Of a stretch of DNA of 64,000 nt, positions 1-64,000 are shown one piece after another (within the stretch, counting starts at the first letter, position 1; every line of letters starts with the position of its first letter). Under the pieces are notes generated by a model. It was given only the letters and a program-made list of their open reading frames with translations. It was not told where the DNA came from and ran no database searches. The stretch is from Chiloscyllium plagiosum (Eukaryota), in contig NC_057718.1 in assembly GCF_004010195.1 (NCBI RefSeq), positions 60,010,137 through 60,074,136 on the forward strand, in the 5' to 3' direction. Both the position numbers and the translations under genes were made by a program.

Positions 1-1696
1 AAATGTGTTTCTAGACAGATCAGTTTAACTCATTTGTTTTACATTTCTGACCTAGGCCTCATGAATAATTACAGCTGCTTGTAACAATTAATGAGGTGAA
101 CTCTTTTAGCTTTAAGTGTCAATATATCTTAACTGGTCCTTCTTTTAAAAAATCGCAAATGCACTCCCTTGATGAGTGAGTTAGTAAACACATCAAATCA
201 TGGAGAATTGGAATATTGAAGAGTGAATTAGTGACCTTTGCTGAGCCGAGGCATCAGTCAAGGCCCTATGGTTGGCCTCTGCTCTGGGTTTAAGAGGGAG
301 AAAAGAACACAGTTATTGCTGGAAAGCATATGGTGTCGATATCAGGTGAGTTCAAGCTTAGTTGACATTTACGGTCTTGACTTATTTATAGTCACTTTTG
401 TGACATGGTTGAGGGGACAGCATGCATGGAACCACATTCCCAGAACAACCTGCATTTCGGGAGAAGGTGGTAGAACATTAGAAGTCGAAAATAGCAAATG
501 CTTAATATCATCGTAATTGAGAGTACTTAATTCTGTTTGGTATTAGTTCTCCTTCCCACCTATACTCATGGAGGTGCTGATTCAGGTAGAGGTGCATTTC
601 CATAGGTCATAGGGAAGTATCTCGCCTAGCTGATCTTTCTGAGAATACAAGCCTCGATTTTGATCGCCAGCAGCTATTTACCATAGAGAGCATCACAGGG
701 AGCACAAACCAAACATTCATTACAAGCAGATACTTGGCACAGGAATCACTGAAAAAATATTCAGAACTGGGAACTATCACTGATTCATTTTCATTCTCTT
801 GCAGCACAAAATGACTTTAAGACATTTTTAAAATAGTGAAGAAAGAATGTCCTCAATCAAAGCAATGCAATAATTACAATAGTATTGAAATCAGGCACAG
901 TAATGGAGTAATATCTAATCTCACATAACTGTTGCTGCATGGCAAGCTATTCTTAACTAATCATCCATTTAAAAATGCAATATTTAATGGAAATATTAAT
1001 TACCTGGTTATGTAAAGGAAATCCTTCAACTTACTAGGTTAATAATATAATCACATTATTAATCAATTCACAGCCAAATTCTTTCTCAAAAGGCAGTAGT
1101 CTTTAAAAGTAACACAAATCACTATAATAATGCAATAACCCGAGTGGATGAAATGCATCCAAAAATATTGAAAGAAACTAGAGAGAAGAAAGTGGAGACA
1201 TTCACACCCAGATATCAACATTATCACTGCAAAAGAACTAGTAGACAGCTACAGTAATTCATAACATCAAGAAGAGGATTAGAACTAATTCAATGAAATG
1301 AACTTGCAGATGGAAATGTAGGATGGGTTTTTTTGACTCTCAGGCATGGTTGTCACCCAAACATGGCAAAAATAACAAGCTGCCTATGGACAGCAGTGGG
1401 ATGAGAACAGCAAAAGATTCATATCATATCCCCAGCAGGAATGATCACTGGCAGTCAATTAAGTGGATCAGGGCATTCCTAATCAATGTCAGTAAAGATA
1501 TTTAGTTGGGGAGTTAAAAAAAGTTATTAAACCTTTACTGCTTCACCTTGTGTTTTAATCTAATACTGCTCCAGCTGTATCTTTCCAATACACCGCTCTT
1601 GAGACTGCTTGCTCTTTATCTCTAGGAAGCCTCTTCAATGGCTGGTGTACTGTAATACTCTATGTATATCTGTACATAGTAGATTATTATGATTAT

Positions 1697-1890
1697 GGAG
1701 GTACCAGTGTTGGACCGGCCTAGACAAAGTCAGAAGTCACAAGATACTAGGTTATAGTCTAACAGGTTAATTTGAAATCACAAGCTGTTGGAGCATTGTT
1801 CCTGACAAAGGGGCTACACTCCGAAAATTTGTGATTTCAAATAAATCTGTTGGACTATAACCAGGTGTCATGTGATTTCTGACTGTGTAG
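1697..1890. mobile_element. Palindromic non-autonomous Penelope-like element derivative (family B) with decayed hammerhead motif
   Basis: Arm 1728-1783 (agtcagaagtcacaagatactaggttatagtc...tgaaatcacaa) is an imperfect reverse complement of 1829-1884. The centre holds CTGACAA-AGGGGCTACACTCC-GAAA. Same family as the element end at 11360-11480. Confidence 0.75.
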
Positions 1891-1999
1891 ATTATCAAAT
1901 ACAGCTCTTTAGTGTAGTGTCTAAAATCTCTCTGCTCACATGCACCTTCTAGAGTTGTGTCTTCTTGCTTACTGATATCAGAACATGTAATCAGTTGTA

Positions 2000-3700
2000 T
2001 CATCATGTTTTACGTGCATCTGAATGTATTGCATCTTCCCCCAAGTTTCTCTCCACTTGGTCTATGTTATTCCAATAGTTTACTTTCATTTACCTACATA
2101 GTCATTTTCTGTTTTTTAAGATGATGATGCTACTGTTGACTTACAATATTTTTTAAAGCGTCTCAAATGGGTGCACTTTTAGCATTCAGTTCTCCCTGTT
2201 GGGCATTTTTCCCACTTGTGATTCTGTTTAAAGCTGCATGCAATGCATCTTAATATGGGTGGAGTATAGTGATTTCCCTTCTTTTGGCATTTTGATGGAC
2301 TTTCAGAATAGTGATAAGCCATTTTGGAATCTACCATCTAACCATATCAGAAGAATCTTCAATAGCTCCTTACAGGACTGACCATTTTTGGGACCTGATT
2401 TCTGCCCAGTGGCAAATTGGATTGCCGAGTTCAGCTTTAAACCTTCCTTAAACTGAAGACAGTCTGATTACATCTTAGCCTTCACATTAGCTTCAACATG
2501 GTTTTTAATTAATTCATCTCTTAAAGCTCCATGCCTGCAACATCATGCTAGATGATATAAATCCATTTAAAAAAAAGGCTTCTATTGATTCTCCCAAACG
2601 TAGAAATCGCTGATAGAATCTTGCTGTCAAAGTGTTCTGCTTATGTACTTTTCCTTTTGAGAATGTTGTCAGTTTCTGACTAGGATTCAAATTCTTCTGA
2701 GGTCTTTTCTCCACCCTTCAGAGTCCTCCCATGCTAGCCCAGTAACTGAAGTCAACTGACTTATTTTCTTTGCATACAGTGCCTTCGTCTGTACCAATAT
2801 GTTTTTCATTTAAACCAACTGAGATTCTCTCTTGCCTTCCCTTTCCATCAGCATTACTTGGATTCTATTTTAACTTCAGATCCTGACCCTGGAAAATTGT
2901 GGGCGGCACGGTGGCACAGTGGTTAGCCACCCGGGTTCAATTTCTGCCTCAGGCGACTGACTGTGTGGAGTTTGCACGTTCTCCCCGTGTCTGCGTGGGT
3001 TTCCTCCGGGTGCTCTGGTTTCCTCCCACAGTCCAAAGATGTGCAGGTCAGGTGAATTGGCCATGCTAAATTGCCCATAGTGTTAGGTAAGGGGTAAATG
3101 TAGGGGCATGGGTTGGTTGTGCTTCGGCGGGTTCGGTGTGGACTTGTGGGCCGAAGGGCCTGTTTCCACGCTGTAATGTAATGTAAAATTATTCCTTAAC
3201 TTTATCTTGTGCTTTAAATTAACACTACAGCCTGCACATCGAGATTTCGGAGTGTCTCAGGGTATGGATGTCTGCACATATATAGTCCCTAATGATGCTT
3301 GCTGCTTATCACTGTAGTAAGGCTCTTCAACCCCTTATATACTGTCACACTTATTTTACTTACACCCGTTAATAGTAGGATTTCAAATTAAGATCTCCAG
3401 TGCAGTATCTAAGATCTGTCTCTTCACTTGTACTTTCTAGACTGGTTAAATCTCTCTTACTGACCTTAGAATCACATCATCATGTTTATGCAAATCTCAG
3501 TATACCAAACTGACTTTGACATCTCCTTCGGGCCTTTACCTGTGTGGTGAGAGAATGTCTGTCTCTGCCCAAAAACACACCTGTTTCTTTTGGGCATGAT
3601 CATAGTGTGAACAAGATAAGTACCACTGACAATATTTTAATTCCCCTACACATACCCTGTTATCATTGGATATGTCTGAATGTAAATTAATCTTGGTTTT
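2000..3700 (-). mobile_element. Highly degraded CR1-type LINE ORF2 fragments, split by an HE1 SINE
   Basis: Minus-strand reading gives endonuclease/linker-like CR1 remnants (e.g. ILHWRS..., SRFQNGLSLF*KSIKCQK-like segments). Heavily decayed; boundaries approximate. Confidence 0.4.
2901..3186 (+). mobile_element. HE1-type SINE
   Basis: GGGCGGCACGGTGGCACAGTGGTTAGC tRNA-like head (about 22 bp deleted before CCCGGGTTCAA), conserved body TGTGTGGAGTTTGCACGTTCTCCCCGTGTCTGCGTGGG, tail GGGCCGAAGGGCCTGTTTCCAC plus (TGTAA)n. Confidence 0.95.
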
Positions 3701-4270
3701 AAAAGGTAAGACAGTTTTTTTCTGAGTGGTTAGAAGTGGTCTCCTTCAGCACTTACTTGATTTCAGTTCTTGAACCAATTTGTTCACTAAGTATCAACAA
3801 TTTGAATATAGGCCTCGAGGCAGTAGTGTGTAAATTTGTAGATAATACTACAAAATGAAATATAATTAATTGTCTATGAGATGAAACTGCAAAGGAATAT
3901 TCATAAGAAGAGTTAGGTTTAAAACCTATCCATTGGAATTCAATGTCAATAAATAAGACGTGATGCATTTTGATAAAGTGACAGTAGTAAATATACAGAC
4001 GTGCAGTAAAAATGCAGGCTTTATACTATTGAAGATCAGAGTAACTTGGTATTACAACCTCATAGAGTATTCAAGGCAGCACCACAAGTTAATAACACTT
4101 CAAAAAATGCCAATAGTATTCTTGGTGTTCTCTTCAGATGTATAAAATATTAAAGTGAAGAGATAATGATGATCCTCTATAAAACCTAAATAAAACTTGA
4201 GTTAGGTTGGAAAATTCTTTAATGGTAGCATGTGCAGTGTTCCACAGGCTAGCAAGGATATTGAAGTACA
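3700..4270 (+). mobile_element. Degraded CR1 RT 3' fragment
   Basis: tgtaaatttgtagataatact (KF[A]D[D]T-like) and aaataagacgtgatgcattttg (KCxVMHFG-like) occur in CR1 order. Confidence 0.5.
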
Positions 4271-4348
4271 GATTTACCACTGTTGCCCAGTAAACAAGCA
4301 ACTTGCTATTGATAGTGTTAATTTGGAATCAATATGTGGCTAATTACA

Positions 4349-4590
4349 TAAAAACCAAAAACAGCTGTGAATGCTGTATATCAGAAATAGAAACAGAAGT
4401 TGCTGGAAAAGCTCAACAGTCTGGCAGCATCTGTGAAGAGAAATCAAAGTTAATGTTTCAGGTCTGGTGACCCTTCCTCAGGACTCATGTTATGAGCCCT
4501 GAAGAAGGGTCACCAGACCCGAAATGTTAACTTCAATTTCTCTTCACAAATGCTGCCAGATCTGCTTTTCCAGAAACTTCTGTTTTTGTT
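4349..4590. mobile_element. Palindromic PLE derivative (family C) with hammerhead motifs on both arms
   Basis: Inverted arms gaaacagaagttgctggaaaagc... and ...gcttttccagaaacttctgttttt. Motif CTGAAGA-A-GGGTC-ACCA-GACCC-GAAA at about 4499-4524, with a reverse copy at about 4448-4484. Flanked by GCTAaTTACA (4339-4348) and GCTAgTTACA (4591-4600) as TSD. Confidence 0.85.
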
Positions 4591-5139
4591 GCTAGTTACA
4601 CTTCTGAGCTAGAAATAAACATGGCAACAGACACCATTGTAAGGTCAAATTTATCACTTGTATGCCTGTGTACTTTAACCTTTTTGAGATGATGGTAAAA
4701 TGGAAGAATGTGCAAATGTTTATCATTCGTCTTGATTTTTTAGCTCCTTAGTTATTGAATGGTAGTAGAGGATTGTTAGGAAAATGTACATGAAAAATAC
4801 TTTAAGAATATACAAATATAAGAAATAGCAGCATCTAATTGAGTCTGCAACAACTTTTAATACAATCATACCATCACATGCACTTCAACAATTTCAAGTT
4901 TCCTTGACACTTTGCCAGGGTGTGACATTCTAGGGTCTCTGTCTGTCTCACTCTCTTATGACAGTCACTGAATATACATCCATAGTCATTTGTTTAGCTG
5001 TAGTAGCTCCTATTTTAAACAGTAACCACTGGAATTAAAAGTTTAATGTGTCGATAGAAAATTGGGCTTTTGATTCATCACCCTGACAAAAGCAATATCA
5101 TAATGACTTGATAATTCATATTTTGTTGTTACTTCAGGG

Positions 5140-5615
5140 ACACTTCCAGTATTCATCCACTGGGTGCTGCAGTCCCCTGAAAGTCCATCACCCCCTACAA
5201 TTTCCAAAACAGCATACTTGTTTGAAATGGGGATAGCCACAGAAGACTTCTATACTACCCATCTACCTCTCCTACCTTTCTTAGAGTTAACCCAAATACC
5301 TGCCTGTATCTGCAGCTTTTCTCCCTTCCTATAACTGACATCCATTACACCCCATAGCTCTTGTAAATTCCTCATTGCCTCTGTCGTTCCAATCGATCTG
5401 ACAAAATTCACAACCAACAACATTTATTGCAGATATAATCCACAGTAACCCTTACACTCTCCCAAAACGGCCACATCCAACAAGAAGAGCATATCACTTT
5501 ACTAAAGGCTATTTTGCTCCTTCCAATCTATAGAGCTAGAAAATAGCACCGTTTTATTCTTCTATAAAACACTGCTCCAGGCTAACGTAATACTTATGGC
5601 TTATATTCTTAAAAT
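5140..5615 (-). mobile_element. CR1 LINE 5' end / ORF1 N-terminal remnant
   Basis: Minus translation gives AFSKVICSSCWMW...DYICNKCCWL (CxxC..CxxC zinc finger) and IPISNKYAVLEIVGGDGLSG, typical of the ORF1 region upstream of the CR1 esterase. Confidence 0.75.
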
Positions 5616-5619
5616 TTAA

Positions 5620-6380
5620 TTGCCTTGGAGGGAGAACAATTGAGATTTACAAGAATGATACCTGACTTCAGGTAAAATGTGGAGAGATTATGCAAATTAG
5701 GCTGTTTTCTCTAAAGTTTAGAAGGTTAAAGAGTGATCTGATCAATGTCTTCAAGGTATCAACACAAAAAGACAGGGTACAAAAAGAGAAACTGTTTCCA
5801 CAGTTGAGGGATTCTAGGACTAGGGGCATAGTCCAAAAATTAGGGTCAGACTGTTTAGGAGAGTTGTTATATACAAAGGACTGCAGGTGTTTAGAACGTT
5901 CTTCCACAAGTGGCAGTTGATACTGGATCAGTTGTTAATTTTAAATCTGAGATTGATAAGCTTTTATTAAGCAAAGTTATTAAAGGATGGGGACAACAGC
6001 AGGTATTTGGACTTAGGCCACAGATCTGGCATGATCTATTGAATCACAGAACAGGCTTTATGTTCTTGCGTTCCTATGGCTGTTTTCATTTGTTGAGTGG
6101 TGAAGAATAAGATATAATAGTTAAATGATGTTGCACAAGCGATTTAGAACTGAAGATGCAGGTGAAACCTTTTGCATGCTATGAGGCTGAAAGTGCAGAA
6201 TTCACTTTCAGCATTAGTTGTTGAGGCTATATCAGCAATAAGAATTGGTTTGCATTGAAGGGTTTAAAGGTATGTAAGAGTAGGTAAGTAAATATGATTA
6301 GAATTATTCGATTGAGTGGAAGTTGAACACAAAAATGGACTGATTTAGCCAAATAGCATGTTTCCATATCATAGGTTTTA
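5620..6380 (+). mobile_element. CR1 LINE 3' fragments
   Basis: LFSLKFRRLKSDLINVFK and SRTRG motifs (ORF track 5690-5920) followed by a CR1 3' UTR, then a second more decayed 3' end to about 6380. Confidence 0.85.
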
Positions 6381-7244
6381 TGTCTTTCTATTTCTATTTC
6401 TATTCAAATATATAGTAGCAAAGAGTGGTAAATATAACATAGCAACTAATAGATAAAATCAAAAATTGAGAAGTCAATTTCCAGGAAGAGTAGGCATTTG
6501 GAACATGTGCCACATGGATGGGTTAAATAGATAACACTTGCATATTTAAGGGGAGGTTGAGGGCAGTAGACCAATTGGGCTAAATGAGTTGTTTCTGTGT
6601 CATATTTTTCATATAATTCTACAAAAGTAATGGTGTTTAGACTTGATACCAGAATGTGTACTTAATATATATTGTGGATAAGTGATTAACAGATAACCAA
6701 CAATTGATTTCTACTGAAAGCGTATTTCCATTTTAAATTGCTATCTTGATATTTATCAGCAAATTGCCAATATAAACTTGTCCCACCGTAATTGCATTCT
6801 TCCACAAGTGGCACTTAAGATTGAAACAATTAACAGGCAGTGCATGCACATATAAGGGCTGGCCTTTCAGTCTGGGGCCAGAAATCTCACAGTTGACCAC
6901 GTCATTGGCCCGGATGTGAGCTGGGCAACCAATCAGTGGCTTCAGTCGTGGGGAGGAAACAAAAAGTAGTTTTGGGGGTGATCTTAAAAGAAAAAATGTC
7001 AAACATTACTGGATTTGATTTGCCTGGAGGAATGGAATGAGGAGGAGAGCAAAAGGCAGTAGCCTCATATTCCAAACAATTGCCTGAACATTCACGCATC
7101 AAGTGTTCAATTCACTCTGTTCAAGTGATGGTAAGTTTGCCTCACTGTATAAGGACTTCAGCTTAATTATCTTTCTTAAGGTTTTTTGATCTGCAGTCAC
7201 AAACATCAGTAACCAATTTGATTCAACTCAGCTGATATATAAAT

Positions 7245-7600
7245 CAGCTGAAAGCATTGTGTACCACAAAGCCTGTGGGCCCTGACAACATGTTGGTTAT
7301 AGAGCTGATGGTTTGTGCTTCAGAACTCCCGTGCCACTGGCCAGCCTGTTCGAGTACAACACTGGTATCTAAGCAGCAATATGGAAAAATTCCAGGTCTC
7401 GTCCTGTCAACAAGAAGAATAGAAAATCAAATCTAGCCAATTAACAACTCATCATTCAACTGTTGATCATCAATCAAAGAGTTGTTGATGGTGCAATCAA
7501 GGGACCTTTCAAAGCAAGAACTTACTGTCCAAGTCTTAATTTTGTTTCATGGGTTCAGCCTGGACCACTTGGCTCAAGATCCCATTTCATCCTTGGCCAA
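7245..7600 (+). mobile_element. Degraded LINE (CR1/L2-group) RT N-terminal fragment
   Basis: KACGPDN...CASEL...WKxxxVxPVxKK...NxANY-like motif order. Probably the same family as 33235-34385 and 44350-44720. Confidence 0.7.
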
Positions 7601-7619
7601 GTACATTCTTCGTGATACC

Positions 7620-7900
7620 TTTGATGTTTGTAAACACTTGATACCAGTTGAATAAAGAATCCCTGCTTCCTGATCTTTGAGCTGTCCATGTACTTCAATC
7701 ACACATCACAAGTGTATGACTTTAAAATGGGGGTTTATTTATGTCTGTAGTAACTGGTCCAAATATTCCATAGTTCACAAGAATACAATATTACTGGCTG
7801 GTTAGCACGCATCATTTGATTGCCATGTTTGCTCTTAGAGCTCCAATAATCACATTTCATGCTTGTGAAGTGAAGTAAAACCATACACCGTCCCAATAAG
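7620..7900 (-). mobile_element. RTE-clade LINE remnant
   Basis: PVILYSCELW...YYRH resembles the RTE motif PxLLYxxETWTxYxRH. Confidence 0.4.
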
Positions 7901-8760
7901 AGCAATGAGGTATGCAGAAACATCCAGTAAAAAATGAGTAGAGCAAACAAATCATTGCATCAATCAGTGTGTAATACATTATAGATGTCAGCAGTGCCAA
8001 TTTGAAGATTGATATTCCAGCTAATGCCCACTCTTATATTTGCACAGTGAAATGCAGCAGGAAGGAACCTCCTTCTACCCATCACCATTGTAATGTATAA
8101 GGGAACAAGGATTAATTACCAACTGACTTCCATTTGTTATTTCAGTAATTTTTGAAAAATGTATGGCTTCTAGAGTTATTTAAATTTGCTAAAGTCTGTG
8201 AGGAGTGATGTGACAGGCACTAAAGGACTTCTTGGGTATAAAACAAAATTTATAAGGTAGAGGTTATGCATACCCAATGCATTCAGAGAATAATACTCCA
8301 ACCTGAATTTCAGTGAGGGAAATGTATGAGATGTCTAGACTTCAATAAGGGTATCTTCAATGAAATCTGCTACCTCCTACCCAAAACTACAACCTCCGAG
8401 TATGCCAAGTCTACAGTGCCACCAGCTATGAATTTGTCTGTGGTGATGAATTTTCATACATGTTGTTCTTTCTAGGTGGATAATGGTGATATTAGTATTT
8501 AGTTTCTGATCCTCATATAAGATGTCACTGAAATGATCTATTCAAAGATTGCTGGCTACATTTAATTCTCATTTTCTGCTGCTGGGGCAAACATACAGAT
8601 TTGATAGGATTATAGCTTCCCCTCATGCAGGAAGTAATAGTTTTTGTCTTATCTGAATGGAACACAAATGAGATGTATGGATTCTGTTTACTTGAAATTC
8701 CCTTGTGGGGCTTATTTACAGATACACTAGAGTAATTTCCAGACACAATCTGTGCCTAGA

Positions 8761-8968
8761 TTAGAGTAGTGCTGGAAAAGCACAGCAGTTCAGGCAGCAT
8801 CCGAGGAGCAGTAAAATCGACATTTCGGGAAAAGCCCTTCATCAGGAATATTCCTGCCCGAAACGTCGATTTTACTGCTCCTCGGATGCTGCCTGAACTG
8901 CTGTGCTGTTCCAGCACCACTCTAATCTAGACTCTGGTTTCCAGCATCTGCAGTCATTGTTTTTACCT
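8761..8968. mobile_element. Palindromic PLE derivative (family A) with perfect 16-bp TSD
   Basis: Near-perfect inverted arms at about 8757-8849 and 8850-8932. ACAATCTGTGCCTAGA occurs at 8745-8760 and 8969-8984. The minus strand carries CTGATGA-AGGGCTTTTCCC-GAAA-TG-TC. Confidence 0.9.
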
Positions 8969-9028
8969 ACAATCTGTGCCTAGAGTGCTCAAGTGCAGAA
9001 AGCCTCTAATCATGTGGTAAACACCAGT

Positions 9029-9334
9029 GGGGTGGCACAGTGGCTCAGTGGTTAGCACTGTTACCTCGCAGTACCAGGGACCTGGGTTTGATTCCAAACT
9101 TCGGCGACTGTCTGTGTGGAGTTTGCACATTCTCCCTATGTCCTCCGGGTGCTCCAGTTTCCTCCCACATCACAAAAGATGTGCAGGTCAGGTGAATTAG
9201 TCATGCTAAACTACCCATAGTGTTAGGTGCATTAATCAGAGGGAAGTGGGTCTGGGTGGGTTACTCTTTGGAGGGTCGGTGTGGACTTGTTGGGCCAAAG
9301 TGCCTGTTTCTACACTGTAAGGAATCTAATCTAA
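9029..9334 (+). mobile_element. HE1-type SINE
   Basis: Full head, body and tail, ending in (AATCT)n. Confidence 0.95.
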
Positions 9335-10384
9335 TTGTACTTGCTCAGTTGTATATTGAGTTATTAAAAGGACAACAGTCCAAAACTCATAATGCATAAA
9401 CATTATGTAAAAGCAAAAATAGCTATTAGGGATCATAACATTTATGAGCACAGAAGTCTGAGACTCTGTCCATTTGGTGATTTGACAGCATTCTAGATTG
9501 TCTTATGGTGTAACATTCTGAAAAAGTGGATTTCACCCTCAGCTGGTTTTGTTTTGCAGCATATTGTCAGTGTGTTGATTATTATTCTGGTGTACCCCAT
9601 CAAGTTATTGTTATCTGGATGTGGTCTTGTATGTTTGCTTGCACAACTAACACATTGCACACTTCCCTTAGTTAGTTTTGTTTCTCTTCAGACTTGCTCT
9701 GTTAGCTGTTGTGACTTCATAGGATCTGGACTCATTGCATAATTTGAGAACATGGCTATCCAAAAAGTTTTCCATTGTTGGATGTGTGACTCTGACCTTT
9801 TATTCAATGTGTAATTGAGGTAGTTCTGCACCTATCTGCCATCTTCATCCTCACTTATTGCATTGAGAAGTGCACACTACGTCTGAGAAGTTGGATAGAT
9901 GGTGACTTGGTAAAATTGTCTCAGTTGTCTTTCAAATATGATCTCTACTGATGAATGTAATCCTATATCCAGCCTGTGCAGCTCTGAGGTGTAACATTGC
10001 AACACTCAGCAAGAGCATTCGATCTTGGGTTATGTGTGAGGATATCACATGTTTCAGGCCTCATTTGGCTTAAATATCCCTAAAAGGTCTGCCCATATAT
10101 TGCAGCCTATTGTCAGAAATAATGTCTTCAGGTGCACACTATAGATTAGATATGGCACTCAAATATCTGTCATGGACACACTTGATGTGTCCTTTATCTT
10201 TATTTTGCAGACAGAAAGAATATATACATACACCATGCTTGTTTCACTTCAACAGAGTAGGTTAAAAGCTCTAATTCATTTCTCAGGGCAATGTATTAAC
10301 CACACAGCGTTGACCTGACTGGATTAAAATTTAAGCAAACTTCGCAGTTAACTGCCACTTATCATTAACATGTGTATTATTCAT

Positions 10385-11562
10385 GGGAAGATCTCTGCCA
10401 ATCAAAGTCCACTTGCCTATCAATCTTCATTCTCATTGAATATAAATGTTGTTTTCCTTTGCATTGGTATTTCTTGTAAGTTGTCCTGATAATGCAAGAC
10501 AAAAATAGACTACAGTCGATAATGTGGTGCTGGAACAGCATAGCAGGTCAGGCAGCATCTAAAGAGCAGGAGAATCAATGTTTCGGCCATAAACCCTTCA
10601 TCAGGAATGAGGCTTGTGAGTCGGTGGGCTTGAGAGATAAATGGGAGAGGGTGTGACCGAGGGCAAGGTAGCTGGGAATGGGATGGGTCGATAAAGGTAG
10701 GTGTAAAAGTGATAGGTCAGAGAAGAGGGTGGAGCAGATAGGTGGGAAAGAAGATGGCCAGTCCTCAGGAAGACTACACACACACACACAAACACAGACT
10801 CTCTTACAGACCTATACACTCACACAGACCCTCTCTCATACGCTTACACATACACTCCTACACTCACACACGCACCCTCTCACAGAGTTATACCCCTTTA
10901 CACCGACACTCACACACATACACACACTCTCACAGACACTCGCACACACACTCACGTGCATGCACACACATATAAGTTTGTGGAGTGAATTTGTACTTGC
11001 AGAATTACATTTTACTTTCCTCAACAACTGCATGTATCCATGTAAGATTCTGTAAATCTGTTTTTTAGATTAAAATAAGTCTGACCATTGTGGCACAGAC
11101 AGTCTCACACAGGGCAGCTCACAAATTAAGTGCACTATCTGGGCTGACATGACGCCAATTGTTAAAGTTCACTTGAGAATGTAACTTTTAAAAAAGTTTT
11201 GCAATTTACATATGAAAGAACTGAAACCAACATGGTCATTCTAAAAGATGAGAGACTTAACAAACAATCCAGGTCTTTTTCAATATATAATTGCAGTTAC
11301 ATCACACTGTAAACTTCTGCTATAAATTCTGTGTCTTATGATCTTATATTCCACAACAACCTGATGAAGGAGCAGCGCTCCAAAAGCTAGTGCTTCCAAA
11401 TAAACCTGTTGGACTATAACCTGGTGTTGTGTGATTTTTAACATGGTATACCCAAGTACAACACCGGCATCTCCAAATCGTGATCTCCAGCGTATGCTGT
11501 CCTCACTTTCTCCTAAACATAGACTACAACAAAATATGTCTTTTTTTCAGCAATACTCAAGA
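10385..11562. mobile_element. Nested PLE-derived cluster: a family D element interrupted by a family A element, which contains a family B element
   Basis: Outer element (…ttgtcctgataatgcaagacaaaa / caaaatatgtctttttttcagcaatactcaag). TSD ATAGACTACA at 10505-10514 and 11519-11528. Family A pieces at 10515-10775 and 11483-11518; family B piece at about 10776-11482 with CTGATGAAGGAGCAGCGCTCC at 11361. Confidence 0.8.
10776..10972. repeat. Degenerate (CA)n-rich microsatellite inside the family B PLE
   Basis: Direct reading; it produces the HT/TH-rich spurious ORFs. Confidence 0.95.
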
Positions 11563-14500
11563 CTTCACTCTTTTTCACTCTAAGACCACTATTGCCTAGT
11601 CTTGCTATTGGCATTTGAGCATGAAGGGAATTCTTCAGAATTCTAACAGGACTCTACTTTGCCAGTACTGTCAGTAACTCAGCTAGTTAATTCATTAAAT
11701 GGTTGATCTACAGACCGGCAAAGTTCCAGATAGCTATCAGTTCTGTTGGCTGTCTTCAACTCAGATGCTTTAGGTATAGGAATTTACCTCATTGCCCTTG
11801 GTAGACAGGAAAAAAAGTCTGAGATTGCCACTCCTGGTTGCTCTCTACTGAACCCTGCTAGCAGCATCTGTGTGAATCCAACACTTAGCTGCAAAAATCT
11901 ATATTGATTGAAAAACTTCCTAAAACTGACACAAGGATAATGCCACTGTTGCAATGGACTGAACATTTCCCAATAATCATGGAACTGTACTCAAATAAAA
12001 AAGAACCATATTGCTTTTAAGAATGTGGAAAGGTGAGTGTCAAAAACTGGAAGTAAGAAAAATTGCTGAGTCATCAGGTTAAAAATTGCTGGAGGCCACT
12101 TGCAGTAATTACAGCCAGTATTCTCATATGATTAGAACATATCAGCTTTAGTGAGTTAAACAAGATGAAGTGGGATGAAGGAAAAACTTGTGGATGCTGG
12201 CAATATTTTCACATGAAGGCTCCAGTCAACTAGTTGGCATTATAAATTTGTTGCACTTATTGTAATTGTGCTGGAAAAGATTTATGAAATATTTCCTTAC
12301 CTGAAAGAATACCGCAGTAGGTACAGGCTTGATGCAGAGTGTGAGAGTGTGCACTTTCAGCTGTCAACATGGTAAAATCTGAACGAAAAAAAATGGAAAT
12401 CATATAATGGATATAGATGAGATATAGTTTAGGTATTTTAGTTTGAAGAACAAGATTTTACGATCAGATATGTCTTAAATAAAATCAATGGTCGTGAGGT
12501 GTGCCTTCTTTTAAATCGTTGATTGCTCACCAGTGTTGATTCCATCAACATTTATTTGATGCCATTTCTGTTTGTGTGAATTTTGGAACACCAGAATCAC
12601 CAGCAGATATCTGAGATCTGATCTAACACTGAATTGAATAATTTGGATCTGCTAATTAATCAGCCACAATTATAAATACATAGTTCATAAAAGATTTTAG
12701 ACTGAAAAAACCTGATGATTAGGAATACATACAATCAGAGAGACATCCTTATTCGCACTCACTGAAAATAAAATATTTAACAAAATTAAGCATATTTAAC
12801 AATGTACATCTGAAGAAAATGTTAAACTATTGTTTAATTTATTTTATTATTCTTTACGCTCAACCATAGGGTATCCACATAAAATGTGTGCTTGATTGCA
12901 TGTAGGTAGGATATGGTTTTAATCATATGCCAGATATATAGCATATATATTCAATAATATCTTTATATCAAACTTGAACTTGTGATCTCCACATATCCCT
13001 TGCTGGCTAAAAAGGGTCAGGCCACCCTTGAACAGTTATTTGCATTGTTACTGCCACTTGTTTTTCCTCTCTGTATTAATTAATCTCTCTGTTTACTTTA
13101 ATGTCAGGGGATTTCCCCATTTGAAATACATATTTTTCTTCATTGTGTCACCTTGCAGTATAATTGTGTCAGTGGGAAAATTTTCAAGTGATTAGAAAGG
13201 AGAATCTCTATAACTGAATGTATGAGATACATACCCTTATTGGATGTGATTGTGATCTTTTAATATGCAGTCATTGACCCAGGGTTGTTATTATCTATTA
13301 TCACATATAATGTAACTCTTTATGATTAAATGATGATGCCCAGCTGAACGCTATGATTGCAAAGGATTAGATTATGTCAGAACGGTAATAAACATAAAAT
13401 GCTGTTAATGTTTGGCTAATGAAATCTGGACATGAACAAGTTTATGAATTGATATAATTCATTCAAGTGTTTTAACTGAGCTGCTGGTTCTAGTAATAAT
13501 TCAAAACCTTAGCAGGGTTCAGTGATTAGGTGGTAGACTAATTTGCTAGAAAAGTCAATGAATTTTCATCGTCCCAGGCTATCATACACAGCATGGCTGA
13601 TTGCATTAGAACTATACAAAGCAGCTCTCATAAATATATTTATTAAGCTTAATATCCTTTGAGATGATAGGACAGATGTTATCACTGCAGCAAATGCACA
13701 ATTAATCCTTTTTCATCTATTGTATGTATAGAAATAAAGATACTATAAAGTTCGCTCTGGGAATTAGCCTCAAAGGTTTTCAAAATCTAAAATAAATCAA
13801 AAGCAGCTAATGGAAAAATACCAACACGGTGGGATAGCCAGAATAAAAGCCTTAAATGCAGAGAAGTTTGGAGTCAAGCTACTTCCTCTCTCTAGAATTA
13901 AATGTGCAGCAATGAATGGGCTTGGCAAAGTCAATTTTAGTTATAGATCATTGAAGGGAACAACTTACGGAGTAAATTATAAAGATTACTTTTTAGGTAC
14001 TGTTATAGTTTGTCAGAATGTTCGTTCAGCAGTCTTGATCACACACTAGATTCTAACCTGCCTTTGTTTCCTCCTTCTCTTTGAAAGGTTTGTTTTAGGA
14101 CAATATCTATTTTTCGCATATTTGTAAATTTACTTTTTGAAGTAGGCTTATTTTGTATGAATAATACAAAAACTTACGGGAAATGTACATTAAAAAAAAG
14201 CATTTTAGCTTGCTGAATATAACCCAATTCCATGTAAAAAGCAAATTATTTGTCCTAGTTATTCCATGCATGTACTAAGTTATGTATGCTTAAATAACGG
14301 TGTTATAAAATCTAAATTATGAAATATTGATATTCTGAAGAACAAATATGAAATGTATTAGATAGCATAAGAATGTTAATACTCAATGATAAATTAATAT
14401 AGACAGTAGTGCAACGTCACTTCATCTTACTTACATCGTCAAGAAACCCTGTGGCCCATTATAAATGATCCCATCTTCAGTGTTAATTACACATATGAAA

Positions 14501-16699
14501 ATCAGATGCACCTTTCTGCAACATGGGACAGATTCTACTTGGAAAGCCCTAAACAACAGCTTGAACCAAAAACAAGAAAAATACCAAGCAACCTGGATAT
14601 CTCTCCTGAAGATCAATACAGCAAGACATGCCCAATACTCCCAGCTCTATACCCTACCTGCCCCAATAAATACCACAGACAAGGAAATTACAAGAATATA
14701 ACTTCAGCCAAACTGCACTTCATGGATAGAAATGCAGATCTGGAACAGTGAATTTCATGCTGCTGGGTGATCACCCACACAAATAATAGCTATTTTCACA
14801 CTGCAACAAATTAGGAAATGTGTAATATTACTTCCCTACTATATACAACTGTTTCAGGAAATTTCTGACAATACATGACAAAAGATCTTTGGTCTAAAAT
14901 GCTAGTCCTATTTTCCTCTTTCCAGGTTTTTTGTCTAACCTGCTGAGTTATCTTTTTTCTAGGATTTTGTATTTTTATTTAAATTTCCCAATAACATCAG
15001 TATTTTACTTTTGTTATTGGATGCAAATTGTGTATGATTTGAACCAGAGGCCTCCCAGTATGTCTAGTCTTAACATCGTAAGTCTTCCTCAGTACCTGCT
15101 AGAGTTTTTAAAAAAAATTTTGATTAGATCATTACACCACTTGATAGCTCCCCAGATCTAGCTGCTATCATTGCTGTTCCAGTTGATATTAAAGAGTTGA
15201 TTTTAGATGTTACTGGTGTTGAGTTGTAATTACTTTGTGACCTTTACTTGCTCCAGGCAATCTGTATTTTCCGATACGTGTATATATGCTCTTAGAAAAC
15301 CAACACTTCAAGTAATTATGCATTAACAATATCCATAACAAAAAAAAATCTTTTAATCACATATATTTAGTGTGGACTTTTATAGGATAAATAACTAAAT
15401 GTCTTTAAGTCACCCAGACTGGTGAAAACATCTGTCAAGCAATGAATGTCCTCAACGTCAGTTTTACAAATCAACTGGTGAATAAAATACAATCTTGCTT
15501 TAAGATATCAGAGTCCACAATGACCAGCTGAAGATTGTCCTGTCAAAGTTAGTTTCATTGAGTGTTGGGAGTGGAGGCCTGAATAAGGCTATACAACTCA
15601 TGCAGCAGCAAGTGGAATATGAAGATCTTTTCTGCAATAAAGCAAAAGTGAAGTTTTACATTTATATTTACATTTTTTTAAGCACATATACTCTTTTGAA
15701 TTTAAAATTATTTCACTGGGAGACAAATGAACTAGGTAGTGAGTAAACAATGAGCCTTGAGTAAAGGCAATAAATAACATGTCCACTCTCATGAAATATT
15801 AGTTCAAAAATCTATTGTATGAATAACTCATTTGTGAAATAATACTGATTATTTACAGATGACAGGCAATATTTTTGAACAGAAAATTCTTGGCCATTTT
15901 GGTGTACTTCTATTATAATTTGACTGTAAATACATTGGAAGTGACAGAAATTAGACTGGGGCTAATTTTTAACACTGCCGCTTTTTTAACACTGTCTTTT
16001 TAAGGAAGCCTTCAGCATGTATCTGGACCTTAAGATGCCCTTTCTTTCTCTTAGATACAAATTAGCAGCTTCCATCACTGAAGTACTGGGGGCAAAGTGG
16101 TGGGTTGGGGATGGAAGAATGGTCATCTGACCTCTAGAGCCCATCTGCCACCCTTAATGAGATGGGGCTCCTAGAAGTGATCATACAATTGTCTGCCTCC
16201 TTGAAAATAATTTGCAGGGTCCCAGAACTGACAATTCCAAGTTCCTGACATGAAATTCAGCTAGGCATCAGATTAGAGCCCTGGAACAGCAATCATACCA
16301 ATTCACTCAATTCACTCAACACAGATGCTGCCTGACCTGATGAGTATTTCCAAAATTTTCGATTTTTAAAATATCATTCCAGTATCATCACCTCCATCAA
16401 GATGCTCTTTAAAACGTACTGCTTCCGATCAGTTACGGTTAGACATGCTTATTTGTCGTAATTGGCTCAACGTTAACTTATCCTATATGTTTTCCTATAT
16501 TATTTGGGGTTTCTAATAGTTTATGAAAGATGTGAGCAGTCCATCTCTGATCAGTGCCTCCCTCAGAAATGTGGAGCCATACTTCCATTTTGATCATTCT
16601 TTCATAGCACAGAACATCCCTACTTCACAGCAGACAGTTGCCATCTTCTGAGGTACTGAGAACCAAATGTTGAGTATGTCAGCTATGTCAGTTGTTAGG

Positions 16700-17242
16700 G
16701 TGCTGTGAGGATTGGGTGCCAAATGAGTAAGGGGGTAAGATGAGGGACTTCAGGAAGGATTCTGTGATGGTGAGTGGAATGTCAGGTCTGGCCTATTCTG
16801 GCCATGTTGTGGCAGGAGACAGGGGCATCTGGTCAGGTCTGGCAGAGGGCAAGTAGGGGAGAGAGTTCAATGGGATGAAGGAATTTGTTGGATCAGTATT
16901 GGTGGGAGGTGTTGTTAGGTCAGGGCTGGTGAGGGAAAGGGTATATCAAGTCCAGAAGGAGTGTCACCTTAAGAGTCTTGGGGAGGGGTGTAGATGGTCT
17001 TGGATGTAATTGGGGGTATGTGAAGCAAATATAGGGTTAATTTAATTGTTATTTTGGAGTTTTATGTAATTTCTTGTGAACCCTCCAATGTCTTTAAATG
17101 GAGAGAGGATACCATGTGTGGAGGAATTACCCAGAGGAACAACCAGTTTCACAGGCAATTCCTTTGCCATGTGATATGATGGGGAATTCACAGTGCAACA
17201 TTCAGATCTGTGCTGGAACAATGGCCATTGGAAAGTCCAGGC
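16700..17242 (+). repeat. Interspersed repeat (G-rich degenerate array plus conserved end), copy 1; possible non-autonomous DNA transposon end
   Basis: Shares ordered motifs TTTAAATGGA, GGCAATTCCT, ATGGGGA.T.CACAG and GGCCAT..GAAA.TCCAGGC with 37690-38276. Confidence 0.6.
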
Positions 17243-17559
17243 TTTATATACAGACAAGTTGTTGTAGGAGCAATGGCATCCATTAGTGCTCTGTCACTAG
17301 GCTAATATTCCATTAACACTACAAATGCGAGCACGGTCCATGTTCAATGGGGCACTGGGTTATAGATTTCCAGCACAGTTTTATTTATTTGTCTTCCTGT
17401 AGACCACATGACCTGGTGCTATATGGTACAATGAACACTGCAACATCTCTTATGAAAGTGCACATTAAGTGTGGGCAGGTTATTATTTAATGCAAAATAT
17501 TACAGATAAGTCTAATCCTGTCCAGGGCTCACGTCCCACCAAGTTTTGCTGCCAGAATA

Positions 17560-17810
17560 AATGTAGAACCATGGAATTTGTTATAGTTCAGAAGAGACCA
17601 CTCAACCCAAATTGCATACTCAAGTTCTGTCAGCATTTTGGCGTAACACTAGTCTCCTACCTTTTCCCCAGAACTCTTCATATTGTTTCCAAGCAAACAT
17701 TTATCTAATGCCCACTTGAATGTTTCAATTGAAACTGCCTCCACTACACTTCCAGGTAAAGCAATCCAGACCCTAATTACTCACTGTGTGAAAACGTTAT
17801 TTCTCACCTT
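17560..17810 (-). mobile_element. CR1 3' fragment
   Basis: Reverse complement of the CR1 3' end (…FTQ*VIRVWIALPGSVVEAVSIETFKWALD-like). Confidence 0.7.
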
Positions 17811-18373
17811 ATGTTTCCCCGAGTTGCTATTTCTAGTTTTCACGAGCCAATTCTGTTATTGCTGCCACCTTGGATCAGGACAACTAGCTCAAGTCAGACC
17901 AGAGACAGGACTTGAAACCTCCTGATCTCTGATCAGCATAATAGTAGCTAGTTTAGGTATATGTTTCCACCCGCATTGCCTTGGCGATGATCTAATGGTG
18001 TGATTCCCTTACCCATCATGAAACTCACCCGATATTTATTTAATTGGAACAGTGAATTCAAAATTGGGCAAATTCAATGAAAGGCAGGTGATTCATTTCT
18101 CCAGATGAATTCCCACAAGTAAAAATGAAGGCTTACTCCATCGTTTTCTGACTGAACCATCAAGAAAAGCTTTCGATATACAATAATGTGACTGAGTTCT
18201 TTCCAGATATGACTGCATATCTTCTGTTATACCCATATCTGATTCAAATTCAGGGGAATTTCTGGCTAATTGTGGCATAGAGCTGTGAGATATTTTTATT
18301 CCCATTTAACTGCATCATTTTTCACTATTCCCAGAATAAAGTCATTATACAACTTGATTAGATCATATTATTG

Positions 18374-18694
18374 GGGCGGCATGGTAGTCCACTGGTTAGC
18401 ACTGTTACCTCGCAGCACCAAGGACCCAAGTTCGATTATCAGCTCAGATGACTGTCAGTGTGGAGTTTGCACATTCTCCTCATTTCTGCTTGGGGGTGCT
18501 CCAGTTTCCTCCCACAATCCAAAGATGTGCAGGTTAGGTGAATTGTCCGTGCTAAATTGCCCATAGTGTTAGGTACATTAGTCAGGTGTAAATGTAAGGT
18601 AGGGGAATGGGTCTGGGTGGGTTACTCTTTGGAGGATTGGTTTGCACTGTTGGGCCATATGGCCTGTTTCCGCAATGTAGGTAATTGAATCTAA
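18374..18694 (+). mobile_element. HE1-type SINE (diverged)
   Basis: GGGCGGCATGGTAG head, TGTGGAGTTTGCACATTCTCC body, GGCCTGTTTCC tail. Confidence 0.9.
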
Positions 18695-18786
18695 ATAGCT
18701 CTACAACTGGATAGATAAATGGGATATTAAAACTTACTGACAAATATAAAGTTTTTGGGCATTATTCAAAAAATATTTTATAAATA

Positions 18787-18944
18787 CAGAGGAACCTCAA
18801 TTATCTGGCATTCAATTATCCAAATATCGGATTATCTGGCAAAATTGCAAGGCCTTGATGATCGGCTAACTCCGTTATCTAGAATTTGACTAACCGAACA
18901 GCATACTGCCCACCTGTGTTGTTCGAATAATCGAGTTTCCTCAG
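18787..18944. mobile_element. Tigger/pogo-type MITE
   Basis: TA followed by CAGAGGAACCTCAATTATCTG at the left end; CGAATAATCGAGTTTCCTCAG at the right end (imperfect terminal inverted repeat); internal TTATC repeats. Confidence 0.8.
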
Positions 18945-19479
18945 AACATAACAGATGGAACTGATGATCAGAAATATATAAAAGATCTATATTACCAATG
19001 TAGTAATGCGATTTCACAGGTGCCCAGAATACTCCTGGACATATTCAGACCAACATCATGCTCAGGAATTCAGGCAAAGTCAAACCCCAATTTAAGCACA
19101 AGCATGGAATTTCAATTTTTCATGAAATTTACAGACATGCAATTGGCCAGTGAGAAAAAGAATGATTGCAATGTAATTATAAAAATTGGCCTGAATTTCA
19201 GGCATACTCAAATGAATATCTGCCACAAACAGCTAGTTTTACAATGAGTTCATTGGTGTAAATACAAATGCGGATTTGAAAGGGTGTGAGACCCAGAAAT
19301 TTAGATGGATGGATACAGTTATGGACATGGCCATTAAATGAATGGAAGGTCTGAAAATCTTTGCAAAAACTCAAAAGGCATCTTAACACTTTAAAAAGCC
19401 TTTTTATGGATGCTGATAGTGATCTCAGAAACAAAGGGCATCTGTAGACACATACTGGAAACCTTTTTGATGGTTTTAA

Positions 19480-20100
19480 AGTGGAGGTGGCATTGGACAC
19501 CAAGATTGATTATAGAGTGACTCTCTTTGGCATTTCATAACCTCATCTTCAAGGAGATTGCAGGACAGTGGCTCCATGTATGTGGACAGCAGATAATACA
19601 GGTCTACATCTACATGGTCCAGACTTTGTGAAGATATCCCTCAAATGTCCCTTGGTAGGTACAATTTGGTAGGACTGAGAATAAATTAGCCACAGTAGTA
19701 ACCCGCTGGAAGCTTCAAGTGACAATGAGAACTGTGTTCACTGGGCAGCAAGGGCTATCAGTTGATGACAAGACTGATGACTCTAGTATGCAAATTATGC
19801 ACACGTGCACAACATGGATATGATGAAAGTCATGCTACCAGACAGAAACTGATGGAAAAAATCAATAACTTCTTGAGATAATTCCTGTACTGTGTAGACT
19901 GCTCTGAAGGGTACCTGATACCCAGCAGCCTGAGTGCCAAGGTCCACAGTGCTTTGTATTTCACATAATTGGCATCATGACTGAATAACTTTTTCTCCAG
20001 GCTTTATTGGCAGTGGCTGAGGAGCTGAAGTAAGAAGAGTGGAAAGAGCATGAGGAAGAGGATGAAGGACAAAAAGAAAGGAATAGGGTAGGGTAGAAGA
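19480..20100 (+). mobile_element. PIF/Harbinger transposase fossil, C-terminal half
   Basis: From 19741: LGSKGYQLMTRLMTLVCKLCTRAQHGYDESHATRQKLMEKINNFLR*FLYCVDCSEGYL, matching the HARBI1-type pattern LGDxGYPLxxWLMTP..YNxSH..R..IE..LK.RF.CLD.SGG.L, followed by an acidic tail. Confidence 0.8.
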
Positions 20101-20169
20101 ACAGAATGGGATAATGTGTGCCTTTGGGTTCCTACCTCCCCAGGAAAATAACGAGAGGCCCCACACTGA

Positions 20170-21288
20170 TATATTTACATGTATTTGGAAAAGCAAGGAC
20201 CGATTAGGGATAGTCAACATGACTTTGTGAATGGAAAATCATGTCTCACAAACTTGATTGAGTTTATTGAAGAAGTAACAAGAGGGTTGATAAGGGCAGA
20301 GTGGTGGATGTGACTGACATGGACTTCAGTAAGGTGTTCAACAAGGTTCCTCATGGTAGACTGGTTGACAAGGTTAGATCACATGTAGAATAGGGAGAAC
20401 TAGCCATTTTTGGACAGCGAAGGAGGTTACTTCAGAGCACAACATGATCTTGGGTCAGATGGGTCAGTGGGCCAAAGAGTGGCAGAGGAGTTTAATTTAC
20501 ATAAATGTGAGGTGCTGCATTTTAGACAGGCAAATCAGGGCAGGACTTATACACTTAATGGCAAGGTCCTAGGGAGTGTTCCTGAACAAAGAGACCTTGG
20601 AGTGCAGGTTCACAGTTCTTTGAGAGTGAAATCTCTGGTAGATAGGATAGTGAAGAAGGCATTTGGTATGCTTTCCTTTATTGGTCAGAACATTGAGTAC
20701 AGGAGTTGGGAGGTCATGTTGGGCTGTACAGGACATTACTGAGGCCACTTTTGGAATATTGTGTGCAGTTCCAGTCTCCCTTCTATCGGAAAGATGTTGT
20801 GAAACTTGAAAGTGTTCAGAAAAGATATACAAGCATGTTGCTAGAATTGGAGGATTTGAGTGATAGGGAGAGGCTGAACAGGCTGGGGCTGTTTTCTCTG
20901 GAGTATTGGAGGCTGAAGGGTGACCTTGTAGAGATTTATAAAATCATGTGGAGCTTGGATAGGGTAAATAGACAACATCTTTTCCCTGGGGTTGGGGGAG
21001 TCCAGAACTCGAGAGCATAGGTTTAGGGTGAGAGGGAAAAGATTTAAAGGGATCTAAGGAGCAACTTTTTCATGCAAAGGGTAGTGCATGTATGGAATGA
21101 GCTGCCAGAGGAAGTGGTGGAGGCTGGTACAATTACAACATTTAAAAAACATCTGGATGGGTAGACGAATAGGAAGGGTTTAGACAGATATGGACCAAGT
21201 GCTGGCAAATGGGACTAGATTCTGGTCGGCATGAACGAGTTGAAGGGTCTGTTTCCATGTTGTGCATCTCTGTGACTCTCTGACTCTA
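20170..21288 (+). mobile_element. CR1/HER1-type LINE, 5'-truncated, with an internal deletion
   Basis: KSCLTNLIEF, DMDFSKVFNKVPH, KCEVLHF, RPLLEYCVQF motifs and a 3' tail ending (TGACTCT)n. Confidence 0.95.
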
Positions 21289-21289
21289 T

Positions 21290-21696
21290 CATCACCCAAT
21301 CTGCCTCTGACCCACATATGGGGACCACTGGCATCTTTCACCCAGGTGACTATACCCTCAACCTTCACACCTGGCTGACAGTTGAAACCAAAGCCCATGC
21401 ACGTAAACATAGTTCCAACTTCTTATAGCAACCCCCACCCCCGACAACTTGGAAGAATGAAAGAAAGGGCAGGAATATGCTAAGGAATCCCAGACAGACT
21501 CCCCTTCATAAAGTCCACTGTCCCCAGAAGAGGAGAATTCCCACAACCGATCTCCAAACCCAATCTATGCTATAACCGTGGCTGAACTAGCCATTCAATT
21601 TGGGACTGTTGGGCATCTAAAGTTCCAACCTGGGCACTGGGAAGTTTGGAGAAAAAGGGTCAACATCCAGGATACCATCCTGGAAGCAACAGCTGA
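21290..21696 (+). pseudogene. gag: Gag C-terminal remnant with nucleocapsid zinc knuckle
   Basis: PNL-C-YN-R-G*TS-H-SIWD-C-WASK has exact CX2CX4HX4C spacing, with the second Cys changed TGT>CGT and a TGA probably from CGA. Confidence 0.75.
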
Positions 21697-21899
21697 AAGG
21701 AAAACAGGCTGTGGATTATACGATGAGGATGACAGGGAAACCCTGTCATGGGTATAGCTTTAAAGGTCCCCAGCTACGAGTGCACAAGCTGCCATCCACA
21801 TCCGGGACACATTTATTCTCTTGCTGCTTTTGTTTTCATTTTAAAAGAAAAGGTGGGGGGAGGCAGGAATGGGTGACAATTGGAATGATTTGATAATTT

Positions 21900-23200
21900 T
21901 AAAATGTTATCTGGAACAAGGTGTCAGATATTAGACCAAGATATTTACAGAAATTACTTGTCTTTTTATTAGAAACTGCACTGGAGCGGCTACTCCAAAA
22001 CAGCGATGCAACTATTACAGAGGGCTTATTGTGTATTAAGTATTATTGTAATGACTGTATCCAAAACATAGCATCGGTGCAAGTGAAAACGATGTACCCA
22101 GGAAACCTATGGTATGACTCACCAGATGCTGTGGTATGTGTCGATGGGACCCTCAAGCAGTTAATAGATGAAAGAAAAGGGAACTGTTTAATGATCTAGC
22201 CACAGCATACAGGGCAGGACTGTCAATGGTCAAAACCCTTTATTTAGCTAATTTGGAAAATAAACTCAGGATATTGACAGAACAAGTCAAATGAGCCCTA
22301 GAAGAACTAAATACAATTGACAAGAGACCACGGGATAACTATAGAGAATCAGGCTAGCTACTGCTTAGTGACCTACTTGATAAAGTAAAAGATAATTAAA
22401 CAGATCATCCAGGGCAAAATCAGGGATGACAGTGAACAGAAAAACTGCATCCTGTGCAGCATCTACAGAAACTGGACGATTAAGCAGCTGAGGGAGGACC
22501 TCAGGTAGTCTAACCAACAGAAAGTCCCATCTTGGATCAGTAATGTGTGCTGTATGACTCTGACTTTATGAACAGCTCGAACATTTGTTCCAGGAGAGAA
22601 CCCACAGTCACATTCTCCAGCTGTCAGTCATGACAACTCACCAAGGTGTGGTATAATGACAACTGCAAGGACTCTCTTGACGAGGTGCTAGGCTTGATGC
22701 TCGGAATTCTAATTATTCCAAGTGACATTGGGTTGAGGACCTTTGAAGTAAAAAATATTGGATTTATTAAAATAGGTATTTGAATGGGCTACTATGAATC
22801 CCACTCCACCCCACCCCCTCCCTCCCTCACATGCTGTGGGGAAGGAGGGGACAATTGACAGGGACAACTTGAACAAACCGATCATATCATCGTGCCCACA
22901 AACTGACAACCATGAATTCGGCTCCTTTCATATCTATCTGAGGACCTAATTGCACTCACCTTGATATACCTCAGGATATGTTGGTTAGGATTGCAGGCTG
23001 GATCAGATACCCCACTCATCATGAATAAAACTGTACATGCGCACAGGGACTTTAGGTGGATGGAATTCCCAAGGTTATCATTATTGTCACTTCTATTTGT
23101 TGTGATTACTGAATGTTGTCTATGTACTACAATCCTGTATGGATTATCGAGACAAGTGTTTCCTTTTTTTTGTACATATGATAAGTTTGACCAATGTACA
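21900..23200 (+). pseudogene. env: Env / class I fusion glycoprotein remnant (frameshifted, internally deleted)
   Basis: NR*KKR|ELFNDLATAYRAGLSMVKTLYLANLENKLRILTEQVK*ALEELNTID; downstream in other frames ILCSIYRNWTIKQLREDLR*SNQQKVPSWISN and VLGLMLGILIIPSDIGLRTFEVKNIGFIK; TM-like RLSLLSLLFVVITECCLCTTILYGL. Confidence 0.65.
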
Positions 23201-23307
23201 TAACGGCTTTCATATGAATACGTAGGCTCCCCTGACAACAAACATAACCAACTTTTGCAATTAGGTTTGAACTTTATTCAAATAAGCTGTTTTCTGTTCA
23301 AAATGGG

Positions 23308-24720
23308 GGTTATGCCGCAGCCTCCTGGCTGCAAAAACACAGATAGATTGCTCACTTAGCCAAACAGCAAGGGCCGCTGTGTATGTTGGCTAAGTAAAAC
23401 TCTGAAATGACAAAATACACACACCAGACACACTGCAATCACAGCAGCCAGGTGCTAATGACATTAGCATTGCGTAAAAGGACAGATATATCTGAACAAC
23501 TTATCCATTAAACAATGGAGAGCCACGATAGAAAGAACCGGTTCTGCTACACAAAGAAACAAAGTGTAGCATGCCATCCAAATGATTGACTCTTGCTTCA
23601 AACTATTAAGTGTATCGCCCAGATTTCCAGAAATATAGAAAGTTCTGAAAAATCACCTAAAAAGTATAAAAACAGGGCTCACCTGCAGATCTTGCTCTTG
23701 GAATCTTCTGAGGCCTTCTGAGGAGATCAGCATGGCAAGAGGCAGAGACCAAAAGCTCTTTGACTGCACAATGAACTCTCTGCCACAACGCCATGGCCTC
23801 CTCAGCCTTCCAGCTCTTTGACCACACAACGAACCTCTCTCAGAGGTGCACTCAGTGAGTCCATTTCTCACTGCCACAATGCCATGACCTCCTCAGCCCT
23901 CCAGCTCTTTGACAACACGATGAAGTCTTCGCTACATCGGGGAGACTGAACGTAAATTTAGGGAACGATTGGCCGAGCATCACAGCCAGGCCCACAGGAG
24001 TCAACTGGACCTTCCAGTCATAGTCTATTTCAACTCCCCTTCCCACTCCATTTCCGACATGACCATCCTTGTCGTCTTCCTTTGCCACAACAAACCACAT
24101 TGCAAATTGGAGGAACAACACCTCATCTTCTGCTTGGGCAGTCTACAGTGAGCTCCCCAATTCCAAATAATCTCTGTTCCCAGACCCTCCCCCTTCCTTC
24201 CACTCCTCCCTGCCACCAACCGGATTCATTCCTCCCTTTGACCAACCAGGTCATACACTCTGCCTGTTTTCACCTAACCCACTTCACCACTCTGCCCCTG
24301 CCATCCCCTTTATCTGCAGCTCCCCCTATACCCACACCCAGTCCTGAAGAAGGGTTACACCCGAAACATTGACTTTGCCACCTCCTGATGTTGCCTGGCT
24401 TGCTGTGTTCTTCCGGCCTCCTGTCTGTCTACAAGAAGCAGAGACCAGCTGACCACCTAGAGACAGAGAAAGAGAGAGAGAGAGCAGAAGAAAGCAGCTT
24501 CGCAGACCCAGAGACAGAGCCATGGACAGCGTGACTGCATAAATTTACAAGAGACTCAGGAAGGGGCCAAATTGAATTAGGGATGTTATGTTTAGCATTA
24601 AAGATTATTGTAATTTTGTTCCTAATGAAGTAGCACTGTTATGCATTGGTACTGTTTGGTGTTCGTTTCGATTTCACTGCTTCAGTATTGTGAGACACCT
24701 GGGCAAATTCATTCATAACA
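23308..24720 (+). mobile_element. 3' LTR (about 730 bp net) interrupted by a PLE insertion
   Basis: Starts directly at the purine run AAAATGGGGG. Ends GGTTATG (23308) and CATAACA (24714-24720) form the TGTTATG..CATAACA terminal inverted repeat with one change. TATAAAA at about 23665 and ATTAAA at about 24597. Confidence 0.6.
23752..24431 (+). mobile_element. Penelope-like element 3' fragment (GIY-YIG endonuclease plus hammerhead) inserted in the LTR
   Basis: LRYIGETERKFRERLAEH...HCKLEEQHLIFCLGSLQ. Motif AGTC-CTGAAGA-A-GGGT-TAC-ACCC-GAAA-CA-TT-GACT at 24340-24374. TSD CAAGAgGCAGAGACCA (23736-23751) and CAAGAaGCAGAGACCA (24432-24447). Confidence 0.9.
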
Positions 24721-25765
24721 TTCTGATTGGAGTTGTCTGTAACTTGTTTAAAGAGGAACTAGATAACAATATCTAAACAGCCCTTCTTTGAATGGGTTGT
24801 TCATGAGGAATGCATTCAAGTGTGATACCAATAAAGACAACTCCAATTCCCCATTCACTGACAGTCTTACCTCCTTTCTGTCACTGATGGTCACATCGAC
24901 TTGATCTTGATGAAATAATACAAGCTATTAGAAAATAAATACTTAAAATCAAACTTATAAATGAAACTGTGACATGTTGCTTCCCCTGAGTAACTGTTTT
25001 CTTAGGCCTCTGCCTAGCCTGGTGCTGTTACACAAAGCATCCCAGTGGCTGTAGCATGAATGTTCAAAAGTTGCTGATGTTCACTGGGTGAGATTGTAGA
25101 TGGACTTGCAGAATGGCTTCAAGCAGCTCTAGGTCTCCTGTCTGCAGACTGTGCCATCTCAGTATTAATGGCATTCATCTGTGGGTTGGCTGGCAAGCGA
25201 CAGAAACAATACTGGCAGAGTGGTAATGGTGGGAGAATGAGTGAGAGCAGACAAGAGGTTCATGCTGCACAGGGTGACTGCCACTCACCTGGCATGCAGT
25301 CTCATTAATCTGAGTAATCTATGGAAGGCTAGATGGCTGGACTTATGTGAGACCCTAAAAGCTCCTTTACACACTGCAGCCATGGGTGCCTGAACTTGCA
25401 TAAGAACAAGCTGATCTCACATGATAGTGATCTAAACTCAAGTGTGCTACATGGAAGCTACAAAGTTAATTATAAGGGACAGCATCACAGTTGGTTCCAC
25501 AAGTAAGCAAAAAGAGTTAGCCAATATTTTCCTCCTGAAATGAGCTCCAAGCTCTGTAAAAAAACAAACCTGTATCATGTTGATGCTGGTCTCCTTTATG
25601 CTGTTTGATATCGACTGAATACAGCCAGAAATCAATTTTCTTTTCTGTAAGCTTCCCCTTTGGAGTGTTCATCTGAATAATCTGCAACATAACCACTTCC
25701 TTCCAGCAAGATGGTGTTTCCACTATCCTTGCAGAAAGCCAGTATGGGCATGATAGGTGGAATAG

Positions 25766-26084
25766 GAGAAAGTGAGGACTGCAGATGCTGGAGATCAGAG
25801 CTGAAAATGTGTTGCTGGAAAAACGCAGCAGGTCAGTCAGCATCCAAGGAGCAGGAAAATCGAGGTTTCGGGCATGAGCCCTTCTTCAGGAAAGATAGGT
25901 GGAATAGCATACTTCAGTGCTACAGCCATAGGACTGCAGATGCTGGAGATCAGAGCTGAAAATGTGTTGCTGGAAAAGCGCAGCAGGTCAGTCAGCATCC
26001 AAGGAGCAGGAAAATCGATGTTTCGGGCATGAGCCCTTCTTCAGGAAAGGTAGGTGGAATAGCATACTTCAGTGCTACAGCCAT
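25766..26084 (-). mobile_element. Family A PLE end, tandemly duplicated as 2 x 155 bp
   Basis: 25775-25929 and 25930-26084 differ at 3 positions. The original TSD GATAGGTGGAATAG is at 25752-25765 and 25894-25907. Confidence 0.92.
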
Positions 26085-26199
26085 TCAATGTTTCTATGTC
26101 GATGAATTCAGTCAATGAAGAGCCATTTACAAATGTTAGCTCTGGATGGAGACTAGACTCATAAAATGAGCAAGCAGCAAGAAGTTGCCAAATGTCACA

Positions 26200-27370
26200 A
26201 TCATGGCAGCAGATATATCATTCACACATACCAGTTTCTGCATTGTTCCAATTTCTTCAGATGCACTGTGTTCATTTTACCTGCAATGCCACAGTTTTCA
26301 ATGCATTTTGCTTTATCACCAACTGAGGATTTCCCTTTTGATTGACCAGACCCTCAATAACGTGCACTCCAATTTTTGTTTTTCTCCTCTCAGTCCTTTC
26401 CTTTGCTTCTTGAAGAATGACAGTGTACTCTTGGTCTTTATCTTCAATTTGAGTCATCTCTTACATTGAATAAATTATTCCCCCACCGTTTCCACCACTA
26501 CCAAGCACATCTCCATGTCCTTCCTTTCTCAATTGGTGAAAGGACAGTTATCCTTCTAAAACCTTGATTCAACCTTCAATTATCACGACATCCCATTCAC
26601 TAGCAACGGCACATTTCTGTGTCAAGTGCATGATGTACACCAGGTGTGCTTTCACCTCCTTGTTCTCCACTGTCCAGGGCCTCAACATTGCTTTCGAGTG
26701 CATTTGTGTTTTCCTTCATTTCTTTCAATTTAGTACACTGTATTCCCTGCTCACAGTGCATTCTTCTCTACAATGACCAAATGACTGATTGATGCAATGA
26801 AAGCCATCACTGAACACACAAGCATGAACCTAAGCTTCCAGCCATTTGTCATCTCAATTCCCTGTGACAATCTTATTCTGATCTCTCTGGTCTTGGCCTC
26901 CTCACTGTTCTAATGAAGTTGACCATAAGTTTGAGCAACAGCATGTTATCTTTCAAATAGGCACTTTATAGTTTTTCAGACTCAGCACTGAGTTCAACAA
27001 GTTCAGTTCAGAAACATCATGGACTGCAGCTGTTGGCAATGTTGCTGCTATTGCCACATACTCTTTATTTTGACTCATCTTTTAGGGCTTTATATTTGCT
27101 ATTATCACTTTCAATTTGCCTTGCATCCCTTTTGGCATTCAATTTATTCTGTTCTTGCATTATTACAAATATTCCCATTTATTCTTTCCCCTGAAACCTA
27201 TAGTGTTCCACAAACTCATTGCCTCACTTTCCTAGCATCTGTGCTTTTGTCAAACCAGTTACATGGCTAACTTCTTTTTCTGGTGGAAAGTTGTTTACCC
27301 AAAATGTTTGTCTTGGTTCTCTCTTCATAAATGCTTACTGACCCACTGAGTATTTCCCATATTTTCTTTC
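26200..27370 (+). mobile_element. Old Penelope-like element (GIY-YIG region and 3' end)
   Basis: SFNLVHCIPCSQCILLY and KFEQQHVIFQIGTL..LSTEFNKF motifs parallel the GIY-YIG domain at 23925-24150; PLE-type end tgacccactgagtatttcc. Confidence 0.7.
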
Positions 27371-28199
27371 TCTTTGCACAGATTAAGGATTTTCTGTTAT
27401 GATACATAATTATTAACAAGTTATTGGATAGCAAAACGCGCATTGCTGATCTTATTACATGTGACAAATGACACTGAACTTCAGACAGTATCTATTAAGA
27501 ACTGTCACAATATTGTCAAGTCAGACTCTGTGGAAAAACAGAAGTTAGTTCGTGCTTTGGATTTAAATACCCTTCTTCAAAGTCAAGAAAATAGGAAATG
27601 TGGAGATATCTGAGCCAGAGAAGTGAAAAATGAAAGCAGTGACATAAAAGAAGAAGAGATTATTAAGATAGAGTGGGGAAAGGCTCCAGAACTATTCAAG
27701 GTGAGGACACAGAGTTTCAAACTGATTCAAAGGAGACAGAGGACTAATGAAGCCTAAGAAGAACTTGTCAAATTAAAGGGCAATGCTTGCGAATGTAAGG
27801 GCGTGCAGAGTTAGATTTAATGCAGAGTGGAAACGTAACAGTTGCTGTGAAAACCACGGAAGGGAGATTACACAAAAAAGAAAGCATAGCAATACATGAC
27901 AAATCCAATATTAAGAGCCGAGGAAGAGGAAAAGAAACTTGCAAGAGACAAAATCCTTTAATATTAAATTTGGTAAAAGAGGGTGTTCGGGATCAAAGTG
28001 GAACTTTTAAAACAGTGCTATTATCAATGATAATAAGCTAATGGCCTTCATGTTGAATAATTACATTGCATCAGTATTTTCAGTAGAGGAAGAGGTCAGC
28101 CTGCTTCCATTCCCTAGGGAACCAATGTTTAGTAAGGGATAGAAACTCACCAAAATTAACATAAGCAAAATAACAGTACAAATTTAATGGCAGTAAAGA

Positions 28200-28880
28200 G
28201 CTACAAATTCCAGAGTCAAATGGGTTACACGCCATCATTTTAATGAAATTAAATCCAAAAATTGCAGGTGCCTTAACCATAATATTCCAAAGATCTCTTG
28301 ATTTAGATCTCTTGTGATTGGAAAATTGTGTGTGTCATTCTGCTATTTAAGGAAATCGCAAGAGGGAAACAAAGGAATTTTATTTCTATTAACAATCATC
28401 TGATGCTGGAACATGACTAGAGCCTGTCACACTGTGATTGAACACCTTGAGAATTTTCAGATATCATATCTGCTTATGAACATATGAATGTATGAATTAG
28501 AACAGGAGTAGGCTACTCAGCCCCTCGAGCGTGTTCCATCATTCAATAAGATCCTGGTTGATCTGATGCTCCATATGTCTGCCTACTCTGAGAAGCTTTT
28601 GCCATGAATCCCTTGAGAGAGACAGTGAATGTCGAAGCCCACAAAGTGAAAGCAATTGATTGTCTTGGTTAGGAGATTGGCTGAGAAGACAGAGAGTAGG
28701 ATTAGCAGGCAGGTTCTCTAATTTGCAAAATGTGAATAGTAATGCTCCACTGTCTTGGGGCCTCAACTATTCACTATATTTATTAATGACATACGGTTGG
28801 ACAGAAAGCCACATATCCAAGTATGCTGATGACCCAGAGCTGGTAGCAGTGTAGATAGAAACATAAAATTGTATGGCGAA
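28200..28880 (+). mobile_element. Degraded CR1 RT fragments, with an inverted CR1 3' end at about 28480-28620
   Basis: PESNGLHAIIL, SWLGDWLRRQRVG and ISKYADDP motifs. Confidence 0.7.
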
Positions 28881-29535
28881 TATATTTCAGTATAAGCAAC
28901 ATTTGAGAATGGCAAAATAGCTAATTTGAATTTAAAATGAATACAACATTGTACTTTTCAAATAGTGATTTATGATGAAATCCTTTATTTGTAGCCATTT
29001 TTTGACTAAGCAAGGCAACAATCTAGGAGTTTTAACATTTAGGGACTAAACAGTTCCAAATATTGCTAAGTGGCAACAAGCAGTTCTGCCCAGCAATACA
29101 GAAGGGACTTACTAATTGCAAAGTATAATTCAGGGGTCACTGAAGAAGAACTCAAAGGTTACAGGCAATGAATGATGGTGTGTGTGTGAGAGAGAAAGAG
29201 AGCGAGAGAGACAGCAGCAGACTCCATCTTCGGAGCTTTTGTGTTGAGCTGTGCTATTCAGAAGGCAGCTGAACCTACAGATTCAGTAAAGGGGACTCAA
29301 TGCGGAATCAAGAGCATCTGAATGGCTTAATGCTATATAAAGTCCGAGGGAAGTTCTAGGACTTAGCAAGCAGCTACATCTGTGCCCAGAAAAGTCCTAC
29401 AGAACTGATAAAATGATTTGCTCTGTGTTGGAAAATAACCTGCATGTATTAGTACTTCAGTTCAGCTAAAAGATTGGGGATTGACAAGCTCACAGGCAGT
29501 GTTTACTTGATACTGCTGAGAGTGCTGGGAGCTTG

Positions 29536-31205
29536 GGATACAAAATGAAGCACAGCAAGATAGCAGACAAAGACACATCCCTCCCTGATATGCTCAATGC
29601 TTTGTATGCTCGGTTCGAGCAGAATGTCAGTGGTGTGGTATCACCTGCCCGGACAGCCCCGGGCTTACTTGTTCCCTCCGTCACTACTGCAGACTCAGAT
29701 CAGTCTTCCTGACAGCAAACCTGAGGAAAGTAACAGACCCAGACAGAGTCTCCTGCCATGCACTTGGATCCTGTACAGAGCAGCTGGCAGAGGCATTCGC
29801 TGACATCTTCAACCTCTCATTGTTATAATCCAAAGTCCCAGCCTGCTTCAAGAAGATCACAATCACACCAGTACCAAAGAAAACACTTGCAATGTGCCTT
29901 ACTGACTACTGCTCAATGGCTTTGACCTCCTCAATCATGAAGTGCTTCCAGAGGCTGGTCATGGCCCACATCAACTATATTCTCCCATCCTGCCCTGATC
30001 CCTGCGATTTGCCTACCGATGAAACAGGTCCACAGCGGACACCATTTCCCTCACCCTACACTCATCCTTGGAACATCTGGATAACAAGGATATCTGCTTC
30101 AGCGTCTTACTCATTGACTACAGTGCCGGCTTCAACACCATAATCCCTACCAGGCTAATTGCAAAACTCAAAGACCTAAGTCCTGGCTCTGCTCTCTGCA
30201 ACCAGATCCTCAACTTCCTGAGCTACAGAATACAATCAGTGAAGATAGACAACAACACCTCTTCCATGATAACCTTCAACACTGGTGCCCCGCAAGGATG
30301 CTTTCTCAGGCGTTACACCCACAATGATGTAGACAAATTCTGTATGATTGTCATCTGAAAGTTTGTTGATGACACCACCATGATAAGATGGAGATCAAAT
30401 GACAATGTATCAGAATACAGGAAGGAGAAAGATTGCTTGGTGTTGTTGTGCAATGATAACAACTTCTCTCTCAATGTTGGCAAAGCAAAGGAACTCATCA
30501 TTGACTTCAAGAAGAAAGGAGGAGGACATGCTCCTATCTAAGTCAACGGGACTGAGATGGAGAGGGTTGACAGTGTCAAGTTTCTTGGAGTGACAATAAC
30601 CAACACTCTGTCCTGGACTTTCCACATAGACATAACGGTCAGGAAGACACAACAATGCCTCTTCTTCCTCAGGCAGCTCATCAAATTCAGTACGTCCATA
30701 AGTACCCTCACCAACTTTTACAGATGCACCACTGAGTGCATACTATCCAGGTGCATAATGACCTGGTATGGTAAATACTCTGCTCAGGGCTATAAGAAAC
30801 TACAGAGAGTTGTGTGCACAGCCCAATCCATCACGGAAGCCAACCTCCCATCCATGGACTCCATTTACACTTCTTGTTGACAGGGAAAGGCTGCCAACAC
30901 CATCAAAGATCCCTCCCACTCTGACAATGCTCTCTTTAACCTCTTCCATCAGGCAGAAGATACAGAAGCTTGAATGCATGCACACACTAGTTCAAGAACA
31001 GCTTTTTCCCTGCTGTTATTAGACTGCTGAATAGACTACTCTAACTTCAAATAATGTTGATTTCCTGTTCAGTCATAACCATTTGTGGCTCACTCTGTCT
31101 AAGCACCCTATGATCTGTACATCCTTATTCACTATGATCTGCCAGTACTGCTCATAAAACATACCCAGGTACATGCGGCTACAATAAATCAAATGAAATC
31201 AAAAC
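29536..31205 (+). mobile_element. Rex1/Babar-type LINE, 5'-truncated
   Basis: [55 protein letters not shown] and LTNFYRCT motifs; 3' tail CAATAAATCAAATGAAATC. Confidence 0.92.
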
Positions 31206-31559
31206 TGAGGGGAAACCCAGTGACAGGACCAGCTCAATGAATAAGTACTGAGTACTGAACAGTTTTAGAGTTTATGGGAGCATTGATCCAGCAAAGGATG
31301 AGCAATTAGAAGGAGAGCAGTTGTTGACTCTGTCATGACGGTATATCTCCGAAGAGGAAATTTATAGGCCAGATGGACAAAAGTGAAGAATTGTGATCTG
31401 TTGTGAAGGTTAATGAGATTTGATGACCCTATTTACTTCAGTTTTCTGTGTTTGCACATTTTGTTCCTTCCTCTCCCACTCTGAGTCTTGTTATCCAAAA
31501 AGCTGTTGCCCAATGCTGCCACATCATTTTGCTTTGTAAGCCTATATTTCCCTTCTGTC

Positions 31560-32300
31560 AACAACACCACCACCACCACTTCAATTTGCTTGAAGCCCTC
31601 TCTATAGTTTTAATTATTTGATTTGCCGGGGCACTAATCCAAATGCAGATCAATTGAAGCTGTCCCATTGAAGCAGATTCCTTTTACCCCAATATTGTTG
31701 CTAATGTCCATGAATCTCATTCCTATCAGAGCAATCTTTGAGCGCTGCAGTTAAATTTTGACTTAATTTATCCAATATCCGTGGCTCAGGAAGTAATCCT
31801 GGCATTATTACCATAGAGGTGTGTTTAGCTCTGAACCTGTTCAAATTTTTTCAGCAAAATCTCTTTTCTATTGCTGTCAATGTCATTGGTACAAACATTG
31901 ATGTGAGAACTGGGTTTCTCCTGCCCCCACTTCAAATTCCTCCAAGCTCTGAGGAGATATCTTTAACAATAGTACCAGACAGGCAAAACACCTTTTGGAA
32001 TTTGTGCCTTACAGCTAAAGAGAACGCTATCTCTCCATCTAATTACACTGTTCTCTATCACTCTGTGCTGCTCTACCACTAATGTGTTGTTATTTCCTCT
32101 CGCCTCTTGAATGAATCCCTGTTTCATGGTGCCATCATCAGTCCATTCATCCCTACTCTCATCCACAAAGCTTGCAAGAACCTCATAACTGTTGGACAAT
32201 TGTCACTTCCAAAGTTCCTTGAATGTTAGTCTTGGGGTCCCCTTACTGCCTTATCTATTGTCATATCCTCCTGTCCTGATAACAGACCAAAGATATCAGA
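31560..32300 (-). mobile_element. CR1 ORF1 (SGNH esterase region) remnant
   Basis: Minus translation HINVCTNDIDSNRKEILLKKFEQV...VIMPGLLPEPR (GTND-type block) and LSNSYEVLASFVDE. Confidence 0.65.
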
Positions 32301-33234
32301 GGTCGAGTGAATCTATTTCCTCTGTTTGGGAAGTTTAATGTTGAATTTTCCCAGGCACTGAACAATGTGGGCATTGGTAAGAAAGTTTTCAGGATTGTGC
32401 GCAATCAACATTGAGACAAAAAGTCTAATTTTCCAACAAATGTTATTCGGTGAGATTAAATTCTCACTAGTGAGCAGTGAGTGGCTATTTATGCATTAAC
32501 CTTGTCATTCTTATGTCATCTCAGCTCAATGATGTGCAATCTCCCATTCTGCCATCTGCCTCATAGAATCTGGACAGCACCAGTTCATGACATGAAGATC
32601 AGAGTGATAACTAGGTGTCTTCATCTCACTGCTTGCTTCTCCAGCCCTGAATCTTGGTCTGAAAAGATCTAAATCCCAGAGTATGATCCAATAGCAGTCA
32701 CCACATGCACCTACCATCCACCAGGATCTCTAGGCCTCCATTTCTGACAGGAAATGCGCAGGACAGGAGCAGACTGCCAATACTTGGTTGGGGTTTGAAG
32801 TTGAGCTGGTGCTAATAATCCCTCAGGTCTTAGCAGTGGACAGCACCTCCACTTGTAACTAGTGATAGAAAATGTCAAAAGGGATGCTATAGGGACATGG
32901 TTCATAGTTAAGAATGTGGGTTTGGGAATATAGCATGTGAAAGTATATTAGGGCTCGTAGAGAGAAACCTTCCATGAAACTTGCCAAATTTGATACTTGG
33001 TTGATTTCAGGTCAGATTCAACCTTTAGGATCAGAGTCAGAGGGTAACATTTAGAGTAAAATTAGAAAAGAACTTGTAAACATAAAGGAAAGTAGAAACG
33101 AGGAAGTCTCTTCCACAAACGGCAATTGATAAATTATAAACTAAATTTGAAATTGATAGATTTTTGTTACCCAATGCTAGTAATGGATGTAAGACAAATA
33201 CAATTATGTACTGCAATATTTTTTTAACTTCACT

Positions 33235-34385
33235 TATGGGACATGGGCATCAATGGCTGGCCAGCATTTTTTGTCTGTCACTGGTTGCCCTTGAGAAAAT
33301 GGTGGTGAGCTGCCTTCTTGAACCATTGCAGTCCACATGCTGTAGTTGTCCTAATGACCTTAGGGAGGGTACTCCAAGATTTTGACCAAGTGACAGTGAA
33401 GAAACTGTGATATATTTCAAAGTCAGGGTGGTGAGTGGCTTGCAGGGAAACATAAAGTGATGGTGTTTCCATGTATCTGCTGCCCTTATTCTTCTAGATG
33501 AGAATGGTTATGGATTTGCAAGGTGCTAAGGATGTTTGCTGAATTTCTATAGTCCATCTTGTAAATAGTACACACTGCTGTTACTGTGGTTCGGTAGTAG
33601 AGGGAGTAGATGCTTATGAATGTGGTGCCAGTCAAGCAGGCTGCTTTATCCTGGATGGTGACAAGCTTCTTGAGTGCTGTTGGAGCTGTACCCATCCAGG
33701 AAACTGGAGAGCATTCCATCACATCCTGAGTTGTGCCTCGTAGATGGTGGACATGCTTTAGGGATCAGAAGGTGAGTTACCTGTGATAGTAATCCTAGAT
33801 TTTGACATGGTCTTGTAGACTACTATATTTATGTGGTGAGTCCAATTGAGTTTCTGGTCAATGGTAACCCCCAGGATGTTGATGGTGAGGGACTCAGTGA
33901 TGGTAACACCATTGAATGCCAAGGTGGTTAGATTGACTCTTATTGGAGATTAGATTACTTACAGTATGTAAACAGACCCTTAGGCCCAACAATGCACACC
34001 AACCCATTCCCCTAACACTACGGGCAATTTAGCACAGCCAATTCACCTAATCTGCACATCTTTGGACTGTGGGAGGAAACCGGAGCACCCAGAGGAAACC
34101 CATGCAGACACGGGGAGAATGTGCAAACTCACACAGACAGTCGCCTGAGGCGGGAATTGAATCCAGGTCTCTGGTGGTGTGAGGCAGCAGTGCTAACCAC
34201 TACGCCACCGTTCCACCCACGGTACTTGACATTTGTGTAGTGTGAATGTCATTTGTCACTTGTCAGACCAAGTCGAGATATTGTCCAGGTCTTGTTGCAT
34301 TTGGACATGGACTGCTTCAGAGGAGTCATGAATTTTGCTGAACATTTACAACCATTGGTGAACATCCCCACTCTGACCTTGTAGA
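33235..34385 (-). mobile_element. LINE (CR1/L2-group) 3' portion, interrupted by an HE1 SINE
   Basis: MECSPVSWMGTAPTALKKLVTIQDKAACL plus a 3' UTR shared with 44350-44720 (GGCAGCTCACCACCA..TTCTCA). Confidence 0.85.
33948..34218 (-). mobile_element. HE1-type SINE
   Basis: Reverse complement of the HE1 head, body and tail. Confidence 0.95.
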
Positions 34386-35869
34386 TCAGCAATTATCTCA
34401 TTAAATGTCAGAACAGGCATATCAGACTAAATGGTATTTGTCTGTTCCTACTTATATGATGGAAAAATATGAATAGATCGGGATGGGGTAGTGCATCCGG
34501 TCAAAGAAAATAGATGCTATCAGTAATAGTACTCAATATTTACAATGGGATCTCTGCAGATGCCAGCTAAATAATTGAGAGTCCAAAATGGTGCAGTGTT
34601 AACAATACTCTCACAGAAAATGCAATTTTAAAAGAATAATGTTTCAGTGCATTGTGCAGCTAATGAAATTTGTAATAAATATATAGTTGTTGGCAAAAAA
34701 GAAATATCATATTTCTGTCTGATTTGAGATGATATCATTCAAGTTCCAGACTTCAATGATTTCTTTTTCAAACCTGATCCTACTGCCACAAGTATATTCA
34801 GTGCAATAGCCACAATTACAAATGATTGCAGAAATAATATTTTCTCTGTAATTAATGACTATTCGACACTTCCAAGCTGCATATGTAAGTACAGACAAAT
34901 GATAATATGTAAAATGTGTAGCTCTATAAACTGTCAATAAATTTAAAAAGCTCATAACATACTGAATATTACACATTCGTAATAATAGGATGTCAGAATA
35001 AATTTCAAAACCAGTTGAATATGTCTTGATTAATACAATGACTTAATCAAGTGGAAAAAAATGTTTCACCCTATCATTTTTGGACAGGTGTGAAAATGCC
35101 ACTGTAAACATTGAAGGGTTAAATGTTGTTGTCTATTTAAATATTAATATCTATGTTCTGTAGCAGAATTCACACAATTTCTTTCAAAAGGACAGAATGA
35201 CAGATGTTTTAGAAACATGGCTTTTTGATTGTCTAAATGTTACGTCGATTATATTGCATTATGCAGGAAGTATGTTAGACTGCTATTTCAGTCTTAATAA
35301 ATCACAGATGAAGTCCTTTTTTATAAATTAAATTTTTATTTAAATGAAACTGTTATGTTTGTATTTGAACTGACAGCTAAATCTGATAATTAGAACGTGC
35401 AAAGTTGTCTTTGATTGGCATTGTAATTGGATTGTCATTGGGCTGAAAACCTATTATCTTTGGATCATGCCCCATGAAATCTGTTGAAGAAACCTTGCTG
35501 CCAGTCATTAAGTCCACCATGTTGGCTTACAAATTAGATTTTACTGAAAGTATTCCTACAGCTAGGGTTGGATTAGAATGAAATATTTGGCACAGTGCAG
35601 CTGCATTTTGAGAGATATAATAACATTAAAAGTGGTAGCTCATTTTTATGTGTGTCTCATGTCAGTCTTACAGTGCATCAAATTATTATTGATTTTTGGA
35701 AAGGAAATTTGTTCAGTATGGTAGTGCTTTAATACAGGATTGCTTTTTAAATAAATGAATGTAATAAAATATATAACACTAGAACAATTTATTTTGTCAA
35801 ACCAGGCAATAGGCTGTTTTAAATAATAATAACTAAGAAAGTCCTCATTGTTACCAATCACTGTACGTG

Positions 35870-36390
35870 TTGGTACGGTGGGCTCATAAATTGAACAGGA
35901 ATCAAAATTCATCCACAAAGAGTGTTTGGAATTTCCTAAAAGTTCCCTATTTTGGATCATTTGGGATATCTTCAAATACCTTGCTCATTCAGGCATCTTT
36001 CCTGCAGAGCTCAAAATCTGGACAATGGGTAGAATCTGGAGAAGAAAACCGGAACCTCTGAAATATGAAAATTAAGGAGGAAGCTAAAAAAAACTCCATC
36101 AGCCTACCCATGAGAAAGATGGAAATTCTTGAAACTGCAAGAGCTCAAAGAGCTCTGAAAAGCAACAACCAGGAAAGGAAAGGTCAACATTTTGGCCATT
36201 TAATCTGAGCTGAAAAGCTACAAGCATCTCAAACAAAAGGTACAGTGGAGGGCAGCAGAAGGAAGAGTCAGTTTAAGCTTAGTTGGACAATGGATGACAC
36301 ACATGGTTGCAGACCAGGGAGCGTGAATGTCTGAGGATATGCAGGACAGACAAGCATTGCACACCACAATGGCAAATCTCGTGACTACAA
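35870..36390 (+). mobile_element. RTE-clade LINE C-terminal fossil
   Basis: From 36188: HFGHLI*AEKLQASQTKGTVEGSRRKSQFKLSW, matching the RTE pattern YFGHIxR..L..L.GKIEGKR.RGR...W. Confidence 0.7.
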
Positions 36391-37504
36391 GCAGCAGCGT
36401 CAGCATCAGTTCAGGTAAGATACATCGAAAAGGGGTTGCTTGTTGAATCTCATTTCCTCTCCCTGTTGCTAAAATCTAATGTTTTATGTTCAAGTAAAAG
36501 CAGCTTCAGCTTTTCTACTGGAGATGTAATGTTGAAAGTCAATAACTGTGAAATGAATGCAGGTAATCTGGATTTAAATCCAAACTTCAGATCTGAATTC
36601 ACTTAAAAATGCACGCCCCTCCAGTACATGTGGTTAATTAGTTCCATCAAAGATAGGATATTAGAATCTTCATTGACATATAGTGTTAAGAACAATTTAA
36701 TTTCCTTTCACAAAAGTATTTTTTTCTGTCTTCCTATTTTCTTACCACTGATGATTGAATTTCTAGGCTTATTGAAAGCAGTGACTGTTGTTAGTAGAGG
36801 CGCTTACTAAATCATAGGTACAATTCTGACATTTATATCAAAGTTATGCTGCACATTTAGTGATTTTTATTTTATTGAATGATATTTCACAATGGTCATA
36901 GAGTGAACAGAAATGGATCAGAGCACCCGGCAAAATGTTGGATGTTTAAATCTGTCAGTTCTTCAGGACTATTTAATACTTATAGAAAACTTTCACTCTG
37001 TACTACCGTTGTTTACAAAGACAGAATGAAAGAATGTATGTCAGAAATACTATAGGTGGTAAAATTTAAAGAAATTTAAACTCTTTAAAGTAAATGGCGG
37101 CATGCATGAGGTTAGGAGAAACTTCAATCTCCACAAAGAATCTACATTAAAATTAACTCATTTAACCTTTACCTGTCTGGCAAGAACATGGTGATCACAA
37201 TCAGGAGGAAGCTAAAATAATTATAGAAGCAGAAAGCAAAGTGAATGGGAATGTGAGGAAATGAATTCTCCTGAGTGCATTGTTTGATTGATGCAGGAAG
37301 ACATTCAGCAGATCTAAGGAGGATTGGGCTCGTCATCAATTCCTAGTCAAAGGAAGCATGATTCCTAGCAAGAATTGTCAGTTAGTCTGATCAACAAAAA
37401 ATACAGTATCCATGTGACCTGAAAATAAAACATGCAGCAGGGGCCACAACTGTTAAAATGACATCACTTGACAACATAGTTTGGAAGATGCAAAGCACAA
37501 ATAC

Positions 37505-37615
37505 GCATACTACAAAATACTGAAGATGATAGAAGTCCGAAATAAAAACGGAGCTGGAAAATCTCAGCAGATCCGGCAGCAGATCCGGCAGAAACAGTTA
37601 ATGTTCTGGATCATG
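37505..37615 (-). mobile_element. PLE terminal fragment with a 12-bp internal tandem duplication
   Basis: aaatactgaagatg...gctggaaatctcagcagatccggcagc, with GCAGATCCGGCA repeated twice. Confidence 0.6.
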
Positions 37616-37617
37616 CC

Positions 37618-37665
37618 TAGGGTGACCAGATTTCCAAAATGTCAAAATTGAAACACACTGAAATG
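37618..37665 (+). mobile_element. Single hAT (Blackjack-type) terminal repeat
   Basis: TAGGGTGACCAGATTTCC; no partner end found in the window. Confidence 0.4.
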
Positions 37666-37689
37666 CCATGAGTAGGTGAGGCTCCAAAA

Positions 37690-38276
37690 TGATCAAATGT
37701 TGGATATCCAATGACAGTTGCCGATGGAGAGGGGCAGTTGTATGGGGTTGGCTGGGAAGTGGTGTCAGGACCAGAATGGGGAAGGATATCTGGTCCAATA
37801 GTGAAAGAAGTGGGGAAATTGAATCCAGCAGCAAAGGAAGGATTGTCAGTCCAGTGGCAGGGGTTTCAGGTCTGAGTTGAGGAGCAGGGTGTTGGATCCA
37901 GGGGCAGGGATGCCTGGTCCCAGGAGAAGGAGTGCTATCAGGCCATTGTCTGGAGGGTATTGGGAGTCTGGGGGAATTGGAAGTGGGTGATTGTAAGGTA
38001 AGTTAGATCTCAGTCGAATTGGTTACTCATATTAGTACTTAATAATCTAATGTTTCTTGAGTAGTTATTTAGTTAATTGCAGTGGAACTCTCTGAATTCT
38101 CCTATTTAAATGGACACTTTTAGATGGTTCCAGGCATAAGGAAGTTATCCAAAACAATCTTCACTTTCCTGGGCAATTCCTATGATTTCTGCTACAATGG
38201 GGATTCCACAGGGTGCCCATTCATAACTCACAACTATGCTTCAGAAGTGATTATTGGGCCATCAGAAAATCCAGGC
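37690..38276 (+). repeat. Interspersed repeat, copy 2 (see 16700-17242)
   Basis: G-rich degenerate array followed by the shared segment ending GGGCCATCAGAAAATCCAGGC. Confidence 0.6.
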
Positions 38277-39445
38277 CTGTCTTTGAATTATGATTTTAAG
38301 ATTCTTTCCCTTTTTGTCATGATAGACCTCAATAGAAATAGCCTGACAGGGCAGCAGCCCTCAGCACACCAATTGTTTTGAACAATAGCTCAGTTCAATA
38401 CTTTGTGTGGGATGTAGTTAGTTAATTTGAACGAGACCAAACTGGGTGAATCATCAAACATGGATGAGGAGAAGTAGCTGAAGGTGTCATTGGAATCCAG
38501 CACCCGAATGCTGTTAATGACGCTTTAATGTTGAGAAATACATCAGTGCAAGTGATATTGGGCAAACATGGCATGTCCTATTGTTCTTGAAAAAGCAGAT
38601 GGAAGTGTAAACATGTTACTCACTTCTCCAGGCATCTGTCTCCTGCTTTCTACATGACTAGGACATTGGTTCACACTTCAGATAGTCCCAATGCACACCA
38701 GAAGGACAGATTGTCAGAAAGTAGTGGTCTATTGGTGATACTATTGCCAATGATAATAAGATCCTTTTTGCTTATGGTTTTTGATTCCAAGGATTCTGGA
38801 AGCTGTTAGCACATTTGTTACTCTGCATTGCTGTTGATTTGGAACAGTTATGGAACTAACTGTCCTCAGTAGTTATTTGAAATATGGCTGTTGTCAATAA
38901 TTGTAGGTGCTGCCTATTTAGCACCTGTCTGTAGTGAACTACACTTCCAATCGGTCTCTTATTTACTATATACGTGACTGGCATATTTATTCATACTCTA
39001 AATGATCCCTATGTTAATCTACATCCCATGGATTTCTTTCTTCATATGTAATTTTCAACAATGAAATAATTAAATTGGTTTGCTTTTAAAACAAATTTCA
39101 CCATTAATATTAAACTGCCCTGCCTCTGCAGCGTGCAGTAGATGGGTTGTCATTTGCGGCTTGTATTAAATTGGTTTTTTTTCAAGTCTACTCCTTTATC
39201 ACTTTCCTGAAATATTGTAAATCCTTTGTTTAGTGATTCCAACAAGAATAAGTGTTACATATTTTGTTTCCACAGAAATGCGTTGACTATTTCTAATGCT
39301 GAAAAATACTGAGCATTAAAAGAAACTAAAACAAACACCACAAAAATGAAAAGAAATTCATTAAATATAACCCTGGCCATTTAAGGGCATTTGAAACATG
39401 ACAACTTTAATTATATCTACTGCAGAATAAAGAGTGTGTGCACCT

Positions 39446-39517
39446 TCCCTGGTGGTCGAGTGGTTAGGATTTGGCACTGTCACCGCTGTGGCCCGGGTGC
39501 GACTCCTGGTTAGGAAA
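39446..39517 (+). pseudogene. tRNA-Glu-derived pseudogene (anticodon now reads GTC)
   Basis: 72 nt TCCCTGGTGGTCGAGTGGTTAGGATTTGGCACTGTCACCGCTGTGGCCCGGGTGCGACTCCTGGTTAGGAAA aligns without gaps to vertebrate tRNA-Glu(CTC). Anticodon stem and T-loop (GTTCGA>GTGCGA) are damaged, mostly by CpG transitions. Confidence 0.88.
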
Positions 39518-40499
39518 CGGGAGTTTCCCGCTGGTCTGCAGGAAGTGAAGCCTGTAGCTAAGAAGTAAAAGGTGTGTGCTTCTGATTGTATTAAATATAA
39601 AACTTATTAAACAAAATGTCTGAGTGAAATCTCCATGGGTGTTAAGTTCCATTGTATAATTGTAGGCAGTGGGATTCTAGCAAAGAAGTGTTGAATTTCC
39701 CTGACTTGTCTTGAATTAACTCAGTGGAAGTATGCCTACAGCTGGAAAATGTACCCCATTTTCTTTCTTTTGAGCTGAATTCAAATGTATTGTATACTGC
39801 CTCTTGCTTCAGATGTACTGCGCTCAACATTGGTAATGAGATTATCTGGGAGATGTGTTGCCATATACAGTGATAGGATCCAGTTGGTACAAAATCCATT
39901 TTTTATATTTTAATATTAAAGTTTAACAAGAATTTAACTGATATGTTTAACTAGCTCAGAATGTCTCATATAAATGATTTAGAAATGTCATTAGCAGCTG
40001 TGGGCTTGGAAGCAGAGGTCTGTGCACATGTACAAAGCTCTGCTTTCACCAATTCAGCAACAATATGGGCAGATAACAGAAATGTGATTGCCAGTCCACT
40101 TTGCTATAGTTGCTGTACCATTCTAAATTATGTGCCTTAGATATTAATGTTGCATTGTTATCAGAATGCTTCTTTCTATGTTTTTTCTTGTCCATGCAAG
40201 GCCTGGATGTTACATAAAAATCCCCGTTTTTCAGTGGACAAGCAATAAAACAAAATAAAGAGTTTCAACAGAAAATCTTCATCTCTGAAAATGGCTGTCA
40301 AGATTTTTGTCTTATGACCTCAACTTCATCATGATCAATTAAGTAAGAGTAGGATTGTCTTCCTCCATTATGTCCATGCATTCTCATCACTTCCTATCCC
40401 TGCTGAAACTGTTTAGTTCATAGGTAGGAAGAGATTGAGAAGTTGAAAAATCATACATGATTACAAAGCATTATTTTTGCTGGGAGTCACTTCTCCTTT

Positions 40500-41720
40500 G
40501 GAGTTGCAGCTTCTGAGCATGTAAAGGTACATTGAGAAAATTGCTGAAAATTTAAAGGGAGCTCCACAACTAATGCATTACCCTCTCAAGAGTCCATTGT
40601 TCTTATGCCTTTGTGGAAAATAATGCGGATATGAAAAAATGGACGGAGCACAGGGAATTGTGTCATGGTGCACTCCAGCAAGGCCTGAAAACATCTATCA
40701 GCACCACCAAAACAGACCATTTGGATTTTTGCAATAGATATTGAATAAGAAGGTAGCATTTTCCCTCTGACAGTGACAGCAAAATGTTACTTGTTAACTC
40801 TTGATTGCAACCTTCCTACAATTTTTCTGTGGTGAAAGCACAAAACCTTTATGCCCCTGAATGCTTCCAGGCGGCCTCTGGTAACATTAGCAACATCAGT
40901 CAGTTAGCAAATGATTGCTGCATGAGCCACCTTATAGATGGTCCGTACAGGGATGTTTCTGATTTCATTCATGTTCACATTATTTGTGAAAAGGATTGAG
41001 AGCAATTTGTTAACTTTTTCTAAAGGATTGGATTCACATAAGTGTAAGATATCATGGATGCTGCCGATATGGATACAAAGGCCCATCCAATAACCCAATA
41101 AAACATAAATAGGAAGATATTTCATTCCCTGACAGGCCAATAATGACACTAGCTTCCTCAGTAGGTAAGTCAATGCCTGATACGTGATGAATATCCTTGG
41201 TTCATTCATTTTCAGGCAATTAAGGATACCTCAAATGCTTAGCCATAAATTGTCCGTAGTGTTAGGTGCAGGGGTAAAGGAAGTGGAATGGGTCTGAGTG
41301 GGTTGCTCTTCGGAGGGTCGGTGTGGACTTGTTGGGCCAAAGGGCCTGTTTCCACACTGTAAGTAATCTAATCTAATCTATGTTACAGCGCTATTGATAG
41401 GAGATCCGAGACAGCTAGTTAATTTATAGCAGCTGACATTTTGATTCCAAAGATAGAGGCCAAAAATAGGTTCAGCAAGACGTTGAAAGGTACTACAATC
41501 ATTATGGAATAGAACACTGGAGTTTACAGTGTCCATCTATGGTGCCTGGGAAAGTCACAGGAAATTATATGGTGTAGCTGTGCAAGCTAGAAATTCTAGA
41601 GATGTGGAGGCTGTCTGCACTCTGCATAACATTGTTATTACAAAGAAACTGGCTTTCCAGGCACCAATGAAGGTAAGGAATTTGCTGGAAACCAAACACT
41701 TACTCCAGATGAAGGACCCC
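40500..41720 (+). mobile_element. PIF/Harbinger transposase fossil, near full length, split by an HE1 3' fragment
   Basis: AQNLYAPECFQAASGNISNISQLANDCCMSHLIDGPY (cf. ALxFYAxGSFQxxxGDxxxISQ), NRKIFHSL at 41108 (cf. NRKGFHSL) and VCTLHN at 41613 (cf. CCxLHN). Confidence 0.85.
41242..41380 (+). mobile_element. HE1 SINE 3' fragment
   Basis: TAAATTGTCCGTAGTGTTAGG...GGGCCTGTTTCCACACTGTAAG plus (TAATC)n. Confidence 0.9.
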
Positions 41721-42391
41721 AGTTATCACCACCAACATTTTCCAACAATTGAGGTACATTTAAACCCCTGTTCAACAAAATAAAGCCTTTCAGTGTCCCT
41801 TGTCCCAAAAACCTTTCAGCTGTGCAATGTTTCCAAGAAGTTTATGAGGAAAGTTATTTGCTAATAAGAGAAAGAACAGAGCACTTCCTTAGCCACAAAG
41901 GTGTGAAGTATTGTTGTCTTGGAGAAGGCAGAATGTGCTGTCAGTTTTGTGCTCTGGCCAGTCTGCTGGCATGTTCCCACTCTGATATTTCTGATAAGCG
42001 TCTTGGGAATGTGGAGGGTCATTGAATTACCTTTAGGGGTATTCACCAGACACCCTGGATTTTTGCAGTTGGTAGCTGAAACCTGACAATAGATGAAGAT
42101 GACCTGTTGGCTGCAGTGCAGAGAGTTAGTGCTTCCTTCCCTCCCCCAGCCGACAGCAATTGTTAATTCTTAATTGCATGGGGTTTCAGGAGGTGCTTCT
42201 CAATTCAGGCTTCTCCATTTTCGATTGGGTCCAGGTGGCACCATCTTCTTGTGCTGAGTTGGAAAGCATTGCGTTGATGCTGGCACATTGGCATTGCCAT
42301 TAGAAGCTATAATAGCTGCAGTCGTTCTTTGCAAATCATTTGCGTTTGGCATGTGCTTAGCTGAAGTAATGAGAATAGTTTGAGAAGCGAA

Positions 42392-42985
42392 GATAGTGAA
42401 GAAGGCATTTGGTATGCTTGCCTTTATTGATCAGAGTATTGATTATAGGAGTTGGGAGGTCATTGTATGGCCACGTTTGGAATACTGCATTCAATTCAGT
42501 TTTAATGCTACAGGAAAGATGTTGTGAAACTTGAAAGGGTTCAGAAAAGATTTACAAGAATGTTACCAGGATGGGAGCGTTTGAGCTACAGGGAGAGGCT
42601 AAAAAGATTGGGGTCATTTTCCCCGGAACATCAGTAGCTGAGAGGTTACCTTTTAGAAGTGTATAAAATTGTGAGCAGCATGGGTAGGGTGAACAGTCAA
42701 GGTCTTTTCCCCAGGGTAGGAAAGCCCAAAGCTAGAGGGCATAGATTTAAGGTGAGAGGGAAAAGATTTAAAAGGGATCTATGGAGCCACCTTTTCACGC
42801 ATTGATGGTGAGTGCATGGAATGAACTGCCACAGAATGTGGTGGAGGCTGGTATAATTGCAACATTTAAAAGGTATCTGGATGGTTACATGAATAGGAAG
42901 GGTTTAAGAGTGATATGGGCCAAATGCTGGCAAATGGGACTGGATTAATTTGGGATATTTGGTCAGCATGGATGAGTGGACCATG
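42392..42985 (+). mobile_element. CR1/HER1-type LINE 3' fragment
   Basis: Closely parallels 20645-21240 (GATAGTGAAGAAGGCATTTGGTATGCTT...). Confidence 0.92.
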
Positions 42986-44349
42986 GCATCCAACTGTCTG
43001 GCTCTAGATTAAGCCTTGTCTAAGTCATAAAACACTGACCTATTCTGCTTTTTAGACCATCTATGAATGTCGTCACTGTTGCTACTGTGGGTGTCATAAC
43101 TGCCCTTAAAAACACTTTGTTATATTTTGAGGCTGCATTGATTCCCAGACTACTAAGTCACCAAAGCATTAAGATGCAAACTTTCATACAAATAAAGGTT
43201 TAAATTTCTCCAACATTTTAACAGTTTACATCAAGGGGATTGTTTCTACTAGCCCTGGGTTTCTACTGGCAGAGATCAGCTCCGTTTGCCCTCTTCAATG
43301 AGCAATAGTTGAAATGTCATGATTCCCTGCTAACCTTCCCAGCTCAAAGATATTCTTTGATCCTTCAGTGAAATTTCTAGTGGACTTTCAACAGCCTTGA
43401 ATTTTGGCTCTTGTTTCGGTAAGACTTGCAGAAAAGCTAATATAGAACAATACTTTGCAGTTTGAGGACGAAAAGGGACTCTCATGCCCACTGAGAATCT
43501 CATTCATTTCTTCCCTTACTGAGATAGCATGGATGTGAGTTACACCACCTGCAAATTCTCAGGAGTGGAGGGGATACTCATCTCTTCACTTACATTAGCC
43601 AACTTGATAAAGTCATTAATATTTTTCTGACACTAAATGATCATTCATGGGGAGATAGACCAGGTATTCAACATCAGAACTCTTCAGACTGCCTGCAAGT
43701 TCCTTTCCAGAGGTACCGTCTCTCTTGGCACTAATGTGCTTTTCACTTCCAGCTCTTATCAATGGCATTATCATCATTTCAGAGAATACTTTCTCCTGTT
43801 TTTTTTTCTCAACATTCAAGTTACACTTTTTAGTTTTTTTCTGTCCATCTGGATCCCCTACCCTCCCAACTCGCTGACATCTCCTTCCCCACTCTGCCTC
43901 CTGTTATGCCTTGGTATTTTAGTTGAAACAGCTTTTTATAATACTGCCTGCCCAAACTTCCAGTAACAAAGATACAGATATTGGAAACCCCTCTAACAAA
44001 ATATGCAGATGTGCTACTCATGTGGCATGGGTGAGTAAAAGTCCTCTTTTAACATTTTCCTGATGGTCAGGAAATTTCAGGTCTCAATATCAACAATGCC
44101 TTTCTTGACCTTAAACCAATGTTGGGCAGAATATTTTGTATACTAAAGGGAGATATAAGAAGACACTATATTAGATCATTTCATTTAATGCTTGATTGAT
44201 GTTTAACTTGACAAAAATTGGCCTACTATAAATAATAATATAGATAATGTTAATTCATTTTTGACAAATACATGAAACCAAATTTCTTTGACTTTCTTTG
44301 CACGAGCTTGAGAAAGTCAATGTTGTTAATTTTTGACAAAACCCCTGAC

Positions 44350-44720
44350 ACTTGGTAGCAGCAGTATGTACTGTTTACAAGCTGTGCTGCAAAAATTCAC
44401 TGAGGCTGTTTGGATAGCACCTTTCAAACCCATGACCACTTCTATCTCGAAGGGCAGGGGTAGCAGAAACATGAAAACACCACTTCCTGCAAGTTCCAAT
44501 CCAAACTCCTCACCATGCTGATTTGGAAATATATTGTCATTCCTTCAGTGTTGCTGGGTCAATATCCTGAAACTTCCTCCATAATGTATGTTTATCTGAA
44601 CCAAATAGGTTGCCAAAGTCCAAGAAGGCAGCTCACCACCACCTTCTCAGGGCCATCTAAGGATGGACCCAAATGCTGGTCCAGTCAGCAAAGCCCACAT
44701 TCCATGAAGGAATAAAAAGT
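44350..44720 (+). mobile_element. LINE 3' end (same family as 33235-34385)
   Basis: gtagcagcagtatgtactgtttacaag ... ggcagctcaccaccaccttctcagggc ... cccacattccatgaaggaataaaaa. Confidence 0.8.
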
Positions 44721-47700
44721 ACACTTTTATATTTTAATGCTTTCGGTCAGACATTGCATTGAAACTGCTGTCATTAAAGCTGGACTGAAAATATGAAAAT
44801 AACAACTAATTGTTATCAAGCCAAGCTTATGCCAGATCACATTGACACATTTAGAAGAAACCATCCCCTAGATCCCATTTAGAATTTTATGTAATGCCTG
44901 TAATCCATTTCAGCATCATCCCATGCACTCTCCACCCACTGTTAGTTCTCAGATTGGAGCTGTGAGTTATAACAGGAGGATCCTCTTTGCCTTGGCATTT
45001 GTCAATATCGGAAAAACATTGGAAACAAAGTAAGTCAGCAGTGTCTTCTCTGAGCTTCACCAAATATTATGGAGAACTCCCTGAAGGGTGGGCTTCTTTT
45101 CTCTTGAAGCTGAGCTTGGTCAGATAACACAAATTAAAGAAAGCTGGTCACACCGTCTGAAATTTCAAAACAGAAGAAAGAGGGATTCCTGTGCATTTGA
45201 ACTGTCTGTTTGGTGTTTGTAATTATTATTAATCTGTAGTGACATAAAGCAGATGATTGCAATGTCCATTAGCTGTTTTAAAAATCCTCCCATTTTGTTT
45301 ATCAACCAACAATGCACACCTTCCATTTACAGCCTTACTTTATTTTATCAATTTGTGTCTTCACTGACCACAGAATATAAAAGTGGCTTTTGTTCTGTTG
45401 GAGATAAATTGAACATCACTTCACTGCAGACCTTTTATCCAAGGATTGTTGATCACAATACATGGAACAGCACTCCAGTGATGTACCACCCTATTTGCAT
45501 TTCATAGATGTGTCATTATCCACAATATTTGACATCAAAAAAGACATTAAAATGATTTCCCTCTGAATAAAACAAATTAGTAGCTCAGAGTTTTGTATAT
45601 CATTTGAATACTCAGATTGTAAAATGTAAATTGATATATAAGAAAATGGCCCATTAACTTTTTCATTAATGGTAATAAAGGATTTTGTGTGTCAGCAGTA
45701 GGTTGAACCAGCAGTCCTACTAGCCAGGCAGGAGGATGAATATGTAAGTGTTTGAGAACATTTAAATTTTCACTAGCAGCAACAAAAATAATAAGTAAAT
45801 CAAAGACTGCACATGTATTCTTAACCTGGTCATTGTCTAAACACATCTTTTTTGTCAAATAAGTCTTTTGCTATATCTAAATGATTGTTCTCCGTTTTAC
45901 TGATCTATTGGTTTCTCTAGAATTGTAATTCTTGGGTAAAAAGTGTATTTAAGAAAGATAGATCATGTTCAGAGGCAAAATGGTGCACAAGCAAGAAAAC
46001 AACAACTAGAGATGACAGAAAAGGCAAATTTTAAAAAAAATCAGAAATACAGCACCAAATGAAAGTCTTCACAGCAGTACTTTCTCATTTCAAACCAAGG
46101 ACAATTCAAAACATTTAGTGTGTTAAAACCCACTTAAGTTGCAGTTAATATACAGTAATATAATGCTGAAAATTACGGTTTAAAACTTATAAAATCTTGT
46201 AGTTTTTAAAGAGCTATATTAATAATTTGTCTATTTAAAAGATATCACATTCGAACAGATGAAAACCAATGCATATAAAGTAAAGAAAATGTCTTGCCTT
46301 AAGTAAAATCACTTCTTAAAAAATTACACAGTATATTTAAATTACCATTTGCTTAGCAACGTGCCCTGGTAGACATTCCAGTGCTGCTACAAAATGATCG
46401 ATTAAGTTTAATTTTCTACTGGTTCCTAAAAAATGGCTATCAGTAAAGTGTCCTTTCACCACAACTAGGGAATTCACATTGTCTATTAAATTTTCTTGTG
46501 AGGAGCAAGACGTTAACAAAAAGTAACAGATGATATGAACATTTCATGCATAATCTGCAATATGAGATATGTATTAATAGGGAAATTATGATGCATTCAA
46601 TTATTATGAAATGCCTTCCAGAGATGTTTTGATTTGGCTGCACACTGATAGTGCCTGCACAGCATGGAACATCTCGAGTGATGAATAACCTAATCTCCTA
46701 ATCTCGAAATGTGCACTGTTCATTTTCTAGTCTGTATCCATGCGTTTACTGAAACTGTTTGCGGTTACCAGGCAGCTGCAGTCACTTCATCGTCAATGAA
46801 CAATAAGGATGTTCCTCAGAGAGGTCAGGCAGGATTTATTTTATTGTGTGCATAGTCAGAGTCAAGGAAGAGTAATGAGACTGTCCTTTTTTTAAACAGA
46901 GCCACTGATCTGCGTGTCGCTTGGCATGGCTGAATCAAACAAGCTTTACTGAAGGAATGTAAAAACATGCAAATATATAGACAGCCTCACCTTCAGCTTC
47001 CTGCTTTAGAAACTAAATATTAGTCTTTTAGTAAATTTATACAAAATAATTCTGGAGGATGGACAGGTCTGACTTTAATCATTAGTTATTGCATCCAGTT
47101 TCTTTTTTTTTCTTAAACATTTTTATTTATAATTAGTTTAAGGCCATCTATTAACTACCTTTCTTTTCTTTTCATGGTTTTTAATCCTTCTGAATAGTTT
47201 CCAGTAGTGATAACTGGTCAGTACCTACTACAAACACATTGTTGAACATCTGTAGAAAGCCAATGTGATAGTCTTATTACAGTAAGTTGCACTGTTTATT
47301 CTTTTTTTATATAAGGTAAAAGTTAACATGGCAAATGTTAGAAGGTGCATGTGGTAACATTTTTATTTTAGTCAGTTGAAAGTATGGTTGTGAGAAAGAT
47401 GAATAAAAGATTCAGCAACTGAAGAACAGAGAAGCATGTCCCTGCCATTTCTAGAATGTTATCAGATTTGGATTTGTGGGTCCCATGGGACAAGACAAAA
47501 TATTGGAACAGACGGCTTGATATTTCAGAGAATATAGTCAGCTTTATTAGCACCGGTTACTCTTTCTGACTGACGGCTGTTTCAGTCTTTTTTTTCTTTC
47601 CTTCTGTTATTAATGTAGGCTAGTGTATGTAAATGTTATTCTTCGCTGCATAAGATAGGCAACCAATGATTTGTAATAAATGCTCATGAATGCCTAAGGC

Positions 47701-48299
47701 TGCACTTAAACTTTAAAACATCTATTATTAAGTATCGAAAAACACTGTAATGGCCAATGCTAACCTCACAAGGATTTTAGCTGTAATATGCTTTATGCAT
47801 GAAAAACAAAATTTGCCTGAAGTTAGAATTTGCAATGACATACTTTCCCCACCATTTGCTGAGTTTAGGTTGATTACCAAGATTTGTTTGGAATCTGAAT
47901 AATATTTTTTTTGTGAGACCTGAGATAAATATAATTAAAAATACTTTATTGATTTTTTTTAAAAAAGCCCTTGTGCTGCCAAAAGCTACTTGGGAACAAT
48001 TCTGCATTAATAGTGATCTTACTTAGCCAAACTCAACTCAGACATATTCTTTAAAAAATAAAACTATTGAATAATACAAGGCTGTTAAAAATTTATTTTC
48101 AGATACCATTTATAATACAAGTGGTGAAAGTTCATGGAGATTTTTTTTAAAATCAATTATATCATCACAGTAGAACTGGCTTTGCGAGTAAAATTGCATT
48201 TTTGTCTTAGTTGGTATATTTTATGAACTAAAGAAACAAAACTTCCCTGATGATATTCTTAATATCACTGTTGGGGAGTAATTTAATTCTAGACATTAG

Positions 48300-50280
48300 G
48301 TTCCCAGCTGGAGAACTGGAATTGGGTGCCACTGTTGCTGAAGTAGCAGAAGGTAGTGCGTATGTCATCGTGCTTTAAATTTAAAGGACGAGTGGGGGTC
48401 TTGTGGGATTTGTGCAATTAGATGGCGGGGCAAATGGTAAATGCCAAACCTCACCATCACCTGTCTCATTTAAAGGTCTGGATCATTGAAAAAGAGCAGC
48501 CAGTGAGCATTAGGTGTCAGCAGGGATCAAGTAATTTTCCCTCCAGGTAAAAGAAGCAGATGTTTGGATCTCTGGCCTATATCCCCCCTTTAGACTCTTT
48601 GCCTTATATCCCTTATGGGTTAGAATTAGTTGCTGGGCTGTCCATAATTGCACAACTCCTCCCACTCGACCATCCTATATGGGGTCCAGCTCCTCGGGCC
48701 TTTATCACATGCCCCAATCCCCATATTAGAACTACCTCTTGGGACCCTCACAACCTCTCCCACAATCAGTACAGTGTTGGTGATCAGACAAAGTTGGAAC
48801 CCACAGTTTAGTGATAAACTGCTGTACATTCTTCTCTCGGCATCTGGAAACAGGTAGGATCTCCTCTTCCAGAGTGAAGGCAATGCTCCTGCCTGAACGC
48901 TGAGACCTGATTGAAGTTCACAGATGAGGAAGGTGGCAATGGGATTGAGTAACAATGCTAGTTTCAGAGTTAGTAACTTGTCAAGGACCTCCTCTGACCA
49001 GCAGGGGTAAGTGGTATAGTGGCATCTCAGCAACCAAGGCTGTCCTGGGGGCATCATACACTGACTCTCTGTGGATGGGAAGAGAAGGCAGGTGGGAGAA
49101 TGTGTAGACATCTTCAATACCACATTTGAGGCTAGAGCATGTGAGAAAGTGATAGGGCACCAATCACAATGTGCTGCCAGTATGTGACTTGGCAATGAAT
49201 GGGAACAAGGAGTTGAGGTATTCCTTGACATGCTATTAATTCTCCACTTTGTAATGCAGATGAATTTGATGATTAAATTGTAGCAAAATTGACGATCCTA
49301 ACCCCATCTTACGAGGAGGCCATGCAGGTCATCAGGCAGCAAAGCAGTCAAACCATTATTGATGCTAAAGCAAGATTTACCAGACAGAAGAGTGAGAGTG
49401 ATTCCAATTTGTCATGGATACATAAGTGACACATGTAAAAATGTGATGAACTGAAAGACTGTGCTGAAGCTCCTGTGTGTTCTCAACTACTGGTCCTCAC
49501 CATCCAGAAGCATGGCCACAGCCTGTGGTATCAGCGGGAACTTCACTTCTGAAGACACTGACTGCCAACATCCAGAGCATGCCACATTTCCTGTCTCTTC
49601 CTACCCTCCACCAGTGCTATAACACTCCCATAGGTTTCAAAGGGATCATGTGTAGATTTGGGGACACATCCTGGTGAACAATTCATAGAAATGTTCATAC
49701 AGTTGGGGGAGGTAGTGACAGCCAAGATCCCTGACAGAGAGAAGAAGCCTGGGAAACAGGCCCCTATTAAGCGTCGGGTCAATGACAGACCTCTAGTCTT
49801 AACCAGAGATGTTGGTGATGCAGAGGCAGTTAGAGAATCGTTTGTGCAGGAGCTGGAGGTTGAAGGCAATATTATTCAGAGGACTCCATCTAAAGAATGA
49901 GTTCGGCCAAGTCTCAGACATATGCACAAATTATATCTTCCTCCATGGAGAGGCTGGAGACTGTCATGGACAACTAGGTCAAAATACAACTCATACACAC
50001 TCTGTTTCATTGTTCTGGTCATGGGCTTTATACTGCAGTGGTGAGGGGAGAGGGAGCTGAGGGTCATGCACCCCATTCCAGGTGTGCCTCCTCCTGAGGG
50101 TTAAAGAATAGTTGCATTGCCCAGTGAAACCGTAGAGGCTCCTAGGCCATGCCATATTTCCCCTGTGCTGGTGCTTCCAACAGGCTGGACCAGGAGGCTG
50201 CCCAGTGCCCATCTCTTGACCCCTAGTAGTCCAGAGGCCTCATGGCCTTAGCACGCAGATGTTAAAGTCATTACAGGCTA
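48300..50280 (+). mobile_element. Probable Harbinger Myb/SANT-like DNA-binding ORF fossil
   Basis: From 48801: PQFSDKLLYILLSASGNR*DLLFQSEG resembles the PxFSxxELxxLLxxVxxRxxxLF start of Harbinger-associated Myb/SANT domains. The downstream extent is inferred from composition only. Confidence 0.5.
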
Positions 50281-50439
50281 TGAGATATTGTACCTAGTGA
50301 TATCTAAACAAAGGAAACTAATAAGCTATGAAGTGTGAATTGGCTGTGACAGATGGGGTAGTCTCATTAACATGTATGATAGTGGATAGGTATATGGTTA
50401 ATATTTAAGAAGAAATTGTCTGCATTGCTCTTGGTATAC

Positions 50440-52200
50440 ATTCCTTTTGGGTGAAAGAATGTAACAGGAAAAATGGCCCTGTTATGGCTGACAAAAGAAA
50501 TTAAAAATAGAATCCAAAAAGAAGTCAGATAGAATTGCTACGAAAAAATGGCAAGCCTGAAAACTAGGAGTACTTGAGAATTCAGCAAAGGAGTCCCAAG
50601 AGGTTGAATGAGTGGGAAAAATAGGAGTATGGGTAAGAGTAAACTTACATGGACCACAAAAGTGGACTGCAAAAGCTTTGGTAAGTATGTAAAAGCTAAA
50701 AGACTAGTGAAGACAAATGTTGGTCCCTTACAGTTCGAAACAGGAGAATTGATAATGGATAACAAGAAAATTGCAAGGCAATTAAGTAATTGCTTTATTT
50801 GCTTCTTTAGCTTTCCTGAAATGCCAAGGAAGAAAGGGTCTATTGGGATGGAGGAATTGAATGAGATCAGTATTAGTAAAATAACAGTGCTGGAGAAATT
50901 AAGAGATTGAAAGATAATAACTCTCCAGGGCCTGATAATCTATGTCCCAGGGTACTAAAGGAGTTGACTATGGAAATAGTTATCATCTTTGAAAATTATA
51001 TGGATTCTGGAAAAAGATTGGATGATGACAAACCGTCATCCTACCATCTAAAAGGGGGGGAATGAAAAAGGGAATTATAGATCAATTAGCTAATGTTAGT
51101 GCTAGAGAAAATGCTGGAGTCAATTATAAAGGATGTGATAACAGGATACTGAGAAAGCACCAATGGAATTAAACAAAGTTAATATGATTTAAGAAAGGAA
51201 AATCATATCTAATAAGTCTTCTGGAGTTTCATGAGGATGTAAGAGGAGAAGAGATAAGGAAGAACCAATGGATTCAGTGTTTTTGGAATTTCAGAAAGGT
51301 TTTTGGTGTCACATCAGGGATGTGTGTGAAAAATTAAAGCACACAAGATTGGTGGTGATATATTGACAAAGATTGAAAATCAGTTGGCAGACAGGAAACT
51401 GCAGAAAGAAGTGAGTCTTTTTTGGAGTGTGAGGCAGTGACAAATAGGGTGCTGCAGCAATCAGTGTGTGGGCTCCAGCTATTTACAACATATACTGACA
51501 CTGTGTATGGGAATCAAAAGCAATATTTTCAAATGTACTATGATAGAAAACTAGGTGCAATTGTGATTGGTGAGAAGGATCTAAAGAGGCTTCATGGTGA
51601 TTTACACAAGTTGAGTGCATGCCTTTGTAAACTTGTCCATTTAATAGAAAACAAAGAATGGCACAGTGTTATTTAAATGATAATAGACTGTAAAATATTG
51701 ATGTACAAAGTATCCTTATGGACTGGTCATTGAAACTAAGAATGCAAGTATGTGAGCCTTCATTGCAAGAGAGATTGAGTACAGGAGCAATGAAATTACT
51801 GTATAGGACTATGGTGTGATCACATCTAAAATATTGTGCGTAGTTTTCATCTCTTTACCTAAGAAAAGATAAACTTACCATTGAGGGAGAGCAACAAAGG
51901 TTAACCAGACTGATTCTAGGTATATTGTATGAGAAGACACTGATTCATCTGGAATTGTATTTACTTCAGTTCAGAATAAACAAGAGGGGTTTTCATTGAG
52001 CATATAAAATTCAGAGAAGACCGGACGCAGTGATGATATTTTCCTTGGCGAGGGAGTCCAGAATAAAGGACCATGGTCTCACAATGTAGATAGGCCAATT
52101 TGCACTGACATGGGGAATAATTTATTCACTCAAAGGATGGTGAGATGGTGAACCTGTGGAATCCTCTACCACAAGAAGCTGTGGAGACCAAGTCATTGAA
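50440..52200 (+). mobile_element. CR1 LINE ORF2 (RT) fossil, whose 3' UTR resumes at about 53490-53530 and 53851-53930
   Basis: DCKSFGKYVKAKRLVKTNVGPL, SPGPDNLCPRVLKE, NYRSIS, GKSYLISLLEF, LEFQKGF and WNPLPQEAVE motifs. Confidence 0.9.
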
Positions 52201-52537
52201 TAGATTAGATTCCCTGCGTTAGATTAGATTTCCTACAGTATGGAAACAAGCCCTTCGGACCAACATGTCCACACCAACCCTCTGAAGAGTAACCCATCCC
52301 CCAACATTTATGCCTGACTTATGCACTAACCACACTATGTGGCAATTTAGCATCACCAATTCACCTAACCTGCACATCTTTGGATTGTGGGAGGAAACCG
52401 GAGCACCCAGAGGAAACCCACGCAGACACAGGAAGAATGTGCAAACTCCACATAGACAGTTGCCTGAGGTTTGAGTTGAACTCAGGTCCCTGGCGCTGTG
52501 AGGCAGCAGTGCTAACCACTGAGCCATTGTGCTGCCC
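52201..52537 (-). mobile_element. HE1-type SINE
   Basis: Full reverse-complement copy with (TAGAT)n tail. Confidence 0.95.
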
Positions 52538-52584
52538 ATGCATAGGAAGGAAATTAATAGTCCTCGAGGGGCTACAAGCGCCAA

Positions 52585-53488
52585 GTAAGTGCGGATGACA
52601 CCAAAATTGGTAGTATAGTGGACTGTGAAGAAGATTATCTAAGAGTACAATGAGATCTTGATCATCTGGGCCAATGAGTCAAGAAGCAGCAGATGGAGTT
52701 TAATTTAGTTAAATGTGAGCTGATGCGTTTTGGTAAGGCAAACAAGGGTAGGACATACATAGTTAATGGTGGGGCCCTGGGGACTGAAGTTGAACAGAGG
52801 GACTGAAGGATGTTAGTTCATAATTCCTTGAAAGCGACATCACAGATAAACAGAGTGGTGAAGAAAGCATTGACATGCTTACCTTCATTGATCAGAGCAT
52901 TGAGTATAGGAGTTGGGACTTCATGTTGTGGCTATATAAGACTTTGATGAGGCCACTTTTAGAGTACTGTATACAATTTTGATCACCCTATTATAGGAAA
53001 GATGTTGTGAAACTTGTAAGAATGCAAAAACAATTTACAAGGATTCTGCTGGGATTGGAGGGTTTGAGTTATAAGGGAGGTTGGGATTTGTTTCCTGGCA
53101 GCACTGGGGGCTTCAGGGTGACCTTATAAAATTATGAGGGGCATTGATAGGATGAATAGTCAAAGGACTTTTTCTCAGAATAAAGGAGTCCAAAACTAGA
53201 GGGCGTAGGTTTAAGGTGAGAGAGAAAAGATTTAAAAAGGACCTAAGGAGCAACTTTTTCAATCAGAAGGTGATGTGTGTATGGAATGAGCTGCCTGAGA
53301 AGGTGGTAGAGGTAGGTGCAATTATAACATTTAAAAGACATTTGGACAGGCACGTGAATAGGAAAGCTTTAGAGGGATATGGGCCAAACTCGGACAAATG
53401 GGACTAGTTTAGTTTGGGAAACCTGATCAGCATGGACAAGTTGGATGGAAGGATCCACTTCCATGCTGTTTGGCTTTATAACTCTATG
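52585..53488 (+). mobile_element. CR1/HER1-type LINE 3' fragment nested in the older CR1
   Basis: ADDTKIGSIVDCEEDYLRVQ*DLD, RPLLEYCIQF and WNELPEKVVEVG motifs; tail ATAACTCTATGA. Confidence 0.92.
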
Positions 53489-53529
53489 AGTTTGGAGAGA
53501 AGGTGGAAGTCTGCTATTGAGAGAGAGGG

Positions 53530-53850
53530 TTGACTCACAGTGGCAGGGTCCTGCGTTCAAATCCAGCCTTGGGCGACTCTCTGTATGGAGTTTGCACATT
53601 CTCCCCTTGTGCACATGGGTTTTCTATGGGTGCACTAGTATCTTCCCACAGTCCAAAGGTGTGCAGCTTTAGGTAGATTGCTCATGCTACATTGCTCCAT
53701 AGTGTCCAGGAATGTGCAGGTCAGGCTGGTTAGCTACAGTAAAAAGACTGTGTGGAATTGCGGTGAGGGTTGCATCTAGTGGAATGCTCTTTGGAGGGTC
53801 TTTGCAGATGCAATGGACTGAATGGCCTCTTTCTGCACTGTAGGGATTCT
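53530..53850 (+). mobile_element. HE1-related SINE (older, diverged)
   Basis: GTTCAAATCC B-box, TGGAGTTTGCACATTCTCCCC body, AATGGCCTCTTTCTGCACTGTAGGGATTCT tail. Confidence 0.85.
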
Positions 53851-55339
53851 TTGATCAGCCATGATAATGTTGAGTGGTAGAGTGGGCTTGCAGGGATGAA
53901 TGGTCTATTACTACCAGTAGAGTTCTATGACTCAGCAGCCATCATTTAACCTAGCTGAGGATTTTTCCATCGCACTGAGCTGTACTTGGCATAAAAGAAA
54001 AAGTAAGAATTTATGAGGAAACAAAGATTGCATGCGAGTTTATCAGTGCCATGTCACAGGAGTCTGCAACCTGATAGAAGAAGGCTCTAGTGATTTCAAT
54101 CCACAATGCTTTTGTACATAGTGAAAATCGTCAATAAGCATTATTCAGTTTGCACAAGCATCGTATCCACGTTATCAGCTGTTTAAAGATCCAGAATCTG
54201 CAAATGACATTCATAAATATGTGTTTCACTTGTTTCATGTGTGCAGCTTTTTTATTTATTAATTGGACTTACTTATTTGGTAGCACTTTGTAACTGACTG
54301 CCTCACTGTTGCAATCATTTATAGCTGAAGGGGATTGACAGATAACTGATTTAAGAACACAACAATGTCATGGGCTGTTTGTGTTATCATTAATGGATGC
54401 TCATGCCAAGGTTTCTGTTCTCAAAACTATGGGACAGAGTTGAGCATGCATCTTTTGATGGCCCTCTCATATATGCTGTGAAAAGAAGATTGATCCAGGT
54501 TTCTTGTTTACATGACCAGTCAACTGCTGTATGTGCCTTATGAGCATTGCCACAGTGGCCAGGATCAGAAACTTCAATACATCAACTTCAGTGATTGGTT
54601 TCCAAATTTGAAGCCATTACTCTTGGGGTTGTCTTAACTCCAATGCCTTGCATTGTGATTCCTCTTCTCATCGCAAAACAACTTAAACAATCAAAGGAAA
54701 TATCTTCTGAAGTTAGACCAGAAGATACAAGTCAGGCAGCATTTGCAGAAGGGAAACAGGTAATGTTTCAATTTGATGATGATCTGTCAGGAACACAAGT
54801 TTCTGTTTAGTCCTTCACAGGGGAGTGGGCATACTTCAGCCCCTGATTCCTTTCAGGTTTCTTGTACATACATTTTCACAATACTCTTAATTCTCACTCT
54901 CTGCAAGAATGAAGCTTGTTTGGGAACATCTCCTTATTTTTGATCTGATCCTTGCTCAACTCCAAATCAGACCATTTCTAGTTTCTTCCAATTTTGGACA
55001 ACGTTGAGTTGTTGTCGTCTCCTTGCTTCTGCTATCAGCTTTCAGAAATCTCTCCACCTTTCCTTCCACATCAGATTCACCTGTAATATTTCTCCAGATT
55101 GTTGCTTATTATTACTACCTTATGTATGATATTATGCAAATTATGGATAATGGGTTAAGCTGAAAGAATTAAGGTTGTACTTCCTCCTTGTTACATTAAT
55201 TTCATCAAATTCAATTGACAATGCTGAGTTAATCAATTATCTGGATGCAAACTGACTTTTGCCTACCCAAACATTCCCAGTTCCTTCAATTGATCCTGAA
55301 TTATACAGTCCAATCTATTGCTCAAACACCCCAACCACT

Positions 55340-56355
55340 CAGGTTGTAAGTTTGCTCATTGAATTGGTAGAGTTGTTCTCAGATGTTTTGTCACCATGCT
55401 AGGTAACATCATCAGTGAGCCTCTGTTGAAGTGTTGGTGTTCTGTCCTGCTTTCTATTTATCAGTCTCGGTTTGCAGTGGTGGGTCATATCACTTCCAGT
55501 TCTGTTTCTGAGAGGTTGGTAAATGGGTTCCAAATTGATATGTCTGTTAATGGAGTTCCAGTTTGAATGTCAGATCTCTAGGAATTCCCGTGCATGTCTT
55601 TGTTTAGCCTGTCCCAGGATGGATGCATTGTCTCAGTTGAACTGGTGTCCGACTTTGTCTGTGTGTATGCATACTAGTGATAGTTGGTCATGTCTTTTGG
55701 TGGCTAGTTGTGCTTGTGTATCCTGGTGGCTAGCTTCCTGCCGTCTGTCCAATGTAATGTTTGTTGCAGTCCTTGCAGGATATTTTGTATATGACATTCG
55801 TTCTGCTGGTTGTTGGTATGAGGTTCTTTAAATTCATCAGGAGCTGTTTCACTGTGATGGTAGATTTGTGGGCTACCATGATGCCGAGACACTGGAGTTG
55901 TCTGGTCATCATCTCTGAGATGTCTGTGATGTATGGCAGGGTGGCTAGAGTTTCTGGGCCTGTTGTGTCTTATTGTTTAGGTCAGGTGTTCAGGAATCGG
56001 TGGACTGCGTCTATCAGGTACTTGTTGTTCCTGAATACATTGTACAGGTGTTTTTCCTCACCTTCTCTTACTTCCTGGGTGCTGCAGTGTGTTGCGGCTC
56101 ATTTAAATAATGTCCTGATGCAGCTGCATTTGTGCCTGTTGGGATAATTGCTCCTGTAATTGAGTATTGGGTCAGTGTATGTGTCTTTCCTGTAAACGCT
56201 GGTATGTAGCTGCCCATTGGTTTTGTGGTCTACCATGACGTCTAGGAAAGGGAGTCTTTTATTGTTCTCTTCCTCTTTGGTGCTCTTTGCACCAGTAAGG
56301 ATGTTGTTTATGTGCGTGTGGTTTTCTTCTACTTTGTTGCGCTTTGTGATGCAAC
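55340..56355 (-). mobile_element. Penelope-like element: RT C-terminus, GIY-YIG endonuclease and terminal hammerhead motif
   Basis: KEEENNKRLPFLDVMV...SVYRKDTYTD and RTNVIYKISCKDCNKHYIGQT. The minus strand carries CTGATGA-T-GTTACC-TAGCAT-GGTGAC-AAAA at about 55385-55415. Confidence 0.92.
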
Positions 56356-56479
56356 CCTAACTACTACTGACACAGAACTCTGTCAGGTTTGCCAGCACAG
56401 AATTTTGTCAGTTCCAATCCTGTCCATCAAATACTGCCCAACTCCATGAGCTGCTGTCAGACCTGGGTCAACCGAGCAC

Positions 56480-57060
56480 ACTGTTTGTGTTCTGAATTCC
56501 AGATTCCCACCTAACTGCGATAGCCCTTGTTTCCCCTATTTACCAAGGGTCCATCTACTACCAACTTAACAATATTCAATTATTTTGTTCCCATCACCTT
56601 CTGAGGCAAGATTTTCTAAAAATCATACAAACCTCTGAGAGAAAAAAAATCCCTTCCTCTCTCATTTGAATTTAGGTGTTGTCCTTTCAGGATACAGTTT
56701 TAATATTAGAAGTCATCCATTTGGGACAGTGTGCCTTAGTTATAGTGTCAGCTGTAAGAATTAACAATCTTGCCATGTCCCCCGAGTCAAGATTAATCAT
56801 GATATTTTAAACTTCAATTTAATCACCCCTATTGTTTAAACACCCGGGAAAACAAGTCTAGCCTATCCAATATTTCCAACGTAACCTGTACGTTTGAGGT
56901 ATCAATCTAGTAAAGCTCCACTGAATGATCTTTAACCATTTACCTCTTTCCTTAAATAAAAAAATCAAAACTGGAGATTCTATCTCACCAAAGTCGATAT
57001 GAAAAAGAAGCATAACCTCCTTACTTTCAAGTTCAATTCCTCTCATAATTAAATAATAGA
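56480..57060 (-). mobile_element. Degraded CR1 3' fragment
   Basis: IMRGIELESKEVML and IQWSFTRLIP motifs (ORF track 56858-57064). Confidence 0.7.
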
Positions 57061-57069
57061 TCAAGGAGG

Positions 57070-57760
57070 TCTACAGGACTGTAAAAAGCCCTTCAGCCCA
57101 TCTAGTCTGCACTGGATGAAAACAGCTACCCTTTATCCGAATCCCATTTTACAGCACTTGGCCCATAGCATTGTATGTCTTGACATTGCAAGTGTACATC
57201 TAAATACTTCCTAATGAGGGGCTACCTCTTGCTGCTTTCTTGAATAACGGTACCACCTTGGCTGTCTTCCAGTCCTCTGGCACCTTTCCTGTGGAATTCA
57301 ATACTTTTGCAAGTGCTCCTGGTATCTCCTCCCTTGCCTCACTCAACAGCCTGGGATTCATTTCATCTACCCCTGGAGGTGTATCTAATTTTAGGTCCAG
57401 CAGACTACTCAGAACATCATATCTGTATATACTAATTATTTTAATTATATCACAGTCCATTTCTTTGATTTCTATACCCACATTATTCCTCTCACTTGTG
57501 AACACTGACACAAATTATTCATTTACAACACTACCTGTAAGCTCTAGTTCCATGAACAAGTTACCATTACAGTCCTTAATGGGTACAACACCTACTCTTA
57601 TTATTATTTTATCCTTAATGTACTATACTTGTAAAATGACTTAGGATTTTTCTTTATTTTACCTGCCTTATTATTTTGAGCCCCCTTTTGCTCTCCTTAT
57701 TTCATTTTTAAGTTTGTCTTTGCAAATTTTGTAGTCCTTTATGGTTTCTGATGCTTTAAG
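57070..57760 (-). mobile_element. CR1 ORF2 fragment joined to its 3' UTR (RT core deleted)
   Basis: SVFTSE...PPGVDEMNPRLLSEAREEIPGAL...GKVPEDWKTAKVVPLFKK runs directly into 3' UTR sequence (TATGGGCCAAGTGCTG). Confidence 0.85.
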
Positions 57761-58315
57761 CAGATTGTTTTTCATTGGCCTTCTTAAATAATTGTTGTAA
57801 CTGCGTTCTAGCTCTTTGTGAGTCATACACTAGAAGACCTAGATCCCCCTGCAAGTTGAAATTCTGCTGTTGTTCTTCATTTAAACAAACTGATTAATAT
57901 TCCCAGCATCAGCATCATTCAAGCTGACTACCTCCTCCCAAACAACTATCCTGGGCCTGACCTGCTGCGCTTTTCCAGCAACACATTTCCATCTCTGATC
58001 TCCAGCATCTGCAGACCTCACTTTCTCCTTATTATTTTGAGCCCCTTTTTGCTCTCCTTATTTCATTTTTAAGTTTGTCTTTGCAAATTTTGTAGTCCTT
58101 TATGGTTCCTGATGCTTTAAGCAGATTGTTTTTCATTGGCCTTCTTAAATAATTGTTGTAGCTGCGTTCTAGCTCTTTGTGAGTCATACACTAGAAGACC
58201 TAGATCCCCCTGCAAGTTGGAATTCTGCTGTTGTTCTTGATTTAAACAAACTGATTAATATTCCCAACATCAGCATCATTCAAGCTGACTACCTCCTCCC
58301 AAACAACTATCCTGG
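57666..58315 (+). repeat. 289-bp direct duplication flanking a 72-bp family A PLE 3' end
   Basis: 57666-57954 matches 58027-58315 with about 6 substitutions. The spacer 57955-58026 is GGCCTGACCTGCTGCGCTTTTCCAGC...CTCACTTTCT. Confidence 0.93.
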
Positions 58316-58821
58316 AGCCAAACTGATCATTCCCACTTGTGAACCTCTGCAGTTTCACACCTTGCCTGAAGTATGTTTCTTTGAAAGCGTAGTTGACTAT
58401 TATTGAAATGAAACTCTTTGAGTAGTGGTTAAACATTAAACCTTACTTATTAATATCTAGCAATAAATCAGGCGCCAAAGTTTGCTATAATTTACCGAAG
58501 CAATGTGAAGATTTCACAGTAAGAAACTTGTTGCATTACAAATATTACATTACTTCAGATTTGTGAGCAGCTCAACGGATTATCACTTCAATTTTTTTTC
58601 CAGGTAAAATAACATATTAAACAAAATAAAAGAATATTGAAGTTAAGCTGTAAAATTGTTTGAATGAGTGATACCTTTGCTTTGCTTTTAATGCTATCAG
58701 CTACACAATGTGTCAGTGTATGACAAAACTTTTATTTTTGCTTTGAAAAGGTCTTGCCAAAAAGTTGATTGCTTCTAATAGATTGGATGCAAATACACAG
58801 TGAGATGTGATGCAACTACTC

Positions 58822-59020
58822 TACAAACTAGAAACGTTCCAGGTTCAAACTCTGGTTTGTGCTTAGTGAGCTAATGCGAGCAATAGTTGTTTTCAATAGA
58901 CTGGGGAAAGTGAAAACCCGTCTCTGTTCTTGTTCCTGCTAGTTACATCAAGTTTGGGAAAAAAGTATGGCTATTTGAGTGAGACAAATCGGAACTGTTA
59001 ATGCCTATGAAGGCATACTC
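58822..59020 (+). mobile_element. Possible ancient tRNA-derived SINE remnant (weakly similar pieces at about 230-350, 11680-11960 and 17810-17930 minus)
   Basis: GTTCCAGGTTCAAACTC B-box-like motif; similarity between copies is weak and judged by eye. Confidence 0.3.
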
Positions 59021-61374
59021 TAGCATGAGTCATTAAGTTCAGAAAATGAAAATGATTAAGGACAGAAAACTGATGCATTAAATGAAGCAGTGAGACAAAA
59101 TTGGGCGTAAGATCGCAATCTACAATGGAAGCTGTGTTGCTGCTTATTAATATAGCTCCAATCCTGCTCAGCTCATTGAATAAGTAAAGTCAAGATCAGC
59201 TGGTGTATTGCACATACTGGGCACTCCACTATCTTTACCAATATAAGAACTCACAGCCAAATCATAAGCTTTTCTATTGACGCTCAAACCTCAAAGGCAA
59301 CTGAGGGAATAATGTAATAAAGTAAAGTGCCATTAGCAGAAATAAACTTCTGCATCGTAACAACGTATGCTATAGCCAATAGACATAAGTGGAGAATAAA
59401 GTGCCAGACTTCTGGTTATTGCCTCCAATTTTCTTCTTAGCAAAGTGAGGAAGGCAACAGAATCAAGACATCATAATTAGCAAAAGTAGATTGAAATACT
59501 CTTTGTTTTACAATCTGAGTCAGGCAATTGCACAATTGTTGAGGGCAATGGTGATGATTGACAGGCCTGACTCATTAATGGATTGGGATTTCTACCCATT
59601 TGCTTCCAAATAATACAGACAAAGCATTCTAATAGGTAGGATGGTCCTCACTGGCTAAGCATCCAAAAGCTTATCCATGGTTTCTGATTGTATGTTGCAA
59701 CTTCAAATGCACTCCTATGAAGATTTGGGATTCCCTAAGCCTTGCCTCTTAACAATCTGCCTAAAGCTATGACTATGTGAAATATTTTCTTTTGGTAAGA
59801 AGTGTACAATTGTATATGGACAGCGAATATTCAACAACTAGCTTGGTTTTGAAACTCTGACTCAAAAGTGACCGATTGCTTGCATAGATCCAACTGACCA
59901 AAACAGCATATAACCTGGCAATTAGCTATTTACTGATGGATCTAGTGCCGAAATATTTTCTTTTGTTTGTGTTTTATTCTGTTCAAAAGAAAGATCAGTA
60001 TTTTCCCACAGGGAAGAAGCAGATGCCACTGTGTATTCTGTGCCACTCAAGTCTATTGGGCCTTTGATGTGACTCTTAAATCTTGCAACACCAATTCAGA
60101 ATTGTATCAAAAGGTTTGCCACCTTGCTGAAAAAATTTGAGAAACAAAATGGTAAAACAATTGTTTCTGCTAGTCGTCAATCCTATAACAACAGAATCTA
60201 GGCACAAAATTATCGCAAGACACAAATAGAAAGGTTTCAAGTTTTTTTTCACACAGAGGCAATTGGAATATTAAACGCTATTTAGAATCGTCTATTTTGG
60301 CACCAATTAACATAACTGAAAAGGATTTTGGATAATTATTGGAATATGAAGAATGTAAATGCAGATTAGACAAAGGCAAAAATGTGAATGGAATAGTTAG
60401 CTCCAGTTGAACAACTAGCTGGCGCAATGGGTCAAATGGAGACCTTTCACATGTTGTAGCTACCAGTTTGCAGAGAAGCACAATAATGTGACCACTCCAA
60501 TCAGAGTGCTTCTGTATCAACTGATTATTATGCATCTTTATGGAAAGAAATACATGTGATCCTATTCTCCAGTACTTGATCTTTGCACCATTCAATTGGG
60601 ATTGAAAGCTAGATAACCAGTTTTAGGTGTGCCATTCGTGCTTTGTAATCACACATTGATAAATGTGAAGAAAATAGTATTGTAATATAAATAAAATTAT
60701 GTTGGAGATTTTACAGTTTGTGGTTGCAACATGCATTAAAAATTTGCTTGTACGCTTGTGGTAATTAGGAATGTACTCATAAAAAGCTAAAATATATTTG
60801 ACAATTTCAAGACACACTGCTGTTATACTTATTTCCAGTCAATTGCTGCTTAATTTGAACAGCAGCTTATTTTTTAATACAGCAAGTTGTTTCATAAACA
60901 CAGAAAAATGCAAACAGGAAATCACATGAAAATACCACCACAATCTATTCTCAGTTAACAACCACACTTCTTTTAATGATGATAAAAAAAACACAGACAT
61001 ACAAAAGGGTAGAAATGTTAAGAAGCTCTGAAGTGAAATATTTAAATTCCTTAACCCAATTTAATTGAAAAATTTTAATCAAGAAATATAATCACGTTCT
61101 CTCTCTTCCTCAGGTACTAAATGGTTGCCAAAGCCAACAACATAGTGGGCAGGCAGTGCACAATTACTGAACAGAAAATGTGTTACCCGTACAATTGGTG
61201 AAGACAAAACAAAATAAGCAGTTCATTATGCAAATCATGCTGCTACTGAGCACCATTTCACTCTTAGTCTCCTTATTTTATGGTGCATTTGATCTTCTAA
61301 ACCAACATACTGTAGAATCAACAGTATTTTAACGGATCCTTTTTCATTTTATTATCATTCGGTAGAACTTTACA

Positions 61375-61852
61375 TAAGAATATAAGAACATAAGAAATAG
61401 CAGCAGGGGTAGGCTGTCTGGTCCATCGAGCCTGGTCCGCCATTCAATAGCTCCACTTACCCACTCACTCACCATCATCCTTAATTCCTTTACTGTTCAA
61501 AAATCTATCTATCTTAACCTTAAAAACAGTCAACATGGTAGCCTCAACTGTTTCACTGGGCAGGCAATTCCACAGATTCACAACCCTTTGGATGAAGTTC
61601 TTCCTCAACTCAGTCCTATATGTGCTCCCCTTATTTTTTGACGTCGTGTTCCCTAGTTCTCATTTCACTCACCAGTAGAAACATCCTCCCTGCATCTATC
61701 TTATCTATTCTGTTCATAATTTTGTATGTTTCTATTAGATTCCCCCTTCAATCTTCTTAATTCCAATGATTACAGTCCTAGTCTACTCAATGTCTCCAAA
61801 GCCAATTCCCTTAATTCCAGAATCAACCTAGTGAATCTCCTCTGCACTTCCT
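61375..61852 (-). mobile_element. CR1 LINE 3' end
   Basis: (AAGAACAT)n tail and reverse-complement RVVNLWNCLPSETVEA and RRFTRLILE motifs. Confidence 0.9.
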
Positions 61853-61859
61853 TTATTTT

Positions 61860-61932
61860 AATATTGCTGAGAAATGAAACATATTGTTAAAGCTTTTTGA
61901 CTTGCCCTCATCAGGAAAATTCACAAGAATTC
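61860..61932 (-). mobile_element. Family D short element end with minimal hammerhead-like motif
   Basis: Minus strand: ttttc-CTGATGA-GGGCAAGTC-AAAA-AGCTTT-AACAA...TCAGCAATA; matches 10480-10505/11530-11560 and 63670-63735. Confidence 0.65.
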
Positions 61933-63415
61933 TAATTATTGTCACATGTACCGAGGCACAGTGAAAAACTTTGTCTTGTGAGTAATACAGACAGGTCACA
62001 TAGATAAGTAAATAATAGGTAAACAGTGGCAAAAACAAAAACACAGATTACAGGCGAATGTTAAGAGTGTGTGAGTACATTCAGTGTTCTAACAACAGTA
62101 GGGTAGAAACTATTTTGAAACCAGCTGGTGCATGTGTTCAGGCTTCTCTACCTTCTCCCTGATGGTAGAGTTTGTAGAAAAACATTGCTGGTGTGGGATG
62201 GATCTTTCAGAATGCTGGCGGCCTTTCCTTGACAGCAGGCCTGGTACATGGATTCTATAGATTGGAGGTTGGCCTTTGTGACTGTCCTGGCCGGGTTCAC
62301 CACTCTCTGTAGCCATCACCGATCTTGAATGGTACAGTTGCCATACCAGGTACTGGTACATCAAGTCAGAATGCTCTCGATGGCGTACCTATAAAAGTTG
62401 GCGAGGGTATTCGCCATTATGCCAAATTTCCTCAGCTCCCTGAGGAAGAAGAGACGTTGTTGGGCCTTTGTAACCAGTGTATCCACATGAAAAGTCCAAG
62501 AAAGCTTGTTGTTAATGACCACTCCTAGGAGTTTGACACTCTTCACTCATTCCATCTTTGTGCTATTAATGTGTAGGGGGGCATGAGGAACATCCCGCTG
62601 AAAGTCAATAATGAGTTCCTTGGTTTTGCCGGCATTGAGAGCTAGGTTGTTCTCAGTGCACCATTTTTTCAGATCTTCCACTTCCGTCTGTAGTCTGTTT
62701 CGTTGCCATCTGAGATTCGACCGACTATGGTGGTGTCATCAGCGAACTTGTAAATGGCGTTAGTCTGGTATTTGGCAATGCAGTCATGGGTATACAGTGA
62801 GTACAGTAGGGGGCTGAGTACGCACCCCTGGGGGGCTCCAGTGTTAAGTGTTAGTGAGGATGAAATATTGTCCCCAATCTTCACTGATTGCGGCCTGTGG
62901 GTCAGAAAACTGAGGATCTAGCTGTAGAGAGTGGAGCTTAGTCTGAGATCACTAAGTTTAGTAATCAGTCTCAAGGGGATAATAGTGTTGATGGCTGAAT
63001 TGTAGTCAATGAGTAGGATTCTTATGTAGCTGATCTTGGTGTCAAGGTGTTCTAGGGAGGAGTGAAGGCCAAGTGATACGACATCTGACATGGATCAGTT
63101 TGTCTGATGGGCCAACTGGAGTGGGTCAAGTGTAGTGGGGAGGCTGGAGTAGATTAATGTGATGACCAGCCTTTCAAAGCACTTCATGACCTCCAAGGTA
63201 AGGGCCACTGGGCAGTAGTCATTGTGACATGTTGCATGAGCCTTCTTGGGCACAGGAATGCTGTTGACCCCCTTGAAACAGGCAGGGACAGTGGCCTGCT
63301 GCTGGAAGAGGTTGAATATGTCCAAGAAGACCTCTGCCAGTTGATCTGCGCATGCTCTGAGTGCACGGCCTGGTACTCCGTCTGGTCCTATCGCTTTCCT
63401 TAGATTTAATGCTCA
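61933..63415 (-). mobile_element. Rex1/Babar-type LINE, 5'-truncated
   Basis: [41 protein letters not shown]...[11 protein letters not shown] and KAQQRLFFLR motifs. Confidence 0.95.
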
Positions 63416-63594
63416 GAGTGCTATTCTTGCAATGCACCAATTTTAATTCAACAAAATAGGTGACAGCTATTCATTGATTTATTTCTCAAGGCCAAACCCT
63501 GGCCAACTTGCATGGTTTAAAATGTAAATAAACTCTGACTATCTTTTGTCAATCATCATTAGTTGGCACATTTTCAAAGGCAATACCTCTCTCA

Positions 63595-63740
63595 AATTAG
63601 AATCCATTTGCCAACCAATCACTATTACCCTCTCATGCAGTATGAATATTTACTTTCTCCATTCATGAGAACTGTTCTGATGAGTGCTTTTGACAAAAGC
63701 TTTAACAAAATGTGTCATTTTTCAGCAATACTCAATATGT
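63595..63740 (+). mobile_element. Family D short element with minimal hammerhead-like motif
   Basis: atccatttgccaaccaatca...TGTT-CTGATGA-GTGCTTTTGAC-AAAAGCTTT-AACA...TTCAGCAATACTCAA, parallel to 10405-10505. Confidence 0.65.
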
Positions 63741-64000
63741 TGTTTAATCTTTTCTTTCATATTTGCTGGGTTACTTGTAATTTAACGTAAATTATCAGCT
63801 TGAATAATTGAGATCTTAAATTGTTTTCACTTACTCATCTCATTCATGAAATTCCTGTCTGATTTCTCATTTTAAATCCCTAACTCCCATTTAAAATGTA
63901 AACTGTCTATGTAAACTAAACACACTGCAATCACTCACTCCTCCCAAGTGGAGGTGCTGCAGTATCACTATAAATGAAGATATAATTACTGCATGAGAAG

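Follow-up and report, generated by a model that had tools for sequence, protein, structure and literature searches.

A decayed env of probable F-type ancestry at the 3' end of an LTR element in the shark Chiloscyllium plagiosum

What kind of envelope protein was encoded by the LTR element at this locus of Chiloscyllium plagiosum (NC_057718.1), and to which retroelement lineage did it belong? A preliminary description, made from the sequence alone, had proposed a fossil env similar to the F proteins of pneumoviruses and paramyxoviruses and had assigned it to a shark lokiretrovirus-like family. Here, we analysed the whole stretch of 64,000 nt (hereafter the window, to which all coordinates refer; every part of the element lies on the plus strand). 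We found that the LTR element carries, at its 3' end, an env that is dead and has undergone frameshifts and an internal deletion. The ancestral gene probably encoded an F-type class I fusion glycoprotein, a member of the superfamily that includes paramyxovirus and pneumovirus F, foamy virus Env, lokiretrovirus Env and errantivirus Env.

The env remnant and its relatives

The frame-2 read-through of the remnant was used as a phmmer query against 1.84 billion proteins and retrieved five matches, four of them true relatives (E 3.7e-9 to 1.4e-4): P0001 and P0004 (both from ENA), P0003 from Scyliorhinus torazame (GCB82951.1) and P0005 from Rhincodon typus. We discarded the fifth match, P0002, a bacterial protein with Ig repeats. 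A profile of the relatives added two more among 8000 scored candidates, namely P0006 (JGI, 311 aa, E 2.3e-19) and P0007 from Pristiophorus japonicus (UniRef, 419 aa, E 5.1e-16). All six are collinear on the window, and we use them to read the following parts.

21670..21868, plus strand: multicopy internal segment 5' of env, from contig depth; no Pfam family
about 21870-23000, plus strand: dead env remnant, followed by the polypurine tract and the 3' LTR
21869..22165, plus strand: putative env leader and F2-like region; ATG at 21869, all frames broken
22166..22180, plus strand: position of the basic cleavage site, with a stop inside; aligned with RVKR in P0003, RHKR in P0005 and RQRR in P0007
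22181..22327, plus strand: fusion-peptide-like amphipathic segment and HR1, from homology and a heptad test; frame 2, one stop
22389..22547, plus strand: helical ectodomain piece, matched in tblastn by P0003, P0001, P0004 and P0007; frame 3, one stop
22559..22897, plus strand: ectodomain piece rich in strands; frame 2, switching to frame 3 over a short stretch, with two stops
22897..22910, plus strand: junction left by the loss of about 170 codons within env, from the mapping of P0006 residues 86 and 259
22910..22996, plus strand: TM remnant, matching the TM region of P0006; frame 2, one stop
23296..23307, plus strand: polypurine-tract-like run in the sequence, located where depth rises
23308..24768, plus strand: 3' LTR, from depth and imperfect inverted ends; terminates in ...TAACA

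The layout given by the relatives consists of an R-x-K/R-R site (intact in P0003, P0005 and P0007), an amphipathic fusion segment of mild hydrophobicity (0.18-0.8), HR1, a cysteine-rich block, HR2 and a TM with a hydropathy of 2.76. Sequons are present, and the distance from cleavage site to TM is about 410 residues when P0007 is put in register on P0006. P0007 is an uninterrupted env stretch of 419 residues, from 5' of the cleavage site to HR2, indicating that younger copies of the family exist in the sawshark. In word-based protein searches, none of the 71 candidates for the fusion piece was a relative and alignment A1 recovered P0003 alone among 8000. Viral and metagenome contig scans for loci of the env family returned no matches.

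The preliminary description had read a basic motif interrupted by a stop, followed by a fusion-peptide-like stretch and a heptad repeat. We recovered the same string in one forward frame from 22163, with stops in the motif at 22166-22180 and in the heptad. The heptad itself (22244-22327; a/d positions L-L-L-L-V-A-L-I) has a contrast equalled by only 0.4% of the 1422 six-frame stretches of 90 residues in the window. The segment at 22181..22327 is 59% identical to P0003 over 46 residues and 67% identical to P0005 over 39, and its alignment with P0007 was equalled in none of 2000 shuffles. Further downstream, the piece at 22559..22897 matches P0001 (45% over 78 residues), P0006 (40% over 88) and P0004 (43% over 68), and terminates where the cysteine-rich block begins.

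Residue 86 of P0006 falls at 22894 and residue 259 at 22910. Since the residues between them are unmatched, the window copy has lost about 170 codons internally; as judged from this mapping, the loss took away the greater part of the cysteine-rich block, together with HR2 and the membrane-proximal part. Accordingly, neither P0006 90-245 nor P0007 270-419 has a match in 21850-23310 (1154 and 993 of 2000 shuffles, respectively, were as good). The long ectodomain once proposed to follow the cleavage site is thus found in the relatives, but is not whole in this copy. The TM remnant aligns ungapped with P0006 259-287, with 11 of 29 residues identical, a score equalled in seven of 2000 shuffles. A TM-like segment is therefore present, as previously claimed, but at 22910-22996, where the TM of the relative maps; the most hydrophobic stretch, at 23081, was dropped as a candidate. 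The frame stays open beyond the mapped TM (23016-23203) and into this other hydrophobic stretch, where hydropathy is 2.32 at 23081, likely as a read-through of T-rich 3' sequence.

On the 5' side, 104 codons separate the ATG at 21869 from the basic site, which suggests a short F2, close to the 90 or so codons estimated before, but this upstream part matches no relative and does not align with the N-terminus of P0007 (1585 of 2000 shuffles were as good). Just 5' of this ATG, at 21838-21866, a pyrimidine (T) run and a purine tract that differs from the 3' one could be, by eye, an env splice acceptor or an internal polypurine tract.

With six stops in the pieces matched by relatives, at least four frame changes (matches alternate between frames 2 and 3) and no HR2, the window copy is nonfunctional. 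Host co-option is ruled out by these stops and frame changes, by the deletion and by a divergence like that of the flanks. One single-cell polyA run, about 2% of which was sampled, gave a depth of 0-1 over env, too thin to show silence.

The LTR and the copy pattern of the family

The depth used here sums the contigs of three species labels placed on the window at 80% likeness, and is not a copy number. It lies at about 6-17 in the flanks, except in three isolated bins next to repeats (64, 19 and 39). From 15-17 in 21464-21687 it rises to 50-64 in 21688-21911, continues at 49-59 in 21912-22135 and 52-717 over env, and reaches 329-2238 in 23256-23927 and 651-1370 in 24600-24823; past 24824 it falls back to 10-17, with one bin of 39. 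The multicopy part begins near 21670, and the pattern is that of a multicopy LTR family in which LTRs are much more abundant than internal parts.

The LTR segment measures 1.46 kb, or about 950 bases when a roughly 500-base insert of younger age (about 23930-24440) is not counted. Its inverted ends are imperfect (5 of the 6 first letters) and it contains a TATA-like word at 23665. Of the linkage to an LTR element that had been claimed for this env, the 3' LTR is confirmed, but no second LTR copy or 5' LTR, gag or pol was identified within the window. The younger insert has a very high depth and reads Y-I-G-E-T...R..EH in one frame, which we take to resemble the GIY-YIG end of Penelope elements; it had no Pfam match at E<=1.

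The same locus is covered in organisms B and C, where one piece joins the LINE end to env and another joins the end of the LTR to the 3' flank. Divergence across the three species labels is 3.9-5.6% in env and 3.1-4.4% in the flanks. Because the locus is common to the three labels and env has diverged like its flanks, the insertion must predate the split of the species, with env drifting neutrally ever since.

Kinship with F-type fusion glycoproteins

The kinship of this env with F-type proteins is likely, although it rests on weak signals that converge, and no single test was significant for F. Two features of the relatives are of the F type: a basic site directly before the fusion segment and HR1, and, in P0006 and P0007, HR1 and HR2 separated by an extended cysteine-rich region, with the TM coming next; the window copy has lost this region. 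The order of fusion peptide, HR1, cysteine-rich region, HR2 and TM is also that of pneumovirus (RSV, hMPV) and paramyxovirus F (PF00523). The distance from cleavage site to TM is about 390 residues in RSV F. Moreover, the first four cysteine gaps of P0006 (9-12-10-23) and P0007 (10-12-12-23) are all within 3 residues of those of RSV F (9-15-11-23; positions from PMC1540417), a likeness found in 15 and 31 of 20000 shuffles, respectively, with a tolerance chosen after seeing the data. The likeness does not extend to the later gaps, the next one being 15-16 residues long vs 6 in RSV F. Pneumovirus and paramyxovirus F further differ from the shark protein in that sequence similarity is undetectable, and the shark fusion segment is less hydrophobic and encoded by an LTR element.

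When the P0007 model was searched against the PDB with Foldseek, F proteins of RSV or hMPV took every one of ranks 1-10 (E 0.021-0.12); PIV5 F came at rank 16, the first unrelated chain at rank 18 and foamy Env at rank 22. No match reached E<=0.001, TM-scores were near 0.1, and the ranking may be driven by the long helices at the ends of the model. Both structure models were poor (pLDDT 40 and 35), and the second retrieved no F protein in Foldseek. There was likewise none among the best 50 matches listed from BFVD, and wide fold searches (VIA) gave generic helices or strands, with no F family among the matches listed. Trimer prediction of P0007 33-364 scored 0.01, which counts neither for nor against. 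By ESM Atlas features, P0003 came close to clusters of Baculo_F (0.92), haemagglutinin (0.91) and Fusion_gly (0.91), and scores of 0.9 were reached by 4-10% of shuffles; P0001 had no usable match.

Searches by sequence were negative. Pfam hmmscan found no fusion, gag or pol family in ten pieces of the window and no fusion family in the relatives (PF00523, Baculo_F, Gypsy and foamy Env were all unmatched), and PHROGs gave no match. The preliminary description had aligned the segment by eye with RSV and hMPV F; this alignment found no statistical support, and PDB searches with the env piece, two relatives and four profiles retrieved no F chain at E<=10. Matches to coiled coils of henipavirus-type phosphoproteins in the PDB (best E 0.006) were rejected as generic heptad matches. 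Of the checks that had been suggested, HMMER against Pfam was thus negative, and Foldseek gave, from a poor model, a weak signal in favor of RSV and hMPV F.

The contrast with gamma-type Env (TLV_coat) is clearer. Both have a furin site, a fusion peptide, a heptad and a TM, but the CX6CC motif is absent, as already noted in the preliminary description, from 21250-23400 and from all six relatives, which jointly span the region from cleavage site to tail. Additionally, the C-terminal subunit of gamma-type Env is less than half as long as that of the shark env. The relatives support an F-like rather than gamma-type layout, and the fold ranking and the cysteine spacing do so weakly.

The lack of any significant profile or fold match would also be expected if the protein were not an F-type fusogen at all. 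It might then be an env of some unrelated kind or a membrane protein of the host, in either case with a generic coiled coil; alternatively, the gene could have been captured from a paramyxovirus and lie outside any retroelement. Paramyxovirus-like EVEs have in fact been reported in sharks, according to the available part of bioRxiv 2023.10.17.562709. We regard such an origin as quite unlikely, given the agreement of the polypurine tract and LTR directly 3', the multicopy depth, the conserved basic site, the cysteine spacing and the fold ranking.

Assuming an F-type ancestor, its fold, trimeric state, cleavage and fusion activity can be inferred from the established biology of class I fusion. 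Cleavage of the precursor by furin at R-x-K/R-R would have released the amphipathic fusion segment as a new N-terminus, which would enter the target membrane, carried on a trimeric HR1 coiled coil. HR1 would be followed by a strand-rich head linked by disulfides, and HR2, next to the TM, would then fold back to form a six-helix bundle, merging the membranes. With such an Env, particles could have gained entry to further cells, among them those of the germ line.

The retroelement lineage and its genomic setting

Our best guess, which we hold at somewhat less than an even chance, is a retrovirus of cartilaginous fishes outside the lokiretroviruses, either spuma-like or of class III. The lokiretroviruses come next, as a doubtful alternative; Metaviridae are unlikely, and so is any other lineage.

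The label of shark lokiretrovirus could not be confirmed. Lokiretroviruses (renamed lokiortervirus in PMC9040795) are defined by their RT and, in the available text of PMC7947760, carry gag-pol-env between two LTRs, with a tether and RNase H; the window contains no RT. Their Env is similar to that of the shark family, being part of a vertebrate LTR element, with an RXKR-type site, a fusion peptide, a coiled coil, a TM and an F-like instead of orthoretroviral character. The 104 or so codons between ATG and site also fit, since a receptor-binding insert of the foamy type seems to be absent. Such a virus would be the first lokiretrovirus of cartilaginous fish, with a truncated or non-autonomous copy here, and pol-less relatives that would escape an RT screen do exist, as described for BHIKHARI (available part of bioRxiv 2024.03.25.586437). 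Nevertheless, no bony-fish or amphibian protein is named among the env relatives matched, and the PF00523 similarity reported for lokiretrovirus Env was not reproduced by hmmscan for the shark env. The RT screen, as far as the available text of PMC7947760 describes it, found lokiretroviruses in none of six chondrichthyan genomes, including those of S. torazame and R. typus. Because both species hold env relatives, either the RT of the family is not of the loki type or it was lost as in BHIKHARI.

An errantivirus-like Ty3/gypsy element with an env of the baculovirus-F type has in its favor that the three top Atlas clusters of P0003 carry Baculo_F on 11-23% of their members. Errantivirus and baculovirus F-type Env (PF12259, PF07253) share the furin site with the shark env and occur in LTR retrotransposons, and the available part of Chary and Hayashi (bioRxiv 10.1101/2023.10.26.564294) describes F-type env as widespread in invertebrate Ty3/gypsy. 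This origin is unlikely, because the Atlas margin over Fusion_gly is 0.01 and no Baculo_F or Gypsy family was matched in Pfam. In the same available text, these elements are described from invertebrates, and intact vertebrate homologues were not found.

A genuine endogenous foamy virus, which is included in our best guess, is in itself improbable. Foamy Env (available part of PMC11468914) is retroviral and has an F fold, a long C-terminal subunit (378 residues from cleavage at 570 to the TM at 948) and a furin site directly before the central helix. Two further features of foamy Env, a large insert for receptor binding and a leader that contains a TM of its own, are not seen here, where the 5' part is putative and possibly deleted; the short SU would then reflect another deletion. 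The junction between polypurine tract and LTR is, in this decayed copy, one letter off GGGTG, a motif of foamy-like fish ERVs; one foamy-like teleost Env has only about 227 residues between cleavage site and TM (both from the available part of PMC5210030). On the other hand, neither the Pfam family nor a foamy chain was matched by sequence, foamy Env ranked below pneumovirus F in Foldseek with the P0007 model, and accessory genes are absent, the TM lying about 300 bases from the LTR.

Within the preferred reading of a retrovirus outside the lokiretroviruses, we tentatively suggest, as a possibility and not a probability, a shark-wide lineage that is neither loki nor foamy and has a compact F-type Env without the receptor-binding insert. 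If true, a fusogen like that of paramyxoviruses and pneumoviruses would be present on a third branch of vertebrate retroelements, which would speak for F as the original envelope of retroviruses, with a later replacement in orthoretroviruses. Foamy Env, F-like according to the available part of PMC11468914, is a third owner of such a protein besides lokiretroviruses and errantiviruses, and was missing among the candidates considered before. Wang and Han list four scenarios for the origin of retroviral env (available text of PMC7947760), and placement of the RT of the shark family would be a direct test of them.

The env in the window is real and decayed, and is probably a member of the known F-type Env class. 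As this locus holds only a decayed and deleted copy, with no sign of co-option, its value lies in the family: an F-type env in three named sharks fills the blank left by the loki screen in cartilaginous fish, whatever its RT. We found no description of such a family in the literature consulted, in the parts available (including PMC9040795, PMC8922424, PMC10699275, PMC8672886, PMC13709493 and bioRxiv 2023.10.17.562709).

Several other repeats surround the element. The A-rich stretch at about 21290-21790 has a depth near single-copy before about 21670 and contains an open frame of 81 codons (21512-21754) that looks gag- or integrase-like by eye; a Pfam match of this frame to zf-RVT (E 0.06) was too weak to be accepted. 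Upstream, a decayed stretch at 19000-20160, which terminates in an acidic run, looks by eye like a Harbinger nuclease, a likeness for which Pfam gave no support. Short-spaced inverted repeats of 69-83 bases at 1724-1888, 4420-4560 and 8747-8939 are MITE-like or head-to-head pieces of SINEs, and a tRNA-Asp(GTC) predicted by ARAGORN at 39446-39518 may be the head of a SINE. Finally, the segment at about 20170-21290 is the 3' fragment of an abundant LINE, presumably CR1-like, with more copies near 42400-42950 and 52700-53400.
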